Part shown: in pieces, positions 1 through 59,822 of the stretch
Numbering within the stretch: the first letter of the stretch is position 1
How the letters are laid out: each line of letters opens with the position of its first letter
DNA from: a virus
Taxonomy: Duplodnaviria; Caudoviricetes
Virus record (IMG/VR): IMGVR_UViG_3300017991_000120
Coordinates: 1-59,822 of that record
Strand: one strand, 5' to 3'
DNA length: 59,822 nt
Made by a program: the position numbers and the translations under genes
Notes under the pieces: generated by a model
The model's input: only the letters and a program-made list of their open reading frames with translations
What the model was told of the DNA's origin: nothing
Database searches by the model: none

Positions 1-448
1 ACCTAAACCAATACTCGTAGAAAAACCGATATCCTTAAATGTTACGCACGACGACCATGACAATGTTGAGGTTTCTACAGAATGGCGTTTTTCAAAAAAT
101 ATACCCAAGAAGATTTTGTCTATGGAGATGAGTTTCTTAAAAACAACATCTACAAAATGGGGCTATACTTTGCCGGCGAAGTTTGACTTTATTCCTCATT
201 TTGCGAGTATAATAGATAACGTTGGGATAGACGTAAGGGAAATCTATTTAAAAAGGCAAGCTCCTGATTTTTTTGAGGGTTTAATCAACGGGAATATTGT
301 TATCAAGGGAGATCGAAAGGGGAATGGTTTCAAAATTAATGGCAATACGATTTACTGGGAATTTGACCTGTTAGATCGACAAATTAAAAAAGGTGGTATG
401 CGATGGGAAACAATGAAAAAAATAAACAATCTAATTTGCCAGTCCTAA
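1..448 (+). CDS. C-terminal part of Gfo/Idh/MocA-family oxidoreductase (continues from 59536 across the circular junction)
   Basis: Frame 2 is open from position 2 (PKPILVEKPISL...). ILVEKP is the EKP motif of Gfo/Idh/MocA proteins. In frame with the Rossmann N-terminus at 59536-59822. Confidence 0.75.
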   Translation, partial: PKPILVEKPISLNVTHDDHDNVEVSTEWRFSKNIPKKILSMEMSFLKTTSTKWGYTLPAKFDFIPHFASIIDNVGIDVREIYLKRQAPDFFEGLINGNIVIKGDRKGNGFKINGNTIYWEFDLLDRQIKKGGMRWETMKKINNLICQS

Positions 449-1395
449 TAATAGGGAGCCTGGGGTATCATACTGACAACATTATTAATCCGATTGTCAA
501 TGCGATTGTGCGCAGGAATGTTCCTGTCGTTAGGACGTCAGGATTAATGGATTTTTTTATACCTAAAAACAAAGACGAGGTTTTGGATGCCGTGAGAGAA
601 GGGGTCGTGTCGTCGTTGCATAATTTTAGATCCCTTTTTTTTGTAGATTTTTTTAATTTTCTGGTGCCCGTTTATAATTATATAAAGAGCATTGAGCAAC
701 AGGAGATAAAAACATTTGCCTTATGGCATGGTTCGACTGCCTTGCCAAACGACGTTGCCAACATGATAAATCATGCGGCATTATATGAAAATTTTTTATA
801 TGATTTTTACGATGGCGTGATTTTACCAAATAAATCATTGAAGCCTTATATTCCCGCAAAGGCACAGACTTTATATATTCCGTTTCCCACTGATTTACAA
901 TTTTCTCGTCCTACGCCGGATTACAAGTATAAGGACAGAGTTGTTTTTGGACATCGTTTCAATGAGGATAAAGGCAAAACAAAGTTCCTCGAATTTGTAC
1001 GATTTTTGAGGGACAAAGGACATGCAGACACGGAAGTTATCGTTTTTGATGCACCTCAGGACGTTGATGAGAGCCTAAATATTCATTTTAAAGGACGTGT
1101 GAGTCAACTTGAAATGGCGCGACATTGTACGGGTGGTGGTTACGCATGGTCGTCGGTAAAAAGTGAAACCTTTTCTTATACAATGTTGGACCTTTTGAGT
1201 TTTGGTTTGACACCGCTTGCCAATGAGCATCCCGCCTACAATTATTTGCCAAAAAGATTTATTTACGGCAACGACATAAAGGCTGCATATGATTTGTTTT
1301 TGGCAAAAAAGACAATGACGCTAAACGAGTGGGACATCATAAAAAGTAAAATCGGACGTGGAGCCAATAAAATAGCGGAGGTGCTTTTGAGATGA
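403..1395 (+). CDS. GT-B fold (GT4-like) glycosyltransferase
   Basis: 330 aa; 'VVFGHRFNEDKG' and 'SETFSYTMLDLLSFG' resemble the GT4 R..K and E-x7-E/D donor-binding motifs; overlaps both neighbours. Confidence 0.65.
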   Translation: MGNNEKNKQSNLPVLIIGSLGYHTDNIINPIVNAIVRRNVPVVRTSGLMDFFIPKNKDEVLDAVREGVVSSLHNFRSLFFVDFFNFLVPVYNYIKSIEQQEIKTFALWHGSTALPNDVANMINHAALYENFLYDFYDGVILPNKSLKPYIPAKAQTLYIPFPTDLQFSRPTPDYKYKDRVVFGHRFNEDKGKTKFLEFVRFLRDKGHADTEVIVFDAPQDVDESLNIHFKGRVSQLEMARHCTGGGYAWSSVKSETFSYTMLDLLSFGLTPLANEHPAYNYLPKRFIYGNDIKAAYDLFLAKKTMTLNEWDIIKSKIGRGANKIAEVLLR

Positions 1396-2201
1396 AAACT
1401 TATTTCGCTATCGTTGCCGCGCAGGGCAGGTATTTCCCCTACCTTAACAAGGAAATGCCTGACATAAGATATTTATTGTCTTACTATTTTTGGAGGGATG
1501 GTGAGAAATTCAAAGGCGCCTATCCTCAGCCGATCTTTGCTGATAGCGGTGGGTATAGCGCAAGAACGCAAGGTGTCTCTTTAAGGGTCGAAGAATATGC
1601 AGATTGGCTGGAAACCATTGATTACGAAGTTGCCGCGAGCCTTGATACCAGCGATTTTGATGAATCACAGCGCAATTATTTGTACCTAAGAAAACGCGGC
1701 ATTAAGGTTCTTCCTGTAATACACTTGGAAGAATATGTTGATAAAAGCAAACATAAATGGATCGATCAAATGATTGAAGAGAATGACTATATTGCTATTG
1801 GCGGTATCGCCGGCAAGGGCGTCAAACAAAGATTTTTTGAGGGCTTCTTTTCAATGATTTTTAACAAAACAAGGGATAAGGTTAAGGTGCATGGATTTGG
1901 CGCAACAAAGACAACCATCTTAAAAAAATATCCCTTCTATTCTGTTGATTCTAATAGTTGGAATTCTTGCGAAAGATACGGATACATCTTTCAGTATAAC
2001 AATAGGAAGATGTCTCTCGATAGAGAGCGGCTGTCTTCGGGAGCGCAAGGGTCTGTGATAGGTGGAAAGTTAATGTGGGGGCACCTTAGCGCAAACCAAG
2101 AAACTCGAATGAAAAGGATCGCTCATAATATTAAACAATTTAAGCTTCTCGAGGAAGACATAACCAAAATGTGGAAAGCCCGAGGCGTGGAGTGGAAATG
2201 A
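1392..2201 (+). CDS. dpdA: DpdA-like 7-deazaguanine DNA transglycosylase (TGT family)
   Basis: TGT motifs IFADSGGYS, LPVIH, IAIGG, KVHGFG, SVDSNSW; lies in a cluster with folE/queD/queE/queC. Confidence 0.8.
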   Translation: MKTYFAIVAAQGRYFPYLNKEMPDIRYLLSYYFWRDGEKFKGAYPQPIFADSGGYSARTQGVSLRVEEYADWLETIDYEVAASLDTSDFDESQRNYLYLRKRGIKVLPVIHLEEYVDKSKHKWIDQMIEENDYIAIGGIAGKGVKQRFFEGFFSMIFNKTRDKVKVHGFGATKTTILKKYPFYSVDSNSWNSCERYGYIFQYNNRKMSLDRERLSSGAQGSVIGGKLMWGHLSANQETRMKRIAHNIKQFKLLEEDITKMWKARGVEWK

Positions 2202-2860
2202 AAACATCTGGAACGAAAATTAAAAAACTTGACATCACGAAAATCATCCCCGCTGAATGGAATTACAAAAAACCCTTTGACGAGGAGGATTATAAAGAAC
2301 GATTCAAAGCGTCTATTCTAAGAGATAAAAGCGCAGGGGTCATCGCTGTTCGACAGGTAGAAGAGGGCATTTGGGAGGCCATTGACGGCAATCACAGATT
2401 GAAAGCCGTAGAAGAGCTCGGTTGGACCCATGTGGACGTCGAAGATTTTGGCAAGATTTCAAAATATGAGGCGATCCTTATTGCTCGTCGTAGGAACTAT
2501 AATTGGTTTCCCGATGACAATATCCAATTGGCGGCTCTTATGAAAGAGGTTGCTCCCAACATTTCTATCGAAGAAATGGCAGGGTTTATGCCCGACACAC
2601 CAGATGATTTGGAGAACATGGTAAAACTTGCTGATTTTGATTGGGAGCAATATGGCGCATCTGCAGGAGACGGTTCCGAGGGACATGACGAAGAGGAATT
2701 GAGAACCCTGCGTGTCGTGTTGCCGCATAACGTCTACAAGATGTGGCTCGAATGGAAGGAAAAATTGTCTTTACATTATGATGAAGAAATTTCTGACGCA
2801 AGGGCCGTTGAAATCGCTGTCGTCGAGGCAAACAATTTACCTATTGAAAGTATAATGTAA
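2198..2860 (+). CDS. ParB/Srx-like N-terminal domain protein
   Basis: 'IIPAEWNY...WEAIDGNHRLKAVEELGW' is the ParB-N motif; ATG overlaps the dpdA stop (ATGA). Confidence 0.8.
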   Translation: MKTSGTKIKKLDITKIIPAEWNYKKPFDEEDYKERFKASILRDKSAGVIAVRQVEEGIWEAIDGNHRLKAVEELGWTHVDVEDFGKISKYEAILIARRRNYNWFPDDNIQLAALMKEVAPNISIEEMAGFMPDTPDDLENMVKLADFDWEQYGASAGDGSEGHDEEELRTLRVVLPHNVYKMWLEWKEKLSLHYDEEISDARAVEIAVVEANNLPIESIM

Positions 2861-2875
2861 TTCCGAGGTTTCCGA

Positions 2876-3274
2876 ATGGGTGCACCTAAACAGTACAAGT
2901 CTGCCGAGGTAATGGAAGCAATTGATGGAAGTGGCGGTATCATGTCTACCGTTGCCAGTAGATTAAAGTGTGATTGGCATACGGCCAAGAAATACACTGA
3001 AAAATGGGAGATGACAAAAATCGCATTGGCAAATGAAAAGGAGTTGGTGTTAGACCTTTGTGAAGGTGTCCTTTTACGCTCTATTCGTGGTGGAGATACA
3101 TCAGATGCGAAATGGTACTTGTCAACGAAAGGCCGATCACGGGGATTTGGTGCCCGGACCACCCTTGACCTCGAGGTTGATGACGTCAAGATTACGGAGA
3201 TTGAAGTTGACGTTGATCCCAATGAGGAGGATCGACTTTCAAAAATAAGGGAAGAAAATCCCGGTTTGGAGTAA
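2876..3274 (+). CDS. terS: terminase small subunit (putative)
   Basis: HTH-like N-terminus, 'AKWYLSTKGRSRGF' segment, position immediately upstream of TerL. Confidence 0.65.
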   Translation: MGAPKQYKSAEVMEAIDGSGGIMSTVASRLKCDWHTAKKYTEKWEMTKIALANEKELVLDLCEGVLLRSIRGGDTSDAKWYLSTKGRSRGFGARTTLDLEVDDVKITEIEVDVDPNEEDRLSKIREENPGLE

Positions 3275-3277
3275 TAT

Positions 3278-4564
3278 GTGGCGAGTGGACTATACAGTAT
3301 CGTCAGGAAGAATGGTCGTGAAGGCAAGGCAAAAACTCATTTTCACAAAGGTCAACGCCGCGCCTATGCTTCAAAGGCTCGTTTTGTTTTTGCCTTAGCC
3401 GGAACGCAAGGAGGAAAAACAGAGTTCGCGCCGTGGTGGATGTGGCGTGAAATGAATAATCGGGGTGATGGTGAATATGCGGTTGTTTCACCCTCATTCC
3501 CTCTGCAAAATTTAAAGGTCGTTCCAGCCTATGAAGAAGTGTTTTCCCGTGTAATGAAGGTTGGGAAATACTATAAAAGTTCAAAGGTGATGCAAGTCAA
3601 GACTAATAAGCTGGATGCCAAAATCTATTTTGGTTCTGCTGATAAGCCGGAGTCTTTGGAATCTTTTACCGCAAAAGGCGCACACCTTGACGAGGTTGGA
3701 CAAAAGAGCTTTAAATTAGATTCGTGGGAGGCTATACTTCGCCGGTTATCGATCAATCAAGGGCGTGTGCTTGGCACCACTACCTTATACAATCTTGGTT
3801 GGTTAAAAAGCGAGGTTTATGATCGATGGCAGGAAGGAGACCCGGATTTTGATGTAATTCAGTTCCCATCCTACTACAATCCAGCCTTCCCAATAAAAGA
3901 ATATCTTCGGGCCGCACGTACACTTCCACGGTGGAAATTTGACATGTTCTATCGTGGCGTATTTTCACGACCTGCGGGAATGATCTATGATTGCTTTGAT
4001 ACACATCACCAAGTTGATCCGTTCCACATTCCGTCGGATTGGCCGCGTTATATTGGCGTGGACTTTGGAGGTGTTAATACCGCAATCGTTTGGATTGCCG
4101 AAGAAAAGATTCGGAATGAACCTTCAAATTTCTATATTTACCGAGAGTATTTGGAGGGCGGTACAACAGCAAAAGGTCACGCCGATAAGGTACGCGCCTT
4201 GTCTGTTGGCGAGAACTTGAAAAGATGCGTCGGTGGTGCTTGGTCTGAGGATCAGTGGCGTTCAGAATTCAGAGCGGGAAGTTTGCCGGTTTCGCGTCCA
4301 CCAATTAATGATGTGGAAGTCGGAATTGATCGTGTTTACGGGCTTCTCAACGAAGATAGGCTGTTTGTTTTTAAGGATGCGTGCAAGTATACGATAAGCC
4401 AATTCAACAGTTATGCACGAGAGTTGAACGCCTTAAACGAGCCAACAGAAAAAATCGAGGACAAAAACACATATCACTATCTTGACGCCGTCCGCTATAT
4501 TTGCTCATGGCTGAACAGACCAATAAAAGCAAGAACCGGAGGAAGTACGGTGGCGCGAAAGTAA
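3278..4564 (+). CDS. terL: terminase large subunit
   Basis: Walker A-like AGTQGGKT, Walker B AHLDEVG, coupling motif GTTT, nuclease motifs IGVDFGG and HYLDAVRY. Confidence 0.92.
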   Translation: MASGLYSIVRKNGREGKAKTHFHKGQRRAYASKARFVFALAGTQGGKTEFAPWWMWREMNNRGDGEYAVVSPSFPLQNLKVVPAYEEVFSRVMKVGKYYKSSKVMQVKTNKLDAKIYFGSADKPESLESFTAKGAHLDEVGQKSFKLDSWEAILRRLSINQGRVLGTTTLYNLGWLKSEVYDRWQEGDPDFDVIQFPSYYNPAFPIKEYLRAARTLPRWKFDMFYRGVFSRPAGMIYDCFDTHHQVDPFHIPSDWPRYIGVDFGGVNTAIVWIAEEKIRNEPSNFYIYREYLEGGTTAKGHADKVRALSVGENLKRCVGGAWSEDQWRSEFRAGSLPVSRPPINDVEVGIDRVYGLLNEDRLFVFKDACKYTISQFNSYARELNALNEPTEKIEDKNTYHYLDAVRYICSWLNRPIKARTGGSTVARK

Positions 4565-4580
4565 CCGAAAGGCAAGGACT

Positions 4581-6041
4581 ATGAAAATTTTAAATTATGA
4601 GATCACAAAGGCCGGTACTATCAAGGGTCTTCAATCCGATAGCGATAAATTAAAAAGGATTGAAAGCCAATTGGTACGCAAAATGATTGGGCGCAAGATG
4701 GGGCAGGTTTCCTATCATAACACCCAAGCGGCAACACCTTTTTTGGGTCAATACTATCCCGGGACGACCAATTTATCACTTTATCGGATTATCCGTGAAA
4801 TTGTCAGCTTCTTGGATGTGGCGGTTTTAAAGCTCGGATTATATGTTGGCGATTTTGAGGTTTACTCTGATAACGAACGAAGCCAAGATGCGCTGAGGGA
4901 TTTTAAAGACAATGTCAAAGTCAATTATTTTAGCAGAGGGTTAAAGGAATTCCTTAAACAAATGATTGAGTCAACACTTGCACTTGGAATGGGTATTGGC
5001 GAACGTGTGGACAACGGTAGTCTATTTGGGGAAACGCGCCTGTTCAATGGCAATGCGGAATTTCTTCGGTTTATTCCTGACAAGCAAGAAGGTATCGTTC
5101 TTGGGTATCAGCCCACAGGCGTATTCCAACCAAAGCCGTTTGAAAACCCTGACAATGTCTATTTTTTGGCATTTGACCAGCGAGACGGAAATCCGTGGGG
5201 ATATTCCATTTTTAATTCGCTGAACTTTGTTGCCCGAATTTACACACGTTTAAATGAAGCCCTTCATAATCAGGCGTGGAGGATTGGGGATCCAATATAT
5301 TTTACAATGGTAATGGGTGATAGCGATGACGCGGAACAGGAATTGGCTGAGGATATTAGTAATAATATCAAAGATCAATTTGAAAGCGTAAGTGCCCTGA
5401 AAGCGCAAGGCGAAGTTGGCGATATGCATATCTGGGGGCCGTCCGGTTTTGACATTAAGATTAAGATGTTGGGTGCCGATGGTGAGACGCAATTGATGGA
5501 TTTTGAATTTCCCTCGCGTATGGTTATTGAACAAATGACTGCCAAATTACTTTTGCCGCCGTGGGACTATGGCCTTTATAACTGGAATTCAAACTACAAA
5601 ATGTCTGACGCCCAACAGGACGCCTTAAAAAGTGTTCTTTGGGGCTATCGTGAGAAAATCAATCCTCACATTGAGGACATAATTAATAAGGAGTCTGTCA
5701 AAGCTGGTTTTGTTGGAACGCCTTGGCGTCACGTGTGGAATGATATTGACTTTACGGATCGCGCGGATCGCGCAAAAGCTGCCCACTTGGAAGCGTCAAC
5801 ACAAGAAAAGTTGGTTGGCAATCAACTAACCATTTGGGGGATGGGTATAATTGATGATGAACAATTATATGACAATCTTACTAATATTGGAGTGGTGGAT
5901 ATTGAGGCCAGCAATAAACAAAAAGCCATTGAAAACCTACATATTTACCGTAAATTGCTCCTCTTGCAACCTGCCGGCGACGTCGCATTAGGCAAGACGA
6001 GGTTTGAGCTTGTGCGGGCAATTATGAATGACGAGGAGTAG
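4581..6041 (+). CDS. portal protein
   Basis: 486 aa directly after TerL; 'GNPWGYSIF' resembles the portal G.S motif; synteny. Confidence 0.75.
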   Translation: MKILNYEITKAGTIKGLQSDSDKLKRIESQLVRKMIGRKMGQVSYHNTQAATPFLGQYYPGTTNLSLYRIIREIVSFLDVAVLKLGLYVGDFEVYSDNERSQDALRDFKDNVKVNYFSRGLKEFLKQMIESTLALGMGIGERVDNGSLFGETRLFNGNAEFLRFIPDKQEGIVLGYQPTGVFQPKPFENPDNVYFLAFDQRDGNPWGYSIFNSLNFVARIYTRLNEALHNQAWRIGDPIYFTMVMGDSDDAEQELAEDISNNIKDQFESVSALKAQGEVGDMHIWGPSGFDIKIKMLGADGETQLMDFEFPSRMVIEQMTAKLLLPPWDYGLYNWNSNYKMSDAQQDALKSVLWGYREKINPHIEDIINKESVKAGFVGTPWRHVWNDIDFTDRADRAKAAHLEASTQEKLVGNQLTIWGMGIIDDEQLYDNLTNIGVVDIEASNKQKAIENLHIYRKLLLLQPAGDVALGKTRFELVRAIMNDEE

Positions 6042-6044
6042 GCC

Positions 6045-7172
6045 ATGAGTTTAAGAGAAGCGAGCATTCGGTACGGTTTGATTCCACCGCCCGACGCGGA
6101 ACTGGCTTGTGGGTGTGGACAGGATCATTCAAAATTAGGTCATTCCCATTGGGACGAAATGAGCATTGGTCCTTTGATTGGGAAAGTGGATGCTCCAAGT
6201 ATTACGGAATTAGAATTATCGGCCCGCCCTCACCGGTGGGCTTCTATGCGTAAACTGCAAAGTGACTTCTTTAAAAATAGCATCCAATTGGTCACTGATG
6301 CAGAGGAAAACATTTTGGAGGTTCTGGACTTGCCCGATATTGATCGGATAAGACGTGCGGAACTTTTAAATGATACAACAGAGGAAGGGAAAAATTGGGA
6401 TTATACTTATGATATGAAAGTCAAATATCGTAAGGCTATTGAGGAATGGCAATTCCGTTTTCTCGGTGATCCTGTTTTGCAGAAACAGCCGGATGTTGAT
6501 TATGAGGACAGTCAAAAACAAGCTGTCTATACCTTCCACATGCTTTCGGCCGTTGGGGTTGGTGCTAAGAATTATAGCCGGATATTCAAAAAGAACCTGC
6601 CGAGCGGAATTGATCCCGCCTTAATTGACAACATTCAAATCCTTCCCACATTAGACAATCCATATTTACAAGCCCTCCATCGCAATGGACTTCTTCGCGT
6701 CAAAAGAAAATATGCGACAAAGTATTATGATTGGGCGCACCTACAATTGGAGCGCATGGCCTACACTGGAACCAATCCCGTACAAGTTGGTCGATGGATT
6801 CATAAAAATGTAGGCGAAGGGCAGGGCTGGTACTGGAACCGCATTACCCGCAGTGAATCAGCTTTGGCAATAAATGTGGTTTATGATCAAATGGCTCGAC
6901 AGGCGAACGTCCTATATGACATGTGGTCAGCAAGTCCTAATGCCTGCCCTATTTGCGGAATGTTTGATGGAAACATGTGGAAGCAAAGCGAGGCTCCTCA
7001 ACCTGTTTCGGATAGTCACCCGCATTGCCTTTGCGTTTTGATACCACAGTGGGTAGATAATGGACGAGAAATCCGGCCTCGTTGGGACAGGGAATCACCA
7101 TACGACCGCCCCTATTCCGGCGAATCAGGGCGCGAGGAACTTCGTAGATTACAAGAATATTTTAATAATTAA
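6045..7172 (+). CDS. MuF/SPP1 gp7-like minor head protein
   Basis: 'RITRSE', 'ACPICGMFDG' and 'HPHCLC' motifs; follows the portal. Confidence 0.75.
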   Translation: MSLREASIRYGLIPPPDAELACGCGQDHSKLGHSHWDEMSIGPLIGKVDAPSITELELSARPHRWASMRKLQSDFFKNSIQLVTDAEENILEVLDLPDIDRIRRAELLNDTTEEGKNWDYTYDMKVKYRKAIEEWQFRFLGDPVLQKQPDVDYEDSQKQAVYTFHMLSAVGVGAKNYSRIFKKNLPSGIDPALIDNIQILPTLDNPYLQALHRNGLLRVKRKYATKYYDWAHLQLERMAYTGTNPVQVGRWIHKNVGEGQGWYWNRITRSESALAINVVYDQMARQANVLYDMWSASPNACPICGMFDGNMWKQSEAPQPVSDSHPHCLCVLIPQWVDNGREIRPRWDRESPYDRPYSGESGREELRRLQEYFNN

Positions 7173-7182
7173 GGAGGAAACC

Positions 7183-7407
7183 GTGAAAGCTGTTGTTGAG
7201 CAACAAAGTAAAGAATTCACAATCCAGTGGTTAAAAACCCAAAGACAAAATGCGGAAAGCAAGATAAAGGAACTGGACAATCAAATCGTAGATCAAACGG
7301 AGCCGCTTTTTCACTTAAATATCCGAAAACAGTATTTCCAAGAACAGGCCAAAACAGCCCAAAAACTGTTGGCAAGATATGGTTCAGTGGCAGAGGTGCC
7401 AAAATGA
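7183..7407 (+). CDS. hypothetical coiled-coil protein
   Basis: AAGGAGG SD then GTG at 7183. Confidence 0.55.
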   Translation: MKAVVEQQSKEFTIQWLKTQRQNAESKIKELDNQIVDQTEPLFHLNIRKQYFQEQAKTAQKLLARYGSVAEVPK

Positions 7408-7697
7408 ATAGGCGCGGTTTTTTAGGAATGATTGCCGCTTGTGCAGTCCCTATCTCAAAAAAAGAGCCTACAATGCCAAGTCCCGAAGGCTTTAATATTC
7501 CTCCAAATGCCAATCGATTGTGGTATATAACAAATTATGTCACCATACCTAAAACGAAAATTCCTACCTATGGTTTTTCGATTACGGAGGATCAATACTA
7601 TGCCAACGAACCGTGGTTTCAAGACTGGACAAATAAATGCGTGGACGCCATGCAAGGGAAAGGCACTAAGGCCATAATTGCTTTGACATTAGTTTAA
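7404..7697 (+). CDS. hypothetical protein with twin-arginine-like N-terminus (MNRRGFLG)
   Basis: GAGGTG SD; ATG overlaps the previous stop. Confidence 0.55.
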   Translation: MNRRGFLGMIAACAVPISKKEPTMPSPEGFNIPPNANRLWYITNYVTIPKTKIPTYGFSITEDQYYANEPWFQDWTNKCVDAMQGKGTKAIIALTLV

Positions 7698-7705
7698 AAA
7701 AGTTC

Positions 7706-7734
7706 TTGCAATTACAAGATTTTATTTGTAAAAT
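7706..7734 (+). promoter_or_regulatory. sigma70-type promoter for the RNA/tRNA operon
   Basis: TTGCAA-17 nt-TAAAAT preceded by AAAAAAGTTC; predicted start near 7741 coincides with the first hairpin. Confidence 0.7.
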
Positions 7735-7740
7735 CCAAAC

Positions 7741-7803
7741 GTAGGTTAGAGAGGAAAATCCTTCCAACTGCCCCGTTGTTAGCTTCTCACCTTTCTGACC
7801 TAC
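7741..7803 (+). ncRNA. structured RNA candidate (14-bp closing stem)
   Basis: GTAGGTTAGAGAGG pairs with CCTTTCTGACCTAC, including G-U pairs that favour the + strand. Confidence 0.4.
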
Positions 7804-7866
7804 ATTTTGCGGCCATTCAATTAATTCAATTTATTAATTGGGCGCTGAAAATTACACGAATTACGC

Positions 7867-7893
7867 AAAGGGCGTGGCCGCCGCCCTTTTTTT
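7867..7893 (+). terminator. intrinsic terminator/attenuator hairpin
   Basis: AAAGGGCG-loop-CGCCCTTT followed by T run; loop TGGCCGC is complementary to GCGGCCA at 7809-7815. Confidence 0.6.
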
Positions 7894-7906
7894 AAAAGGA
7901 GGAACC

Positions 7907-8176
7907 GTGAAGGCTGTTTATTTGATTGTCCGAAAAGAGAAACACATCGACGATAAATATTGGCTTTGCAAAGTCAAAAAAGACGCTCTCACCATTGCCG
8001 AAGAGGTTGCCGACTTCTGGCTCTCACATTACACCGAAGAAAATAACGAAATCGTCACTGAACCAGTAAGTGATCAAATATTTTATAGAGGCACTGCCAA
8101 CGAGGGCTTTGAGGTTTTTGTTAAACCAATCAACCTACGTGAAAGTGGGCAGACGGACGAGAAGTATTCTAATTGA
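7907..8176 (+). CDS. hypothetical protein
   Basis: AAGGAGG SD then GTG at 7907. Confidence 0.6.
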   Translation: MKAVYLIVRKEKHIDDKYWLCKVKKDALTIAEEVADFWLSHYTEENNEIVTEPVSDQIFYRGTANEGFEVFVKPINLRESGQTDEKYSN

Positions 8177-8350
8177 TTTGGCGCGAGTTCCCGACCAACA
8201 GGTCTCCTCTCAAACCTAAATAAAGTTGGTTGGGGCCGCGTCCTAAAATAACGAGGCCAAATATGGCCCTTTATCATATATTCTTTTCATGCTTCACTTC
8301 TCCTAACAGATGGGCGGGATGAATTGCATTTTGCAGTCCCGCCCAAATTT

Positions 8351-8423
8351 GCCAGCGTTGCCAACGTAGCCAAGGCGATGGACTGAAAATCCATTTATGG
8401 GAGTGCAATTCTTCCCGCTGGCA
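8351..8423 (+). tRNA. tRNA-Phe(GAA), atypical
   Basis: Acceptor GCCAGCG/CGCTGGC, anticodon arm ATGGA-CTGAAAA-TCCAT, T arm GGGAG-TGCAATT-CTTCC (non-canonical loop); D-loop lacks GG; no encoded CCA. Confidence 0.8.
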
Positions 8424-8517
8424 CATGGTTGCGGGACGCCAAGTGGCCGAGGTTTTTTGCAAACAGATAAACCGTTTTTCCCTCGCCCGCAGCCAGTTTT
8501 TTTAGAAAGGAGACGAC

Positions 8518-8673
8518 GTGGAAAAAGAACTGGAATTGGAGTGCCCTCGCTGTTATGCGATGGTGAGCATTAAACATGTCACAGAGGATTATGAGCTTGT
8601 TGAATGTCCTCAATGTGGACGTTCTTTTGAAGTCTATAAAGGTAAATTAATTGCACTGGACGAGGAAGAATGA
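8518..8673 (+). CDS. small Zn-ribbon protein (51 aa, CPRC...CPQC, acidic C-terminus), below the ORF-track size cutoff
   Basis: AAAGGAG SD then GTG; MEKELELECPRCYAMVSIKHVTEDYELVECPQCGRSFEVYKGKLIALDEEE. Confidence 0.7.
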   Translation: MEKELELECPRCYAMVSIKHVTEDYELVECPQCGRSFEVYKGKLIALDEEE

Positions 8674-8681
8674 AATTGGAT

Positions 8682-8753
8682 TGGCCTGTCGCTCAATTGG
8701 TAGGGCACGTGACTTTGGATCACGATACGGAGGTTCGAATCCTCCCGGGTCAG
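8682..8753 (+). tRNA. tRNA-Gln(TTG)
   Basis: TGGCCTG/CGGGTCA acceptor, GCTC/GGGC D stem, CGTGA-CTTTGGA-TCACG, GGAGG-TTCGAAT-CCTCC. Confidence 0.9.
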
Positions 8754-8926
8754 CGAGGACTTTGTGGATTTGAGTCCGTGGGTATGAAGCCCCTAAACAA
8801 GTAATCCACCACGCGGGACGATGAACCGCGAGAACGAGCGGATCGACACTGGCTGAAAGGTAAGACCACGGAGCTTGTGCTGACTGTGGTGAGAATGCCG
8901 AATATCCTTTCCCGCTCGTTTTATCT

Positions 8927-8999
8927 TGGCCCGTAGTTCAGTTGGCAGAACGTCGGACTGTTAATCCGAATGTCGCAGGTTCAAATCCTGCCGGGTCAG
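8927..8999 (+). tRNA. tRNA-Asn(GTT)
   Basis: TGGCCCG/CGGGTCA acceptor, GTTC/GAAC D stem, TCGGA-CTGTTAA-TCCGA, GCAGG-TTCAAAT-CCTGC. Confidence 0.93.
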
Positions 9000-9019
9000 C
9001 AAAGTAAAAAGGAGGCGAT

Positions 9020-9205
9020 TTGAAAATTATTAGGTCTGGTTCAGGAGCAAAAACACACATCGCAAAGACCGAAGTCAAAGATGATCTCGTCCCGTTATGC
9101 AGTTCAAGGGATTATACTTGGATGATATATTACGAAGTTCCGAAAGGGCGTTGCACTTGTCAAAACTGTTTGGACAAGGCGAGAAAGCGAGGATTAAATG
9201 TCTGA
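9020..9205 (+). CDS. small His/Cys (putative Zn-binding) protein
   Basis: AAGGAGG SD then TTG; H..C..CxxC pattern. Confidence 0.6.
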   Translation: MKIIRSGSGAKTHIAKTEVKDDLVPLCSSRDYTWMIYYEVPKGRCTCQNCLDKARKRGLNV

Positions 9206-9488
9206 TCAAAAACCAACACCACAAGACAACATGGAACACATTCGTCGACTTCTAAAAAATCGTGCAGACCTTGATTTATGGAAGTTGGATGCCGCTAAAC
9301 TGGAAGTTCTCACTGAGGTTTTTGCTTTGGTATACTCCAAGCTGGTGAAATACAAAATGCCTGATGCCATGAGTGCCGCATTAATGTTCACTTTCAGTGG
9401 GCCAAACTACATGAAGATGGCGGATAAAATCTTTGAGGAGTTTACGAGAAATGTTCAAAAACAAAGGAATTCAGAAGTTAAGAAATAA
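9198..9488 (+). CDS. hypothetical protein
   Basis: GAGGA SD; overlaps both neighbours. Confidence 0.6.
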   Translation: MSDQKPTPQDNMEHIRRLLKNRADLDLWKLDAAKLEVLTEVFALVYSKLVKYKMPDAMSAALMFTFSGPNYMKMADKIFEEFTRNVQKQRNSEVKK

Positions 9489-10083
9489 ATATTTGTGGCC
9501 GATTGAGCGTCCTGCAGAGGAGGCAACCGGTGTGCATGGATGGCTTAATAAGGAAAACGAACAATGGTTGGAACGGCTTTGTGCCGAGAAAATGGGTCAC
9601 GTTGAAAGACCTTTTATTTTTTGTGAACTTGGGGTATGGGAAGGGAAAACGGCACTTCATTTATTAAAAAAATTTCCATCCATGTATTACATTGGTATCG
9701 ATCACTTTAAAGGTAGTCCTGAACACCAAACCAATGCCGAATGGAAAACACATCTCCCAAAATTAAAGGAAAAGGCTTTTGCGCATCTTTGGCCGTGGAA
9801 AGATCGCGCCACTTTAATTACCCAAAGCACTAATTGGGGCATCTGTGAAATAGTGCTTGCCGGGATAAAACCTGATATTTTTTACATTGACGCTGGACAT
9901 GAAACAACGGATGTGATGCAGGATTTTTTGTTCAGCTACAAAGCAAATGAACGAGCTATCGTTTGTGGTGACGATGCCAAGTGGCCGTCCGTGCATAAGG
10001 CATTGACTATTTTGGAGCTTAATGGGTACAAGTTTTTAAAAGATGGTAACTTTTGGGTACTTCAAGAATATAGTAAAATTTGA
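9433..10083 (+). CDS. class I SAM-dependent methyltransferase (Methyltransf_24-like); start uncertain
   Basis: FCELGVWEGKT, IGIDHF, DIFYIDAGH and VCGDD motifs. Confidence 0.85.
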   Translation: MRSLREMFKNKGIQKLRNKYLWPIERPAEEATGVHGWLNKENEQWLERLCAEKMGHVERPFIFCELGVWEGKTALHLLKKFPSMYYIGIDHFKGSPEHQTNAEWKTHLPKLKEKAFAHLWPWKDRATLITQSTNWGICEIVLAGIKPDIFYIDAGHETTDVMQDFLFSYKANERAIVCGDDAKWPSVHKALTILELNGYKFLKDGNFWVLQEYSKI

Positions 10084-10093
10084 GGAGGCTTTG

Positions 10094-10327
10094 ATGTTTG
10101 TTGCAAAATTAATCCCGTTCGTTGTCTTTGTGTTGTTGGCATGGTTAGTTATTAGGTGGGCTAAACATGCTTGGCGCAAAGCCGAGCGGGATTCTTTAAT
10201 GGAAAAAGTTGAGAATAAAAAACAGGAAATCGAAATAACAGAGGAGGTGGCCGCTAAGACAGAAAAAATAAATGTTTCATCTTTTAAGTCCGCGCGAACA
10301 AAGGTTCGCAATTTTTTAAAACTATAG
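10094..10327 (+). CDS. single-TM membrane protein preceding the SPFH gene
   Basis: GAGGAGG SD; hydrophobic N-terminus LIPFVVFVLLAWLVI. Confidence 0.6.
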   Translation: MFVAKLIPFVVFVLLAWLVIRWAKHAWRKAERDSLMEKVENKKQEIEITEEVAAKTEKINVSSFKSARTKVRNFLKL

Positions 10328-10342
10328 TCATTGGAGGAAACC

Positions 10343-11527
10343 ATGACGCCTAAAAAACTCGCCATTTTGGTGACAACTGTTGTGGCAATTGTTATTATCG
10401 CCACATTGAGTTCAAGTATTCTTGAAACCAATGAGTCAGGTTATTTTCAAATCAAACAAGCTGCTATCACTGGTGATATGTCGGTGCGCTTTTCGGAAGG
10501 AACCTACTTTCAATGGTTTGGCAAAATCTCGCCTTACAAAAACGTCGCAACCGTTGGGATTGGTAGTGAAAAAGGAGAGGGCAGTGCAGACATTGAAGCC
10601 GTTCCGGTTATTTTTAATGATGGCTCCAAAGCTGAAATCTCCGGCCTTGTACGTATCAAATTGCCTAACACCGAGGAAGATGCTTTGCGCCTAAAACAGG
10701 AATATAGTGGTGGATTTGAGCACTTTATTCGTTCCGGTGTGGTGCCGATTGTTAATAATGCCGTCAAGCTGTCGGCCAACTTGCGTTCCGCGCAGGATGC
10801 CTATACCACTCTCGCTTTGTTCCAACAAGCTGTTGATGATCAATTGCGCAATGGTATCTACATTACAAAGTCCGACAAGGTTGAAATCGAACGGAGCACT
10901 GGTGAACGAGAGACCCAACGTGTAACCGTTATTGATTATGATGAAAACGGTCAGCCTATGCGGATGCCAAACAGACTGCAGGAACTTGGCTGTGAAGTCC
11001 TTGAATGTGTTATTGACGTGCCTGATTTTGATCCCAAAGTTGAAGAAATGATTGCCGCACGTAAGGACGAGGCAATGAAAACGGAACTGGCAAAACAAGC
11101 CGCGCTCCGCGCTCAACAGGATGCCATCACCGCCGAGGAACAAGGAAAAGCCAATGTGGCTACAGCCAAGTATGAAAAAGAAGTTGAAAAGGTTAAAGCT
11201 GTCACGGATGCGGAAAAGACCTTTGAGGTTGAAGCTCTTAATGCGAAAAAGGCAATTGAAACAGCCAAGAAAATTCGCGCTGAGGGCGAGGCACAAGCCG
11301 CCGCAAACCGCGCCCTTGTCTCTGCTGGATTGACTCCTGAGCAAAAAATGGAAATGCAAATCAAAATCGCAGATGTGGTATCAAAGAATATTGCGAACGC
11401 GCCTACTCCGCAGGTTGTTATTGGTGGAGGTGCCGGCGGTGCAACGGACGATCTTATGCAGGTCTTTGGGGCTGAACGCGCCATCGAGCTTGTTAAAAAG
11501 TTCGGCGTTGACATAACTGGTAAATAA
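10343..11527 (+). CDS. SPFH/band-7 (prohibitin-like) membrane protein
   Basis: N-terminal TM segment, band-7-like core (VIFNDG, IDVPDFDPKVEEMI), Ala/Glu-rich coiled coil, C-terminal PQVVIGGG. Confidence 0.85.
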   Translation: MTPKKLAILVTTVVAIVIIATLSSSILETNESGYFQIKQAAITGDMSVRFSEGTYFQWFGKISPYKNVATVGIGSEKGEGSADIEAVPVIFNDGSKAEISGLVRIKLPNTEEDALRLKQEYSGGFEHFIRSGVVPIVNNAVKLSANLRSAQDAYTTLALFQQAVDDQLRNGIYITKSDKVEIERSTGERETQRVTVIDYDENGQPMRMPNRLQELGCEVLECVIDVPDFDPKVEEMIAARKDEAMKTELAKQAALRAQQDAITAEEQGKANVATAKYEKEVEKVKAVTDAEKTFEVEALNAKKAIETAKKIRAEGEAQAAANRALVSAGLTPEQKMEMQIKIADVVSKNIANAPTPQVVIGGGAGGATDDLMQVFGAERAIELVKKFGVDITGK

Positions 11528-11532
11528 CCATG

Positions 11533-11555
11533 GCCCCTTCGGGGGCTTTTTTTTT
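11533..11555 (+). terminator. intrinsic terminator
   Basis: GCCCC-TTCG-GGGGC followed by T run. Confidence 0.8.
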
Positions 11556-11565
11556 GGAGGTACAC

Positions 11566-12309
11566 ATGCAAGACAAAGTCATTGTTGGAACTGGATGGTA
11601 TGCAGATTCGCTTGGTCATAATAATATGATGGCTTCGCGCGAGCTTTATAAACCAAACTTCTTTGCTCGGTGGTTTCGGAATGTTTACGCTTATTTTAAG
11701 CCGTCGGGCGTCATTTGTTATACCTCAAACTGCCCACAGCCAATTGAGGACATTGGTAATCTTTTGAAACGCTTTCCGTGGCCTTATTTTAGCTTTATCA
11801 ATTCCGCCACACCTAACAAAGATTTACATCATGGGCATGATGGACTTGCCGCAATTATAGCGGGAGCAACGCACGCCTATTTGAACGGATCCCACTTTGT
11901 TTACGTTGAACAGGACTGCATGGTTCACAATTTGGACCGGATGATCAAAGAGCAAATTGCCGGACAGGTTATGATTGGATATGGTTATGGTGACAATGCA
12001 AGTTTCAAAGAGGGTTGGGCAGAATATTCATTGCTTTGGGTTCACAATAAATTCTTGAAGTTTTTCCTCACCCAAATGGTCAACAAGGCTCCACATACTA
12101 TCAAGATTCCGTTGCCAGAATATTTGTTGCACGACATTTTCAAAGACTATGTCACACCATTCCGAAACGGACAAGGTCGTCTACGTCCTATTGATTTTGA
12201 ACAGGATTGGCACTATTCCCAACAGTTAACAGATAAGGAATTGGCAGAATACGAGGACTTGGGGAAGATAACCTGCGAAATGCGGGGACAAGAATATTGG
12301 GTGATATAA
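11566..12309 (+). CDS. putative GT-A-like glycosyltransferase
   Basis: GGAGG SD then ATG; 'FVYVEQDCMV' resembles a DxD/ExD motif after a beta strand. Confidence 0.4.
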   Translation: MQDKVIVGTGWYADSLGHNNMMASRELYKPNFFARWFRNVYAYFKPSGVICYTSNCPQPIEDIGNLLKRFPWPYFSFINSATPNKDLHHGHDGLAAIIAGATHAYLNGSHFVYVEQDCMVHNLDRMIKEQIAGQVMIGYGYGDNASFKEGWAEYSLLWVHNKFLKFFLTQMVNKAPHTIKIPLPEYLLHDIFKDYVTPFRNGQGRLRPIDFEQDWHYSQQLTDKELAEYEDLGKITCEMRGQEYWVI

Positions 12310-12330
12310 AGTGTCTTACTTTACTGATAG

Positions 12331-12357
12331 AAAAAAAGCCCCGAAAGGGGCTTTTTT
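12331..12357. terminator. bidirectional intrinsic terminator between convergent operons
   Basis: A7-GCCCC-GAAA-GGGGC-T6. Confidence 0.85.
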
Positions 12358-12874
12358 ATTTAATTGGATAGGCTTCGTATTGAAGTTCATGCTCACGTTC
12401 ATTGTGAAGTGATTTACTTACCAAAACATATTTATTTGAACCTGAATAAATGCTGCCAACGTATCTTTTTACCTCTAAAATAGGCTTACCAAAGGCGGTC
12501 TTGGCTGTCGTTGAGAAGCGTCGCAGTTCCCTGATATTGTCAAAATAAAAGAAGCACTTGTCTAAATCAGGGTCATAGTTAAATTGTTTTATGGTAAAAA
12601 TACTACCATCCAAGACAAAGGTAACGGCTGGTTGAGCCGGACGCGGTTCAGCCCATTCCCACCATACGTCACGCTTCTTTTCCTTTAAAGGCTCGTATGA
12701 TATTTTGGTAATATCAAAAGGCGGCTTCACGTTTCGTGTGATGATCGTTGTATAGCTTACTCCGTCGCCATCAAATATTTTCATTAATTCTTCTGAGGCA
12801 AATAAAGTACCTATTTGGCGTTCGCTCCCATGATTGGAAACGACCTTGATTTCAACCACTTTTTTTTGTCCCAT
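12356..12874 (-). CDS. hypothetical protein
   Basis: GGAGG SD upstream; 172 aa. Confidence 0.6.
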   Translation of the reverse strand: MGQKKVVEIKVVSNHGSERQIGTLFASEELMKIFDGDGVSYTTIITRNVKPPFDITKISYEPLKEKKRDVWWEWAEPRPAQPAVTFVLDGSIFTIKQFNYDPDLDKCFFYFDNIRELRRFSTTAKTAFGKPILEVKRYVGSIYSGSNKYVLVSKSLHNEREHELQYEAYPIK

Positions 12875-13046
12875 CTTTTTTGATCCTCCGTGGTATACGT
12901 TCTACTTTTCTAATCGGCGGCAGTTGATTTTGTTTGCTACCGTCAGGATTTTGTGGAGTACAATTGCCAGCCATGTTACGCCTCCTGCTTTTCTAAGTTG
13001 TCTTTTCAATTTACGATGACCGCGCGTTTTGAGTTTTACTCCGATA

Positions 13047-13268
13047 TCATTCATGAACAAATCTCCGGTGAACATCTTCGCCGGACAATATGGCAATAAA
13101 TAAATCAATTAAAAAAGGAGGGTAGCCCGTTACGGGATCGTCCAATTCCAAATGATTTTTCTTGAAGTGTTCCTCGTTCTTGGTAAAGGTTTCTTCAATC
13201 TCCTCGTCGGAGAAGTCCAGTGCTTTTAGACGACCGACAAGTTCGTCCCTAACCGTGACTTTATCCAT
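13047..13268 (-). CDS. hypothetical protein
   Basis: AAGGAG SD upstream of ATG at 13268; coupled to the upstream stop. Confidence 0.55.
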   Translation of the reverse strand: MDKVTVRDELVGRLKALDFSDEEIEETFTKNEEHFKKNHLELDDPVTGYPPFLIDLFIAILSGEDVHRRFVHE

Positions 13269-13269
13269 G

Positions 13270-13557
13270 TCATGCTCCTTGTAAAATGTCTTGAACAATG
13301 CCAATTGAAGTCATGCCTAAATCGGCGCCCTTTTGGTTTAAGGTGTCCACGATTCGCGTGGCGAGTGAACGAGAGTTATCTACTTGCATTTGATTTTGGA
13401 CTGCAACCTCAATCAGGTGAGTTCTGCTTGTGTAAGTTGGCTCATGCCTTTTAACGTGATCGTCCATCGCCTCCAAAAAGTCCGTGAGGAGCTTTACTCC
13501 AATTGGTTTTCGAGGGTTTGAACTATCTTTTTCAGGGCTTCTTTTTGCTTTTGCCAT
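13270..13557 (-). CDS. ribbon-helix-helix (CopG/Arc-like) DNA-binding protein
   Basis: 'KPIGVKLLTDFLEAMDDHVKR...SRTHLIEVAVQ' fits the RHH pattern; GGAGGT SD. Confidence 0.65.
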   Translation of the reverse strand: MAKAKRSPEKDSSNPRKPIGVKLLTDFLEAMDDHVKRHEPTYTSRTHLIEVAVQNQMQVDNSRSLATRIVDTLNQKGADLGMTSIGIVQDILQGA

Positions 13558-13928
13558 TTGCGGTATACCTCCGAATTTATGATTGAAAACGTTTCCAGTG
13601 GCCCCGCGTTTGGGTCACTGTCTATTTTGTAGCATAGTATAGAGAGCGAAATTTCTGCAAAATGATCTAAATCTGCGTGGCGAACATTCCTTTTTTTTTG
13701 CAGTTCTCTCGCAATGGTGTTGATTTTAGTAACCGCTAACATTATGAAATTGGTTTCTGCGGTTTTCCAATCTGGCTTAGATAAACTATGTTTGAAAGCG
13801 TCAAGACAAAGTTTGTCAATCCTACCGGAACCAACAAAGTTTTTCAATGGGCTTTCCAACTTAGATTCATCAAGGGCGCATTGAACATCAAAAGACAAAT
13901 TGTCTTTGACTACTTTGTAGGCCGTCAT
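13494..13928 (-). CDS. hypothetical protein
   Basis: AGGAG SD; 144 aa. Confidence 0.55.
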   Translation of the reverse strand: MTAYKVVKDNLSFDVQCALDESKLESPLKNFVGSGRIDKLCLDAFKHSLSKPDWKTAETNFIMLAVTKINTIARELQKKRNVRHADLDHFAEISLSILCYKIDSDPNAGPLETFSIINSEVYRKWQKQKEALKKIVQTLENQLE

Positions 13929-13937
13929 GATTTGCTC

Positions 13938-14357
13938 CTAAGTTAAAATACCTTCATCCGCAAAGCTGAAATAATTCATCTCTGGATCACCGAGAATGAT
14001 GTGATCTATTACTTTTATTTGCAAGTATCTTCCAGCCTTGCATAGTCTGTCCGTTACCATCTTATCTTCATTTGATGGGTTTGGATTGCCGCTTGGGTGG
14101 TTATGCACAAGCACTACCGCCGTCGCGTTCTGCATTATAGCGATCCTGAAAACATTGCGAGGATCGACCACTGATTCTTGTACGCCTCCAATATGGCATA
14201 GATCAAAATAACGTATCCGATTCCGACAGGACACACCTATGACCCAAAAGTGTTCTTTGTTGCGTTCGTACTCGGGTTGGTCGTCAAACCACTTTCTCAC
14301 GAAGTCAACGACATCGTCTGACTTGTTAACCGCTTCCCTGTTTGATTTAAGTAACAT
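13938..14357 (-). CDS. radC: RadC-like JAB domain protein
   Basis: KEHF, VDPRNVF, HNHPSGNPNPSNED and DHIILG motifs. Confidence 0.92.
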   Translation of the reverse strand: MLLKSNREAVNKSDDVVDFVRKWFDDQPEYERNKEHFWVIGVSCRNRIRYFDLCHIGGVQESVVDPRNVFRIAIMQNATAVVLVHNHPSGNPNPSNEDKMVTDRLCKAGRYLQIKVIDHIILGDPEMNYFSFADEGILT

Positions 14358-14365
14358 TTTTCTCC

Positions 14366-14578
14366 TCACCAATTGCTTGTACCGTTAGGAACTGGAACCA
14401 TGTAATGATCGCCGCAGTCGTCGACAATCCCTTTTAAAATGAGCATTCGCAACAGATAAGACCGTTGCTTCGAAATGGAGTGCTCTCTGTATGGATTGCC
14501 GGAATTTAGTCGCGTCAAAGCGATTATCTCCGTGGCACTATGCAAATGGACCTGGCTTTTTAGAACTTTCATTTTCAT
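14366..14578 (-). CDS. hypothetical protein
   Basis: First ORF after the 14613-14641 promoter; AAAGGA SD. Confidence 0.55.
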   Translation of the reverse strand: MKMKVLKSQVHLHSATEIIALTRLNSGNPYREHSISKQRSYLLRMLILKGIVDDCGDHYMVPVPNGTSNW

Positions 14579-14612
14579 GTCGTTTGTCCTTTGCTTTAAT
14601 TAACTTTAAATA

Positions 14613-14641
14613 AATATATGACGTATATACCTAAATAACAA
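14613..14641 (-). promoter_or_regulatory. repeated early-type promoter, copy 1
   Basis: TTGTTA-tttagGTATATACgtca-TATATT (17-nt spacer). Confidence 0.75.
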
Positions 14642-14667
14642 GAACTTTTTGTAACTACAAAAGAAAA

Positions 14668-14934
14668 TTAATAAAGTGACAGTAGACCCTTAAACGTCAA
14701 AACCGCCCTTGTTTCCTTTTGCTGAACAGGCACCATGACAGGAATACACTGTTCTTTGATTGCCGATAAATTGCGAAGTTCCACATTGACGACGTGGTAC
14801 ATTTCTGCTTTTTTCTCAACAATGTTTTTGGCCGCTTTTTTTACGTCCGACGGTTTTACTGGATAATCAGAACCAAAATATGCAGTATATCCTTTGTCAA
14901 AAATTGATAAGTTGAGTTCATATTTTATTGCCAT
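14668..14934 (-). CDS. hypothetical protein
   Basis: GAGAGGT SD. Confidence 0.55.
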   Translation of the reverse strand: MAIKYELNLSIFDKGYTAYFGSDYPVKPSDVKKAAKNIVEKKAEMYHVVNVELRNLSAIKEQCIPVMVPVQQKETRAVLTFKGLLSLY

Positions 14935-14979
14935 AATTTACCTCTCTTTTGAAATGTTAATATTTTCCCATCGACGAAT

Positions 14980-14999
14980 AAAAAGCCCCTTTCGGGGCT
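14980..14999 (-). terminator. intrinsic terminator
   Basis: Minus strand reads AGCCCC-GAAA-GGGGCT followed by T run. Confidence 0.7.
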
Positions 15000-15003
15000 A
15001 TGG

Positions 15004-15363
15004 TTAGTGGCTTCGTATTTCCCGAATCCGTCTCTCGGATAGTGCTTTTTTGCGACCATATTTGGAAATCATCGCTTTTCGGATTTTCGGTGCGCTCCAA
15101 TCTTCGGGGAGGGACTTGATCCATTCGATTTGATCATTTGACGCTTTCTGCATTGCATAATTGACAGGGCGTTCAAGATGTCGATAAATCGTTAGAACGT
15201 CGGTATGGCATCTCTCTGTTAAAACATCCGAAACCGCCGTTGGACTGCATCCTATTTTTTTAGCGATTTTGGAGTTTGACCAACCCTTGATTTTTGCCCA
15301 CTCAAAAATGTTGAGGACGTCGTCGTCGGTTAAAACATAGTTTGACTGATTGTGGTGTGCCAT
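15004..15363 (-). CDS. HTH DNA-binding protein
   Basis: 'GWSNSKIAKKIGCSPTAVSDVL' HTH; second HTH-like segment at the C-terminus; AGGAGA SD before ATG at 15363. Confidence 0.7.
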   Translation of the reverse strand: MAHHNQSNYVLTDDDVLNIFEWAKIKGWSNSKIAKKIGCSPTAVSDVLTERCHTDVLTIYRHLERPVNYAMQKASNDQIEWIKSLPEDWSAPKIRKAMISKYGRKKALSERRIREIRSH

Positions 15364-15408
15364 ATTAGGTCTCCTGTTTTGTGAATGGCTTCTGTTAACT
15401 GTCAATGA

Positions 15409-15437
15409 AATATACGGCGTATATACCTAACCACCAA
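15409..15437 (-). promoter_or_regulatory. repeated early-type promoter, copy 2
   Basis: TTGGTG-gttagGTATATACgccg-TATATT. Confidence 0.7.
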
Positions 15438-15449
15438 GAACTATTTTGA

Positions 15450-15860
15450 TTATTCCTCCTCGTCTCCTTCCTCGCTTTGCGCTTGTAAACGTGCAAAGAC
15501 GTCTCCAACGTCCGGTTCGCAAAATTGCACGTCAAGAATATCTACATTAAAAATCTCTTGTGCGACTTCGCGTTTCAAGTGAAAGACGCGACCGGTTCGA
15601 TCCGCATCTTTGGCGTCAACAACGTCAACAGTTTTTGTAGGATTTTTGGGTGGGCGAGCCTCTACGAAATGAACAAAGCCTTCATCAATCATTTTTTGAT
15701 GTTCCTCGCACATGCCCAATCCAGTGATGTTTCGATGATTTAAAGTTTTACACAGCCTACGATCCAATAAAATTCCGGCATCGTATTCTTGTCCGCAGAC
15801 GATACAGATTTTAACATCCAAACCAACATAACTTTTCTCATTCACCGTTTGTCTCCTCAA
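15450..15860 (-). CDS. hypothetical protein with CxxC...CxxH Zn-binding motif
   Basis: CIVC...CEEH; true start may be the GTG near 15845. Confidence 0.65.
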   Translation of the reverse strand: MRRQTVNEKSYVGLDVKICIVCGQEYDAGILLDRRLCKTLNHRNITGLGMCEEHQKMIDEGFVHFVEARPPKNPTKTVDVVDAKDADRTGRVFHLKREVAQEIFNVDILDVQFCEPDVGDVFARLQAQSEEGDEEE

Positions 15861-16035
15861 TTTGGTTTAGTTCTTTCCATTGCGCCTCAAATTCCTCACC
15901 TTTGCCTTTGACATTCTCTTCATAATAGTGTTGAAGGCAATAACCGTCCAACCAGACAGCATTTTCGCATCTTGTCTGATGGCCGCCGTTTTCGGGCCAA
16001 AGAAATTGTCGACATCTTTTTGGTATATCTACCAT
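15838..16035 (-). CDS. small C3H Zn-finger protein
   Basis: RC..RC..GYCLQH pattern. Confidence 0.55.
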   Translation of the reverse strand: MVDIPKRCRQFLWPENGGHQTRCENAVWLDGYCLQHYYEENVKGKGEEFEAQWKELNQIEETNGE

Positions 16036-16039
16036 CTAT

Positions 16040-16450
16040 TTACTCTCCAAAATAAAGTTCTACTTCACTAAACTCGGGAAACAATTCAACGGCACCATTT
16101 GAAACAATTAGCCGCTCCGTTTCCCAATTGATCATTTTAACAAAGCACGAGCCCGGGTCAGGATCACGCTTTATGAATTTGACTGTGAGCGGATAGACTG
16201 TCCGCAAAAGTTTTCGATGCCGTTCCACCTCCTTTTCCAGTTTTTGCATTTTACCCTTCAACCGCTCCAATTGAAATAGTGGAGTGGCAAGACGTTTTTC
16301 TTCCCAAAGTTTCTCCCGCTTTATGCGGCGAGCTTCTACGTTCTCGGGATGGTGCTGATGACAAAAGCCATCTTTCCATACCGTGCGGCGACACCGATGC
16401 CGGTGCCAGCCGCCCGAATCCAAAACCATTGCTCCGCAACGATCTTTCAT
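16040..16450 (-). CDS. C3H Zn-finger protein with coiled coil
   Basis: RCG..RCRR..GFCHQH; AAAGGAG SD. Confidence 0.6.
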   Translation of the reverse strand: MKDRCGAMVLDSGGWHRHRCRRTVWKDGFCHQHHPENVEARRIKREKLWEEKRLATPLFQLERLKGKMQKLEKEVERHRKLLRTVYPLTVKFIKRDPDPGSCFVKMINWETERLIVSNGAVELFPEFSEVELYFGE

Positions 16451-16472
16451 TGTATGCTCCTTTCCGTTAAAA

Positions 16473-16790
16473 TTACATTGCCTTAATATTGTCTTTGTAG
16501 TGAACTTGGAGGCCAGAATAAAGTGACTCCAACGCGGTTAAAACTTTTGCAGTATACGACAAACCACGTTCGAGCGAGCTTTGTGCGGACTTGCCTGACC
16601 ACCAACTGACTTTAATACAACGGACGCCATTCATTTTGAAATCAATTCTCATTTCGGCGACATGTGGGAAGTCAACGAAAAACTCACCGTTTTCGGAAAA
16701 ATCAAATCTATAATCTTCATCAACCTTAAAACCGTTGATTGCCAATCCGTTCAGGATCATTGCCTTTGCCACTCTATCTTTTGCTTTCAT
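16473..16790 (-). CDS. hypothetical protein
   Basis: AAGGAG SD. Confidence 0.6.
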   Translation of the reverse strand: MKAKDRVAKAMILNGLAINGFKVDEDYRFDFSENGEFFVDFPHVAEMRIDFKMNGVRCIKVSWWSGKSAQSSLERGLSYTAKVLTALESLYSGLQVHYKDNIKAM

Positions 16791-16836
16791 TTCAGTCTCC
16801 TTGAAAAAAGCGGCCCCTTGTCGGGACCGGTTAAAA

Positions 16837-17244
16837 TTAGTTTAAAGTATCAAGTAAAACGATTCGGCTTGATTCTTCCAAAAGCTCTTGGCAAATATCA
16901 ATAGTGGCTTCTTTTTCGATTTCGTAAAGGGCATCTTCAACTTGATTGTTTGACGTTGAACGTCTCATGCTGTTGTGAATGATCAGTGCCAAGTCGTTTA
17001 CGAGAAACGAAAAATCAGTGTATTGATCGGAACTTACCTTTGTCAACAAAGGGCCGACGATTCTTAATTTGATGCGCGTCTCCATTTCAGCTTTTAATGA
17101 GTAAATGGTGTTGGACTGTTTTTCGTTCCAAATGTCTTCGGGGTATTTTTTAAAGTTCTCAATTTCAGCTTCTCTGTTAGCTTTAAGGTTTTCATTGATT
17201 TTTGCGAACTTTTTTTCGATTTGTTGTTGGACGTTGGCTTTCAT
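16837..17244 (-). CDS. hypothetical protein
   Basis: GAGGAG SD; first ORF after promoter copy 3. Confidence 0.65.
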   Translation of the reverse strand: MKANVQQQIEKKFAKINENLKANREAEIENFKKYPEDIWNEKQSNTIYSLKAEMETRIKLRIVGPLLTKVSSDQYTDFSFLVNDLALIIHNSMRRSTSNNQVEDALYEIEKEATIDICQELLEESSRIVLLDTLN

Positions 17245-17291
17245 TTCTTGTCTCCTCGTTTTGTGTTTTTGTTAACTGTTTCAACTAATTA

Positions 17292-17320
17292 AATATACGG
17301 TGTATATACTTAAAAAGCAA
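17292..17320 (-). promoter_or_regulatory. repeated early-type promoter, copy 3
   Basis: TTGCTT-tttaaGTATATACaccg-TATATT, with A/T tracts upstream. Confidence 0.75.
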
Positions 17321-17550
17321 GAACTTTTTTAGTAATTTTTAAAAAAAATTAAAAAACACAAAAAACACCAAAATCAACGCCCGACGATACTACCATAAAA
17401 ATCAGGTCTTATTTTGACTGCATATAAAACCAGAGTTTTCTAAGACAGGAAAATCATGAGTTTGTAAAAGGATTTTGAATATGGGTAATTTTTGGCGATA
17501 TTTACCCATATCAGTGCCCGACTGAGTAAAAAAAAGAGGAAACTTGCCCA

Positions 17551-18450
17551 ATGGAACAAACAAATATGGATTCTTTCATTTGTGCCTCGTGCAAAAAAGA
17601 AGTTCACGTCCAAGCCAATAATTACCAAACCTATGCCGCCCGTGGTTTTTACTGTAATGATTGCTATGCCATCTTTGCCAACAAATTATACGAAGTCAAC
17701 ATCCCCGGTGCCGTAACAATTTTCTCGCCTGCCTCGGCTCTCGGAGACCGTGTCATTTACACGGCAATTCACGACGCCTACATGGTAGACAATCCCGATG
17801 AAAATGTTTTGTGGTTGGAAATGCCACAGGCAATGGACGTGGCAGAGATTGCTCGGCAAACAAATGCCAAAAAAATATTTTGGGCCGACGTCACGAATTT
17901 TGCTCCCATTCCTAAAAACCTTGACATCGTGCAATTTAGCATAATTCGGGAGGCACGAAACCTCGGCAAACTTCGTGGCATATTTCCGAAGGTTGAAAAT
18001 CGTGCCGACCTTGATTTTGAGGTGCCTAAAAAATCGGTGATGCTTCACGCGAGGCATTGCGCCAAACTGGACTGGAAGAATATGCACCATGGGGAATTCA
18101 TTTCGATTTTGAACCTTTTGAAAGGCTTCACCGTTTACATAGTTGGCAATGATGAGAAGTATGGATTTGAGGATGAGATTAAAGACCCACAAATCGTCGA
18201 CCTCCGGAAAAAACTAACCATCGATCAAATATGCACTTTGGCTGAAAATGTTGATGCCTGCCTCGGAGTGGATTCTGGAATTCAACATCTCGCCGGAGCC
18301 GCAAATGGCAAGGTCATTGCATACAAATATAAGAACGAACATTGGATGCCAATTGTGGCCGATCCTCAAATGGCACAAGCCTTTGGAGATAAAGCCGTGG
18401 ACTTTTACAATTTTTTAGTCGCCACAAAAAAGACCTTGCATTTATTATAG
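17551..18450 (+). CDS. GT9 (heptosyltransferase-like) glycosyltransferase with N-terminal CxxC..CxxC
   Basis: ALGDRV, 'DLRKKLTIDQ' and 'LGVDSGIQHLAGA' match the GT9 D-S-G-x-x-H-x-A motif. Confidence 0.8.
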   Translation: MEQTNMDSFICASCKKEVHVQANNYQTYAARGFYCNDCYAIFANKLYEVNIPGAVTIFSPASALGDRVIYTAIHDAYMVDNPDENVLWLEMPQAMDVAEIARQTNAKKIFWADVTNFAPIPKNLDIVQFSIIREARNLGKLRGIFPKVENRADLDFEVPKKSVMLHARHCAKLDWKNMHHGEFISILNLLKGFTVYIVGNDEKYGFEDEIKDPQIVDLRKKLTIDQICTLAENVDACLGVDSGIQHLAGAANGKVIAYKYKNEHWMPIVADPQMAQAFGDKAVDFYNFLVATKKTLHLL

Positions 18451-18493
18451 ATTGTGGCGTTATTTAGACGTCTGACTTAAAGGAGAACTATTT

Positions 18494-18730
18494 ATGCCAA
18501 TGAAAGAGTGTAAAATTTGCGGGGCTTTAAAGTCTTGGCAAAAATCCGATCCTGAACCTCCCTGTGGTAAGTGCCATGATAAACCCGTGAAAAAGGAAAC
18601 CAAAAATCCCCTTGAAAAAGAGGGCGCGGGTAACTTTGGCGACACGGGATATTCTACCAAGGCCAGTATGACAGTCGAGGGCAATGTCAAGAATGACGAC
18701 AAATCGTCAACCACAACCAAGCGGTCTTAG
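18494..18730 (+). CDS. small Zn-finger protein
   Basis: AAGGAG SD; CKIC..CGKC. Confidence 0.55.
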   Translation: MPMKECKICGALKSWQKSDPEPPCGKCHDKPVKKETKNPLEKEGAGNFGDTGYSTKASMTVEGNVKNDDKSSTTTKRS

Positions 18731-18875
18731 TGCCAAAGAGGTTTATGAGTTACTGGTAGAATCTATTGCTCGCGGCGTTGATTATAAATTGGAGATACGA
18801 CACGCCGGGACAAGGGAAGATGAATTTTATGTTTTTGTGATCCATAAAAATGTAGCAAAGTCAAAATCAATTTAG
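18684..18875 (+). CDS. hypothetical protein
   Basis: Overlaps the upstream ORF; ends before a terminator. Confidence 0.4.
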   Translation: MSRMTTNRQPQPSGLSAKEVYELLVESIARGVDYKLEIRHAGTREDEFYVFVIHKNVAKSKSI

Positions 18876-18900
18876 CTTAAATAGGTAACCTTGCAAAGAT

Positions 18901-18944
18901 AGGGCTTATTTATCCTTCACCGGATAAGTAGGCCCTTTTTTTTT
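18901..18944 (+). terminator. strong intrinsic terminator immediately before the head operon
   Basis: AGGGCTTATTTATCC-TTCACC-GGATAAGTAGGCCCT followed by T run. Confidence 0.75.
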
Positions 18945-18947
18945 GGT

Positions 18948-20669
18948 ATGGAACGAATAGAACAAAATCGACGAAATTTTAAACTAAGAGCGGACGTGCC
19001 CAATTTTGAACTGCATGGCATAAAGTGCATTGATGGCGTCGTCAAGTTTCCAAGTTCCTACCGCGAAAATATCCTCAAAGGATATATGGTATTTGATTCC
19101 TTTGAGCAATGTGAAACGTGGTTAAAGAATTTCAAGGAGAAAGATATGCAGTTTACACCGGGCGCAAAGATGACCAAATCTTATTTGCAGGTCGAATCAA
19201 AAAGCGTAGAAATCAGCGATGCCGAATTTGACAAGATGTCCAAATATATGTTGACGCCGGAAAAGTTTTCTCCGACGGACTTTGTCGCTTTTAAGGCAAA
19301 TCTGGCGAATAATATTGTGGACAGAGATGGTGATCGCTTCCAATTGGACGTCCTTAAATCCTTCAATAAAAGCATCGTCGGAAAATCAAAGCTCACTGGA
19401 CATGACTGGTGGGGCGTTGGCGAAGGTCGCGTTTATGATAGTGACATCATTAAGTATACCGACGTTGATGAATTCCTCAAAACCGTCGGTTTCACTCCTC
19501 ACCGAAAAATCGTAAACCACCTCGAAGAAATCCTTGAAATGGAAAAAGTCCTCGCGTGGCTTCAACCCAAATATTATATGCACATCGTTGATCAGGATCA
19601 AATTACCAGAATTGGGGCGGGCGTTATTGGCGATGTTAGTATTGGCTTCCGTGCCGCTAACCGTGAAAAAATCACGGATGAAGATGGCAACCTTAAATAT
19701 TTCGAATTTCAAAATACAAAGGAACACGAGAGCGAGGCATTAGAAATGTCTCATGTTTACCTCGGTGCTCAGTATGGCGCACAAGGAGCAAAGTATTTCC
19801 AAGGTGCAAACTTTGAAGATACCATTCCCGCTGCCGGCGACACTGAATGGGATGAAAAATATGTCTCCTCTTTGAACAATGAATGTTTCGCCTATTTTGG
19901 GCAGGACTTGGCAGGAAAGAAAAACCATGCGTTAGACGCTGTCAGATTATTGCCGCACCATCGAAAAGGTGCGAAAGGCACGTTGGATGACGTAGATATT
20001 CCGCGCTTAAAAGCCGCGTTGGTTGAATGTTTTGCAAAGGTTTCTGATACCGATTTGGACGATACAGATAGATACCGCTATTCTGAGGCATTAAAGCATC
20101 TCCAAGCTCATGCCAAAGAATTAAACCTTCCAACAAATTACGGAGAAAAGACAATGCCTTTTACTCTCAAAATGTTTGGGGATGAACGCAAGTTCGATCT
20201 AAAATCTCCCGAAGATATTGAAGCCTTTGTAAAGGACATGGACTCCAAGTTTGATGAATTGAACACTGGTTTAACCGATGCCAAACAGGCAGTCGCGGAC
20301 GTGAAAGCCGCCCTCGATTTAGGCGAAGATGATGATTTCGATTTTGATGCCATCAAGGCCCTAAAAGGTGATTCCGAAGCCCGTGTGAAATACCATGATG
20401 ACTTGGTCCAGTCTATTGCGGCACTGGCATTCAACACCGGCCAAAAAGAGTTTGATGAATTGGAGGAATACAAAGGTTCCTTGAAGGAGAAATCTTTTGA
20501 CGACCTCGTTGCTGAACGTAAGTCGCTCCGCGACCAATACGCCAAGGACAACAAGGGCGACCGCCAGATTGATCCTGAAACTCCTAAAAATCCCGGTGAC
20601 GAGAACAATTCAGGCAATGTGAGTGTCACATCTGCACGCCCGAACAGTTCCTTCCAGCGAGTTTGGTAA
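18948..20669 (+). CDS. prohead protease / scaffold fusion
   Basis: NNIVDRDGDRF, GHDW, VSIGF and EMSHVYLGAQ (HK97-type protease-like); acidic helical C-terminus. SD-led ATGs at 19146 and 20154. Confidence 0.75.
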   Translation: MERIEQNRRNFKLRADVPNFELHGIKCIDGVVKFPSSYRENILKGYMVFDSFEQCETWLKNFKEKDMQFTPGAKMTKSYLQVESKSVEISDAEFDKMSKYMLTPEKFSPTDFVAFKANLANNIVDRDGDRFQLDVLKSFNKSIVGKSKLTGHDWWGVGEGRVYDSDIIKYTDVDEFLKTVGFTPHRKIVNHLEEILEMEKVLAWLQPKYYMHIVDQDQITRIGAGVIGDVSIGFRAANREKITDEDGNLKYFEFQNTKEHESEALEMSHVYLGAQYGAQGAKYFQGANFEDTIPAAGDTEWDEKYVSSLNNECFAYFGQDLAGKKNHALDAVRLLPHHRKGAKGTLDDVDIPRLKAALVECFAKVSDTDLDDTDRYRYSEALKHLQAHAKELNLPTNYGEKTMPFTLKMFGDERKFDLKSPEDIEAFVKDMDSKFDELNTGLTDAKQAVADVKAALDLGEDDDFDFDAIKALKGDSEARVKYHDDLVQSIAALAFNTGQKEFDELEEYKGSLKEKSFDDLVAERKSLRDQYAKDNKGDRQIDPETPKNPGDENNSGNVSVTSARPNSSFQRVW

Positions 20670-20718
20670 GCTGGATCCCTTAATTCACTGAACGGTCATT
20701 ATTTAAAAAGGAAAAATC

Positions 20719-21171
20719 ATGGCTATTTTAACCGCAGGTGGTGGTGATCGCGGACTTCAACTCAATGTGAGCTTCACTCCCGATGCCACCCTAAAAGCCG
20801 AAATTGACGCTCTTGTTGCCGCCGGTACGAAAGTGATCGGCAAGGTAATCAAGATCACCACTGGTGCCAATTATGAATGTACGTCCCCTGCGGACGGCGA
20901 GGTTGCACATGGTCGAATCATTGACTATCGCCCAACCACAACGTCTTACCGCTTGACTGTGGAATTGTGGTTCTACACCAACGGCGCAGGAACCGTTCTG
21001 CCAGTGACCCGCATCGTCAATGCTGAATATGAAACCGAACCGAGCTTGGGTGAAACTGTCCTTGTGGATGGCTCCACCTATCGACCGCTGAAAGGCGACG
21101 CCTCCGGTGGTGTTGGTTTTGTTATCGGTGTGGACACGCCGGGAACGGGTCGATTTGACTTCTTGATGTAA
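20719..21171 (+). CDS. capsid decoration/cement protein (putative)
   Basis: Small Gly/Thr/Val-rich beta protein between scaffold and MCP. Confidence 0.6.
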   Translation: MAILTAGGGDRGLQLNVSFTPDATLKAEIDALVAAGTKVIGKVIKITTGANYECTSPADGEVAHGRIIDYRPTTTSYRLTVELWFYTNGAGTVLPVTRIVNAEYETEPSLGETVLVDGSTYRPLKGDASGGVGFVIGVDTPGTGRFDFLM

Positions 21172-21231
21172 CCTTATAGGTTACACCTTTTTGTCAATTC
21201 AAAATTTATAACTGAAAAAAACTCACAAGGA

Positions 21232-22389
21232 GTGAAAATGTATATTCTTCAAAAACGCGAAGACCCTCTGGCCGATAAGGGTTTTTGGCTGAATAGCTCG
21301 AAAAGCCCCTTGAACTGGAATGGCTTAGAAGTTGGTATGTATGACCAAAGTGCATACGATGGCAAGTCCTTCGGCATGCTGCTCGAAGAAGTTAAATCCT
21401 TAAAGTTGGGCACTGAATCTCCCTATATCGGAATGACTCCAACAGAGGTTTTCTTTGAGAAGCGCCGTTTGGCAAAAGCCGGTCAGCCGGTTCCGTTCAC
21501 TGCCGTTGAGGATTGCCTCAAACAGGCAGGTATCGCGGCTTACGGCCAACGAACGGACTATGTCCGCAAGTTCTATGAAGTCTCTGGCCTTGACGTCATT
21601 TTCCCTGAATGGATGTCAGGTACAGTCCACGCCGGTATGCTCTTGGATTCGTTGGTTACGGATTTCACGATGGGGCAAACCGTTATTGATGCCTATACTT
21701 ATCAAAAGGTTTACCTCGAGGACACGGAAAATGACCGTGATCTTGGAATCGTAAACCCGGGCGAGGATATGGGCGAAACCAAGATTGTTGTTGGTAAACA
21801 AACGGTCTATCTGACCAAGTTTGGCCGCTACATTACTATGACGTATGAAGCAATGGCTCAACAACGATTGAACGTTTTTGCTACCGCCCTCACCCGTATT
21901 GGCCGCCAAATTGATATTCGTCGCACCGACCGTATGTTCTATACCTTGCTGAATGGTGATGGTAATAGCAACACGCCGGGAACTACCGTTGAAACTGCAT
22001 CCTCTGGCACCATTGCCGTTGCCGATATTATCAAATGGTGGACAGGCGCACCGTCGCCCTATAAATTGTCTGTATTCGCTGGCCGAAAAGCCTTGCTCCA
22101 AGAATACCTGACAACTATTGCTGGCATGAATAATCCGGGCAACCAATTCGCGGCTACTGGCCTTGATCCGGTTCCGTGGCGTGAATGGGATCGTGACGCC
22201 ATCACCACGGACTTGTTCATTGGTGTTGACAAACGATATGCCATTGAACACATTACCAATGGCACGGTAACAACCGAAGCCGAAAAGCTGATCCGCAAAC
22301 AGGTCGAAGGTACGGCTATCAGCCACCGTGACGCATTCTCTATCTTTGATAAGAATGCCGTTGTCTTGTTTGACGAGACGCATAGTTAA
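21232..22389 (+). CDS. major capsid protein (HK97 fold)
   Basis: 385 aa; 'LTKFGRYITMTYEAM' fits the K-x-G-R..E backbone motif; synteny. Confidence 0.85.
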   Translation: MKMYILQKREDPLADKGFWLNSSKSPLNWNGLEVGMYDQSAYDGKSFGMLLEEVKSLKLGTESPYIGMTPTEVFFEKRRLAKAGQPVPFTAVEDCLKQAGIAAYGQRTDYVRKFYEVSGLDVIFPEWMSGTVHAGMLLDSLVTDFTMGQTVIDAYTYQKVYLEDTENDRDLGIVNPGEDMGETKIVVGKQTVYLTKFGRYITMTYEAMAQQRLNVFATALTRIGRQIDIRRTDRMFYTLLNGDGNSNTPGTTVETASSGTIAVADIIKWWTGAPSPYKLSVFAGRKALLQEYLTTIAGMNNPGNQFAATGLDPVPWREWDRDAITTDLFIGVDKRYAIEHITNGTVTTEAEKLIRKQVEGTAISHRDAFSIFDKNAVVLFDETHS

Positions 22390-22460
22390 TAGAAATCCTC
22401 CATTTTAGAGGTTAGCGGGAAATCCCGTGGAAATAAGAATTAAAACAGGAGCAAAGAATT

Positions 22461-22844
22461 ATGTGGGTTAAATCTGATCGCGTTCTGCACTTGCGGAATC
22501 CGTACACCGATTTCAATGCGGATTTTGATTCGCGCATGGTTAAGGAGGGGATCCCTTTGGAAGTCCCTGACGATGACTTTTTCGCGGAACATATCAAGAC
22601 CCGTGAAAACGGTAAACCGTTGACGGTGGTTCCTGAAACCAAAGCTAAAAAACTCTCCGATGATTTTTGGGCTACGGTGGAAAAGGAAGCCGAAGCTATT
22701 AAGGTACAGAAAACCGATTTAATGAATTCGGGTACTGTTGTTGGCTTCCAAGAAGGAAAAGATATGGTCGTGCCCAAAGTGGAACGTCCTTCTACCCCGC
22801 CGGAGCCGGTTGAGGAAGAAGAAACCAAAAAAGGTAACAAATAA
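22461..22844 (+). CDS. hypothetical protein after MCP
   Basis: AGGAG SD; operon context. Confidence 0.6.
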   Translation: MWVKSDRVLHLRNPYTDFNADFDSRMVKEGIPLEVPDDDFFAEHIKTRENGKPLTVVPETKAKKLSDDFWATVEKEAEAIKVQKTDLMNSGTVVGFQEGKDMVVPKVERPSTPPEPVEEEETKKGNK

Positions 22845-23275
22845 TGCCCTACCGGATTAATGGTGATGAAGTACGAGCAAGGCTTCGGGTGTTTACGGAG
22901 GCCGATATTTCGGACACCCAACTGGCAACCGACGCCTTTATCCCTGCCTCCGAGGCATGGCTTGACCTGACCTTGGACAAAAAGGGAAAGGAGTGGGATG
23001 ATTTTTCTTCCACTCAACAAGTCCTCCTTAAAACGTGCCAAGTCCTGCGGTGTTGTATTTCCGTGGTGAACAGCGCACCAGAGGAACAGTACAAGAACTC
23101 TCTGCAGGATTTTAAAGGCACTCCGGCCGATTGGAAGGAGCAAACCATAGGAGCCTACGAGAGGGAAATCGCTGAAAATATCCGGCTTTGTGGCCTTAAT
23201 ACAAGGCGTTCAGGCGGTGGTTATTCTGGTGGGAGTGACTACCTTCCCACCGGCACCGTCAGCGTTTATGAATAA
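22844..23275 (+). CDS. head-tail adaptor (putative)
   Basis: Helical 143-aa protein in the connector position; TAATG coupling. Confidence 0.55.
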   Translation: MPYRINGDEVRARLRVFTEADISDTQLATDAFIPASEAWLDLTLDKKGKEWDDFSSTQQVLLKTCQVLRCCISVVNSAPEEQYKNSLQDFKGTPADWKEQTIGAYEREIAENIRLCGLNTRRSGGGYSGGSDYLPTGTVSVYE

Positions 23276-23754
23276 TGGCAAATCAGAGATTCGTTAGAAA
23301 TTGCGCTCGTTATGGAGCCGAAGCTACCTTGACCCAAATTACGGGTGGCGATGATTGTCCGTGCCGCTTGACGTATGATGGAGAAAATCCAACATATTCA
23401 AAAGAATGGCATGACAATAATCCATCGATTGAGGATTGTCTTGGAACCTTGAAAATTAATCGTGAAACCACAGAGACGAATGTCAAGTTTTTTGTAACCG
23501 ATATCCGTTTGAGTGAAACGACACAAGCCTTGCAAAAGGAAATCAAGGAAACCATTGGCAATATTCTTAGGGATGATTTGGCGGTAACAGGAACGGTGAA
23601 TGTTGACGAAATGATTTTCGTCGACCTCTCTGATGCCGATGAAAAAGATACCTATGTTACAGTAAATTCCAAGATATATCGGATAAAGGCAATTTTTGAA
23701 CTGAGAACACGAGACCTTGATGGTCAGCTTCTCATTTTGCGAAGGGATCAATGA
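23275..23754 (+). CDS. head closure/stopper protein (putative)
   Basis: Synteny; beta-rich C-terminus 'YVTVNSKIYRIKAI'; CPC motif. Confidence 0.5.
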   Translation: MANQRFVRNCARYGAEATLTQITGGDDCPCRLTYDGENPTYSKEWHDNNPSIEDCLGTLKINRETTETNVKFFVTDIRLSETTQALQKEIKETIGNILRDDLAVTGTVNVDEMIFVDLSDADEKDTYVTVNSKIYRIKAIFELRTRDLDGQLLILRRDQ

Positions 23755-24173
23755 TGCCAAGTTTAGGCAATAAATCAGGATTCGATTCCTATAATTTCCA
23801 AAAAAAAGTCTCCAAATTGATCAAGGAGCTTGGACCTGAAATTGCCGTGTCCGTTGCTTGGGGATCAACTGAGCTTAGGAATGCAGTTAATAAAAACCTA
23901 AACGGGACGGAATACTTCCCGGGTAAACTGCCTGTTCGCGCAATCAGCCACACATTGCGTCGCGCTTATCGGGTAAAGAAAATCAATCCCTATGCCATGT
24001 ACCATTTCATAGATCAGGATGTTGCTGACTATGCAAAGTGGGTTCATTATGGCACAAAGCGAATGGCACCTCGCCCGTTTTTTAGTGCGGCGGTAAATGA
24101 ACGTGGGCCGGCGATTGCGAACTACTGGAACAGGCAAATCAAAAAGAAAATGCGCTCCATAGGGCTAAGTTAA
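23751..24173 (+). CDS. HK97 gp10-like tail completion protein
   Basis: 'DYAKWVHYGTKRMAPRPFFSAA' is the gp10 signature. Confidence 0.85.
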   Translation: MMPSLGNKSGFDSYNFQKKVSKLIKELGPEIAVSVAWGSTELRNAVNKNLNGTEYFPGKLPVRAISHTLRRAYRVKKINPYAMYHFIDQDVADYAKWVHYGTKRMAPRPFFSAAVNERGPAIANYWNRQIKKKMRSIGLS

Positions 24174-24175
24174 TT

Positions 24176-24664
24176 ATGGATTCATTAAGAAAAATTTCTC
24201 ACTTGAAGAAAAATTTCTATGCGGCGCTCAAAGAGTTGACACAGAATACATCGCCGTGGGATAGGTGGAAAGTTATTATGGCCTATCCTGATGCATCGGT
24301 TTTAGACGGCCTTGAAAAGTTATTGGTGTATATCCAACAGCCAGTCCACATGAACGTCCAGCTTCAACAGGGCGGGGGATTAGGTCTTGGGCATTACCAA
24401 ATAATCATTGGAGGCTGGTGTGACCGTGTAAATGGCGGGCAAGAAGAAATAGATATTTTCGCAAGCGTTCTTTTGGAATGGTTTTTAAATCCAGAGAAAT
24501 GGGCACAAGTCACCTATGATGTTTCCACGGATCAGGATTATACGGACACCACTTTGTTTGAACAAGGCATTATGATTGACAGCATTGTTGGGCCAAATAC
24601 CATCATCCAGAACGTGAGCGACAATGAATTTCGATATGAATTCACGATTAATTTTAGGAGTTAA
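24176..24664 (+). CDS. tail terminator (putative)
   Basis: Position between gp10-like gene and tail tube gene. Confidence 0.5.
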   Translation: MDSLRKISHLKKNFYAALKELTQNTSPWDRWKVIMAYPDASVLDGLEKLLVYIQQPVHMNVQLQQGGGLGLGHYQIIIGGWCDRVNGGQEEIDIFASVLLEWFLNPEKWAQVTYDVSTDQDYTDTTLFEQGIMIDSIVGPNTIIQNVSDNEFRYEFTINFRS

Positions 24665-24667
24665 ATC

Positions 24668-25468
24668 ATGGCTTTCAATAAATGGAATGGGGCACCGACC
24701 CCTGATAAGATCGTTTTTGGTAAGTACAATTATCATCGCATGTGGATTTTGAATCCTGCCGCCGCAGCCGCTCCGTTAACTCCGGTCGAGGTTTTGGGTG
24801 TGCAGAACATCAATTCTGGCCCGATGACTCCCGGTACAACCAAGAACTTCATGCAACAAAGCGGTGGTGATGAAAAATATGTTTACCGTTCGGATTATGA
24901 ATTCGAAATTACGGTCAACATGTTATCTGGCGATGTTCCAACGTTTATTGCGAATCTTTATTCGCGTACACTTGGAGCCACTGATGGTTATGCGTTGCCA
25001 ATGCGGGCACATGCCTACCCGTTAATCATTTGGGAAGCTGTCTGTCGTATGCCCGACGGCACTCATTTGTTCTCGGAAGTTTGGCAAGATCTGATCCTGT
25101 CCTCTTGGACGGTATCGCAACCGATGGAAGATGGTACGACCGACATCACTTTCTTTGGTCATCACGATTCGTTTTTGCTTTATAAAAACGCCCAAATCGT
25201 TGTGGATCAATTTGACGGCGATGACAGCACGACCAATTTCACATTGAGTTCTTCTCCGTTGAAATGTTTGGATGCCTCTGATTTGCAACACGAGGATTGG
25301 ACGCTTGATAATCTGATTTACGTCAAGGAAAAAACCTCATCGCAAAATACTGGCGTTCGCATTCTTAGTGGTGCGTCTTTGACCGGTACTGACTTGGATG
25401 TTTCTGGTTATGGAACGCCCGCCACGGGTTCAATTATCACTGCCGCCTACATTGCCGCAGTCGCATAA
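24668..25468 (+). CDS. major tail tube protein with extra C-terminal domain
   Basis: AGGAG SD; synteny before TAC/TMP; C-terminal 'FDGDDSTTNFTLS' beta domain. Confidence 0.65.
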   Translation: MAFNKWNGAPTPDKIVFGKYNYHRMWILNPAAAAAPLTPVEVLGVQNINSGPMTPGTTKNFMQQSGGDEKYVYRSDYEFEITVNMLSGDVPTFIANLYSRTLGATDGYALPMRAHAYPLIIWEAVCRMPDGTHLFSEVWQDLILSSWTVSQPMEDGTTDITFFGHHDSFLLYKNAQIVVDQFDGDDSTTNFTLSSSPLKCLDASDLQHEDWTLDNLIYVKEKTSSQNTGVRILSGASLTGTDLDVSGYGTPATGSIITAAYIAAVA

Positions 25469-25475
25469 GGGTAAT

Positions 25476-25781
25476 ATGGTGGAAGATAAAACAGTGCAGA
25501 ATTTCGTAACCGCTAATCTTTTTATAGGTTCAGCCATTACATGCGAAACGGGTATCTACCCCTCGCGGTATGTGGTTACGGGAAATAAGAAAGGCGATAA
25601 CTTTAAAGTCGTCATGATGTGGGATGAAATCCCCTTTGAAATTAAGAAAAAGCTGGACAGGCGGGAATTGCTCGTCTGTCCACGCAAGTTAGAAAGCGTT
25701 TTCTTGCGAATCAAACACAACGTTTTGAACGCAAGTGACAAAATGAAGAATGGAGATTTAAATGTCGAAGAAAGCAATTGA
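25476..25781 (+). CDS. hypothetical protein
   Basis: ATG at 25476 after the MTP stop; overlaps the TAC start. Confidence 0.5.
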   Translation: MVEDKTVQNFVTANLFIGSAITCETGIYPSRYVVTGNKKGDNFKVVMMWDEIPFEIKKKLDRRELLVCPRKLESVFLRIKHNVLNASDKMKNGDLNVEESN

Positions 25782-26331
25782 CCTTCTACGAGGATCAAAT
25801 CGATACAAAATAATCCGAGAGGATGTTGACATTCCTTTGGATGATGATAAGGTGATTGAGGCTTATTTTGCGGCACCTGATATTTGGTCTATCAAGGAAG
25901 AACAAGAATTGGTTTATGCGGTAAAGCTCAAAGTCGCAGAAAGACGTGGCTTGGCAAAAGAAAAAATTGATGAAGCTGATTTTCAGGCTGAGTTAGATCA
26001 AATCGATGACTCCACGCCAGAAGGTCAAAAGGCGCGCAAATATGTTGCAAGTCAACGCCCGTTAAATTTGGCGCAACAAACCGCGCAAAAGATGACCAAG
26101 TTTGCCACAATCCGAAATATTCTACCCAAATTTTTATATGACAGGAAAACCGGAGAACGTCTATTTCCGGACGAGGACGATCAAGCTGCCTTTACGGAAA
26201 TTGTTGCTCAAAACATGGAGCTTTTTACCTTGCTGGCGAATGCCTATACGCGCCTATCAACCAAGGTTTCAGCTGATAAGGAACTGGTAAAAAACTCGAC
26301 GACTCCCACGAATTCACCGAGTGGGAGCTAA
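25762..26331 (+). CDS. tail assembly chaperone (gpG-like)
   Basis: Precedes TMP; slippery heptamer A AAA AAC at 26289-26295 near the 3' end. Confidence 0.75.
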   Translation: MSKKAIDLLRGSNRYKIIREDVDIPLDDDKVIEAYFAAPDIWSIKEEQELVYAVKLKVAERRGLAKEKIDEADFQAELDQIDDSTPEGQKARKYVASQRPLNLAQQTAQKMTKFATIRNILPKFLYDRKTGERLFPDEDDQAAFTEIVAQNMELFTLLANAYTRLSTKVSADKELVKNSTTPTNSPSGS

Positions 26332-26624
26332 GGAAACAAATATACCAAAAGTTCCGCTATGTATCGCCAATTGACGACCAATTAACGGACGACTTAGACA
26401 ATCCATATCGTAGAGCGTTCCTCCTTGCCGCTGCAGGATCGACCAAAAACGATACGGATAGGATAATCGAATTTCTTGACGAGATCGCCTATATACTACA
26501 AATTGGCTTCCGCTTTAAGAAGCCACAACACTTACTGAAAAAGCAGAACGAGCGGCCCAAAAATGTAAGGTATCATCGCGTACCGATTGACGGTGAATGG
26601 GTTACAGTGAAAGCGAGTTTTTAA
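26289..26624 (+). CDS. -1 frameshift extension of tail assembly chaperone (gpGT-like)
   Basis: The -1 frame (KKLDDSHEFTEWELRKQIY...EWVTVKASF) is open to TAA at 26622-26624, abutting the TMP ATG; no ATG in this frame. Confidence 0.8.
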   Translation, partial: KKLDDSHEFTEWELRKQIYQKFRYVSPIDDQLTDDLDNPYRRAFLLAAAGSTKNDTDRIIEFLDEIAYILQIGFRFKKPQHLLKKQNERPKNVRYHRVPIDGEWVTVKASF

Positions 26625-29600
26625 ATGCCTTTTTCAGGATTAGGTAGTGGTAGTAATTTAGGCGGTTTCGACATTGCCGGATATATTGGCATCGTCGGTC
26701 TCTCCAAATTTAACCAAGATTTAAATAAAGCGACAACCAATGCTGACAAAGCCGCGAAAGCAATGAACAGAGGTTTGAACGTTGCTATCGCGGCTGGTGC
26801 GGCCGCCTTTGCTCTTGCCATAAAATCTGCGGCTGACTTTGAGGCAAAGATGGGTAATATCCATACCTTGCTTGGCCCCGGAGAAGAAGCCCAGAGAAAT
26901 ATTGAGAGCATGGGTGATGCCATAGTTGAAATGAGCACTAAATTTCCGGCGTCCGCTCAATCTCTTTCTGAGGCAATGTACCAGATTGTCTCGGCAACAG
27001 TGCCACCGGCTGAGGCAATGGGTGTCTTGGAGGAATCGGTGAAGGGTGCCGTGGCCGGTGTTGCTTCCACGGAAGAAACGTTTAATTTATTTTCCGCAAC
27101 CGTCAAGGGCTATGGAATGGAGTGGGCAGAGGTTGGGCGAATTTCTGATATTGTATTCCAAACCATCAAACTTGGACAAACCACTATGGGTGAATTGGCT
27201 ACCTCGATGCAGGGAGCCATTCCACTTGCCTCAACATTAGGAATCAAATTCGAAGAAATTGCAGGAGCCACGGCTACCCTTACGGGCGTAACGGGTTCCA
27301 CAAGCGAGGTGATGACACAGATTGAATCAATTATGACCGCGCTGATTAAACAATCAACTGGTATGAAGGGAGCTTTCGAAGCTCTCGGCGTTTCGTCTGG
27401 TCAAGAATTGATTTCAAAATTTGAAGGACTTCAAGGTGCATTAGGTGCCTTGAAAGGCTATACGGACGAATACAATTTGTCAATCGGTAAGGTTCTTGGC
27501 CGTAAAGAAGCCCTCGTCGCATACTATGCCTTAACAGGCGCACAAGCTCAAAATTTTGCAGATAAAACCAAAGCGATGTTTAATGCTGTTGGTGCCGCGC
27601 AGGACGCCTACCTTATTAAAATGGACGAATTTGGGAACCAAGCAACACTTTTGAAAAACACGGTCAGTGCCGCATTTATTGAACTTGGCAATAAGATGTT
27701 ACCGGCTTTGACTGCATTCTTTTCAGCATTAAACAGCAATTCAGGCGCAATCATGGCGTTCGTGAAATCCCTTGCAGAGGTTGCAATGGGGCTTGGCGCA
27801 ATTGCGGCTGGCTATAAAATTGTTGGTTTTATCAAGGCACTTCCCGCATTATGGGCGGCAGTGACCGCCGCGCTTGGACCGGTTGGCGTTGCAATTCTCG
27901 CAATAACTGCGGCCTACATTGCTTTGAAAACCGCCATTGGTTACGTAAATGGAAAATTGGATGAAGCCCATAAAGCCAGACTCCTTGCCATTGACTCCAT
28001 GTCAACGGAATTAGAAAAGGTTAAAGCCCTCGAAACACGTTACAATGATTTGAAGGATAAAGAAAGTCTTACAAAGGATGAGCAAAAGGAACTTGATACC
28101 GTCACCAAAAACCTTTATGAAAAATATAGGGAACTTGGAACGCATGTGTCAACAACAGATCGATCTTTTGGAGATTTACTGGATCACTTGACCTCGCAAA
28201 AAATGAAAGAAGCCAATGCCGCCATTGATGAAGCCGGAACCAAGATAGGTGTTATGGCCGGTTTGATGGCACAAGGTGGAGCCGTTGGCGCTCTCGCCGG
28301 TGTCGTTGATGGTTTATTTCATGTAACGAAACGAGCTGGTGAACAAATTGAAATGGCTAATCAAGAAATCGCTGAATTAAACGCCGTGTCAGAAAGTGCC
28401 GAAGGAAGCGTTGATGGTTTGGGTGGTGAGTTGAGCGAGGCAGACAAAGCGGCATTGGCGGCAGCAGAAGCTCACAAACGGCTCACGGAAGCGGGCATCG
28501 AAACCACTGCTGAAATCAAAAATCAAATTGCGGCATGGGAAGCCCTTAAAGCGGACGCCGGCAGTGATCAGTTTGCCTTAAAACAAATCGAATCCAAAAT
28601 TAAAGACCTCAATGATAAGCTCGGTACAATGCCCTCAATCAGTGAGGCATTTGGAGAAATTGATACCGGCGGTGTTGTCAGTGCCGTTGATGAATTGACG
28701 CCTCGTTTTAAATCACTGAGCGACGTTGCCAATGACATGTATTGGAATGTCCGCTCCGCGAATCCAGAATTTGAAGAATTTGCAAATAAGCAAGAGGCTT
28801 TGAAAGCCGCCTATGACACGATTAGAAATCCACAGCAAATCCAAATTGACCAGTGGAAAGCACTTTTAGACAGTGGTGAATTGCTCCCGGGAGAAGTTCT
28901 CGCCATTGAAGAAGCTCTTGACAAAACAGAGGGCACGACCGAAAAAGGCAACAAGGAATGGGCATCATATCTTGGTTACATGAATGATTTAATTAACCGG
29001 ATGCCCGGAGTCAGTGATCAATTCAAGGGCTTTGCAACATTGGCAACCACCGCCTTGACACAACTATTGTCAGGTGGGCTTGATCCCGTGTCACTTGGCT
29101 TTTCCGCGTTGAATTTAATCATTGGAGACTTTACACGCGAACACCCGCCGTTCCGTAGAAGCGTTGAAGAAATTTCGGATATATTTGAAAAGTGGGGAAC
29201 CAACATTGAGGACGTCAAATTGACCCTCGACGAATTGACGGAAAAAATACAATCCTCAACGTTGGAGGCTTTGAAGGAAAAGTTCGCAGAATTAGAAGAA
29301 ACTATCGCGACAACGAATAGTAATATTGCCAACCTCGGAACCATGATGCAGGCAAATTATGAAACCTTTGTCGCCCAACTTCAATTTGAGAATCTAACCT
29401 TTGCGTTCACGTTCACTGCAAATTATGAGGACGTCACGGAAGGAATTGAATTCCTCTCATCCGAACGAAAACGGATGCAAGACCTATTCGGGGATAGTTT
29501 TAATTTTAGCGGATTTGACCAGCTTCTCATGGATCAAATTGAAGCGTCAAAACAACTGTTGAACACGTTGGATCCCACGAGTGAGGCATATCGGCTTTTG

Positions 29601-31436
29601 TCAGAACAGATTAACAATGCCGAACTCGCTTTGGAGGGCATTTATCCAGAGGTTATTAGTTTTAATGATGCTATCGTAGAATCCATTGACTATGTAAATG
29701 CCATGAGCGCAGGCGTTTCACAATTAACAGCCGCGTTTTTAGGTGATATCCATAAGTATTTCGCTGAATTTTACAAGTTCAACAATGATGGGATCGCCTT
29801 AATTGAATCCCTTGAAGAAGCCATTTATTTTGGTATCGATCCGCAGGATGCCCCTTTACTGTCAAAGCAAATTGAAAAATTGATTGCGGATTGGGAAGCC
29901 TACATTGAAACACTTGATCCCAATTCTCAGGCGTACGCCGACGCCCTCGCAGGATTGGATGATTTGCGAGACAAGTTTGAAAACTGGTTAAATCCAGCCG
30001 TGGAAGATGCCATTGATTCCGGCGAGGATTTAGTGGACACTTACGGCAATGTTGGAGACGCAATTGATACCCTCGGTGATAGTAATGACGTTGGTGGTGT
30101 CTTTGATGCTCTCGCTGATAAAATGGCTTTGTTCAAAGAATATGGTATTCAAACCAGAGGTGAATTAATTGAACAAATCCGTGAAATGGAGCGGTTGGTT
30201 GGCTACCTACGGGAAGGCACCGACGACTATAATAAATTTACCTATGAACTCGGATTACTTTATGAGCAATTAGGCGTCACGAATCCTTACTTGGGTGAAG
30301 CCGCACATCTCCAATACCAATTGGCGAACGCAGGAATCGAAACAACAGATTCCGTTCAAGCTCAAATAGACCAATATGAAGCACTCCTCCCACTGTTAGA
30401 GGAAGGCTCGTACGAATATCAGCAAGTCATTGACAAGCTCGGCCCACTATATGACAAACTTGGTTTAGTCAACCCCTATCTCCATGAACAGGCAGAGGGA
30501 TTCCTTGCCGTCGAGGACGGTATTACCAAATTAAATATTCAACTGGATGATTATCTCGGAATTATGTTTGGGCAATTTGACGAGATGATGAAGATGTTGG
30601 GTAGCTTTGGCGAGGAAGGTTTTGAAGCAAATGGAGAGCTTTTCCAACTCCTTGATCGTTTGCAGAATTTCAATATTGATTTTGAGGACACGAATGTTGA
30701 CGAACAAATCCTGATGTGGATTGCCCGAATGGAAGAATATCTTGCCACTCTCGATCCAGATTCCCAAGCATGGAAAGACGCGACATGGGCATTGGCTGAG
30801 TTGAAACTGCGATTTGAAGAAATGGGTGGCTCTATGGATGACTTGCCTGATGATTGGCGTGACCAATTTGATTTTGGTGATGAAGATGTGGCACCGTGGG
30901 GTAAATTAGATGAGACGATGGGCAAGTTGAATGACACCATCGCCCTGTTGGTCGAAACGCTTGGAGGTATCCCCGACGAATTAGAGGATGCCAACGATGA
31001 GTTGGATAAAACAAAAGATAAGATGGCGCTCATTGTAGATGAGGCATTGAAAATGCCTAACTTTGGTGACCCCGGTCCTTTTGACCCACCTCCAACAAAA
31101 CATTTGGGCGGTATGATTACCACGGCACATACCGGACTATATAATCATGGTGATGAAACTTTGATCAAGGCCCTTAGAGGCGAGATGGTTATTCAACGTC
31201 CGGTTGTGGACAAGTACGGCGCACAAGCAATGATTGAATTTAATAGAACAGGAGATGCCTCAAAATTGATGCCACCGGCTCCGTCGGTAAAACCTGTTGA
31301 AGTCCATGTTCATGCACACGAAGCAACGCCGGAGACGTGGTTCGAAGTTACCCAAAAACAAGTCTATCCAAATATCAGGCAATCACAGAGATACTATGAA
31401 ACAGGAGTAAATCCTTACAATGGTAAACGCTCTTAA
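26625..31436 (+). CDS. tape measure protein
   Basis: 1603 aa; TP901-like core (AADFEAKMGNI, LSEAMYQIVSA, GQTTMGELA); Ala/Glu-rich helical repeats. Confidence 0.92.
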   Translation: MPFSGLGSGSNLGGFDIAGYIGIVGLSKFNQDLNKATTNADKAAKAMNRGLNVAIAAGAAAFALAIKSAADFEAKMGNIHTLLGPGEEAQRNIESMGDAIVEMSTKFPASAQSLSEAMYQIVSATVPPAEAMGVLEESVKGAVAGVASTEETFNLFSATVKGYGMEWAEVGRISDIVFQTIKLGQTTMGELATSMQGAIPLASTLGIKFEEIAGATATLTGVTGSTSEVMTQIESIMTALIKQSTGMKGAFEALGVSSGQELISKFEGLQGALGALKGYTDEYNLSIGKVLGRKEALVAYYALTGAQAQNFADKTKAMFNAVGAAQDAYLIKMDEFGNQATLLKNTVSAAFIELGNKMLPALTAFFSALNSNSGAIMAFVKSLAEVAMGLGAIAAGYKIVGFIKALPALWAAVTAALGPVGVAILAITAAYIALKTAIGYVNGKLDEAHKARLLAIDSMSTELEKVKALETRYNDLKDKESLTKDEQKELDTVTKNLYEKYRELGTHVSTTDRSFGDLLDHLTSQKMKEANAAIDEAGTKIGVMAGLMAQGGAVGALAGVVDGLFHVTKRAGEQIEMANQEIAELNAVSESAEGSVDGLGGELSEADKAALAAAEAHKRLTEAGIETTAEIKNQIAAWEALKADAGSDQFALKQIESKIKDLNDKLGTMPSISEAFGEIDTGGVVSAVDELTPRFKSLSDVANDMYWNVRSANPEFEEFANKQEALKAAYDTIRNPQQIQIDQWKALLDSGELLPGEVLAIEEALDKTEGTTEKGNKEWASYLGYMNDLINRMPGVSDQFKGFATLATTALTQLLSGGLDPVSLGFSALNLIIGDFTREHPPFRRSVEEISDIFEKWGTNIEDVKLTLDELTEKIQSSTLEALKEKFAELEETIATTNSNIANLGTMMQANYETFVAQLQFENLTFAFTFTANYEDVTEGIEFLSSERKRMQDLFGDSFNFSGFDQLLMDQIEASKQLLNTLDPTSEAYRLLSEQINNAELALEGIYPEVISFNDAIVESIDYVNAMSAGVSQLTAAFLGDIHKYFAEFYKFNNDGIALIESLEEAIYFGIDPQDAPLLSKQIEKLIADWEAYIETLDPNSQAYADALAGLDDLRDKFENWLNPAVEDAIDSGEDLVDTYGNVGDAIDTLGDSNDVGGVFDALADKMALFKEYGIQTRGELIEQIREMERLVGYLREGTDDYNKFTYELGLLYEQLGVTNPYLGEAAHLQYQLANAGIETTDSVQAQIDQYEALLPLLEEGSYEYQQVIDKLGPLYDKLGLVNPYLHEQAEGFLAVEDGITKLNIQLDDYLGIMFGQFDEMMKMLGSFGEEGFEANGELFQLLDRLQNFNIDFEDTNVDEQILMWIARMEEYLATLDPDSQAWKDATWALAELKLRFEEMGGSMDDLPDDWRDQFDFGDEDVAPWGKLDETMGKLNDTIALLVETLGGIPDELEDANDELDKTKDKMALIVDEALKMPNFGDPGPFDPPPTKHLGGMITTAHTGLYNHGDETLIKALRGEMVIQRPVVDKYGAQAMIEFNRTGDASKLMPPAPSVKPVEVHVHAHEATPETWFEVTQKQVYPNIRQSQRYYETGVNPYNGKRS

Positions 31437-31800
31437 AATAGTTCAGGATTCAACAACCATTTATTTCTATGCCGACGAGGTTATCAATCTGCCGGAGGAG
31501 CCTACCGGAGATGTAGTTATCAGTCGCGCCCAATCGGGAAAGGCATTTGTCAATGTGTTGACGTCAAATTTTTTGGAATTCAATATCTCAATCCGTCACT
31601 ATCGAGGAACGACTTTGGAGAGGATTCGGCAATTGCGAGCCTTGAAGGGTGAATTTACGCTTTATCCTTATTTGGTTTACTCCTCTGCCATTTCGGTTAA
31701 AGCGATAATGATTCCGAAAACCATAACCGAAATCCGCACCTTTGGCGAATTGGAAGCCAATGTTGTGACTTCATTATTCTTAAAGGAAAGTTCAAAATAG
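31420..31800 (+). CDS. distal tail / tail-tip protein (putative)
   Basis: Immediately after TMP; small beta-rich protein. Confidence 0.45.
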   Translation: MVNALKIVQDSTTIYFYADEVINLPEEPTGDVVISRAQSGKAFVNVLTSNFLEFNISIRHYRGTTLERIRQLRALKGEFTLYPYLVYSSAISVKAIMIPKTITEIRTFGELEANVVTSLFLKESSK

Positions 31801-34698
31801 ATGCCTTGGTATAAAAACAACATACCCACAGAATGGGAAACGGCACTGGAAAGGCGTTCAGGTTCAAAGTTTACCACGGAAATTATTTATGATCCTCCGG
31901 GTGCCAACGTAACCTTTTCAGGCAAATATGATTTAATTGACGCCTCGCCTGTTGAGCAAATCAAAGACCTTGATCCTGAACTGGCTTTGCGACCCGTTGT
32001 AAAATCTGTCCGACTGACTTTAAATGATCCTGATCAATACCTTGATCCTGAAAATTCCTCTGGATTATTTTACAACGAATCTCCGGTCGGGAAAGATATT
32101 TTGGTCAACATAGATTGCAATGAAAGTGGCTCCTCAAAAATTATGAACATTTTTACGGGGCGAATTGATGTCGAACCGGAGGCTGGAAAAGGTGTTTGTT
32201 CCATAATTTGTTCACCACGTCGTCGATATGTTTTGCAACAAAAGTTGGTTGGAGCGGATAGTGACTCCGATACCAAGTTAAAGATGATGAACAATGTTGG
32301 CGGCTTGGTTGATAGCGTTTCCTACAATACCAATTGGAACAATCCTCCATTTGAATTTAGCTTGGCCGATGGATCACTCCCTACTGGATTAACTTTAAAT
32401 TCCGACGGCACCGTTGATGGTACGCCTACCGTTGAAGGTGAGGTTACTTTTACCGTGGAGGCACGAAACAGCGAAGGCGTCACACGGCAATTGGATTGTC
32501 GTATTATAGTTTCCGACCCTCCCAATAATGAATTTGAACAGGCCAAAGGCTGGTCAGGTTTTACGCAAAATTCACCCACGGGATCACCGGATTTTAGTTT
32601 ATCCGCGCGCGATGGATGGGCACGGATAACACCTGACGGTGCGGGTTATGGCTGGAACGGTGTGGACCCTGAGAACGAGGCACCCTACATTTCTATTGAT
32701 GACGCGGACGCTTTGACTGGTGATTGGTCATTATACGGAAGGGTCTGCGGCGAGGGAAGTGACGGTGAAGGTACATATCGATATATTGGAATCTATGTGG
32801 CAACCGGAACCTATACTGGATTTCTTTTGGGCATAGAATCAACGACAACAGCAGGAACCTTCAACGTTTTTGTTCATAAGGCAGACACCGCTAACAACGT
32901 CCATCGCACGACCATCTATACTGACACCATTTACGTAAAAATGAAGCATGTGGATTCCGAAGATAAAATCTACATGTATTATAAGGAAGAACTTGCTGAT
33001 TCATGGACACTTGCTTATACCGCTTCCAGTTTTACGGCAACGCCGATCAGCGTTGGTTTTAAAGTGCAGGGCTTGAATGCATCAAGCTATGGTGAATGTG
33101 ATTTGCTGTATTACCACAGTGGCGCATTAGATTTTGAGAGCTCGGTAATTTTGCCAACAGGGGCAAAGGATGTGGCTTATTCAACTACCGTTAAGGCAAT
33201 GGGTGGGGCAGGTTTTTATTCTTATTCTATTTCATCAGGATCATTGCCGTCCGGCCTATCTCTGGATAGTTCCACGGGCGTTATATCGGGCACACCTACG
33301 GAAGCGCGATCCGCTCAATTTACATTAAAAGTCACCGACGATGACAGTACAGAATATGAAACTGATTTTTCGCTGGTCGTGGAGGAGGATGTTTATTTCT
33401 ATCCAAGCGTTCTTTCCGAAGCTACTTTGAACGAGGCTTATGAAGATCAATTTGTCGTTTATGGTAGTGGAACATTGGATAGGAGTTTAGTAACTATTGG
33501 CGATCAGTGCGAAGTTGGATTGTGGGAGATTACTTTTTCAGACGATACGAATTTCGTGATAACTGGACCGGGTATCTCACAACAAACGGGCGCGATTGAC
33601 GAGGACTTTTCAATATCAAATGTCATTACAATTCCAACTACCGCGTGGGACGGTATCTTTTTCTTGGATATGAAAGTGATGTTTATTACCGGAATTTCTT
33701 ATGCCTATCAAAATGCAGTGGACATCATTTATGCCTTGTATTCAAAAGGCGGTTTGTCCGAAACCATTTTGGATGCGTCAAGTTATTTTGGAGACAAGGA
33801 GATAGGTTCTCCTTATGAAGACGTTGCCGTTGGAACAACCACTTTAAAGGTAAAAGTTGATTATCCGATTATCATAAAAACAGCCGAAGTCCTTATCATC
33901 GAGGAGGGAAGCAATTCCGAAGAAGTCATTGTGAATATTGGGAATGATATGAGTTCCTCTTTCCCTCCCTACATCGACTTGACAATCACGGCGACCACTT
34001 ACGCCTATTCTCCTGCGGCAACGGTTACATGGAAAAAACGTACCACAAGAGATACTGATTATAGCTTTGACGAATTCCATGAATATTGCGAGGATAACAA
34101 CTTTAAGGTTTCCATCACATTTGATCGAAATATTACAGTCCTGCAAGCCATTGAGCTTATCTCACTTCACGCCGGAATTTATGTTGGTCAGTCCTTGGGT
34201 AAAGAGAGGATCGCAGGATTGATTGAGCGGGCGTCCGAATCCTTGCAAACAATAGATTCACAATACATTTTAAAGGACTCCGTACGGGTTGAGAGTGGCG
34301 AAATCATTAATCAATTCAACATTTCCTATGGGCTGGACTACATTGAGGATGAATATCTCAATAGTTACCAATATCCAGAGACCGATGAAGCCAACAACAG
34401 TTATCAAGAACATGGCTTTAAGACTGAGGTAGATATTAAGCTGCCGGGATATTATGACCCTTCAACAGTCCAAACTCTTGCCGCTTTATATTATAAAATC
34501 TTCGGAGATGGGCCTCGATACGTCTATGTCGGATTAGACCTTATGGCGATTTTGACAGCATTCGGAGATCGTTTTGATTTGGATAGTTCCGTGCCTGATA
34601 TTGAAACTGTTGTAGAAGTTATCGGCTTCACAATGCACATCAGGAATGGTTATTATTTTACACTAAAAACCATTGACCGATCCCATTTAACAACATAG
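31801..34698 (+). CDS. tail tip/hub protein with inserted Ig-like (He_PIG) and probable lectin-like domains
   Basis: Two He_PIG repeats ('GSLPTGLTLNSDGTVDGTPT', 'GSLPSGLSLDSSTGVISGTPT') flank an aromatic beta-sandwich segment. Confidence 0.75.
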   Translation: MPWYKNNIPTEWETALERRSGSKFTTEIIYDPPGANVTFSGKYDLIDASPVEQIKDLDPELALRPVVKSVRLTLNDPDQYLDPENSSGLFYNESPVGKDILVNIDCNESGSSKIMNIFTGRIDVEPEAGKGVCSIICSPRRRYVLQQKLVGADSDSDTKLKMMNNVGGLVDSVSYNTNWNNPPFEFSLADGSLPTGLTLNSDGTVDGTPTVEGEVTFTVEARNSEGVTRQLDCRIIVSDPPNNEFEQAKGWSGFTQNSPTGSPDFSLSARDGWARITPDGAGYGWNGVDPENEAPYISIDDADALTGDWSLYGRVCGEGSDGEGTYRYIGIYVATGTYTGFLLGIESTTTAGTFNVFVHKADTANNVHRTTIYTDTIYVKMKHVDSEDKIYMYYKEELADSWTLAYTASSFTATPISVGFKVQGLNASSYGECDLLYYHSGALDFESSVILPTGAKDVAYSTTVKAMGGAGFYSYSISSGSLPSGLSLDSSTGVISGTPTEARSAQFTLKVTDDDSTEYETDFSLVVEEDVYFYPSVLSEATLNEAYEDQFVVYGSGTLDRSLVTIGDQCEVGLWEITFSDDTNFVITGPGISQQTGAIDEDFSISNVITIPTTAWDGIFFLDMKVMFITGISYAYQNAVDIIYALYSKGGLSETILDASSYFGDKEIGSPYEDVAVGTTTLKVKVDYPIIIKTAEVLIIEEGSNSEEVIVNIGNDMSSSFPPYIDLTITATTYAYSPAATVTWKKRTTRDTDYSFDEFHEYCEDNNFKVSITFDRNITVLQAIELISLHAGIYVGQSLGKERIAGLIERASESLQTIDSQYILKDSVRVESGEIINQFNISYGLDYIEDEYLNSYQYPETDEANNSYQEHGFKTEVDIKLPGYYDPSTVQTLAALYYKIFGDGPRYVYVGLDLMAILTAFGDRFDLDSSVPDIETVVEVIGFTMHIRNGYYFTLKTIDRSHLTT

Positions 34699-34711
34699 GA
34701 GATAAAAAATT

Positions 34712-35242
34712 ATGGGAAAAATAATGGGCAAACCTTTGGACACGTTGGGAAAATATGCAGTCATTCCGCATACCCACATCGTTGCCATTGGTAGAAATCC
34801 TCTTGGCAGGATTAAATTCATCGAGAGTACCCACAACCTTGTGGTCAACACCGGCCTTGATGATCTTTTGGATAAACGATTCAAAGCATCGTCCTATACC
34901 TCTGCAGACTATGTTGGTCTCAAAGGTTCCGGTTCCATCGCTGCCGGCGACACCATGTCAAGCCATTCTGGTTGGTCTGAGGTAACGGGTTACTCCGAGT
35001 CCGTTCGTCAAACATTGACGTTGGGTTCTATTTCAAGCCAGTCTGTTGACAATTCCGCTTCAAAGGCCAGTTATTCAATAAACGCATCTGTCACGGTTGC
35101 TGGTGCCTTTGTAACAACGAACAGCACAAAAGGTGGGTCTACGGGCATCCTTTATGGTGCGGCTGATTTTTCGGCTTCACGATCCTTGTCCAACGGTGAT
35201 ACCTTGAACGTGCAGGTCACGTTGTCAATGTCTGCAAGTTAA
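34712..35242 (+). CDS. virion structural protein (tail-associated)
   Basis: Ser/Thr/Gly-rich; 'NLVVNTG...GDTLNVQVTL' pattern seen in tail-fibre proximal proteins. Confidence 0.55.
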   Translation: MGKIMGKPLDTLGKYAVIPHTHIVAIGRNPLGRIKFIESTHNLVVNTGLDDLLDKRFKASSYTSADYVGLKGSGSIAAGDTMSSHSGWSEVTGYSESVRQTLTLGSISSQSVDNSASKASYSINASVTVAGAFVTTNSTKGGSTGILYGAADFSASRSLSNGDTLNVQVTLSMSAS

Positions 35243-35254
35243 TAGGAGGTTGAT

Positions 35255-35659
35255 ATGGCCTCTGTGAGCATGAAATTTCGGGGGGTAGGATTATCTCCCG
35301 AAACCCTCACCAAAACGGTAGTCATTGATTCTATGGTGCAAAAACTTCTAACCACTGTGGAAACAGACGAGAGCGAGGGAACAAAAACGGAAACAATCAC
35401 CGGAGCTTGGCAATCGTTTTTCCTGATACTTACGGGATTCTCCTTTGCCGAACAAAAGTGGTTCATGAATTTTTTGAAAACGGAAAACAAGTATCTGGTT
35501 CAAATGAGCGATGATACCGAAGTTGAGGCATGGAAGGTTGTAAACGCCATGTCAAGGCATCAATTTAAGAGCGGAAACATGTCGTGTCAATTTGATGTCG
35601 CTGAAATTTCGGACTATGTCCAAGACCCGGGAACTGGTGATTTCGTGCAAGTGATTTAG
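35255..35659 (+). CDS. hypothetical tail-region protein
   Basis: AGGAGG SD. Confidence 0.55.
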   Translation: MASVSMKFRGVGLSPETLTKTVVIDSMVQKLLTTVETDESEGTKTETITGAWQSFFLILTGFSFAEQKWFMNFLKTENKYLVQMSDDTEVEAWKVVNAMSRHQFKSGNMSCQFDVAEISDYVQDPGTGDFVQVI

Positions 35660-35667
35660 GAGGACTT

Positions 35668-36480
35668 ATGAAAAAAATCGTTATCCTATTGCTGATTGCC
35701 TTTGCATGTTTTGGACAAGGGGATCCCACAGATTGGAATTATGTGACACAAGCTGAACTGGATTCCATTTCGCTGTTTGGATGGAACTTTGATGTCGCGA
35801 GTGGCCTAAAATCACGAAAAGTTCATATCGATACTTTGTTGGCGTGGTTGAATAACAATACATCGCCGGACAGTTCTTTTGAAATTGTCTTTGCTGACTC
35901 CGCTGAGTTTGGTTCGGGATCAAATCTTGGTAAATTTGAATCTGATGGTACATTAGTTTTTTATAATGACGCAACCGTTTGGGATGATTTGCGTTTTCCA
36001 GCAACGGCCGTCAACCCACCGGGAGCGGTAAGTGATCCTGATTTTGATGCGACGAATATTGGTTGGCTATTTGATGATGGTACCACTGAAACTCTTATGA
36101 TGATTGGTCAAATGCCACACGCGAGAAAACCTGATTCCGATATCGAATTGCACTTGCATTGGGAACCGACGAACACCAATACTGATACAGTTTATTGGCA
36201 AATTCTTTACAAATGGACAAACATCGGAAGCGTTGAACAAGCTGGTTGGGACACCTTAATCGTAAAGGCAGCGGGTGCCGGAACAGCCTATCACCACACC
36301 TTGTCTGATTTTGGAACCATTGATGGAACTGGTATGAATTTAAGTTCTATCATATCCATGAAACTTTCAAGGGTTGGTGGTCATTCGTCTGACGGTTATA
36401 ATGCGGACGCCCTGTTAAAAGAATTTGACATCCACTATGAAATTGACAGGTTAGGTAGTAGAAACGAAGCTTCAAATTAA
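35668..36480 (+). CDS. tail-region protein with signal-peptide-like N-terminus
   Basis: MKKIVILLLIAFAC; 'VWDDLRFPA...QMPH...LHLHW' beta-sandwich domain. Confidence 0.6.
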   Translation: MKKIVILLLIAFACFGQGDPTDWNYVTQAELDSISLFGWNFDVASGLKSRKVHIDTLLAWLNNNTSPDSSFEIVFADSAEFGSGSNLGKFESDGTLVFYNDATVWDDLRFPATAVNPPGAVSDPDFDATNIGWLFDDGTTETLMMIGQMPHARKPDSDIELHLHWEPTNTNTDTVYWQILYKWTNIGSVEQAGWDTLIVKAAGAGTAYHHTLSDFGTIDGTGMNLSSIISMKLSRVGGHSSDGYNADALLKEFDIHYEIDRLGSRNEASN

Positions 36481-36489
36481 AGGTTTGAA

Positions 36490-38478
36490 ATGGCAGACGT
36501 AACACAAAGCCCGGGTTCTATAGTTGATGATGCCAGTATAGGAACCGTCACTTGGTCGAATCCTTCAAATGCCGCGTCAAGCGATGATTCTTATGCGACT
36601 GCGGCAGTGGTATTTAATCAAACTCATTATCTCTGGTGTGATGACTTTGGTTTTTCCATTCCATCGGGTGCAACCATTCAGGGAATTGAAGTAAAGGTCG
36701 AGGCAAGTTATAGCGGTGGATTTTCTTGCAGTTTGAATCATGTTCGTTTGATCAAGGGCGGGACCATTACTGGCGATGACAATGGAGGGCAAGCTGTTAC
36801 CGGAACCGATACCGTCTACACTTTTGGCGGTGCGGCTGACTTGTGGGGAGCGTCTTGGGCATATTCTGACATCAATGCCTCTAATTTTGGAGCCGCAGTC
36901 ACAGCGACGGGAGCATTTTCAACCGCGAGAGTGGATCATATCCAAATTAAGGTTACTTACACAACGGGTGGAACGGTCTACAATGAATCAATAACCTTGT
37001 CCGCAGTGGCAACGCAAGGCGAGACGCCGGACGCCGAAAGTGAGGGTTCAGCCAGCTTGGCGGCTATCGCGGAAATGACGTCCGACGGCCAAAAGGAAGG
37101 TATTGAGGAATCCGCTTCAATTGGCGCGGCAGTGGCTTCTATTGCTATATCTGCAACCGCAGAAAGTGAAGGGTCTGTTGATTTTGAAGCTGTTGCCTCG
37201 GATGGCGATGGAGGAGTAGCCAGTGCAGAGGGGGATTCTGATATTGAGGCTTTTGCTAATATTGAAAGTCTTGGTGGTTTGAACTCGGCTGGCAACATAG
37301 CTCTGGACGCCTCCGCAGGGATAGCAGACACGGGCGGCACTGTTTCGGATAATTCAATAACCTTTTCGGCTGATGCGGGTGTGGCTTCTGCCGGAGATGT
37401 TGTTGGTTTAACTGTTTCCAGTGAAAAAAGAAATCCGGGATCAATTGGAACGTCGGGCAGTGGTGATATGGAATGGCAGGAGGCGGGAAATGTTGAGTAT
37501 AGTGACAACCGTCGGGCATGGTGTGATATTTATCAACCAAATCTCACGTCCAATAAATTGCAGGGAAGTAACTTTGGTTTTCAAATCCCTTCCAATGCAA
37601 CCATTGAAGGCGTTGAAGTAACCGTTGAACACCGCGCCCAACCTGCAGATGATATTGAAATATCGGTTAACTTGATGGTGGATTTCATTGAGAATGGCAA
37701 TTCCGAAGATGACTTCACACGATGGCCTTATAATGATAGCACCATGACCTTTGGCAGTGATTCAAGCACTTGGGGCCTTTCGTTGACTTCGCAAACCATT
37801 AATGCAAATGGTTTTGGATTTTCGTTATACATTCAAAGCGCCAGTGGGCCATCAATTGCTGGTATTGACAATGTTTATATGACAGTCTATTATTCAACAT
37901 CGGGAACGGCAACAGCAGAAGAAGCCTTGGAGTTTGGCGCGGTTGCGGGTATGGAACTGGTTTCCGATCTTGGCGGTACAAATTATGATGACTCTGTGGT
38001 ATTGACTGCATACGGAGGAATCGCAGGATCATTGATCCAAAATGTTCAATCAGGAATGACTTTGAATGCGGTGCCAATTATAGATGTCCTCAATGACAAA
38101 GAGGACATTGATGTCAAAATGATCTTGGCAGACGGCACAGTAAAGGCCATTGAAAGACGGCACGTTTTTAATGTCATTGAAGATACTGATACTGAGCATG
38201 TGGTTTTGGTTTACCAAGATGAGAGTTCACGTGTCTATGAGACAGGTGGAAATGCAACGACGGTGGAAGTGGTTTTGAAACCAAACACCTTCCTCCGAGA
38301 TTTTATGGCAACATTGAGAACCGAAATGGAAAACATTAGGCTCTATTATCGTTACAAATCGGAGCCGACAAATTATAAAATCGTAAGGGTTCATCCATTA
38401 GTCCCATTCAATTATGCCCACGGTGGCTTAGATGGTGATGAATTGCTCAGGATGATTTTCTATGAACAGATAACGTAA
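36490..38478 (+). CDS. tail fibre/adhesin-like protein with a duplicated domain
   Basis: Two copies of 'FGFxIPSxATIxGxEVxVE...TFG...WG...INAxxFG'; Ala/Ser/Glu-rich spacer repeats. Confidence 0.65.
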   Translation: MADVTQSPGSIVDDASIGTVTWSNPSNAASSDDSYATAAVVFNQTHYLWCDDFGFSIPSGATIQGIEVKVEASYSGGFSCSLNHVRLIKGGTITGDDNGGQAVTGTDTVYTFGGAADLWGASWAYSDINASNFGAAVTATGAFSTARVDHIQIKVTYTTGGTVYNESITLSAVATQGETPDAESEGSASLAAIAEMTSDGQKEGIEESASIGAAVASIAISATAESEGSVDFEAVASDGDGGVASAEGDSDIEAFANIESLGGLNSAGNIALDASAGIADTGGTVSDNSITFSADAGVASAGDVVGLTVSSEKRNPGSIGTSGSGDMEWQEAGNVEYSDNRRAWCDIYQPNLTSNKLQGSNFGFQIPSNATIEGVEVTVEHRAQPADDIEISVNLMVDFIENGNSEDDFTRWPYNDSTMTFGSDSSTWGLSLTSQTINANGFGFSLYIQSASGPSIAGIDNVYMTVYYSTSGTATAEEALEFGAVAGMELVSDLGGTNYDDSVVLTAYGGIAGSLIQNVQSGMTLNAVPIIDVLNDKEDIDVKMILADGTVKAIERRHVFNVIEDTDTEHVVLVYQDESSRVYETGGNATTVEVVLKPNTFLRDFMATLRTEMENIRLYYRYKSEPTNYKIVRVHPLVPFNYAHGGLDGDELLRMIFYEQIT

Positions 38479-38488
38479 AGGTGATGAT

Positions 38489-38821
38489 GTGGATAAGGTG
38501 GTTGAGCAATTATTTAAACATGACGCCGCGACATGGGCATTGGCATTGATTTTAATCACTGCGGTAATTGCCTTGATTAGGAACGTGATGATACTTATTT
38601 TCCGAATATCAGATCGGTTTAAGCCACAAGGCCGACCGTGCGATTATTTGGTAAAATTACAAGAACAGGTGGCGAATACAAACGTCACAGTGGCAGAACA
38701 ATTGTCCGAACTGCGAACCAAAGTTGAATTCATTTATAAAGAATTAAATAACGGAATGGGCTTTGCACGTCGGGCGCAATATGAAAGGAAGGCTAAAAAT
38801 GAAAACTCTGATGATCGGTGA
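38489..38821 (+). CDS. holin-like membrane protein (putative)
   Basis: One N-terminal TM segment plus coiled coil at the end of the late operon. Confidence 0.4.
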   Translation: MDKVVEQLFKHDAATWALALILITAVIALIRNVMILIFRISDRFKPQGRPCDYLVKLQEQVANTNVTVAEQLSELRTKVEFIYKELNNGMGFARRAQYERKAKNENSDDR

Positions 38822-39158
38822 ATTCGGTATTCAAAATACCAAGGAGCTTATTAAGTTTGGAGCAACGTTGGCCCACTTGGGTTTTGATTTAAAAAATGGT
38901 TTCCAATTGGATGAGGAAATTCCAAACCTCATTGCCGCCGGAAGTGCTGCCGTTCCCGCCCTCGATGAATTCGATAAAGTCGATGATGAACTCCTCGACC
39001 TTGCACCGGAGGAATTGGAGGGGCTGGTTGCCTATACCGATTCACTTTTGGACGATTTGGACTTCGTCGTTGACGACACCCAAGCCGCCATGTTAGATTT
39101 TATCAACGGCGCGTTGGTCATCACTCGCGGTGCCATGAAATTGAAAAAGAAATCCTAA
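38799..39158 (+). CDS. hypothetical acidic helical protein
   Basis: AAGGAAGG SD then ATG at 38799. Confidence 0.6.
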   Translation: MKTLMIGEFGIQNTKELIKFGATLAHLGFDLKNGFQLDEEIPNLIAAGSAAVPALDEFDKVDDELLDLAPEELEGLVAYTDSLLDDLDFVVDDTQAAMLDFINGALVITRGAMKLKKKS

Positions 39159-39185
39159 GCCACTTCTTGCGGCTTACCTCCAAAA

Positions 39186-39218
39186 GATGGCAGTTCCGAG
39201 GCGAGCGGGACTGCCATC
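39186..39218 (+). terminator. GC-rich hairpin ending the late operon
   Basis: GATGGCAGTTCCG / CGGGACTGCCATC stem; no strong U-tract. Confidence 0.45.
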
Positions 39219-39293
39219 CTGCTAAATTTCTCACACTGATTTTGGTCAAAACTTGTAAAATCCAACAGTTTTTAAACTTTACAAAAAAAGTTC

Positions 39294-39322
39294 TTGCATT
39301 CTCGGTTTTAGTTCCTTATACT
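39294..39322 (+). promoter_or_regulatory. sigma70-type promoter for the RNA-cassette/vWA operon
   Basis: TTGCAT-17 nt-TATACT preceded by AAAAAAAGTTC. Confidence 0.75.
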
Positions 39323-39406
39323 TAATGGCGTTGAAAAACGTGACTTTCATTTCTTGTCGAACGCGAGGCTCTCCGCCGAGCTTCGCGTTTTTAAAACGAA
39401 AAAAAT

Positions 39407-39491
39407 AAGCGAAGGCGTTTTTGGTTGTTATAGAACCCGTTTGTGCAAAAACGCTTGTCCTAAAAAGCAACCGACCTTTACTTCGCTTTTT
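39407..39491 (+). ncRNA. RNA cassette 1: conserved closing stems with a short hairpin insert
   Basis: AAGCGAAG/CTTCGCTT outer stem; GGTTGTT-A-TAG...CTA-AAA-AGCAACC inner stem; 3' T run. Confidence 0.65.
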
Positions 39492-39498
39492 AAAATAT

Positions 39499-39737
39499 AA
39501 AGTATCAAGGCGTGGGCGTTGTTATAGCGTTCGGAGGTTCGAATCCTTCCGTCCCCCCAATTTTTTTCTACGTCAACCCTTCGGGGTCTATCGACCGTCC
39601 AACAGAAAAAAATAGGGGTCGCCGGTTCCCCTGAAACCGGCATTTAACATGGGGGACGTACCCAAGTGGACAAGGGACTGTTTTTAGGAAACAGCAATAG
39701 CATAAAATCGCAACGGCAAAATTCTTGATACTTTTTT
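39499..39737 (+). ncRNA. RNA cassette 2: circularly permuted tRNA-Leu(TAG)-like RNA
   Basis: The 3' half (GGAGG-TTCGAAT-CCTTC-CGTCCCC, 39533-39556) precedes the 5' half (GGGGACG-TA-CCC-AAGTGGACAA-GGG-A-CTGTT-TTTAGGA-AACAG, 39652-39694). Enclosed by AAAGTATCAAG/CTTGATACTTT and CGTTGT/GCAACG. Confidence 0.8.
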
Positions 39738-39745
39738 AAAGACAT

Positions 39746-39901
39746 AAAGCGACGAAAGCGTCACGGTTGTTATAGGTAAGGTTAGAACATTGGTCTCGTA
39801 AACCAAGGGTCGCCGGTTCAACTCCGGTCCACAGACTTCGGTCTGAGGTAGTTCAGTAATAAACTAAAAAACAACCTAAGATTTTTCGGCGCTTTTTTTT
39901 T
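39746..39901 (+). ncRNA. RNA cassette 3: circularly permuted tRNA-Thr(CGT)-like RNA
   Basis: GGTTA-GAAC-A-TTGGT-CTCGTAA-ACCAA-GGGTC-GCCGG-TTCAACT-CCGGT-CCACAGA-c-TTCG-g-TCTGAGG-TA-GTTC-AGT. Enclosed by GGTTGTT/AACAACC and AAAGCG/CGCTTT; long T run follows. Confidence 0.8.
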
Positions 39902-39946
39902 GCCCATAAATAATTGGAACCGCAACATTAATTCACGGAGGTACAA

Positions 39947-41488
39947 ATGAAGGATTTCTTGGAACTCGTCGATTTTGACCAAATGCCTGATTTGTCGAAC
40001 TTCGTTAATTCCTTGCAAAGCATAGCGAGAGCGACGCACCACGAGGATAAAGATGAAGTCGAACAGGCGTTGATTAAACGTCACCAAGAAATGTTCCTTG
40101 CCGACCGAGGCGTCTATACCTTGCTTTTGAGTTTGGCGGGATCAGAAAACCACATCACCACAGGCGTTGGGCTTTTATTCGGTCTACCGGATGAGGGCTT
40201 GAATATGCCAAAGTCTTTGGAGACGTTGATCATCAAGGACTTGCTTAAACGTGTAAAAATCACTCAACTCCTACGGTTTTATGTGGACTTGGCCGATGCC
40301 AAAATTAATAACAACCGCGCGCGAAAAGTGATACTCCGCTCGTTTTTTGATGCTGAGGAAAAAGACTTGACGTGGTGGGCTGTTAAGTACAAAACCAAAC
40401 TTCGCTATATCATGAACCACTTTGTGGGAAATGATCAGATTGGCTATGTTATTTCCATTGCCAAACGGTATGCAACGGAAAGAATGTGTCTCCCCGATGA
40501 TTGGGCAAAGGTTGCACGGTTGCTCTTTATGTCCAAAGAGATCCAAGGGTGGCACTTGGAAACCATCGCATTTATCAACAATGTCAATGGCGTTTATTCT
40601 TCACCACTGTTCCGTGCCTTTCAGGAAGCCAAGCGAGATATTACCAAAGGCGCATCATTGCCGCCGGAGGTATTGGAAGGTATTCGATCCGTTTACCATC
40701 CAAGCGTTCCACATGCCGAGGTTTTAAAGTTGACAGCAAAATCGGCCACAAAACAGCAAACAGTTCGCAAGCAACGGGAATATGAAAAGGCTGGTGTAAA
40801 GGTTGATGCCAATTGGGATTCGATGGCGATGCATGAATTGATCAAAATTGTTTACGAATGGCATAAAGACAAAAAACCACTGCCCGAAGATATTATGACC
40901 GTGCTCCACAACAAGGCAAAAAAAGTTGGTGGTGAGCTTAGCTTCCAAGCTATAAAGGCCGGTATTTTAGTAGACAATTCGTTTAGTGGAAGCGGTGATC
41001 AAGAGACCGCTTTGAACGATCCTATTTCAAAAATACTGTCCTTGCGGTATGCGTTGCAGGAATATTTCCACCAACAAGAAATACCTTTTGTCACGGAGTT
41101 TGTCACACAAGGTCGAAACAATTATGGTCTGCCTGTTGTCGCAGGAGAAACCGATTTGGCAACACCGTTTATTGATTTGGTCTATGAGGATTGTGATGTC
41201 ATTTATGTATTGTCCGATGGACGTGACAATGCTCCTGCAGGACGGCTCCAAGAGGTTATTGGACAGTTAAGGTTAATCAAAAAACTGCCTACTGTTTACC
41301 ATTTCAATCCTGTTACCGGTGGAGAGTCGATTGTTAAGTTGGATAAGGATATTCCTACCGTTGGCTATGCCAAAGCCGAAGGTTTTCAACGGACTGTCTT
41401 TGCAAGTATTTTGGTCGCTGAACCAAAAACAGCATTGGCACAGATTCTCAACGATTACAAGTTATTGGCAGAAAGGAGTTCCAAGTGA
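39947..41488 (+). CDS. alpha-helical + vWA (MIDAS) domain protein, Ro60/TROVE-like architecture
   Basis: C-terminal vWA MIDAS residues LVDNSFS, GETDL, VLSDG; long basic helical N-terminal region (NNNRARKVI, WWAVKYKTKL, LPPEVLEGIRS). TROVE relationship inferred from architecture only. Confidence 0.7.
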   Translation: MKDFLELVDFDQMPDLSNFVNSLQSIARATHHEDKDEVEQALIKRHQEMFLADRGVYTLLLSLAGSENHITTGVGLLFGLPDEGLNMPKSLETLIIKDLLKRVKITQLLRFYVDLADAKINNNRARKVILRSFFDAEEKDLTWWAVKYKTKLRYIMNHFVGNDQIGYVISIAKRYATERMCLPDDWAKVARLLFMSKEIQGWHLETIAFINNVNGVYSSPLFRAFQEAKRDITKGASLPPEVLEGIRSVYHPSVPHAEVLKLTAKSATKQQTVRKQREYEKAGVKVDANWDSMAMHELIKIVYEWHKDKKPLPEDIMTVLHNKAKKVGGELSFQAIKAGILVDNSFSGSGDQETALNDPISKILSLRYALQEYFHQQEIPFVTEFVTQGRNNYGLPVVAGETDLATPFIDLVYEDCDVIYVLSDGRDNAPAGRLQEVIGQLRLIKKLPTVYHFNPVTGGESIVKLDKDIPTVGYAKAEGFQRTVFASILVAEPKTALAQILNDYKLLAERSSK

Positions 41489-42504
41489 CTGAATTAAAAC
41501 GTTTTTTCCAAGATTTGACGCTTGGCCGACCTCAAAATGTTGGCCCAATAACAGTCGTCCCGTTGATCTCGGATCAACACTTTTCGTTCCAAAAACCACG
41601 TCACGAGGATGTGAGCAATAGAGGCTATGGAAATTTGATGTTCAAAAATAGCACTCCTGATCCTGTTTTGGTTCCTGCTCACACGGTTTACATGACAAAG
41701 CGACAAAGCCAAGACCATGCGACAATGGAGGGCTTGATTGTTAAAAAAGGTGAGACGTTGGATTATTGTAAGGCAACGTGCGTCCAGCAATCAACTGGTG
41801 GAATGATGACCGGAAGCCAAGAAAAGGTTGAAACAACTTTGCCAATTATTTTGCGCGAACGTGCATTTAACAAACGCGAAAACACCGGAGATTCAACAGG
41901 GTACGGACGCCTTTGGAATGACATCACCTCGTATAATGCGGGGTATGGAATCCGTGGTTCCGGTGGCGGCCATTACGAATATTTCTATGACGCCTTTGAG
42001 AAAACGATGGATGAATTCGTCGCTGAATTTGAGCTTGTTTATAATCAAGTGGGATTCATTGTTTTTGCCAAAAATATTGTTTATGGCATTGAGCGGTTTC
42101 CATCACCCGGATATTTGAAAAGTTATTACCGCTCACTGATCAAAGGATGTTATGGCGCGGCTATCATAGACCTTTTGCGCCAAGCCGACGAATTGCAGTT
42201 AAAAGGAACAATCAACGTTCCTGTCAATATGTCGGGAAGTGTCCGCGAATTAAAGCGCAACCTTGCACGAGCCAATGAACGTTTCGATGGGCGTGTAAAG
42301 GATGTCGTTACGGAATTAATTTTTGGAGATCGAGGAAAATTTGAGAAGTCAGCACAAGGGCATCAGACGGATTTTATGCTGTTTGAAAATGACTTCTTTG
42401 TTGGCAATGTCCTCGTCCAAGCGGACGGTTATCCATACTTTACTTTCGTCGCACGTGAGGCTCAATTGAAAGGTGTACGTGCAGGGAGAGAATTCAAAAT
42501 TTAG
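41485..42504 (+). CDS. ARPP-1/DUF6569-like protein
   Basis: 'GRPQNVGPITVVPL', 'QSQDHA', 'ATCVQQSTGG', 'RLWNDI', 'QVGFIVF..GIERFPS' resemble the DUF6569 pattern; GTGA coupling to the vWA gene. Confidence 0.6.
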   Translation: MTELKRFFQDLTLGRPQNVGPITVVPLISDQHFSFQKPRHEDVSNRGYGNLMFKNSTPDPVLVPAHTVYMTKRQSQDHATMEGLIVKKGETLDYCKATCVQQSTGGMMTGSQEKVETTLPIILRERAFNKRENTGDSTGYGRLWNDITSYNAGYGIRGSGGGHYEYFYDAFEKTMDEFVAEFELVYNQVGFIVFAKNIVYGIERFPSPGYLKSYYRSLIKGCYGAAIIDLLRQADELQLKGTINVPVNMSGSVRELKRNLARANERFDGRVKDVVTELIFGDRGKFEKSAQGHQTDFMLFENDFFVGNVLVQADGYPYFTFVAREAQLKGVRAGREFKI

Positions 42505-42628
42505 TTGACTTCTATGAATTCTTTACCTACCTTTTGTTACCGCGTTGCGGTTCCCTCTTTGGGTGGCATTGGTCAGGCAAAGCCTATGCCGCCCTATTTT
42601 GATAGGGAAGTCGCACCTTCTTTCTGCT

Positions 42629-42658
42629 GGCTTTGGAGCAATCCAAAGCCTTTTTTTT
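42629..42658 (+). terminator. intrinsic terminator closing the vWA operon
   Basis: GGCTTTGGA-GCAA-TCCAAAGCC followed by T8. Confidence 0.85.
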
Positions 42659-42713
42659 GCCCAAGTCCCACTACAAAAAAAGTAAAAAAAAACAAAAAAA
42701 TGCAAAATTTTTC

Positions 42714-42742
42714 TTGCTATTTACGTATATACACTGTATATT
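42714..42742 (+). promoter_or_regulatory. repeated early-type promoter, copy 4
   Basis: TTGCTA-tttacGTATATACactg-TATATT, with A tracts upstream. Confidence 0.75.
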
Positions 42743-42780
42743 GAAATAGTTAAAGAAAGCAAATTTAGAGGAGATGAAAG

Positions 42781-43125
42781 ATGCATGAAAAAAAATATGA
42801 AACGATACAGTCCGAAAAGACAATGAAGTCGATGTATTGTGGCAGATGTGGCGAGATTATTTTAATCCGATCCGATTGGGATTTCGAAGATATTGCAAAG
42901 GCAGCCCAAGAACAATGCGAAACAGAATGTGATCATTATTTCTTGTTCAAAACGTTTCCTGAAATCAAGCGCGAAATCCGCTGTGAAATAAAACGCAATA
43001 CAGTCAACACCGACGTTCGTCAACTTCCTGAAAATCATTTCAGAGATTTACTTGTAAGTTTGCATAAAATGCCACTCGAAGATTTAGTCGAATACGGCCA
43101 CAACCTAAACAAACGTTCTAACTGA
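42781..43125 (+). CDS. hypothetical protein (CxxC)
   Basis: GAGGAG SD. Confidence 0.6.
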   Translation: MHEKKYETIQSEKTMKSMYCGRCGEIILIRSDWDFEDIAKAAQEQCETECDHYFLFKTFPEIKREIRCEIKRNTVNTDVRQLPENHFRDLLVSLHKMPLEDLVEYGHNLNKRSN

Positions 43126-43136
43126 GGAGACCTAAA

Positions 43137-43382
43137 ATGTCAGCATCAAAACAAAATCAAACCGAAGAAGATGGCCGCTGTTTTTCAGCATATTACGGCG
43201 ACGACGATTTCGAAGAAGAAGCCGAATTCGATTTTGAGACTGAGGATTTTTGGGAAGCCTTCGAAAACGGTCGAATTGGTGTTAACCCAACGTCCTGCAA
43301 GTTTGGTGAAAGCGCAGATATTTTCGATGTATACGAACAAGTAAAGTTCGACGAAAACATTCACAGTCAATTAAATTTTTAA
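43137..43382 (+). CDS. small highly acidic protein
   Basis: GAGGAG SD; D/E- and F-rich. Confidence 0.6.
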   Translation: MSASKQNQTEEDGRCFSAYYGDDDFEEEAEFDFETEDFWEAFENGRIGVNPTSCKFGESADIFDVYEQVKFDENIHSQLNF

Positions 43383-43499
43383 GAGGCCCAACCGGATTTG
43401 ACGTGGGGTGGATCGGAAGTTGACGCTCATTTACCACAGTAAAAAACAACGGTGCCCGCACGAGGTGGGCACCATTAATCCTATATAGGAGATATTATT

Positions 43500-44153
43500 A
43501 TGAACGACGATGGAATGGAATTCAACATGTCTGCAATGCTCGGAATTGGTGGTGGCCGCCCATGTGGTCTCGGTGCACTTCTTTCGGGTCTGTCCTCAAC
43601 GCAGGAACCGCACGATGCAAATGATACGCTGAATGACATTGCCGCATCTATTGTTGGCGATGTTCGTGAACACAACTGGATTGATTTGGATGTTGCCTTG
43701 GAGGAGTTTCAACTTTTTGTAAAGTCCAACAAAAAGACTTGGAACAGCTTTTCGCATCGTGACAAAATCCACTTCATATTCAAATATCTGCAACGCGCAG
43801 GAGTCCTTGTCAAGGAGGATTTTATGTGTTGTCAAGAATGTAGTCACTATGCCATTCTGAAACAGATGATAATGCAAAAACGCCATCCTTTGAAAACAAC
43901 GATTATCTACTATACCCATCCGTCCGCGAATGAAGCGTTTGACTTCAACGGCAACATTGACACGCCGGAAGGTTTGCGAATGGCGCATCATTTCGGTGAA
44001 GACAACGACGACATTAAGGATCAAGTTTTCAAATTTTTCGAAGCCGCCGGAGTTGAGGCAACATGGGCAGGACATAACCATGTGATGTTTGTTGAAAACA
44101 GTTCATCACTGGAAGAAATCCTCAACAATGACAATGACGAAGAATCCAAATAG
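43500..44153 (+). CDS. hypothetical protein (DUF6891-like)
   Basis: 'LQRAGVLVKEDFMCCQEC...IYYTH' pattern. Confidence 0.55.
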   Translation: MNDDGMEFNMSAMLGIGGGRPCGLGALLSGLSSTQEPHDANDTLNDIAASIVGDVREHNWIDLDVALEEFQLFVKSNKKTWNSFSHRDKIHFIFKYLQRAGVLVKEDFMCCQECSHYAILKQMIMQKRHPLKTTIIYYTHPSANEAFDFNGNIDTPEGLRMAHHFGEDNDDIKDQVFKFFEAAGVEATWAGHNHVMFVENSSSLEEILNNDNDEESK

Positions 44154-44218
44154 TTGAACCGCAACCGGCCTCGCCAAGGGGTCGGTTTACTTTAATTTTA
44201 GCAGAAAGGAAACGCGAA

Positions 44219-45049
44219 ATGTTAGAAAAAGTTGATCCCGTTGAAGTCATTATGCACAAAGCCTTATCAAACGATGAGATCATTCAACGTGCGCCAAGCG
44301 TACTCACACGCGAGGGAATGCCGGAAAAGACCCATAGTGCCTACGTCAATGTTTCTACAATGGATGTGATTGAAGTTATGCGTAACCAAGGATGGATTCC
44401 AACACTTGCTGGACAGCAAAAAGTCCGCGTTGGTGAACGTTCGGGCTATCAAAAACACATCGTAAAATTGTCCAATCCCAATCTTGTAATTGGCCCCGAT
44501 CACCTTCAAGCTATCATAACCAACTCCCACGACGGAGGGTCGGCCTACAAATTCGATCTTGGAATTTATCGCTTTGTCTGTTCAAATGGAATGATTGTTG
44601 GAAACACCTTTGAAAGTATCAATATTCGTCACATTGCAATTTCAACAGATGAGGTCCTGCAGGCCAGTCAGTCCATGTTGGACTTTGCTCCACAAGTCGC
44701 TAATCAAATTGAATCGATGAAGTCCACACGCATGACATCACCAATGAATCGCGCCTTTGCTCGTGCGTCTATGCTTTTGGTGTATGGAGAGGATGGTGAT
44801 GGTGGACGTTGGCCTTTTGATCCCGGCGAACTTCTCCGTATTCGTCACGAGGAGGACAGGAAAGATCATTCACTTTGGACATCATATAATGCCGTTCAGG
44901 AAAACATCATGAAAGGCGGTATTGAATACAAAACAGAAAAAGGACGTGCAATGAAAACGCGCCCTGTCAAAGCCATTGATCGTCACGTGAACCTTAATAA
45001 AGCCCTTCACTCCCTTGCAACGGAAATGGCTGAATTAGCCGCTAAATAA
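44219..45049 (+). CDS. DUF932/DUF945-family protein
   Basis: 'NSHDGGSAYKFDLGIYRFVCSNGMIVG', 'LWTSYNAVQENIMKGG', 'LNKALHSLA'. Confidence 0.88.
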   Translation: MLEKVDPVEVIMHKALSNDEIIQRAPSVLTREGMPEKTHSAYVNVSTMDVIEVMRNQGWIPTLAGQQKVRVGERSGYQKHIVKLSNPNLVIGPDHLQAIITNSHDGGSAYKFDLGIYRFVCSNGMIVGNTFESINIRHIAISTDEVLQASQSMLDFAPQVANQIESMKSTRMTSPMNRAFARASMLLVYGEDGDGGRWPFDPGELLRIRHEEDRKDHSLWTSYNAVQENIMKGGIEYKTEKGRAMKTRPVKAIDRHVNLNKALHSLATEMAELAAK

Positions 45050-45105
45050 CACTTCTGTTGATGGCCCCGCTATCCGGCGGGGCTTCTTTATGACCAAAAA
45101 ACTTC

Positions 45106-45134
45106 TTGTAATTTTTAAAAAATGTTTGTAAACT
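45106..45134 (+). promoter_or_regulatory. sigma70-type promoter upstream of tRNA-Lys
   Basis: TTGTAA-17 nt-TAAACT preceded by AAAAAACTTC. Confidence 0.55.
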
Positions 45135-45152
45135 GTAGTCAAGAAATTTTTA

Positions 45153-45226
45153 GGAACCGTGGCAGAGATGGTCAATGCACCGGACTTTTAATCCGGGTTT
45201 TTTGGGTTCGAGTCCCAACGGTTCCA
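45153..45226 (+). tRNA. tRNA-Lys(TTT)
   Basis: GGAACCG/CGGTTCC acceptor, GCA/TGC D stem, CCGGA-CTTTTAA-TCCGG, TTGGG-TTCGAGT-CCCAA. Confidence 0.9.
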
Positions 45227-45257
45227 CGCGTCCAATATTACCTTTTAAGGAGGCAAT

Positions 45258-45488
45258 ATGTCTTACGTTGATCAAAAGGCCAAGCCAGTCATGGTATCGG
45301 CCAAAACACACCTTTTCCTACTTGCTATGGCAAAAGAGGAAGGCAGGGCCATTGGCGCGATGTGCGAAAAGTTTCTCGTCAACCATATTGAGGACTTTTT
45401 GAAAGAAAATCACATCTCGGACAATACATGGGAAAAGGTTGCACGACGTCTTAAACTTCCAATCGAAGAAGTTAAAACGGAGTGGTAA
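45258..45488 (+). CDS. small putative DNA-binding (RHH-like) protein
   Basis: AAGGAGG SD; 'KPVMVSAKTHLFLLAMAKEEGRAIGAMCEKFL'. Confidence 0.55.
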   Translation: MSYVDQKAKPVMVSAKTHLFLLAMAKEEGRAIGAMCEKFLVNHIEDFLKENHISDNTWEKVARRLKLPIEEVKTEW

Positions 45489-45511
45489 TCACATAACAGA
45501 AAGGAATACCT

Positions 45512-46177
45512 ATGGGAACTGAAAACGCGGTTGCTTTGCCAGCAGACGTTCAACAATTTTGGGTTGACGTCAAGCATAGTGAAAAGCAAATTACGGACAT
45601 CACTGTTACGGCAGAAAATAAGGGTGATGTCAACGACTTTGTCGTAGCCCTCAAAAAAATCCGCACAAAAATCAATGCCGCCAAAGTCGGGGTGGGAAAA
45701 CCATTTGACGAACAAAAACGAGAAGCTCAAAAGCCTTACAAGGATTTATTTGACAAGGTTGAGGAGATTATCAAACTCGGTGAAGGCAAGGTAACAGAAT
45801 TCATCAAAGAGGAACGGCGTTTAGAAGCGGAGCGGCTCCTTGAACAGAAACAGCAGGCATCAAAATCATTAGAGGAACAAAAACTTGAAGCCATTGAAAA
45901 CAATGATTTTGAAACCGCCCAAAAAATTGAGGGCATGATTCAACGTCCACAAGCTCCGTCGGTTCCTCAAACGAGGGTTAGGACGTCAAACAGTACCACA
46001 GCCGAAAAGAAAGTGGTCACCATTATTTCGGTTGATTTAAACAAAGTTCCTGACAAGTATATCAAAAAGAGTTTGGATGAAGCTGTTGCCAAAAGAGATT
46101 TGGCCGCAGGTCTTACCATTCCCGGTATTCAAGCGTCAGTGGACACTCAATTTTCAGCACGAGCAAGGAGGTCTTGA
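45512..46177 (+). CDS. coiled-coil recombination-region protein (Gam/Gp157-like)
   Basis: Coiled coil plus C-terminal 'DLNKVPDKYI...IPGI' motif. Confidence 0.55.
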   Translation: MGTENAVALPADVQQFWVDVKHSEKQITDITVTAENKGDVNDFVVALKKIRTKINAAKVGVGKPFDEQKREAQKPYKDLFDKVEEIIKLGEGKVTEFIKEERRLEAERLLEQKQQASKSLEEQKLEAIENNDFETAQKIEGMIQRPQAPSVPQTRVRTSNSTTAEKKVVTIISVDLNKVPDKYIKKSLDEAVAKRDLAAGLTIPGIQASVDTQFSARARRS

Positions 46178-46971
46178 TGAAAATAGAACACCTAAGTCCA
46201 TCATCATTTAATATGATGATCAGGTGTGGTATGCAGTGGTTTTTCCGTTATGTTGAAGGATTAAAACGACCGCCCGGCGTGGCACTGGTCATTGGTACTG
46301 GCGTTGACAAGGGCGTCAATCTTAACATGGAACAAAAAATGGAAACGGGAAACCTTGCGGAACTGGCTGAGGTAAAGCAAAAGACCTTTGAAACGGTTGT
46401 CAACACTTTTGAGATGTCAGAGATTGCACTTGATGACGATGAAAAGAAAAAAGGTATGCAAAAAGTAAAGGACGAAGCTGCCGACATGGCTGTATCTTTG
46501 TCAGCCGTTCACTATCAAAAGGCCGCCCCTAAAATCTTTCCGGTTGCCGTCCAAGAACGTTGGGAGCTTGAAGTCGACGGTTATCCATTTGAAACATTGA
46601 TGGGCATTATTGACATCTCTGAAACCAACGTTGTCCGTGATACCAAAACAACAAAGCGGAGTCCATCGGGAGGCGAGGCTGATAAGTCCGATCAATTAAA
46701 CTTCTATGCCTATTATAAAAAAGTGGCTGAGGATAAAAATGTGGAAACCGTTCTTGATTTTCTTGTGAAATTGAAAACGAATCCTAAATTTGTACCAGTC
46801 TATACAAGTCGTCCACACACGGATGAGGACTTTAATCGTCTTTGGGAAAAAATTGACGCGGTGTCACTCGCCATCGAAAAAGAAGTTTTTCTCCCAACAT
46901 TGCCAGACAATTGGTGGTGCTCTCCAAAGTGGTGTGGTTACTATGATGTCTGTAAATTTGCAAGGAGGTAA
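46174..46971 (+). CDS. PD-(D/E)XK RecB/Cas4-like exonuclease
   Basis: HLSPSS..RCG, GIIDI..VRDTKT, QLNFY, C-terminal CSPKWCGYYDVC. Confidence 0.85.
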   Translation: MMKIEHLSPSSFNMMIRCGMQWFFRYVEGLKRPPGVALVIGTGVDKGVNLNMEQKMETGNLAELAEVKQKTFETVVNTFEMSEIALDDDEKKKGMQKVKDEAADMAVSLSAVHYQKAAPKIFPVAVQERWELEVDGYPFETLMGIIDISETNVVRDTKTTKRSPSGGEADKSDQLNFYAYYKKVAEDKNVETVLDFLVKLKTNPKFVPVYTSRPHTDEDFNRLWEKIDAVSLAIEKEVFLPTLPDNWWCSPKWCGYYDVCKFARR

Positions 46972-46972
46972 G

Positions 46973-48127
46973 ATGCCTGAATTAAAGCCTACCCTGCCAA
47001 CTATTGGTCAGCAAGTTCCGGCCAATATTGGCGAAAACGAACTTAACCAAGTGAGTTCTATGTCGTCCGCTATGGTTGAGATTCAATCAGCGATTATGGT
47101 TGCCAAAGGCATGCCCCGAAGTGAGGACGTGGCTTTTGATCGTTTGATGCGGGCGTGTAAACGTCCAACTTTTGCCGATAGTGCTGAATATCAGTACCCG
47201 CGCGGTGGTGCAACCATTGTTGGCCCCTCTGTTAATCTCGCACGTGAAGCCGCACGATGTTGGGGAAATATCCGCTATGGCCTTGAAATTGTCCGCGACA
47301 CTGAGGATGAACGGCAAATAAGAGGTTGGGCGTGGGATATGGAAACCAACGTAAAGGTTGAGGCAGAGGATGCGTTCAAAAAACTTATTTACCGCAAGAC
47401 CAATGGCGGTGAATGGATTAAACCGGATGAACGCGAATTGCGTGAACTTACAAATCGGCGCGGTGCCATTGTCACACGAAATGCAATTCTCCAAGTTCTG
47501 CCTCGAGACCTGATTGAAGATGCTCAAAATAAATGCCGTGATACCATTAAAGCAAAAATTACCGAGGATCCCGAAGCCGCACGGAAACGCATTATCTTAG
47601 GCTTTCAGGAACTTCATGTAAGTGCTAAGAATATCGAGGCATTCTTAGGTCACGAAATTTCGGAATGTTCTCCGAAGGAACTGCAAAACCTGCGTTCCAT
47701 GTATCAAGCTATTCGTGATGGTGCCGCTAAATGGACGGACTTTGTTGAAGCCAAGGATGATTTGAAGGCTGACAATAAAGCCGACGAGAAAAAGCAAAAG
47801 CCCAAAGCCCGTGCGAGAGTCAGGAAGTCAAAAGCTGAAAAGAACGAGAAGTCCGAACCGCCAACGCCAACGGAGCCGCCGGCAGAGAAACCAAAGTCAA
47901 ATGGTAACGGCAATGGTGGATCAACTTCACAAATTAAAGGCCAAATCATTTCAATTATGCACAAATGGCCGGAACAGCAAAAGATGAATTGGATTGGAAG
48001 TGAAGGCTTTGAGTCCGTTAATGACTTACTGGCTTCCGTGTCGGATGTGAATTCTGTTGTCAAGCTGTTGGACAAGGTTAAAAAGCAAAACCAAAACCTT
48101 ATTGATGATGGATTTTTGACAAAGTAA
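46973..48127 (+). CDS. single-strand annealing/recombinase-like protein (putative)
   Basis: AAGGAGGT SD then ATG at 46973; follows the exonuclease; 'GPSVNLAREAARCWGNIRYG', 'RNAILQVLP'. Confidence 0.55.
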   Translation: MPELKPTLPTIGQQVPANIGENELNQVSSMSSAMVEIQSAIMVAKGMPRSEDVAFDRLMRACKRPTFADSAEYQYPRGGATIVGPSVNLAREAARCWGNIRYGLEIVRDTEDERQIRGWAWDMETNVKVEAEDAFKKLIYRKTNGGEWIKPDERELRELTNRRGAIVTRNAILQVLPRDLIEDAQNKCRDTIKAKITEDPEAARKRIILGFQELHVSAKNIEAFLGHEISECSPKELQNLRSMYQAIRDGAAKWTDFVEAKDDLKADNKADEKKQKPKARARVRKSKAEKNEKSEPPTPTEPPAEKPKSNGNGNGGSTSQIKGQIISIMHKWPEQQKMNWIGSEGFESVNDLLASVSDVNSVVKLLDKVKKQNQNLIDDGFLTK

Positions 48128-48132
48128 TCACA

Positions 48133-48257
48133 AGGGCAGTGGTGTATGACATCCAAGGTAGACGGCAGAAAACGCACGGTGAGACTCCGTGGTAAGTACA
48201 CGACCGAGGTTGTGTGCTGAATGTCTAAGCGGTACTCAATCCCTCTGCCACTGCCCT
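48133..48257 (+). ncRNA. intergenic multi-stem structured RNA candidate
   Basis: 11-bp closing stem, inner TAGACG/TGTCTA stem, T-loop-like hairpin CACGG-TGAGACT-CCGTG, 10-bp hairpin. Confidence 0.55.
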
Positions 48258-48275
48258 ATTTAAAAGGAGTAAATT

Positions 48276-48554
48276 GTGGGTGACTACAAAGACCCGAAAC
48301 AAGAGGCACTGACTTTTTTGCAAAAGTTAAAACGTGTCCGCGAAAGCAAGAGCAATGCGGGCAAGTGGTGGTCTCGATCTTTCGGTAGAAAAACCAAGCA
48401 GACCTCCCGTATTATGGCCGATGGTTCAAAATACATTCGGCCTTATTTGGGCTTTCCGCGTTCGCGCTTGCCAAAGCCGAGAAAAGGTTTTTGCGATATG
48501 CGGAGACTTGTACGTTTGAGAATGGCCCGTAAATATGGAAGGTCTCTAAAATAA
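48276..48554 (+). CDS. basic hypothetical protein
   Basis: AAGGAG SD then GTG. Confidence 0.5.
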   Translation: MGDYKDPKQEALTFLQKLKRVRESKSNAGKWWSRSFGRKTKQTSRIMADGSKYIRPYLGFPRSRLPKPRKGFCDMRRLVRLRMARKYGRSLK

Positions 48555-48563
48555 GGGATTCAC

Positions 48564-48881
48564 ATGGACTTTAAAAAACATCCTAACGGCGGGCTTTATT
48601 ATAGATTTGACAAAAGCTCTTATTTGGGTGATATCAGAGGATTCAGGAAGGCTATTAAAAAGTTAAAATCGTGGGCGTGGCCTTGTTATGAATTTGATGA
48701 TGCAGAGAACTGGGGTTTTGTAGGAAAACAAGACTTGGACGCCTTTTGGGCGTTGAAGGAGCTTTATATTGACCGCCCTAAAAATGAGGCAAAGCAATTG
48801 AAAGCACTTGGCTTCAAGCCGTTGAAATCTGATAATAAATTCCGGCGTAGGGCCATTGTAAAAAAACCACCAACAGTATAA
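48564..48881 (+). CDS. hypothetical protein
   Basis: Operon context. Confidence 0.55.
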   Translation: MDFKKHPNGGLYYRFDKSSYLGDIRGFRKAIKKLKSWAWPCYEFDDAENWGFVGKQDLDAFWALKELYIDRPKNEAKQLKALGFKPLKSDNKFRRRAIVKKPPTV

Positions 48882-48890
48882 GGAGGAACC

Positions 48891-49370
48891 GTGTCACGGA
48901 TTGAATCACAACTAACCTTAAAAAAGGAGTTCACAAAAGAGGAACTTTCTGAAATGCGGGAAGGCTACTTTGATGAACTGAGCAGATTAAAGGACTTGGA
49001 GTCTGAATTGGCGTACGCCAAAGAAGACCTCGGTGGGAAAATTAAAGCGGTAAAAGCGAGAGTGGATGAGCTTTATGATCGAATCAGCCGCAAATATACC
49101 TTTGAAAAAGTCCTTTGTGAAAAACGTTTTGATGAAGAAAACCATTTGATCGTATGGGTTGACACCCACACCGGAGAGATTGTAAAGTCCGAAAAAGCGC
49201 CGCCGGACTTATTCTCGCCTGAACAAATTCCGTTAGAAGCGGGAGATCGTCGAATCACAGATCCGGATGACGTTGATGAGGATAACACTACCGACGTTGA
49301 CGAGGAAGAATATGATGATGATGACCTTCCACTGGATGATGATGACAGTTATGTCGACGACGAGGATTGA
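48891..49370 (+). CDS. coiled-coil protein with acidic tail
   Basis: AAGGAGG SD then GTG; D/E-rich C-terminus. Confidence 0.65.
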   Translation: MSRIESQLTLKKEFTKEELSEMREGYFDELSRLKDLESELAYAKEDLGGKIKAVKARVDELYDRISRKYTFEKVLCEKRFDEENHLIVWVDTHTGEIVKSEKAPPDLFSPEQIPLEAGDRRITDPDDVDEDNTTDVDEEEYDDDDLPLDDDDSYVDDED

Positions 49371-49995
49371 TCCAAATGAAGAATTGGCATGTGCCCTACG
49401 TGATTTAGGAATGACACGTGCCGTTCTTCATGCCGAATTCCATAGCGAGGGTTGGCGCTCTCTTGCTATGCACTATATCTTAATCTATCCTGATGACTTT
49501 TTTATTTCCGAAGAAGTCCGAGACTTTGCCTATGCTTTGGGATTCGTAAAACCGCCCGATGAGCGGGCGTGGGGCTATGTCTTTACCGAAGCAAAAAAAC
49601 GTGGCTACATTTTGGCAAATGGCATTGATGTTTCCAAGAAACCGCATTGCCACAAAACGTATGTCACTCGATGGAAACGAATAGTTGACACGGGAATTCA
49701 AATGAGAGATTTTAAAAAAGGACAGCAGGTTCACATTCACTTGATTCGTTCGGACTTCACGGACGGGAAGTGGGCGTTGACCGGTCCAGTCCATGGTAAA
49801 GTTGGAATCGTAAAAGGACAGCGAAAAGAATTCCGAGGAAAATACCATATCGTTGAAGTGGAAGTCCAAGGTCACAATCATAATTGTCCTGAACTATTAA
49901 ATGCAAAGTACCTAACACCGATAGACAGCGAGGATCAAATTCCGGAGATCGAGGCTGGATTACCAGCGGAACAGTTAACCCTATTTGGAGAATGA
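49351..49995 (+). CDS. hypothetical protein
   Basis: 'PPDERAWGYVFTEAKKRGYI' segment typical of small phage proteins; start uncertain. Confidence 0.55.
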   Translation: MSTTRIDPNEELACALRDLGMTRAVLHAEFHSEGWRSLAMHYILIYPDDFFISEEVRDFAYALGFVKPPDERAWGYVFTEAKKRGYILANGIDVSKKPHCHKTYVTRWKRIVDTGIQMRDFKKGQQVHIHLIRSDFTDGKWALTGPVHGKVGIVKGQRKEFRGKYHIVEVEVQGHNHNCPELLNAKYLTPIDSEDQIPEIEAGLPAEQLTLFGE

Positions 49996-50209
49996 TGTGG
50001 GACGACCTAAAAAGAAATCGGAAAAAACGTTAACTGGTATCAAGGGCCAAAAAAGGAAGTGCCCAATGTGTATGGGCGCAAAAGAAACAACACACCAAAT
50101 CGCCAATCAAAGAGTGAATGACATAAAAATTAAACGCGCCTTGGGTCACAAACGGTTTTATACTAAAACCTGCGAACGATGCAATGGAAGCGGAGAGGTG
50201 GATGATTAA
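49985..50209 (+). CDS. DnaJ-like Zn-finger small protein
   Basis: CPMCMG...CERCNGSG. Confidence 0.55.
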   Translation: MENDVGRPKKKSEKTLTGIKGQKRKCPMCMGAKETTHQIANQRVNDIKIKRALGHKRFYTKTCERCNGSGEVDD

Positions 50210-50745
50210 TGGAAATCAAAATCGATCAAGATATCGCTTTACCAAAAAGGCTTGAACACATCTTTTTGATGCTTTACAACAAAACGCCTTTGGTAATGCA
50301 CAAGCACTTCAAATGGCATTCGGATGATTGCCGTTATTTTATTGTCAAGATAGACGCTCACACCACAGAGGTTGAAGGTGATAAGAAATATATTGGAGTC
50401 ACTTTTAATCTGTTTGATGCAACCGTTTTTGAGCGAAGTGAGTTATCCGCTTTGGGTGCCCAACTTGGACGCGGTTCCATAGCGCAATGGAAAGGGCATT
50501 GGTCAAATGAAGCTGAAAAACTTTTCAAATCAAGGATGCAGGATCAAAGAAAAACCGATGAAACGTTCGGCACCGCTATTGTAAAACAAGGTGAAACGCT
50601 GGCAATTGATCCCGCCTTTGATGATCCCTTTGCTCCTCTCCAACAAGCCTTTGATGAAAAAAAGACAATGACAGTGGAAAACTACAAAAAAGGAGTCAGG
50701 GACAAAATAAAATCTTGGCCTATTGTTAAAAAATTTGTAAAATAG
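50209..50745 (+). CDS. hypothetical protein
   Basis: TAATG coupling to the upstream gene. Confidence 0.55.
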   Translation: MEIKIDQDIALPKRLEHIFLMLYNKTPLVMHKHFKWHSDDCRYFIVKIDAHTTEVEGDKKYIGVTFNLFDATVFERSELSALGAQLGRGSIAQWKGHWSNEAEKLFKSRMQDQRKTDETFGTAIVKQGETLAIDPAFDDPFAPLQQAFDEKKTMTVENYKKGVRDKIKSWPIVKKFVK

Positions 50746-50766
50746 CAAAACAGAAAGGAGACGACT

Positions 50767-50994
50767 TTGCCTGATCAAGATAAAAACTGCATTCACTGCC
50801 TCCATACGAAAATTTGTCCTTTCGCAAATCAAATCGAAGCAACGGTCATGGAGTTTTCAGGGCTTTACCTTTCAGAGCCGACAAGCCTACAAAAGGTTAT
50901 GGTTTATATGTCGATTGGTTTAGCGTCTGGATGTGAAAACTACCTCCCGCTCTCGGAGCTAAAAGGGTACCATTCGGAAGATACTGAGGGCTGA
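50767..50994 (+). CDS. small Cys-rich protein
   Basis: AAGGAG SD then TTG; CxxC-x4-C..C. Confidence 0.55.
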   Translation: MPDQDKNCIHCLHTKICPFANQIEATVMEFSGLYLSEPTSLQKVMVYMSIGLASGCENYLPLSELKGYHSEDTEG

Positions 50995-51002
50995 GGTGGT
51001 AA

Positions 51003-51803
51003 ATGGCTGAGGATAAAAAGGGATTTTTATTATACCTTGATTATTGGGAGTTCATGAAGAAGCTGTCCAACGATCAGATAGGGCAGTTAATGAAGTGCAT
51101 CTTTGAATATGAAAAAAACCTCGAAGTCCCTGAAATAGATGACCTTGCCGTCGACATTGCCTTTACACAGATTAAAAACAACTTGGATCGCAACCGCGTT
51201 GAATATGCAAAAACTGTTGAAAAGCGCAGGAAAGCCGCACAAAAACGTTGGGAGCAAAAAGAAAAAGCCATAACGCAGGACGTCGGATCAGCAGAAACAG
51301 AGCAGGCGATGCATGTGCATAATTTGCATAAAGGTGCATCAACCTGCAATGCAAACGATGCTGATAATGATACTGATAATGATACTGATATTGAGAATGG
51401 TAATGGTAATGAAAAGGGTAATGATAATGATATTCGGAATTCTGTCCCTCTTGGCGAGCTTTTTGAAATGCCCAAGAACGGTTTGGCATTTACCTATACA
51501 GAATTTGCCATAATGTGGCCGCCCGGGAAAGATAATTATAAGCACGGATTGACTCCGGCGAGGGAGATATGGCCTCAATTTGTTACCGATGAAAATCGGA
51601 TGGATTTGAAACAGGCAACCCAAAATTACCTTGAAACCGAAATGGTCAAAAAGGGAATGGTTATGTCTGCCGAAAAATTTGTTCGTGGCGCGTGGAGAGA
51701 TTATTTAAGGCCGGAGAAACCACCACCAAAGAAAACGGCTGTTGACCGAGCAAGAGAACAGGCGTCACGAATCAAAAAGGAGATGACGAATGGTTCCAGA
51801 TGA
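51003..51803 (+). CDS. phage replication initiator (DUF6291-type N-terminus)
   Basis: 'KKGFLLYLDY..KLSNDQIGQLMKCIFEY' N-terminus, central D/N repeat linker, C-terminal 'AEKFVRGAWRDY'. Confidence 0.75.
   Translation: MAEDKKGFLLYLDYWEFMKKLSNDQIGQLMKCIFEYEKNLEVPEIDDLAVDIAFTQIKNNLDRNRVEYAKTVEKRRKAAQKRWEQKEKAITQDVGSAETEQAMHVHNLHKGASTCNANDADNDTDNDTDIENGNGNEKGNDNDIRNSVPLGELFEMPKNGLAFTYTEFAIMWPPGKDNYKHGLTPAREIWPQFVTDENRMDLKQATQNYLETEMVKKGMVMSAEKFVRGAWRDYLRPEKPPPKKTAVDRAREQASRIKKEMTNGSR
51310..51432. repeat. iteron-like repeats inside the initiator gene (candidate origin)
   Basis: TGCA at 51310, 51316, 51325, 51335, 51345, 51350, then CTGATAATGATA x2 plus GATAAT/GGTAAT repeats. Confidence 0.55.
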
Positions 51804-52365
51804 TTTGGAACGTTTTACGATTTTTATGAACCAACTGGCTGAGGTGTGCAAGGAAAAAGACCCGCCATCCGACGATAAAATCAAAGGCTATTTTATCCTT
51901 TTGATGGATATGGAGTTTGATGATATTCTTGCCAACGCCTACGAATCTGTGAAGCATGGCGAAAATTGGTTTCCATCTCCGATGGCAATGCGGGGCGAAG
52001 ATAAATTAGAATACTATGCTGATCAGGCGTACATGGTAGCCAAACAGATTTTGGCAGATCATTTCTATCCAGACTTTCCCGCGACCTCATTAAAGGTGGT
52101 AAGGCGAAAGTTAAATGACGTTGGTCTTGGTGGTTATTTTGATATTGTAAACGAATTTGGGCTTGAAATGCTGAATGGTGATAATCCAACGGCAACGCGA
52201 GCGCAATTCAGAAGGGCTTTCAAAAGCATAGCAACGGTTGGGAAGATGCGTGAACTGCCGGAGTTCCTGAAAAAGGCACCAAAGCAAATAAACGCCCACA
52301 GCAACGAACCAAAGGCATTGGCCTCGATTGCAAAGAAAATCCTTGCCAAAAATGAGGACGATTGA
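51790..52365 (+). CDS. helicase loader/replication accessory protein (putative)
   Basis: Follows the initiator; 'WFPSPMAMR' resembles the F-P-x-P-A motif of loader-like proteins. Confidence 0.5.
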   Translation: MVPDDLERFTIFMNQLAEVCKEKDPPSDDKIKGYFILLMDMEFDDILANAYESVKHGENWFPSPMAMRGEDKLEYYADQAYMVAKQILADHFYPDFPATSLKVVRRKLNDVGLGGYFDIVNEFGLEMLNGDNPTATRAQFRRAFKSIATVGKMRELPEFLKKAPKQINAHSNEPKALASIAKKILAKNEDD

Positions 52366-52399
52366 TATTTTAGCTGGAACTAAAATATAGGAGCTTTAA

Positions 52400-52990
52400 A
52401 TGAAAAAAATCATCCTCATTGCGTTGCCTATTTTGCTCATTGCCTTGATAGTTTATTCGCTGTTGACGCATAAAAACGAGCCACCGGCACCGCCCGAAAT
52501 CGTTCAAAATGTTTTTGCTGATTCTGGTTACACGTGGATTTCACTTGCATGGGAAAACAGCAAAGGCACTGAATGGTGTGACATCACATGGAATTCTGGA
52601 TCAGCGAGGACAAAAAAAGACGTCTTTGAGATTAATGATTTGGAAACGGATTCACTTTATACTATCACAATCACTGCAGGAAACGATGGTGGAACAGCCA
52701 CACCATTTACACTGGATGTCAAAACACTTGGCAAGATGTATGCTTTTTGGGACAAGGTCATTGATTATCGCGATGAATTCCATTTAATACCAACAGGTCC
52801 AGTGACCTACGAGCTTTATAGTTTAGAGGATTCCAGTTCGATTATGACAATGGACACGGTTTACCATTTTATTTTGGGCAAGGATTCACTTTTCAAATCC
52901 ACCAAAAATCCTTGCGGGAAAGTTCGTTGTATTGATAAGGCTGGAAACATCGGTGAATGGTCAGAGGTTGGGTGTGCAGATATTGAATAA
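52400..52990 (+). CDS. membrane-anchored/secreted fibronectin type III-like protein
   Basis: Hydrophobic N-terminus; 'ISLAWE...INDLETDSLYTITITAGNDGG' Fn3 pattern. Confidence 0.7.
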   Translation: MKKIILIALPILLIALIVYSLLTHKNEPPAPPEIVQNVFADSGYTWISLAWENSKGTEWCDITWNSGSARTKKDVFEINDLETDSLYTITITAGNDGGTATPFTLDVKTLGKMYAFWDKVIDYRDEFHLIPTGPVTYELYSLEDSSSIMTMDTVYHFILGKDSLFKSTKNPCGKVRCIDKAGNIGEWSEVGCADIE

Positions 52991-52993
52991 AAT

Positions 52994-53236
52994 ATGGAAG
53001 ATACCCAAGAAAAACGGACATCAGGAGCCAGCCATTCGGAACGGTACAAACGAGAAAAGGAATTTGTCCGAAAAACTGTTCTAAACTTTGTTCTTTTTAA
53101 CTTAATCGCGCTGGAAAATATGTTGCGTGATACAGGTTACTATTTGGAGCTTTTGGGGCCGTTGACAAGGTGTCGACATGACATTCAAAAGCTCTTAGAT
53201 ATACCACAAAAAAAGGAAGGGAACCGCAATGATTAA
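52994..53236 (+). CDS. hypothetical protein
   Basis: Operon context. Confidence 0.45.
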   Translation: MEDTQEKRTSGASHSERYKREKEFVRKTVLNFVLFNLIALENMLRDTGYYLELLGPLTRCRHDIQKLLDIPQKKEGNRND

Positions 53237-53876
53237 CGAAATGATTTCGATAGTCGGTTTATTCTTGTTTGCCGCAATTTATGCCGTTCTTGACGGTATG
53301 CGGGACGGAATAGATCACTACAAAGGGGCCAAGACACTCTACTCTTTTTGGCATTTTTTGAAACACATGGGGCGAATATTTTTGTTCATCACTGGTTGGG
53401 AGGCATGTAATGTCCAGTGGTGGGCACTCGTTCCTTTTGTTTTTATGTTGCCAGTCTACAAATATCTATGGGATCAAGTTTATGAAAAACGGGCGCGGTG
53501 GGCAAATCTGGATGATCGGATAGTGATAAAAACTGGAAATGATTATTTTGATAAGTTACTTGGATTTGACAAACAGCCTCCGGAGGAACCTTTTGCATAT
53601 AATTATAACATCCAAGTTGATCATCATTTGAAACTGGATTGTCTCTATTTCAAAGATTTGGTCTCAATGAACAAGCCTTTTGAAGTCCGAGACACATCGG
53701 ACAGGGATTTTTATGTTGGTCAAATTGTATGCCTCCAAGAATATGAATTGGGTGCCTTTACTGGACGAACGATTTATCGTGTCGTGTCATATGTTTTAAC
53801 TGATCAATTCATCGGTGTTGCTGATGGTTATTGCGTATTAGGATTGAAAAAAATTGAAGACATCGCATCCATTTAA
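53229..53876 (+). CDS. membrane protein fused to DUF3850/ASCH(PUA)-like domain
   Basis: About three TM segments, then 'HHLKL..YFKDLVSMNKPFEVR..DRDFYVGQIVCLQEY..FTGR..VSYV..GYCVLG'. Confidence 0.75.
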   Translation: MINEMISIVGLFLFAAIYAVLDGMRDGIDHYKGAKTLYSFWHFLKHMGRIFLFITGWEACNVQWWALVPFVFMLPVYKYLWDQVYEKRARWANLDDRIVIKTGNDYFDKLLGFDKQPPEEPFAYNYNIQVDHHLKLDCLYFKDLVSMNKPFEVRDTSDRDFYVGQIVCLQEYELGAFTGRTIYRVVSYVLTDQFIGVADGYCVLGLKKIEDIASI

Positions 53877-54051
53877 AACTGCACCTTATAATGACGTGGA
53901 ACGTTTTTTTGAGGTTCGAAACGTTGAATCCCAAGTTTGGCCGGGATTGGTGGTATTTTATGACCCTAAGCTAAACCAAAAACTGGCCTTTCTCGATACG
54001 TGCAATAAAATCGGATATATTCACCCTCGCTTTGTGGAGGTTGAAAAATGA
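53854..54051 (+). CDS. hypothetical protein
   Basis: Overlapping operon context. Confidence 0.4.
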   Translation: MKTSHPFKTAPYNDVERFFEVRNVESQVWPGLVVFYDPKLNQKLAFLDTCNKIGYIHPRFVEVEK

Positions 54052-54239
54052 AGGAGGATGAAGTGAACTGGTATATCAATGATGCGGCAATGCTATTCAT
54101 GTTTATCATTTACACCATAGCCATATTTCTTGCTGGAAACCTTTGTGCTGTTTTGTTTATGGTTTGGATTAATCGTCAATGGAAGGAAGAAGATGAGTAT
54201 AAAATAATTTCCGAGGAGGAAATAGAAGTTGATATCTAA
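54048..54239 (+). CDS. small membrane protein
   Basis: GGAGG SD; long hydrophobic stretch. Confidence 0.5.
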   Translation: MKEDEVNWYINDAAMLFMFIIYTIAIFLAGNLCAVLFMVWINRQWKEEDEYKIISEEEIEVDI

Positions 54240-54361
54240 ATATATTGAACTGGTCTTGGATAATTTGATAGAGGTAATTGTCGGTCTTGCCGTTGTCTAT
54301 TTTATTTTAGTCCCATTGGGCACCGTTGAATTCATTGGAAAACTTATAAAGGCGATCAAAG

Positions 54362-54841
54362 ATGCATTTAATAATGGGTATCGATCCTGATGTTGAAAAA
54401 AACGGCATAGCTTTTTGGGACGTCAATCAAGGAAAACTGATTTTGAATAATTGGCGGTTTCCAATTCTCATGGAGCGTATGCAAACAAGGGCAATGAAAG
54501 CCGCCGTTGGCCGCATTCGCGTTGAAGCTGGTTGGTTAAATAAGCCTTCAAACTGGCACAAGTTAAAGGTAAAGCCAACCACACCACAAGCCGACAAAAT
54601 CAAAATATTTGAAAAGATATCTCAAAAGGTTGGTCGAAATCATCAAACAGGGATCCTTATTGTTGAATGCCTACGTCACTTTGGGTACAATGTTGAAGAA
54701 GTCAAACCGATTGGTAAGGTTTGGGATAGTCACGAAAAATTTGTAAGGGCGACCGGTTATGACGGCAAAAGATCAAATCAGGAAACGAGGGATGCCGCGG
54801 CTCTCGTTTACGCCATGCAATCAATGAGAAGTCCGTGGTAA
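54362..54841 (+). CDS. RuvC-like Holliday junction resolvase (putative)
   Basis: IMGIDPD..NGIA, RVEAG and NQETRDAA give an RNase H-fold acidic residue pattern. Confidence 0.65.
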   Translation: MHLIMGIDPDVEKNGIAFWDVNQGKLILNNWRFPILMERMQTRAMKAAVGRIRVEAGWLNKPSNWHKLKVKPTTPQADKIKIFEKISQKVGRNHQTGILIVECLRHFGYNVEEVKPIGKVWDSHEKFVRATGYDGKRSNQETRDAAALVYAMQSMRSPW

Positions 54842-54860
54842 AAGCAGAAAGGGAATCGCA

Positions 54861-55109
54861 GTGTCAATTCGGAATGTAAGAAATTTTTGGTTAACGGCTG
54901 AGGTTGATGGTCGAAGGACGGATATTGAAACGGTACCAATAGCCAGCGATGGAGGAATGAATCTCACCATATTGGTAAGGGAGCAAGGGTCTGTCTCCGA
55001 ATCCCTCGTCGAAATAAGGTGTGTCTCTGTCGGAGGAGAAAATAAAATTTTCATTGAAATTGTTCGTGGTGATGAAAGTGAAATTCATGAATTAAAAGTG
55101 GAGAGGTGA
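54861..55109 (+). CDS. hypothetical protein
   Basis: 'VRNFWLTAEVDGRRT'; SD-like AAGGGA. Confidence 0.55.
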   Translation: MSIRNVRNFWLTAEVDGRRTDIETVPIASDGGMNLTILVREQGSVSESLVEIRCVSVGGENKIFIEIVRGDESEIHELKVER

Positions 55110-55110
55110 T

Positions 55111-55557
55111 ATGCCAATACCAGAATGGAAAAAACCGTTTTATCCCGAGGATTGGGACACCATCAGCTTTGAAGTAAAATCAGAGCAGAATTTTGAGTGC
55201 AGGATATGCGGAGCAAAACATGGAGCGCCATTAAACGATTCGGTGGCAAAGGTAGTTTTAACGACGCATCATTTGCTTGGTCTATTGCATCCTGCCGCAA
55301 ACAAAAAAGAGTTTCTCATGGCTTTGTGTCAAAGGTGTCATTTGCGTCTTGACGCTCCGAGAAAAATTATGAATCGTAAGTTAATGGACGAAGTGATGAA
55401 ATCACCTTTTGATTATTTGAGCGGTGGTGAGGTTGAAACCGAATATGGTGTTCTGACCGTGGATCCGGATAGCAGATTACCATACAATCATCAACTCGTT
55501 GTGGTGGACTTTTATCACATCGTTGGAGCTTTGAAAATATATGTGGAGCCAGCATGA
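55111..55557 (+). CDS. HNH endonuclease
   Basis: YPEDW..IS..VK, CRICG, VLTTHHL, LCQRCHL. Confidence 0.85.
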   Translation: MPIPEWKKPFYPEDWDTISFEVKSEQNFECRICGAKHGAPLNDSVAKVVLTTHHLLGLLHPAANKKEFLMALCQRCHLRLDAPRKIMNRKLMDEVMKSPFDYLSGGEVETEYGVLTVDPDSRLPYNHQLVVVDFYHIVGALKIYVEPA

Positions 55558-55898
55558 TAGTCATAGTAAGCGAAAAGTATTTGACAAGGTCGTTTTTGTT
55601 AAGAAAAGGTGATGCATTTAATTTGACAATAGACGGTGATATCGATACCGTTTTTGGAAAAAAGACCTTTGACCAAATGGTTCTTTTGGAGGAAAATTTT
55701 ACCAAAGATACAATCATCGATTGGTGTTGTATTTTTATCTTTGCCGATGACAAAACGGGAAAAGTCTTGGCACCGAACTTTTGCGGATTTTTTGGTCACT
55801 CCATAAACTTGCCGGACGAAATTGTCATGGCAACAAGGATGGATGAATTGGCGCCAGTCGAATATAAAAATTTTATGACCACGGCGCCGTTCAAATAA
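55554..55898 (+). CDS. hypothetical protein
   Basis: ATGA coupling to the HNH gene. Confidence 0.5.
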   Translation: MIVIVSEKYLTRSFLLRKGDAFNLTIDGDIDTVFGKKTFDQMVLLEENFTKDTIIDWCCIFIFADDKTGKVLAPNFCGFFGHSINLPDEIVMATRMDELAPVEYKNFMTTAPFK

Positions 55899-56042
55899 TC
55901 GAGGAGCCCAATGCCAAGAAAGTCCGAAAAATATGCTGGTTTAAGGTATGTTGGAACGTTTTTTCGAGATTCTTTGGCGCTCTAAAACCTAAGTAGATAA
56001 AAAATGGTATTTTAAACAAAAGCCGCGCATCGCTCAAATCGC

Positions 56043-56074
56043 TCCTGCCATTAGGTTTTTTGGCAGGATTTTTT
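56043..56074 (+). terminator. intrinsic terminator
   Basis: TCCTGCCA / TGGCAGGA stem followed by T6. Confidence 0.55.
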
Positions 56075-56225
56075 ATTTCCGCGAAATTATCCAAACATTC
56101 CTAAGTTACCAAAAAACATTACTGTGAATTACAGTTCTAATTTTTAAAAATACAAGTGTTTACAAAAAACGCAAATATTTCTTTAATTTTTCCTAAAAAA
56201 TACCTAATCTAATCTTCAACAAGAC

Positions 56226-56582
56226 ATGAACGATAAGGAGAAAATTATGTTTATCACTTGCAAGACGTTGGAAGTGGCAGGGAGCCATTCCTTGAAATTG
56301 GATTACGGTAGTCCTTGCCAAAGAGTGCATGGTCATAATTGGATCATAAAGGTGTGGTGCCGTTCGGAAAGTGTCGACAAAAACGGCATGGTGGTTGATT
56401 TTTCCAAGGTCAAGAAAATTGTCCATGGCACCTTGGATCATGAAAATATTAACGAAGTCGTAGACTTTAATCCGACGGCTGAAAACATAGCCTATTGGAT
56501 TGTTCAGGCGGTTCCATTCTGTTTTAAGGCAGAGATTTGGGAAAGCCGTGACAATTATGCCTGCTATGAAAAACTTTTATAA
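56226..56582 (+). CDS. queD: 6-carboxytetrahydropterin synthase QueD
   Basis: CQRVHGHNW, GMVVDF, LDH, PTAENIA, WES motifs; the SD-led ATG about 21 nt downstream is the likelier start. Confidence 0.95.
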   Translation: MNDKEKIMFITCKTLEVAGSHSLKLDYGSPCQRVHGHNWIIKVWCRSESVDKNGMVVDFSKVKKIVHGTLDHENINEVVDFNPTAENIAYWIVQAVPFCFKAEIWESRDNYACYEKLL

Positions 56583-57196
56583 TGGAGGTTGAAATGAGTA
56601 AAGGTAAGGTCTACCCGATTAATGAAATATTTTACTCCCTCCAAGGCGAAGGATTTCACACCGGCCAACCTGCAATCTTTGTGAGGTTTGCCGGATGCAA
56701 TTTATCTTGTCCGTGGTGTGATACCGATTATTCAACCAAGGGCATTATGACAATTGATGACATTATTAAAGAAGTTGAGAACTATGAATCTTGGCATCTT
56801 ATCCTCACCGGTGGTGAGCCATCAATTCAAGCTACATCCGAATTCATTCAACCTTTTAAAGACATCGGTTATTTCGTACACATGGAAACAAACGGCACTC
56901 GCGAGGTGGCAATGAATGTGGATTGGATAACAGTCTCGCCAAAGGTAAAATGGCAACCGCAGGAAGATTGGATTCAATTGACAGGCAATGAATTGAAATT
57001 GGTTTATGATGGTCAGTCCGAGGAAGAACTTCAAGAAATTGTCGACACCACATCCTTTGATCATTACTATCTGCAGCCTGAGTGGAATCAATTTAATGGT
57101 CTAAAAAAGTTTGGGCCAAAAGTCGTTGAAGTGGCAAAAAGGAACCCAACATGGAAGGTCAGTCTCCAAACACAGAAGCTCCTTGGGATATTATAA
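56582..57196 (+). CDS. queE: 7-carboxy-7-deazaguanine synthase QueE (radical SAM)
   Basis: EIFYSLQGEG, CNLSCPWCDT, TGGEP, ETNG, SPK, SLQTQK. Confidence 0.95.
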   Translation: MEVEMSKGKVYPINEIFYSLQGEGFHTGQPAIFVRFAGCNLSCPWCDTDYSTKGIMTIDDIIKEVENYESWHLILTGGEPSIQATSEFIQPFKDIGYFVHMETNGTREVAMNVDWITVSPKVKWQPQEDWIQLTGNELKLVYDGQSEEELQEIVDTTSFDHYYLQPEWNQFNGLKKFGPKVVEVAKRNPTWKVSLQTQKLLGIL

Positions 57197-57882
57197 AAAG
57201 ACAAATCCGCGAGGAGGAAAAGTGGAAAATCGAGGACAGCATCAATATGGATGAAAAATCAAAACAACAGTTAACCGCACACCCAATAGTTGATACCGAT
57301 GATGGGAAGAGCCTTGTGTGGTCTCGAAATGTACCAGGATTAAAAGAGGCGTTGAAATATGTCTTTGAATACATAGGAGACGATCCGTTCCGCGAGGGTT
57401 TACAAGAAACGCCTAATCGGATTATTAAATCATGGAAAGAATTATTCTCAGGATACGGAAAAGACCCACAAGACATTCTTAAAACTTTTGAGGATGGCGC
57501 TTGTGACGAAATGGTTATCTTGGAAGGCATTGACTTCTTTTCCACGTGCGAACATCATTTTTTGCCATTTTATGGAAATGTTTCCATAGGCTATGTTCCC
57601 AACGGCAAAGTTATCGGCGTGTCAAAACTGGCACGTCTTGTGGAAATATTTTCCCGACGGCTACAGATTCAAGAAAAGATGACGACCCAAATTGCTACCG
57701 CCCTGCAGGACGCTTTGAATCCCAAAGGTGTTATGGTCGTGTGTAAGGCAAAACATCTTTGTATGGTGGCGCGAGGAGTGAAGAAAGCCAATCCCGAAAT
57801 GATAACAAGTTCTGTGATTGGCGCTTTTCGGGATGACCAAGAGGCTCGGAACGAGTTTTTAAGATTAACGAGTGCCGTATAG
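57151..57882 (+). CDS. folE: GTP cyclohydrolase I FolE (start uncertain)
   Basis: REGLQETPNR, STCEHHFLPF, GVSKLARLV, RRLQIQE, HLCMVARG. Confidence 0.96.
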   Translation: MEGQSPNTEAPWDIIKRQIREEEKWKIEDSINMDEKSKQQLTAHPIVDTDDGKSLVWSRNVPGLKEALKYVFEYIGDDPFREGLQETPNRIIKSWKELFSGYGKDPQDILKTFEDGACDEMVILEGIDFFSTCEHHFLPFYGNVSIGYVPNGKVIGVSKLARLVEIFSRRLQIQEKMTTQIATALQDALNPKGVMVVCKAKHLCMVARGVKKANPEMITSSVIGAFRDDQEARNEFLRLTSAV

Positions 57883-58110
57883 ACTTTCTAAAATTTCCCA
57901 GGCCATTTGAACTTCGTCGTCGGGTTCAAAGCCCATTTCCTCATAAAGGGCAGGATAGTTTAAACATTCCCAACCGCGTGTGACCTGCGCCTTAATTTCG
58001 GGCGTAGGCCATTTGCGGAAGGTTTTTGCTAATTTTAAAGCGGCTACTCGGTTACAGTTTAAAACATGTTGGCGCAGTTGATCGGATTTGGAAAGTTCCA
58101 TTTTATTCAC
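57865..58110 (-). CDS. small hypothetical protein, antisense within the que cluster
   Basis: Downstream of promoter copy 5; AAAGGTG SD before ATG at 58101. Confidence 0.55.
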   Translation of the reverse strand: MNKMELSKSDQLRQHVLNCNRVAALKLAKTFRKWPTPEIKAQVTRGWECLNYPALYEEMGFEPDDEVQMAWEILESLYGTR

Positions 58111-58204
58111 CTTTGATTGCTTTGTCTAAAAAATCTTTTTCGGCTTGAACAGCATCGTTTTTATCTCGTGTCTCCTTGTTCTTGTTCGTTGTTAACGTTA
58201 ATTC

Positions 58205-58233
58205 AATATACAACGTATATACGAAGAATGCAA
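58205..58233 (-). promoter_or_regulatory. repeated early-type promoter, copy 5
   Basis: TTGCAT-tcttcGTATATACgttg-TATATT. Confidence 0.75.
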
Positions 58234-58288
58234 GCGAGAAATTAAAAAAAGCAAAAAAACACAAAAAATGAAAGGAAGGAATGTTCTT

Positions 58289-59539
58289 ATGTGCATGGTA
58301 ATTGGCTGGATGGGAGAAATCCCAAGTTATGCAAAAGAAAGAATTGTCATTGGTGGAAGATTGAGGGGCAGGGATGGCGCAGGATATTGGACGAATTCTA
58401 AAACGTACAGAACATTGGACATAAATGAAGTTCCTCCATTTGTTATGCAATCCGATGAAATGTTGGCTAATTTTAGAGCGACGCCAACAACAGAGGCCGA
58501 AACGCAATTGAATTATCTGCAACCTTACGATGGGATTGTTCATAATGGCATCATTTCAAATGACAAGGTGTATGGAGATTTTCCAATAGATTCTATGGCA
58601 CTTCCCGAGATATTCTCTAACAGAGAAGGTGACTTTGTCAAGCAGGCTCAAAAAATCGTAGGAAGTTATGCGATTGCCTTTTTTAATAGCAAAAGTTTGG
58701 TTTTGATTACAAATTACAAACCAATCTATTATAAGCGGTTTTCGCAAGGTTTTGCCTTTGCTTCAATGCCAGAACCATTAGGACGCGAGGCGATCCCCTT
58801 AAAACCATATACTGTAAATATCATTGACAAAAAAAACTTCCAAATTTTTACAGAGGAAATTCCTCGTAACAGCTATTCCGATAGGGCTGTCGTTGCGGCA
58901 TCTTCCGGATTGGATTCCACTACGGTTGCCTACCTTTTAAAATCCCAGGGTAAAGATGTGACACTGGCCCATTTTATTTACAAGTGTTTGGCGCAGGAAA
59001 ATGAGGTTAATCGAATCCTAAGGATAGCAGAACACGGAGGATTTGGCTTGACACTTATCGAGATCCCCAATGTTTTTTCTGGGACGATAGTTGAAGGTAC
59101 ATATAAAAAAGATGGCATCTCTGGAACAGAATATGCTCACGATTGGGTGAGTGCTCGCAATCTTGTGATGACTTCTCTATTGACAGCCTTTGCAGAATCC
59201 AATAAAATAGGGATCGTCGCAACAGGCGGCAATCTTGAAGAAAGCGGTGCCTATCCCGATAACGAGCATGAGTTTGGCAGGATGGTCAATAATGTGCTGC
59301 CTTATGCGGTACAAAACGGTTTAGAAATTCGATTTGAGCAGCCTTTGTCAAATTATATGAAGCACGAAATTGTCAAAATAGGACAGGAGCTTGGGGTCCC
59401 TTGGCATTTAACTTGGTCTTGCTATTCGGACAAACAGGAGCCTTGCGGCAAATGTGGGCCTTGTTACATGAGACGAATCGCATTTGAAAGAAATGGACTT
59501 GTAGATCCTTTGTTGATTGGAGGACAGGGAGAATCATGA
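58289..59539 (+). CDS. queC: Gat-QueC fusion (class II glutamine amidotransferase + QueC)
   Basis: Starts Met-Cys (Ntn nucleophile) after AAGGAAGGA; RGRDGAG, QPY, VHNGII, IDS; then SSGLDST, VSARNL, YPD, TWSCY..CGKCGPC. Confidence 0.92.
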   Translation: MCMVIGWMGEIPSYAKERIVIGGRLRGRDGAGYWTNSKTYRTLDINEVPPFVMQSDEMLANFRATPTTEAETQLNYLQPYDGIVHNGIISNDKVYGDFPIDSMALPEIFSNREGDFVKQAQKIVGSYAIAFFNSKSLVLITNYKPIYYKRFSQGFAFASMPEPLGREAIPLKPYTVNIIDKKNFQIFTEEIPRNSYSDRAVVAASSGLDSTTVAYLLKSQGKDVTLAHFIYKCLAQENEVNRILRIAEHGGFGLTLIEIPNVFSGTIVEGTYKKDGISGTEYAHDWVSARNLVMTSLLTAFAESNKIGIVATGGNLEESGAYPDNEHEFGRMVNNVLPYAVQNGLEIRFEQPLSNYMKHEIVKIGQELGVPWHLTWSCYSDKQEPCGKCGPCYMRRIAFERNGLVDPLLIGGQGES

Positions 59540-59822
59540 ACTATGCGATTATAGGTGTTGGTGGGATAGGAATTTTGCATGCCATTGCTGTTACGAGAAC
59601 TGGAAATATGGTGACGGCTATAATAGATCGAAATGAAGTCATATTAAAAAAAACACAAAAACGGTGGCGAAACGAATGGTTGGGATTTGTGGACGAAGTC
59701 ACTCCTAATCCTGATTGCCAATATTGCCAATCGATTGACCAATTGACTGCTGACGTAGATAAGTATATTCTTGCGGTGCCCCCCGAACAAAACAAACCTT
59801 ATTTGGAAATTTTATCACCTAA
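59536..59822 (+). CDS. N-terminal part of Gfo/Idh/MocA-family oxidoreductase (runs off the window end)
   Basis: ATGA coupling to queC; MNYAIIGVGGIGILHA (GxGxxG), 'VDKYILAVPP'; no stop before the end. Confidence 0.8.
   Translation, partial: MNYAIIGVGGIGILHAIAVTRTGNMVTAIIDRNEVILKKTQKRWRNEWLGFVDEVTPNPDCQYCQSIDQLTADVDKYILAVPPEQNKPYLEILSP

Follow-up and report, generated by a model that had tools for sequence, protein, structure and literature searches.

Putative Y-RNA-like cassettes with a shared handle and permuted tRNA-like cargo upstream of a divergent Ro60-like gene in a virus of the Caudoviricetes

Ro60 and its Y RNAs form particles that are conserved from bacteria to humans, and some of the Y RNAs, namely YrlB/Yrn2, are short hairpins. 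The partners of Ro60 are described as stem-handle RNAs, both by Chen 2014 (PMC4201824) and in the paper on Thermus phage phiLo (PMC12135203). According to the former, the Y-RNA genes of bacteria share the strand of the Ro60 gene and lie no more than 4 kb from it, and their products carry the motif GNCGAAN0-1G near the 5′ end and a YUAY motif before the tRNA-like part; each species is described as having at least one Y RNA with a tRNA-like domain, the second being a plain hairpin. That survey took in 254 bacteria and 22 phages (Supplemental Tables S1/S2 of PMC4201824); it appears to have started from TROVE-annotated genomes, and the clade discussed below would escape it. The Y-like RNAs of phiLo are said to be recognised through a CGAA motif in a stem-bulge-stem, and the role of the Ro60 MIDAS is called unclear in the same paper (PMC12135203). 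Our literature search returned no paper joining “Y RNA,” “Planctomycetes” and “Ro60.”

The stretch of DNA analysed here, 59,822 nucleotides in length and referred to as the window, contains three consecutive cassettes followed by two genes (Table 1). We put the probability at roughly 80% that the cassettes are Y-RNA-like non-coding RNAs of the divergent Ro60-like protein encoded 50 nt past the end of cassette 3, on the same strand. Since they share a common handle and a Ro60-like gene lies just downstream, they look like a variant of the Ro60/Y-RNA particle; the close, same-strand position of a Ro60-type gene is that of the Y-RNA genes described by Chen 2014.

Table 1. Positions of the cassettes, their parts and the two downstream genes in the window
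Feature	Position	Strand	Basis or remark
Cassette 1, “empty” Y-RNA-like hairpin	39407..39488	+	fold, descriptor score, sequence
Cassette 2, handle and circularly permuted tRNA-Leu(UAG)-like body	39499..39734	+	12-bp outer stem, ARAGORN
Cassette 2 cargo, first part (variable-loop remnant, T arm, acceptor 3′ strand)	39528..39559	+	sequence reading
Cassette 2 linker (about 90 nt, two hairpins) between acceptor 3′ and 5′ strands	39560..39650	+	
Cassette 2 cargo, second part	39651..39694	+	sequence reading, ARAGORN
Cassette 3, handle and permuted tRNA-Thr(CGU)-like body	39748..39896	+	fold, Rfam tRNA, ARAGORN
Cassette 3 tRNA-like body	39780..39857	+	sequence, fold, ARAGORN
5′ strands of cassettes 1/2/3	39411-39433, 39506-39527, 39754-39775	+	read from sequence
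3′ strands of cassettes 1/2/3	39460-39472, 39702-39715, 39864-39876	+	read from sequence
Ro60-like protein, 513 aa, helical-repeat ring and C-terminal vWA	39947..41488	+	AF2, Foldseek, conserved columns
ARPP-1 protein, 339 aa	41485..42504	+	PF20208 match; start overlaps Ro60-like stop by 4 nt

The motif GTTGTTATAG occurs in three exact copies, at 39424, 39518 and 39766, all inside 39424-39775, and nowhere else on either strand of the 59.8-kb window; dinucleotide shuffles contained 0.05 copies on average, and none of 100 had three or more. With one mismatch allowed the count is unremarkable (4 observed vs 2.91 expected). The initial annotation had described this scaffold motif as present three times and had quoted six strands around it, all of which we find in the sequence. 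Each copy sits in a cassette of the same design, consisting of outer stem, internal loop, inner stem, UAUAG, cargo and the return strands. The inner stem of cassette 2 reads CGTTGT/GCAACG versus GGTTGTT/AGCAACC, so that the compensatory replacement of G-C by C-G noted earlier at the base of this stem is real, while its UAG/AUA pairing amounts to only two of three positions with an adjoining U.C mismatch. The outer stems differ in both strands and nevertheless pair (AAGCGAAG/CTTCGCTT, AAAGTATCAAGG/TCTTGATACTTT and CGAAAG/TTTTCG plus AGCG/CGCT), and each cassette is followed by a run of T, both as previously claimed. Fold energies are lower than those of shuffled sequences for cassette 1 (z -3.56) and cassette 3 (z -2.56; 1 of 200 shuffles each), and no better than shuffled for cassette 2 (z -1.05, 30 of 200 shuffles). 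A consensus scan of 39100-40000 detected no sigma-70-like promoter; a TTGCAT-17-TATACT element seen by eye near 39297-39325 falls below the threshold of that scan. Among public sequencing runs, the locus is listed for a single DNA run of a sediment metagenome, which may be the origin of this record, and for no RNA run.

Cassette 1 has an 8-bp outer stem with CGAA, an internal loop, a 9-bp inner stem and an A plus UAG/CUA. Its CGAA lies in AGCGAAGG, where A replaces the first G of GNCGAAN0-1G. The insert, reported before as about 27 nt, is small as stated, although its length between TAG and CTA is 26 nt, and it forms a hairpin. The whole folds at -25.9 kcal/mol and has the highest descriptor score in the window (39.0; background scores reach 31.9). 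A covariance model made from cassette 1 as a single sequence matched cassette 1, its own antisense, cassette 3 (E 0.038) and, weakly, 6441-6539, but recovered neither cassette 2 nor any relative; aligning seven short cassettes with MAFFT gave no usable result.

Cassettes 2 and 3 carry tRNA-like bodies in circularly permuted order. The handle of cassette 2 occupies the place of the long variable arm, with T arm, acceptor, D arm and anticodon arm following one another in that order. The first part of its cargo has the T arm GGAGG UUCGAAU CCUUC and the acceptor 3′ strand CGUCCCC, followed by C, C, A; the second part has G-1, the acceptor 5′ strand GGGGACG, U8, A9 and a 3-bp D arm with GG, and ends with an anticodon arm whose loop is UUUAGGA. 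The handle of this cassette is without CGAA, having UCAAGG instead, and its partner strand is changed to match. In cassette 3, a UUCG loop closes the acceptor stem and the handle splits the D arm, leaving at the D loop. The body begins with GG-UUA-GAAC (the 3′ half of the D arm), the anticodon arm (loop CUCGUAA), the variable loop and the T arm, and ends with the 8-bp acceptor stem with its UUCG loop, UA and GUUC-AGU (the 5′ half of the D arm). The cassette folds at -41.2 kcal/mol with the GAAC/GUUC D stem in the centroid, and the Rfam tRNA model matches it at 30.0 bits (39766-39833). One relative (L128, 1042-1203) has its D arm split as in cassette 3, with ACUC/GAGU representing two compensatory changes.

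In native order, ARAGORN finds no tRNA in 39407-39901 and makes calls only after the slices are re-ordered; the un-permuted slices are then called end to end as tRNA-Leu(tag) for cassette 2 and tRNA-Thr(cgt), 73 nt, for cassette 3. Both keep an intact anticodon loop, with acceptor ends either closed or joined by a linker. Neither cassette has the uninterrupted cloverleaf of a working tRNA, in which the 5′ and 3′ acceptor ends are free.

The AF2 model of the 513-aa protein (pLDDT 83.1, pTM 0.73) has the fold of Ro60. When compared with PDB by Foldseek, all seven matches at E≤0.001 were Ro60 chains (about 540 columns, TM 0.50-0.55, probability 1.00), the entries matched over the full length being 9nf8, 9nfa, 9nep, 1yvp, 2i91 and 1yvr (rmsd 8-9 Å); the Ro60 of phiLo (PDB 9L5Y) ranked eighth (E 1.2e-3, TM 0.45-0.50). 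The MIDAS residues are D343, S345, S347, T402 and D424, and the DxSxS...T...D pattern is kept in 23 aligned homologues. The protein looks like a Ro60-like ring, very divergent and followed by a vWA domain, its homology being one of predicted fold, since the Pfam TROVE model (PF05731, cut-off 23 bits) has no match at E≤1 in this protein or its 22 aligned homologues (0/23) and none in a six-frame genome search in which the controls, D. radiodurans and B. thetaiotaomicron, were matched. Pfam as a whole returned no family for the protein at E≤0.01 (only Gag_p24, E 0.13), although weak VWA matches were seen in 9, 6 and 3 of the 23 members. Neither the protein sequence nor its profile matched any PDB sequence, and the PHROGs and NCBIfam searches gave nothing useful. 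The GenBank phage collection holds one relative, in an unannotated uncultured phage (LR756500.1), and a metagenome scan with the single 513-aa protein found none. The clade comprises 734 representative clusters (50% identity, E≤1e-3).

The handle is conserved beside the homologues of this protein. When run on the window plus 38 unique viral loci, a covariance model (R2) built from eight cassettes of relatives returned 139 matches at E≤1, every one of them on the strand of the gene. Both handle strands are present in 81 rows and at least 10 of the 12 handle pairs in 59; these 59 well-paired handle and tRNA-like cassettes come from 34 of the 39 sources, and 53 of them lie no more than 3 kb upstream of the gene. 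In 53 bacterial and archaeal genome loci, all 111 matches at E≤0.01 were likewise on the strand of the gene, with cassettes upstream of it in Rhodopirellula, Novipirellula, Stieleria, Roseiconus and Minicystis. In the R2 alignment 93.5% of cells are paired, versus 60.6% when shuffled and 37-51% with the partner slid; all four outer and all eight inner handle pairs change on both sides, and although the stems are unrelated in sequence across relatives, 83-91% of handle cells are paired. The alignment was fitted to the model structure and the seeds were chosen with a pairing-based descriptor, and the pair counts therefore lean towards structure; the bias in strand and position is independent of this choice of seeds. 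An independent descriptor scan (score ≥35) gave nine occurrences in the 2 kb upstream of the gene (0.118/kb) vs six elsewhere (0.009/kb). UAYAG is invariant, and a GAGGAC-type loop is kept, across distant phages and bacteria.

The cargo of these relatives varies. In some, the handle leaves from the acceptor stem and the tRNA body is therefore unpermuted; many others, like cassette 1, have the handle with no tRNA. Because the same design recurs beside homologues, with unrelated stems that still pair, in viral and bacterial contigs alike, the covariation that the initial annotation had called for in further instances is present in every handle pair, and its proposal of a constant handle, for protein binding or processing, with variable cargo, not a plain duplication, is supported. 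The pattern search that it had proposed was of no use: GCGT-N3-4-SGTTGTTATAG gave at least 120 single-copy matches in viral contigs, none of the 120 listed loci encodes a relative of the Ro60-like or ARPP-1 protein, and a 7-bp partner occurs within 300 nt by chance alone in 84 motif occurrences. We rejected these matches as evidence because the pattern is too short for a collection of this kind.

The second gene encodes an ARPP-1 protein (PF20208, 86.4 bits against a cut-off of 27, E 2.8e-24, residues 11-236) and is found directly 3′ of the Ro60-like gene in all 43 viral loci and in 37 of the 53 genome loci. C99, Q17 and Q76 are invariant and Q104 is nearly so, in agreement with the conserved Cys and Gln that are described for ARPP-1 in PMC9503650. 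The model (pLDDT 86.2) resembles no PDB fold at E≤0.001 among 336 matches with E≤10. When modelled as a complex, the Ro60-like and ARPP-1 proteins score 0.67, the best of three controls scoring 0.00; among solved complexes 58 of 80 attain this value, as do 2 of 110 pairs that are mismatched, counts that are only rough because our own alignments were used. At least 88% of contacts agree between runs, with a partner pLDDT of at least 79. The modelled interface joins residues 345-347, 399-403 and 424-433 of the Ro60-like protein, at the MIDAS, to residues 180-186 of ARPP-1, among them the conserved A180, E181, F182 and E183. ARPP-1 is thus predicted to dock on the MIDAS face of the vWA domain. 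No paper containing both “ARPP” and “Ro60” was found in a literature search.

We infer that the cassettes are transcribed and bound by the protein, and surmise from the known systems how such RNAs might be processed and used. The repeated motif would be part of a common basal module, made up of the 5′/3′ closing stem, an internal loop with ..GCGU.. on its 5′ side, a second stem and UAUAG, to which, by analogy, the ring protein may dock. The distal end would hold exchangeable cargo, absent from cassette 1 as from YrlB/Yrn2 and taking the form of complete tRNA bodies, each in a different circular permutation, in cassettes 2 and 3. The particle would likely consist of the Ro60-like ring, a Y-like RNA and, on the vWA MIDAS face, ARPP-1, and the RNA might offer its tRNA-shaped module to a partner or enzyme. 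More tentatively, and as a reading that may well prove wrong, the handle could be a portable adaptor connecting whole tRNA bodies to the Ro60-like ring, with the Cys/Gln enzyme ARPP-1 on the MIDAS face, and the particle could serve as tRNA-shaped decoy, sensor or substrate presenter in conflicts aimed at tRNAs or RNA ends; phages, Planctomycetota and Myxococcota would then use it in at least four wirings (unpermuted, variable-arm-opened, D-loop-opened and none).

An unlikely alternative to Y-RNA-like molecules is that the cassettes are unusual tRNA precursors, in which the handle is a leader-trailer helix for processing or stabilising alone (by RNase III, P, Z or a splicing-like excision) and functional tRNAs are set free, as from the permuted tRNA genes known in some algae and archaea. 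It would agree with the un-permuted cassettes 2 and 3 being complete tRNAs with normal anticodon loops, but it accounts neither for the handle without a tRNA in cassette 1 and many relatives nor for the tight linkage to the Ro60-like gene. Many of the handle-embedded modules of relatives rate as excellent tRNAs with the Rfam tRNA model, reaching 60-69 bits and at most 69.5 bits, and some could therefore be matured into tRNAs; ACCA follows the acceptor 3′ strand in a few (L131, L148, L129), whereas the Rhodopirellula copy pairs only five of its seven acceptor positions. The YrlA of M. smegmatis is described as being cut by RNase P and receiving CCA (PMC4201824), and permuted pre-tRNAs are discussed as a parallel by Wang 2018 (bioRxiv 10.1101/312249). 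A permutation at the D loop or variable arm would, however, demand cutting and ligation, for which the sources cited here report no bacterial pathway. Moreover, 21 of the 40 handle-embedded ARAGORN calls are unfit for decoding versus 11 of 85 free tRNAs in the same loci, examples of such unfitness being A34 other than ACG, stop anticodons, 2-nt anticodons and Leu/Ser/Tyr calls that have no long arm.

Stem/internal-loop/stem hairpins are typical RNase III sites of phages, and every cassette ends with a stem and a T run, from which one might surmise that the handle is a nuclease processing site or an intrinsic terminator that recurs between small transcription units and has no connection with the downstream protein. 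This we regard as more improbable still: the terminator scan of 39100-40000 called none on the + strand, and conservation of UAYAG and the GAGGAC-type loop specifically beside the Ro60-like/ARPP-1 gene pair is unexpected of a generic terminator. We give almost no credence to the repeats acting as DNA (iterons, operator sites or leftovers of tandem duplication), for although a 10-mer is present ahead of the operon in three direct copies spanning no more than 350 bp, compensatory changes keep the RNA pairing in otherwise unrelated stems (83-91% of handle cells), the 139 and 111 model matches are all one-stranded, and no sequence outside the motif is duplicated.

As Y-RNA-like RNAs, the cassettes bear on two questions, namely the purpose of the tRNA-like domain of bacterial Y RNAs and the role of the Ro60 MIDAS. 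Homologous loci occur in the cultured bacteria Rhodopirellula sp. SM50, Novipirellula sp. SH528, Stieleria magnilauensis and Minicystis rosea DSM 24000, and both questions are therefore directly testable. Standard annotation misses this clade of 734 clusters, and a survey that relies on the TROVE or YrlA model will count too few Ro60 systems. Within the clade, the modular nature of the RNA handle is clear; its tRNA cargo takes several topologies, with real anticodon loops in the two copies of the window, and ARPP-1 is a conserved candidate effector tied to the MIDAS face genetically and by predicted contact. If the adaptor reading is true, it would assign, for the first time, a function to the MIDAS site of Ro60 and to the tRNA-like domain that Y RNAs carry.

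We know of no pathway in bacteria or phages by which permuted tRNAs mature through splicing and ligation. Wang 2018 cites permuted tRNA genes from red algae and from some archaea; these resemble the cassettes in that the 3′ half precedes the 5′ half, with a linker at the acceptor end. Unlike the cassettes, they are described as giving working tRNAs by means of a splicing endonuclease and a ligase at a bulge-helix-bulge; in the window the break points are closed by a conserved Ro60-type handle, and an empty cassette exists. Phage phiLo is like the window in having a Ro60 ring with vWA and two Y-like RNAs (Yrl1/Yrl2) directly upstream (PMC12135203). It differs in that, in the portions of that paper drawn on here, the RNAs are not described with tRNA bodies, the proposed effector is host PNPase, and ARPP-1 is not mentioned.

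The YrlA of M. smegmatis is described as having a 7-bp acceptor stem that is cut by RNase P and provided with CCA, giving a two-piece RNA bound to Ro60 (PMC4201824). Processing of cassette 2 by RNase P and CCA addition is conceivable, because its 7-8-bp acceptor stem, linker of about 90 nt and C-C-A after the 3′ strand resemble those of that RNA, from which it differs in the position of the handle and in its anticodon arm.

The cassettes are a Y-RNA-like variant that is missed by Rfam YrlA and Pfam TROVE alike. The YrlA model (RF02553, threshold 69 bits) finds nothing at E≤1, whether run on the complete virus record or on 38500-40500; in 12 related loci, all 106 matches at the gathering score are plain tRNA and none is YrlA. 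In the YrlA/Rsr systems (PMC4201824; Wang 2018, bioRxiv 10.1101/312249), as in the window, the RNAs are encoded just upstream of a Ro60-type gene and share its strand, with a plain hairpin Y RNA alongside; their paired ends carry a CGAA-type motif, a YUAY-type motif stands ahead of the cargo, and the distal tRNA mimic is like a circularly permuted tRNA whose acceptor stem is closed. In the window, a CGAA-type motif occurs in the end stem of cassettes 1 and 3 (in the latter as GACGAAAG, of the GNCGAAN0-1G type), cassette 2 deviating, and a YUAY-type UUAU lies inside GUUGUUAUAG. The window family differs from the YrlA systems in its UAYAG motif, in a protein that TROVE does not detect, in the pairing with ARPP-1 and in having no rtcBA-type context. 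The architecture of YrlA is not that of cassettes 2 and 3: as described in these sources, its handle is continuous with the anticodon stem, followed by the variable region, T arm, closed acceptor and D arm, with no anticodon loop, whereas the cassettes of the window keep an intact anticodon arm, and the handle of cassette 2 exits at the variable arm and that of cassette 3 at the D loop.

In this complete virus record of 59,822 bases, the three cassettes, small RNA genes with a common stem-and-motif handle and differing cargo, lie on the + strand between a 131-aa ORF and a 513-aa ORF encoding a Ro60-like protein. The initial annotation reported three copies of a scaffold motif, and the 10-mer GTTGTTATAG occurs exactly three times in the window, against a mean of 0.05 in shuffled sequence, where three were reached in 0 of 100 shuffles. 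One architecture is common to all copies. The cassette's two ends pair as an outer stem; next come an internal loop with GCGU-N3-5 on its 5′ side and an inner stem (GGUUGUU/AGCAACC in cassette 1, CGUUGU/GCAACG in cassette 2, GGUUGUU/AACAACC in cassette 3); A, which is unpaired, and UAG lead into the cargo; after the cargo stand CUA, replaced by AUA in cassette 2, a bulge rich in A and the return strands; and, as had been noted, a T run closes each copy. Read directly from the sequence, the bottom pair of the inner stem changes from G-C in cassette 1 to C-G in cassette 2, and five outer-stem positions are altered on both sides between these cassettes with pairing retained. The strands, the compensatory swap and the differing yet paired outer stems were all found, and therefore everything that had been quoted is correct. 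Cassette 2 is the least regular, with UCAAGG replacing the CGAA of cassettes 1 and 3 and a U.C mismatch, and its fold energy has no advantage over shuffles. The GC-rich hairpin immediately 5′ of cassette 1 could be a leader, an attenuator or an additional small RNA.

Coordinates of features in the window and in loci encoding relatives of the 513-aa protein (L121-L163, viral; L174-L215, genome contigs)
Source	Feature	Positions	Remark
Window	131-aa ORF	38763-39158	+ strand
Window	GC-rich hairpin and T run	39361-39395	AACGCGAGGCUC...GAGCUUCGCGUUUUU
Window	Cassettes 1-3	39407-39901	
Window	10-mer copies	39424, 39518, 39766	
Window	Cassette 1		empty or short hairpin
Window	Cassette 2		T-arm-first permutation
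Window	Linker of cassette 2	39560-39650	
Window	Cassette 3		D-loop split
Window	513-aa Ro60-like ORF	39947-41488	+ strand
Window	ARPP-1 ORF	41485-42504	
Window	Model R2 match	45137-45249	34.5 bits
Window	tRNA-Lys	45153-45227	
L121	Cassette	2491-2571	empty or short hairpin
L126	Cassette	1625-1705	empty or short hairpin
L133	Cassette	3801-3867	empty or short hairpin
L143	Cassette	3776-3846	empty or short hairpin
L146	Cassette	2067-2169	empty or short hairpin
L148	Cassette (two copies)		empty or short hairpin
L123, L125, L127, L129, L132, L133, L135, L148, L174	Cassette		unpermuted tRNA-like body, acceptor stem continuing into handle
L121	Cassette	2343-2479	T-arm-first permutation
L131	Cassettes	2263-2428, 2683-2834	T-arm-first permutation; internal ACCA
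L128	Cassette	1042-1203	D-loop split
L148	Cassette	3540-3665	internal ACCA
L129	Cassette	2347-2477	internal ACCA
L134	tmRNA gene	420-794	
L142	tmRNA gene	329-684	
Rhodopirellula sp. SM50	Single cassette	3061-3179	read from sequence
L121-L163	ARPP-1 gene	about 5400-6800	

Cassette 1, described as "empty" with an insert of about 27 nt, indeed holds nothing but a 26-nt hairpin. Read directly from the sequence, the cargo of cassette 3 consists, in order, of GG-UUA-GAAC and A, an anticodon arm (loop CUCGUAA) and GGGUC, a T arm (loop UUCAACU), an acceptor stem of 8 bp with UUCG as its loop, and UA followed by GUUC-AGU. This is a tRNA-Thr(CGU) body with the D loop opened, the handle exiting between positions 16/17 and 18. 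The GAAC/GUUC pairing is present in the RNAfold centroid, and the part from the 3′ half of the D arm to the T arm scores 30.0 bits on the Rfam tRNA model. L128 is wired in the same split fashion, so this D-arm arrangement is not confined to the window phage; the D stem of L128 (ACUC/GAGU versus GUUC/GAAC in cassette 3) differs by two compensatory changes. The cargo of cassette 2 runs from a T arm through the acceptor 3′ strand and C-C-A, a linker of about 90 nt, G-1 with the acceptor 5′ strand, U8 and A9, and a 3-bp D arm to an anticodon arm (loop UUUAGGA), and is a tRNA-Leu(UAG) body whose long variable arm is replaced by the handle. Two stable hairpins lie in the linker, one of them having a 7-bp stem and 7-nt loop; a disposable spacer would need less structure. 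ARAGORN found no tRNA in the cassettes in native order; once a script had re-ordered two slices of each of cassettes 2 and 3, it returned tRNA-Leu(tag) and tRNA-Thr(cgt), the latter at its full 73 nt.

We fetched 43 viral loci (38 unique), each encoding a relative of the 513-aa protein. Inspection by eye and a descriptor script showed that many contain cassettes of the same design with unrelated stem sequences: an outer stem that finishes in ..GAGGA is followed by C-U and a short loop, and the inner stem by an invariant UACAG, the cargo and the return strands. Descriptor matches scoring at least 35 numbered nine (0.118 per kb) on the gene's strand within 2 kb upstream, versus six (0.009 per kb) elsewhere on both strands. 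Eight aligned relatives' cassettes with unpermuted tRNA-like cargo were used as seeds for a covariance model (R2); RNAalifold recovered both handle stems and the D, anticodon and T arms from this alignment, with double-sided changes in 18 of 26 pairs. Across the window and the 38 loci the model gave 139 matches at E<=1, every one on the gene's strand; both handle strands are present in 81, and at least 10 of 12 handle pairs in 59 (from 34 of 39 sources), 53 of which lie at most 3 kb upstream and six downstream or farther off. Paired cells make up 93.5% of the model alignment versus 60.6% after shuffling and 37-51% after sliding (outer handle stem 90.9%, inner 82.6%), and 4/4 outer and 8/8 inner handle pairs change on both sides, adding further covarying instances; these pair counts come from an alignment fitted to the model, with seeds selected by a pairing rule, and the strand and position bias of the matches is independent of both. 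Near relatives have UACAG after the inner stem; farther out the motif drifts to UUCAG, UCCAG, UUUAG or UUCUG, and UAUAG is the form in the window and L128. The 53 bacterial and archaeal genome loci yielded 111 matches at E<=0.01, none of them on the strand opposite the gene; the single cassette of Rhodopirellula sp. SM50 is an example.

Cultured carriers of the Ro60-like gene and its ARPP-1 partner are the Pirellulaceae Rhodopirellula sp. SM50, Novipirellula sp. SH528, Stieleria and Roseiconus, and also Minicystis rosea DSM 24000; in their contigs (L174, L176, L177, L182-L184) a handle-plus-tRNA-like cassette lies a few hundred nt upstream, often adjoining large tRNA arrays. These bacteria are possible experimental hosts. 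Elsewhere in the window, model R2 also aligns over its full length around an ordinary tRNA-Lys, the flanks of which may pair weakly; this match is probably just the tRNA.

Four cargo arrangements are seen across the loci, which bears out the constant handle with variable cargo, and the largest array comprises six cassettes (L126). ARAGORN identified 40 tRNAs inside well-paired handles, with bodies of up to 69.5 bits on the Rfam tRNA model; 21 of these 40 have an anticodon or body type unfit for normal decoding, versus 11 of the 85 free tRNAs in the same loci. The embedded bodies are very good tRNA shapes with often unconstrained anticodons, and the unfit types together with the high scores make mimicry a better fit than decoding. 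That the cassettes are tRNA precursors, the handle being only a processing signal, is improbable. Some bodies may nevertheless be processed: in cassettes of L131, L148 and L129 an ACCA lies inside the RNA, directly 3′ of the acceptor 3′ strand, suggesting that a cut there would expose a ready-made CCA end. The tmRNA genes that ARAGORN identified on viral contigs L134 and L142 lie in tRNA-rich regions a few kb upstream of the gene pair.

The 513-aa protein has no match in Pfam, PHROG, NCBIfam or PDB sequences, and TROVE is absent from the six-frame window genome in a search that detects it in D. radiodurans and B. thetaiotaomicron. A word-indexed search gave 23 homologues, none with a precomputed Pfam domain, and a profile matched 734 representative clusters at E<=1e-3 (402 at E<=1e-30). 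The homologues' alignment conserves the vWA MIDAS pattern D343-x-S345-x-S347, T402 and D424; several aligned members show weak VWA matches, and 0 of 23 match TROVE. For the AlphaFold model (pLDDT 83.1), seven PDB structures match at E<=0.001, each a Ro60 chain that aligns along its full extent (TM 0.50-0.55), and Ro60 of Thermus phage phiLo is eighth among the structure matches. Since these seven are Ro60 chains and the TROVE HMM is silent, the modelled protein is called Ro60-like by fold and is not classed in the TROVE family.

The next ORF overlaps the Ro60-like stop codon by 4 nt and encodes an ARPP-1 domain protein (PF20208, 86.4 bits). In 43 of 43 viral loci the gene immediately downstream of the Ro60-like gene, and on its strand, is an ARPP-1 homologue; none of the nine other window neighbours is conserved there. 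Of the 53 genome loci, 37 have ARPP-1; the other 16, as we read the table, either end soon after the gene or hold a distant homologue of the Ro60-like protein (E>1e-22). The distant homologues of L204, L205, L207 and L209-L215, from cyanobacteria and some Planctomycetota and Myxococcota, have no ARPP-1 downstream and may form a subclade of their own that has a different partner. In Iyer et al. 2022 (PMC9503650), ARPP is an uncharacterised domain in which Cys and Gln are conserved, and its proposed targets are ribose moieties; the neighbourhoods given in their account of ARPP contain ADP-ribosylglycohydrolase (ARG) with phosphatase, HIRAN, WYL or deacetylase and not Ro60, whereas the window pairs ARPP-1 with a Ro60-like gene. 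Our literature search found no paper mentioning ARPP together with Ro60. The modelled Ro60-like/ARPP-1 complex scored 0.67 versus 0.00 for the best of three controls; among solved complexes 58 of 80 attain the mark for this score, and among mismatched pairs 2 of 110, but both counts are only rough here because our own alignments were used. Contact agreement between runs was at least 88%, and partner pLDDT at least 79. The predicted interface comprises the MIDAS face of the Ro60-like protein (345-347, 399-403, 424-433) and ARPP-1 residues 15-20, 180-186 and 243-267, the second stretch containing the conserved A180, E181, F182 and E183 (AEFE segment). The model supports, as a prediction, binding of ARPP-1 to the vWA MIDAS face through this AEFE segment. 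The ARPP-1 model had no fold match in the PDB at E<=0.001.

The feature is real, and its initial interpretation as a protein-binding or processing handle is supported. With the observed anatomy, fold, conservation, covariation and linkage, the most likely reading, at a probability of roughly 0.8, is that three Y-like RNAs have the repeated motif as their Ro60-docking module and that the variable part is each RNA's contribution to the particle. The cassettes would be transcribed and bound, and perhaps processed; the handle would dock on the Ro60-like ring, and the cargo is what each RNA would bring in. We think it very unlikely that the handle is a generic nuclease site or terminator, a reading that the closing T runs would suit. 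An action of the repeats at the DNA level, for which an exactly repeated 10-mer might speak, is hardly credible beside stems altered on both sides. As the boldest and a tentative suggestion, the handle might be a portable adaptor that brings tRNA bodies to an enzyme particle of Ro60-like protein and ARPP-1 during conflicts centred on tRNA.

The cassettes and protein belong to the known Ro60/Y-RNA particles with tRNA mimicry, as a variant that current protein and RNA family models miss. In the survey of Chen et al. 2014 (PMC4201824), which counts 254 bacteria and 22 phages, likely Y RNAs lie at most 4 kb from Ro60 on the same strand, with a GNCGAAN0-1G motif near the 5′ end and a conserved YUAY motif ahead of a tRNA-like part ordered V, T, closed acceptor, D; each species has a second, plain hairpin Y RNA, and M. 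smegmatis YrlA is cleaved by RNase P before CCA is added. YrlA resembles a circularly permuted tRNA, its Ro60-binding stem extending the anticodon stem (Wang et al. 2018). The two Y-like RNAs upstream of phiLo Ro60 were identified by a CGAA motif in a stem-bulge-stem, with host PNPase as proposed third component (PMC12135203). Features of the window that recur in known Y RNAs are its linkage to the gene, a stem that pairs the two ends and has CGAA (in cassettes 1 and 3), UUAU within the 10-mer, a plain hairpin copy and tRNA mimicry. The window has no Rfam YrlA match; its anticodon arms are intact and its handle exits the tRNA body at other positions than in known Y RNAs, and its protein, in contrast to known Ro60, is undetectable as TROVE. 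Its modular design is unusually clear, and its conserved candidate effector is new, ARPP-1 being a constant neighbour in the window's family, unlike in known Ro60 systems.

What the first reader, a model, noticed from the sequence alone, without database searches (positions are those of the whole stretch)
39746..39901. Permuted tRNA-Thr(CGT) mimic opened in the D-loop, acceptor stem sealed by a cUUCGg tetraloop
Order seen: 3' D strand (GAAC), anticodon arm (TTGGT-CTCGTAA-ACCAA), 5-nt variable loop GGGTC, T arm (GCCGG-TTCAACT-CCGGT), 3' acceptor strand CCACAGA, c-TTCG-g, 5' acceptor strand TCTGAGG (one A.A mismatch), TA, 5' D strand GTTC. An ultrastable tetraloop in place of the CCA end suggests a non-chargeable mimic that presents an intact anticodon loop and T arm. 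The permutation point differs from cassette 2, implying independent capture of tRNAs into the same scaffold.
Basis: partly seen in the sequence, partly recalled or inferred. Interest (0 to 1): 0.85.

Follow-up and report, generated by a model that had tools for sequence, protein, structure and literature searches.

The report
Sealed, rotated tRNA mimic on Y-like RNA
This stretch of a phage genome encodes a small RNA shaped like a threonine tRNA written in rotated order with its amino-acid end sealed shut, mounted on a conserved stem next to a diverged Ro60-type ring protein, so it is most likely a new variant of the known tRNA-mimicking Y RNAs and not a working tRNA.

Summary
The acceptor stem is closed by a c-UUCG-g hairpin, and the scaffold stem enters through the D loop.

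It is not chance. The same topology recurs in 5 other modules from 4 phage loci, with compensatory changes in all four helices. A model built from these finds untrained copies just upstream of the same gene in bacterial genomes. It finds none in 759 kb of unrelated viral DNA.

The RNA is the third of three tandem modules that share one handle. They lie upstream of a 513-aa protein whose predicted fold matches Ro60. An ARPP-1 protein follows that gene in 44 of 44 loci.

Best reading, about 0.7: a Y-RNA-like partner of a diverged Ro60/ARPP-1 particle that displays a non-chargeable tRNA-Thr(CGU) mimic. Binding, expression and function are inferred.

It fails the Rfam YrlA model. It differs from YrlA in break point and in keeping a full anticodon arm, so I class it as a new variant of a known kind. 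This scan has flagged the same three-part module before on other DNA.

The parts
39746..39901 (+). Whole module 3 RNA: outer closing stem, handle, permuted tRNA-like domain, run of T
   Evidence: Sequence; RNAfold closes the molecule end to end
39746..39762 (+). 5' strand of the outer closing stem. It holds GACGAAAG (39751-39758), which fits the YrlA motif GNCGAAN0-1G
   Evidence: Pairs with 39880-39895; motif definition from PMC4201824 section 6. Only 1 of the 3 window modules has the motif, and a chance match is plausible
39765..39775 (+). Handle: inner stem 5' strand (39765-39771) and TTATAG box (39770-39775)
   Evidence: Three copies in the record, 0 on the reverse strand, 0 in the control. 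It aligns without gaps with 18 handle 5' strands from 9 phage loci (21 rows in all with the 3 window modules)
39780..39784 (+). 3' half of the D loop: G18 G19 .. A21 equivalents
   Evidence: GG lies 2-3 nt before the D 3' strand in 5 of 6 aligned modules (read from the alignment)
39785..39788 (+). D stem 3' strand (positions 22-25), pairs with 39851-39854
   Evidence: 4 of 4 Watson-Crick pairs. The helix is 100% paired in A3, with double changes at 3 of 4 pairs. Pair probability is about 0.55
39790..39806 (+). Anticodon arm: 5-bp stem and 7-nt loop, anticodon CGT at 39797-39799 (Thr)
   Evidence: double changes at 5 of 5 pairs in A3
39807..39811 (+). 5-nt variable loop. Its last base (C48) can form the Levitt pair with G15 (39856)
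   Evidence: Positions 15:48 read G:C once, A:U four times and U:U once across the 6 modules
39812..39828 (+). T arm with TTCAACT loop
   Evidence: G53, T54, T55, C56, A58 and C61 are invariant in A3
39829..39848 (+). Acceptor stem sealed into a hairpin. The C-G pair (39836 with 39841) closes the TTCG loop (39837-39840). One A.A mismatch; no discriminator or CCA
   Evidence: 97.6% of cells paired and double changes at 5 of 7 pairs in A3
39849..39854 (+). U8 A9 and the D stem 5' strand (positions 10-13)
39855..39869 (+). A14 G15 and an A-rich linker leading to the handle 3' strand
   Evidence: A14 is invariant in A3
39870..39876 (+). Handle inner stem 3' strand
   Evidence: 7 bp with 39765-39771; pair probability 0.88-1.0
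39880..39902 (+). 3' strand of the outer stem, then a run of ten T: a likely transcript end or attenuator
   Evidence: Sequence. The consensus terminator scan does not list it, so this is inferred
39404..39491 (+). Module 1: same handle, small hairpin cargo, no tRNA-like part
39499..39734 (+). Module 2: same handle. Order is T arm, 3' acceptor, about 95-nt insert, 5' acceptor, D arm, anticodon arm (TAG at 39685-39687). It is opened in the variable region
39947..41488 (+). 513-aa Ro60-fold protein: helical repeat ring plus a vWA domain with DxSxS
   Evidence: AF2 pLDDT 83.1. The top 8 Foldseek PDB matches are all Ro60. There is no Pfam TROVE hit
41485..42504 (+). 339-aa ARPP-1 protein, start overlapping the end of the Ro60-like gene
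   Evidence: Pfam PF20208, E = 2.8e-24. A homologue lies downstream of the Ro60-like gene in 44 of 44 loci

Best explanation
Module 3 (39746-39901) is a small non-coding RNA of the Y-RNA kind. It is the last of three tandem modules that are probably transcribed together ahead of a diverged Ro60-like gene and its ARPP-1 partner.

Its conserved handle has three parts: a long closing stem, a purine-rich box, and an inner 7-bp stem with the TTATAG box. The handle is inferred to dock the RNA on the Ro60-like ring.

The interior folds into a tRNA L-shape. All four helices are present, together with the core contacts U8-A14, G15:C48 and G18G19 with the T loop. The chain enters and leaves through the D loop, and the acceptor end is closed by a UUCG hairpin.

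The RNA therefore shows a complete anticodon arm (CGU, Thr) and a T arm/elbow, but it cannot be aminoacylated. I infer that this tRNA-shaped part is the effector-binding or decoy end. It would bring a tRNA-recognising factor (a nuclease, a modification enzyme or PNPase) to the particle, or soak one up.

What is shown:
- the anatomy;
- recurrence with covariation;
- linkage to the Ro60-fold and ARPP-1 genes.

What is inferred:
- transcription;
- Ro60 binding by the handle;
- the role of the mimic.
For: Anatomy at canonical tRNA spacing.

Tests of tRNA likeness:
- ARAGORN of 6 modules of this topology as tRNAs after in-silico un-permutation: Thr, Trp, Phe, Trp, Tyr, Ile.
- It calls none of them in native order.

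Covariation:
- In the 6-module alignment, 99.2% of cells are paired and 16 of 21 pairs change on both sides. Slid controls give 31-49% paired.
- The detector that found these modules demanded pairing, so an untrained set matters more.
- Model R1 gives 15 hits (14 distinct) in 10 bacterial loci: 96.5% paired, 14 of 21 pairs with double changes, slid controls 32-51%.
- The 11 best of these hits lie at 2321-2843, in the 700 nt before the gene start at 3001.

Specificity:
- 0 detector hits on reverse strands and 3 in 20 shuffle rounds.
- R1 finds 0 matches at E <= 1e-9 in 759,150 bases of 80 unrelated viral loci.

Handle:
- 3 copies in this record and none elsewhere in it.
- It aligns without gaps with 18 handles from 9 other phage loci, with an invariant G outside the box that was used to pick them.

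Neighbouring proteins:
- The top 8 Foldseek PDB hits are all Ro60 (best E = 7.2e-06, TM 0.45-0.55), including Thermus phage phiLo Ro60.
- Viral library hits include proteins named Ro-like and TROVE.
- ARPP-1 follows the gene in 44 of 44 loci.
- The complex model supports, but does not show, Ro60-like/ARPP-1 binding. Score 0.67, best of 3 controls 0.00. That mark was reached by 58 of 80 solved complexes and 2 of 110 mismatched pairs. The runs share at least 85% of contacts and the partner's pLDDT is at least 80. My own alignments were used, so those counts hold only roughly.

Precedent:
- YrlA Y RNAs carry a T arm, sealed acceptor stem-loop and D arm between Ro60-binding strands. They are encoded next to Ro60 on the same strand in more than 250 bacteria and phages (PMC4201824, sections 5, 6 and 10 read).
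- Their tRNA-like fold has been solved (10.1101/312249, abstract only).
- Phage phiLo Ro60 binds two upstream Y-like RNAs and host PNPase (PMC12135203, passages).
Against: - No expression, end-mapping, probing or binding data exist for this RNA.
- Rfam YrlA (RF02553) gives no match at E <= 10 in the whole record.
- The protein has no TROVE hit by sequence: Pfam finds it in 0 of 23 family members, and a PDB profile search returns 0 hits at E <= 10. Its Ro60 identity rests on a predicted fold with TM about 0.5.
- The minimum-free-energy fold forms a local hairpin (39849-39866) in place of the long-range D stem.
- Several related bacterial modules have a complete local D arm, so the D-loop break point is not universal.
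- The window's handle carries GGCGT or AGCGT where relatives have GGAACT or GGACT.
- The training set is small: 6 modules, two of them 94% identical.
- CM-fitted alignments lean towards the model's structure.
Confidence: 0.7

Rival explanations
1. Same RNA and same partner, but a different topology. The D 5' strand folds locally (hairpin 39849-39866, or a 3-bp GTT/AAC arm) and GAAC at 39785-39788 stays single-stranded. The tRNA-like body would then be opened between the D arm and the anticodon arm, as in several relatives, and not in the D loop.
For: - The minimum-free-energy fold has the local hairpin (-43.0 against -39.7 kcal/mol), with pair probability about 0.35.
- L015 (two modules), L034, L198 and L192 have complete local D arms after the sealed acceptor.
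Against: - The local hairpin uses up U8 and A9 and has no GG in its loop.
- The upstream strand gives 4 of 4 Watson-Crick pairs at exact tRNA spacing, with GG..A just before it.
- The long-range pairing covaries: GAAC/GTTC, AAGC/GCTT, GAGT/ACTC.
- In L010 (329-413), L012 and L202 I saw no local partner when reading the sequence.
Confidence: 0.15
2. A true permuted tRNA-Thr gene. The handle would be cut out and the ends joined, the acceptor loop opened by RNase P and RNase Z, CCA added, and a decoding tRNA produced, as in the permuted tRNA genes of a red alga (recalled, not read here).
For: - All tRNA core elements are present and ARAGORN accepts the joined form.
- Other modules of the family carry NCCA after the 3' acceptor strand (L015, L008, window module 2).
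- M. smegmatis YrlA is cut by RNase P and receives CCA (PMC4201824).
Against: - The acceptor loop here is a closed 4-nt UUCG on an 8-bp stem, with no discriminator, no CCA and no leader for RNase P.
- None of the 6 modules of this topology has CCA there.
- There is an A.A mismatch in the acceptor stem.
- No RNA ligase or splicing endonuclease gene was seen among the ORFs searched next to it.
- The handle is conserved as a structure with a protein partner.
Confidence: 0.05
3. The tRNA-like modules are processing or stability signals in the leader of the Ro60-like/ARPP-1 messenger RNA (tRNA punctuation), with no function of their own as a free RNA.
For: - The three modules lie between a promoter-like site (39294-39322, read) and the coding genes, on the same strand.
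- tRNA-like structures are known substrates of RNase P and RNase Z (general knowledge).
Against: - A sealed acceptor lacks the ends that these enzymes read.
- The run of T after module 3 suggests that the RNA ends before the gene.
- In other phages and bacteria the modules sit up to 2 kb away, interleaved with tRNA genes.
- This model does not explain the conserved handle or the varying anticodons.
Confidence: 0.07
4. A decayed tRNA gene next to a chance hairpin, without function.
For: Rfam's tRNA model scores only 30 bits, and its acceptor and D pairs are broken.
Against: - The same topology recurs with compensatory changes in phages and bacteria.
- There are 0 detector hits on reverse strands.
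- It is linked to one gene pair in 44 of 44 loci.
Confidence: 0.02

Closest known systems
YrlA-type bacterial and phage Y RNAs bound by Rsr/Ro60 (Rfam RF02553; Chen et al. 2014, PMC4201824; Wang et al. 2018, 10.1101/312249)
   Same: - Encoded beside a Ro60-type gene on the same strand.
- Several Y-like RNAs in tandem.
- Closing stem plus a tRNA-like domain written in rotated order.
- Acceptor stem sealed as a stem-loop between T and D elements.
- A 15:48 Levitt pair that switches between G:C and A:U (PMC4201824 section 6).
- No free CCA end.
   Different: - No match to RF02553.
- In YrlA the scaffold stem takes the place of the anticodon stem, so there is no anticodon loop. Here a full anticodon arm with a 7-nt loop is kept and the scaffold enters through the D loop.
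- The handle is a different motif (stem plus TAYAG box).
- The protein is a far-diverged Ro60 fold without a TROVE sequence match.
- It is always paired with ARPP-1.
Thermus phage phiLo Ro60 with Yrl1 and Yrl2 (PMC12135203; PDB 9L5Y)
   Same: A phage-encoded Ro60 with two Y-like RNAs encoded upstream. The 513-aa protein's model matches 9l5y_B (E = 1.2e-03).
   Different: The phiLo RNAs were picked by a CGAA motif and a stem-bulge-stem shape (passages read). The words 'tRNA-like' occur 0 times in that paper. No ARPP-1 partner is mentioned in the passages I read.
Canonical tRNA-Thr(CGU) (Rfam RF00005)
   Same: All four helices at standard lengths and spacing, T-loop and D-loop core bases, and a 7-nt anticodon loop with U33 and A37.
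   Different: The order of the halves is rotated. The acceptor end is closed by UUCG, without discriminator or CCA. The D loop is interrupted by about 40 nt of scaffold. ARAGORN does not call it.
Circularly permuted tRNA genes of the red alga Cyanidioschyzon merolae
   Same: The 3' half is encoded upstream of the 5' half.
   Different: As I recall, those genes mature into working tRNAs through a circular intermediate and carry a removable linker at the acceptor end. Here the linker is a tight tetraloop, and the junction carries a conserved handle tied to a protein.

Membership tests
YrlA (Rfam RF02553) | Scores against the family covariance model (gathering score 69 bits) | tested here: not met
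   No match at E <= 10 in 39150-39960 or in the whole 59,822-base record
YrlA (Rfam RF02553) | Encoded within a few kb of a Ro60 orthologue, on the same strand | tested here: met
   The module ends 46 nt before a gene whose model matches Ro60 structures
YrlA (Rfam RF02553) | tRNA-like domain in the order (V) - T arm - sealed acceptor stem-loop - D arm, with the scaffold replacing the anticodon stem | tested here: not met
   The T arm and sealed acceptor are present. However, a full anticodon arm is kept, and the D arm is split between the two ends of the domain
YrlA (Rfam RF02553) | GNCGAAN0-1G motif near the 5' end | tested here: inconclusive
   GACGAAAG at 39751-39758 fits, on the 5' strand of the closing stem. 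Modules 1 and 2 lack an exact match, and an 8-nt motif of this kind can occur by chance
YrlA (Rfam RF02553) | Bound by Ro60/Rsr; carries tRNA modifications (pseudouridine 55, dihydrouridine) | not testable with these tools
   Needs immunoprecipitation and modification mapping
Canonical tRNA (Rfam RF00005) | Contiguous cloverleaf with paired 5' and 3' ends and a free 3' end | tested here: not met
   30.0 bits against a cut-off of 29, with four acceptor pairs and two D pairs flagged as non-standard; no ARAGORN call; acceptor closed by UUCG
Canonical tRNA (Rfam RF00005) | Conserved core: U8, A14, R15:Y48, G18G19, G53, T54, T55, C56, A58, C61 | tested here: met
   All are present in the window module. 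The joined form is called tRNA-Thr(cgt)
Permuted tRNA genes that mature into tRNAs | A removable linker at the acceptor end and a splicing motif at the junction, yielding a mature tRNA | tested here: inconclusive
   The linker is a 4-nt tetraloop on an 8-bp stem, without discriminator or CCA. Whether any processing occurs cannot be tested here. The family definition is recalled, not read
Ro60/TROVE proteins (for the neighbouring 513-aa gene) | Pfam TROVE domain by sequence | tested here: not met
   No family found for the protein. TROVE is absent from the hits of all 23 family members at E <= 1. A PDB profile search returns 0 hits
Ro60/TROVE proteins (for the neighbouring 513-aa gene) | Helical-repeat ring followed by a vWA domain with a MIDAS motif | tested here: met
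   The model is helical to about residue 330, then alpha/beta. D343, S345 and S347 are conserved. vWA families hit 9 and 6 of 23 members. The full-length Foldseek matches at ranks 1-8 are all Ro60

The most novel reading that the evidence does not exclude
The Ro60-like/ARPP-1 particle of phages and large-genome bacteria carries an exchangeable set of sealed tRNA mimics with real anticodon loops. These would act as specific baits. Each would intercept or report a factor that reads one tRNA's anticodon arm, for instance an anticodon nuclease of a host defence system, and would bring it to the ring and to the ARPP-1 enzyme for destruction or repair.

Two observations fit selection on bait specificity:
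- Two modules that are 94% identical differ at 2 of the 3 anticodon bases, CCA against GAA (hypergeometric P = 0.008; one pair, tested post hoc).
- The six modules of this topology carry five different anticodons.
Probability: 0.2. Interest if true: 0.85.

Novelty: new variant of a known kind. Interest (0 to 1): 0.62.

Why it matters
Y RNAs that mimic tRNA are known, but what their tRNA-shaped end does is still open (PMC4201824, section 10). This branch keeps a complete anticodon arm whose anticodon varies from module to module. It mounts the same tRNA body on one handle at different break points. It always travels with a Ro60-fold protein and an enzyme-like ARPP-1 partner.

That gives a defined, small system (three RNAs and two proteins in a 60-kb phage) in which three questions can be tested directly. 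What does the tRNA-like end of a Y RNA bind? Is the anticodon read? What does the vWA/MIDAS face of Ro60 do?

It also matters for annotation. tRNA finders either miss these RNAs or call them tRNAs with odd anticodons.

Tried and rejected
- DNA similarity of the 787-nt RNA region to 50,697 phage records found no match.
- A search for close relatives of the 513-aa protein in metagenome contigs confirmed none; 62 pattern matches were all unconfirmed. Orthologous copies of module 3 itself could therefore not be aligned.
- A scan of viral contigs with a 14-base handle pattern returned at least 120 single matches. They behaved as chance: R1 found nothing in the 80 loci listed.
- Sequencing runs: no RNA holder was listed. 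There was one DNA holder, which may be the source sample, and one with a small share.
- The consensus promoter and terminator scan listed no + strand site in 39100-40000. The promoter-like TTGCAT-17-TATACT (39294-39322) and the run of T are my reading only.
- Rfam at E <= 10 gave only noise apart from the tRNA hit; the permuted-tmRNA model scored 13 bits against a cut-off of 47.
- A crude search for stem-plus-TAYAG handles was too noisy to count. I used the gap-free alignment of chosen handles instead. Those 21 rows were picked by eye and by that box, so only columns outside the box carry information.
- Three of the 9 detector hits were set aside: L012 1732 and L038 1439 (tandem tRNAs) and L018 2724 (a 38-nt gap after a called tRNA).
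- Of the 18 R1 hits checked in bacterial loci, 7 overlap ARAGORN calls. Two of these, L180 and L202, were still kept in A6. Three lower hits in A6 (L202 1506, L198 6031, L180 2354) were not inspected.
- One paper search was badly worded and useless.
- Searches for a published description found none for this handle, this topology or the Ro60-like/ARPP-1 pairing. Iyer et al. 2022 (PMC9503650, passages) list other ARPP neighbourhoods and have 0 occurrences of TROVE or Ro60.
- Supplementary files were not opened. The supplementary tables and models of PMC4201824 list phage YrlA candidates and could bear on novelty.
Full report
WHAT IS THERE. The window is a complete-looking 59,822-base virus record (CheckV 100%). 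The finding lies in a 790-nt gap without long ORFs, 39160-39946, between a 131-aa ORF and a 513-aa ORF.

- D 3' strand, 39785-39788
- one base
- anticodon arm with a 5-bp stem and 7-nt loop, 39790-39806, anticodon CGT
- 5-nt variable loop
- T arm with a 5-bp stem and 7-nt loop, 39812-39828
- 7-nt 3' acceptor strand
- C-TTCG-G
- 7-nt 5' acceptor strand, with one A.A mismatch
- TA
- D 5' strand, 39851-39854

Around this core, a 7-bp stem (39765-39771 with 39870-39876) and a longer outer stem (39746-39762 with 39880-39895) close the molecule. A run of T follows.

The RNAfold centroid is this permuted cloverleaf. The energy z-score is -2.51, and 2 of 200 shuffles fold as well. Pair probabilities are 0.88-1.0 for the handle stem, 0.74-0.98 for the acceptor hairpin, 0.71-0.99 for the anticodon and T stems, and about 0.55 for the long-range D stem. 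A competing local hairpin has about 0.35.

ARAGORN calls four ordinary tRNAs elsewhere in the window and nothing here. Rfam's tRNA model just passes its cut-off (30.0 against 29 bits) by aligning the handle as a false acceptor strand with unpaired positions.

IS IT MORE THAN CHANCE. I wrote a strict detector for this order of elements. It requires a T arm, an acceptor hairpin with a loop of 3-39 nt, an anticodon arm at the right distance, and a D 5' strand complementary to the 4 nt that lie one base before the anticodon stem.

Over 39 sequences (341,519 bases) it gave 9 forward hits, 0 on the reverse strands, and 3 hits in 20 shuffle rounds. Three of the 9 are tandem tRNAs or doubtful. Six are clean:
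- the window
- L006 2142-2213
- L009 1533-1604
- L010 159-229
- L010 337-407
- L012 77-163

Aligned (A3), they show 99.2% of cells paired. Sixteen of 21 pairs change on both sides, including 3 of 4 D-stem pairs. Slid controls give 31-49% paired. Because the detector demanded pairing, that percentage is partly circular. The compensatory changes and the slid controls are not.

The alignment also shows, by direct reading:
- A14 in 6 of 6 modules
- positions 15:48 as G:C once, A:U four times and U:U once
- GG 2-3 nt before the D 3' strand in 5 of 6
- U8 in 4 of 6
- the invariant T-loop bases

When the two halves are joined in silico in the D loop, ARAGORN of 6 as tRNAs: Thr cgt, Trp cca, Phe gaa, Trp cca, Tyr gta and Ile gat. 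In native order it calls none of them.

AN UNTRAINED TEST. A covariance model of A3 (R1) scores the six training modules at 78.9-99.2 bits. The next hit, at 51.7 bits, is a pair of tandem tRNAs.

In 759,150 bases of 80 unrelated viral loci, R1 finds nothing at E <= 1e-9.

In 53 bacterial and archaeal genome loci that encode a relative of the 513-aa protein, R1 finds 40 matches at E <= 1e-6. I inspected the 18 best. Eleven do not overlap any ARAGORN tRNA call. In each of these eleven a sealed acceptor hairpin follows the T arm.

An alignment of 15 hits (14 distinct) from 10 of these loci keeps 96.5% of cells paired, against 32-51% when slid. Fourteen of 21 pairs change on both sides, including 6 of 7 acceptor-hairpin pairs. 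The 11 best of these hits lie at 2321-2843, within 700 nt before the gene start at 3001, on its strand.

The module in L169 (2531-2649) is closest to the window's in the bases around the D strands.

Two cautions apply. CM-fitted alignments lean towards the model. Several bacterial modules also carry a local partner for the D 5' strand, so the D 3' strand is present on both sides of the junction (L198, L180, L185). The break point therefore ranges from 'in the D loop' to 'between D arm and anticodon arm' across the family. In the window the upstream strand is the better partner (4 of 4 pairs against 3, with GG..A beside it), but only probing can settle this.

THE SCAFFOLD. The 11-nt box with the inner-stem strand occurs three times in the record (39423, 39517, 39765) and nowhere else on either strand. 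Each copy has a matching 3' strand, which defines three tandem modules:
- Module 1 (39404-39491) carries only a small hairpin.
- Module 2 (39499-39734) carries a T arm, a 3' acceptor strand, an insert of about 95 nt, a 5' acceptor strand, a D arm and an anticodon arm (TAG). It is opened in the variable region.
- Module 3 is the finding.

I aligned the 35 nt that end at the TAYAG box, taken from these three modules and from 18 modules of 9 phage loci. They align without a gap. They share a purine-rich GG(A)C box about 10 nt upstream and an invariant G five bases before the box.

In the other loci the same handle holds several kinds of cargo:
- whole tRNA-like bodies attached through the acceptor end (L032, L011, L015);
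- bodies opened in the variable region (L005, L006, L007, L008, L009, L015);
- bodies opened between the D and anticodon arms (L015, L034);
- bodies opened in the D loop.

THE NEIGHBOURS. The 513-aa protein has no Pfam family. It has 24 relatives at E <= 0.001 in the large protein collection, the closest at 47% identity. A conserved DxSxS and weak vWA hits (9 and 6 of 23 members) mark its C-terminal third.

Its AlphaFold model (pLDDT 83.1, pTM 0.73) matches Ro60 over its full length. The first eight PDB matches are all Ro60: human, Xenopus and Thermus phage phiLo, with E from 7.2e-06 to 1.2e-03 and TM 0.45-0.55. Rank 9 drops to E = 0.048. In the viral structure library the matches include proteins named 'Ro-like RNA binding protein' and 'TROVE domain-containing protein'.

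The next gene overlaps its end and is an ARPP-1 protein (Pfam E = 2.8e-24). A homologue lies directly downstream of the Ro60-like gene in 44 of 44 loci examined, which include six duplicates.

ARPP was described as an enzyme-like domain with a conserved Cys and Gln, perhaps acting on ribose moieties (PMC9503650, passages). C99 and Q101 are invariant in my alignment of 14 sequences.

A complex prediction supports, but does not show, binding of the two proteins:
- score 0.67, best of 3 controls 0.00;
- that mark was reached by 58 of 80 solved complexes and 2 of 110 mismatched pairs;
- the runs share at least 85% of contacts and the partner's pLDDT is at least 80;
- my own alignments were used, so the counts hold only roughly.

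The predicted interface includes the MIDAS residues of the vWA domain.

HOW IT MOST LIKELY WORKS. By analogy with Ro60 and Y RNAs, the handle is the protein-binding end and the tRNA-shaped interior is the effector end.

Steps that are shown:
- the fold is encoded and conserved;
- the acceptor is closed, so the RNA as encoded cannot be charged;
- a complete anticodon arm and the T/D elbow are kept;
- the RNA genes are linked to the Ro60-fold and ARPP-1 genes.

Steps that are inferred:
- transcription from the promoter-like site at 39294-39322, ending at the run of T;
- binding of the handle by the ring;
- use of the tRNA mimic to recruit or decoy a tRNA-recognising factor.

The anticodon differs among modules. 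Between the 94%-identical L006 and L009 modules, 2 of the 5 differences fall in the anticodon. This hints that the anticodon is read, but it is a single post hoc observation.

COMPARISON WITH WHAT IS KNOWN. YrlA Y RNAs already show a rotated tRNA-like domain with a sealed acceptor stem-loop, encoded beside Ro60 in more than 250 bacteria and 22 phages (PMC4201824, sections 5, 6 and 10 read). Its tRNA-like fold has been solved (10.1101/312249, abstract only). Phage phiLo Ro60 binds two upstream Y-like RNAs and host PNPase (PMC12135203, passages).

The present RNA works like these, but it is not a member of RF02553. The model does not match. The scaffold does not replace the anticodon stem. The handle motif differs. 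The protein is outside TROVE by sequence.

My paper searches found no description of this branch. The supplements of PMC4201824 were not available to me.

Earlier notes of this scan describe the same three-part module on other DNA: 24 notes in at least 18 genomes. One of them gives a handle motif that agrees with my alignment. They are unchecked AI notes, and I count them as leads only.

VERDICT. I class it as a new variant of a known kind, with interest 0.62.

Noticed in passing
window 41485-42504 with 39947-41488: In the predicted complex, ARPP-1 residues 15-20 and 180-186 touch the vWA MIDAS residues 345-347, 399-403 and 426-433 of the Ro60-like protein. These ARPP-1 stretches include the invariant G14, Q17, G20 and E183. 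ARPP-1 may therefore be the ligand of the MIDAS face.
   Followed up: partly
L006 2134-2219 and L009 1525-1610: Two modules that are 94% identical (5 differences in 86 nt) carry different anticodons, CCA and GAA. Two of the five differences are anticodon bases.
   Followed up: partly
window 39557-39651 (inside module 2): The roughly 95-nt insert between the acceptor strands of module 2 holds an 85% copy of module 3's variable loop plus T-stem strand (39609-39628 against 39800-39819). It also holds a second UUCG hairpin (39576-39587) and a 15-nt inverted repeat that competes with the acceptor stem.
   Followed up: no
L001 860-1000 and 1253-1400 (GenBank LR756500.1, a 462-kb uncultured phage): Two tRNA-like genes have about 60-70 nt inserted between the 5' acceptor strand and the D arm, with a repeated motif in the inserts. 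Rfam matches only model positions 6-65 and 9-63. They lie about 3 kb upstream of the Ro60-like gene.
   Followed up: no
L005-L047, positions about 2300-2900: ARAGORN calls tRNAs with unusual anticodons or 6-nt loops just upstream of the Ro60-like gene in many loci: Asp atc, Thr agt, Cys aca, Tyr ata, His atg, 'Stop' tta, '???' tc. These are probably handle-mounted mimics that get annotated as tRNAs.
   Followed up: partly
L180, L181, L186 and other loci: The Ro60-like gene family is not confined to phages. It occurs in complete chromosomes of Minicystis rosea, Novipirellula and Stieleria, and in many Planctomycetota, Myxococcota, Bacteroidota and cyanobacterial assemblies.
   Followed up: partly
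L198 2321-2420, L185 2407-2505, L180 2726-2830: In myxobacterial modules the D 3' strand plus the next base (..GACA) is present both before the anticodon arm and after a local D loop. That is the pattern expected if the permuted form arose from a tandem tRNA pair.
   Followed up: no
window 39751-39758: GACGAAAG on the 5' strand of module 3's closing stem fits the YrlA motif GNCGAAN0-1G. Modules 1 and 2 have only partial matches.
   Followed up: partly
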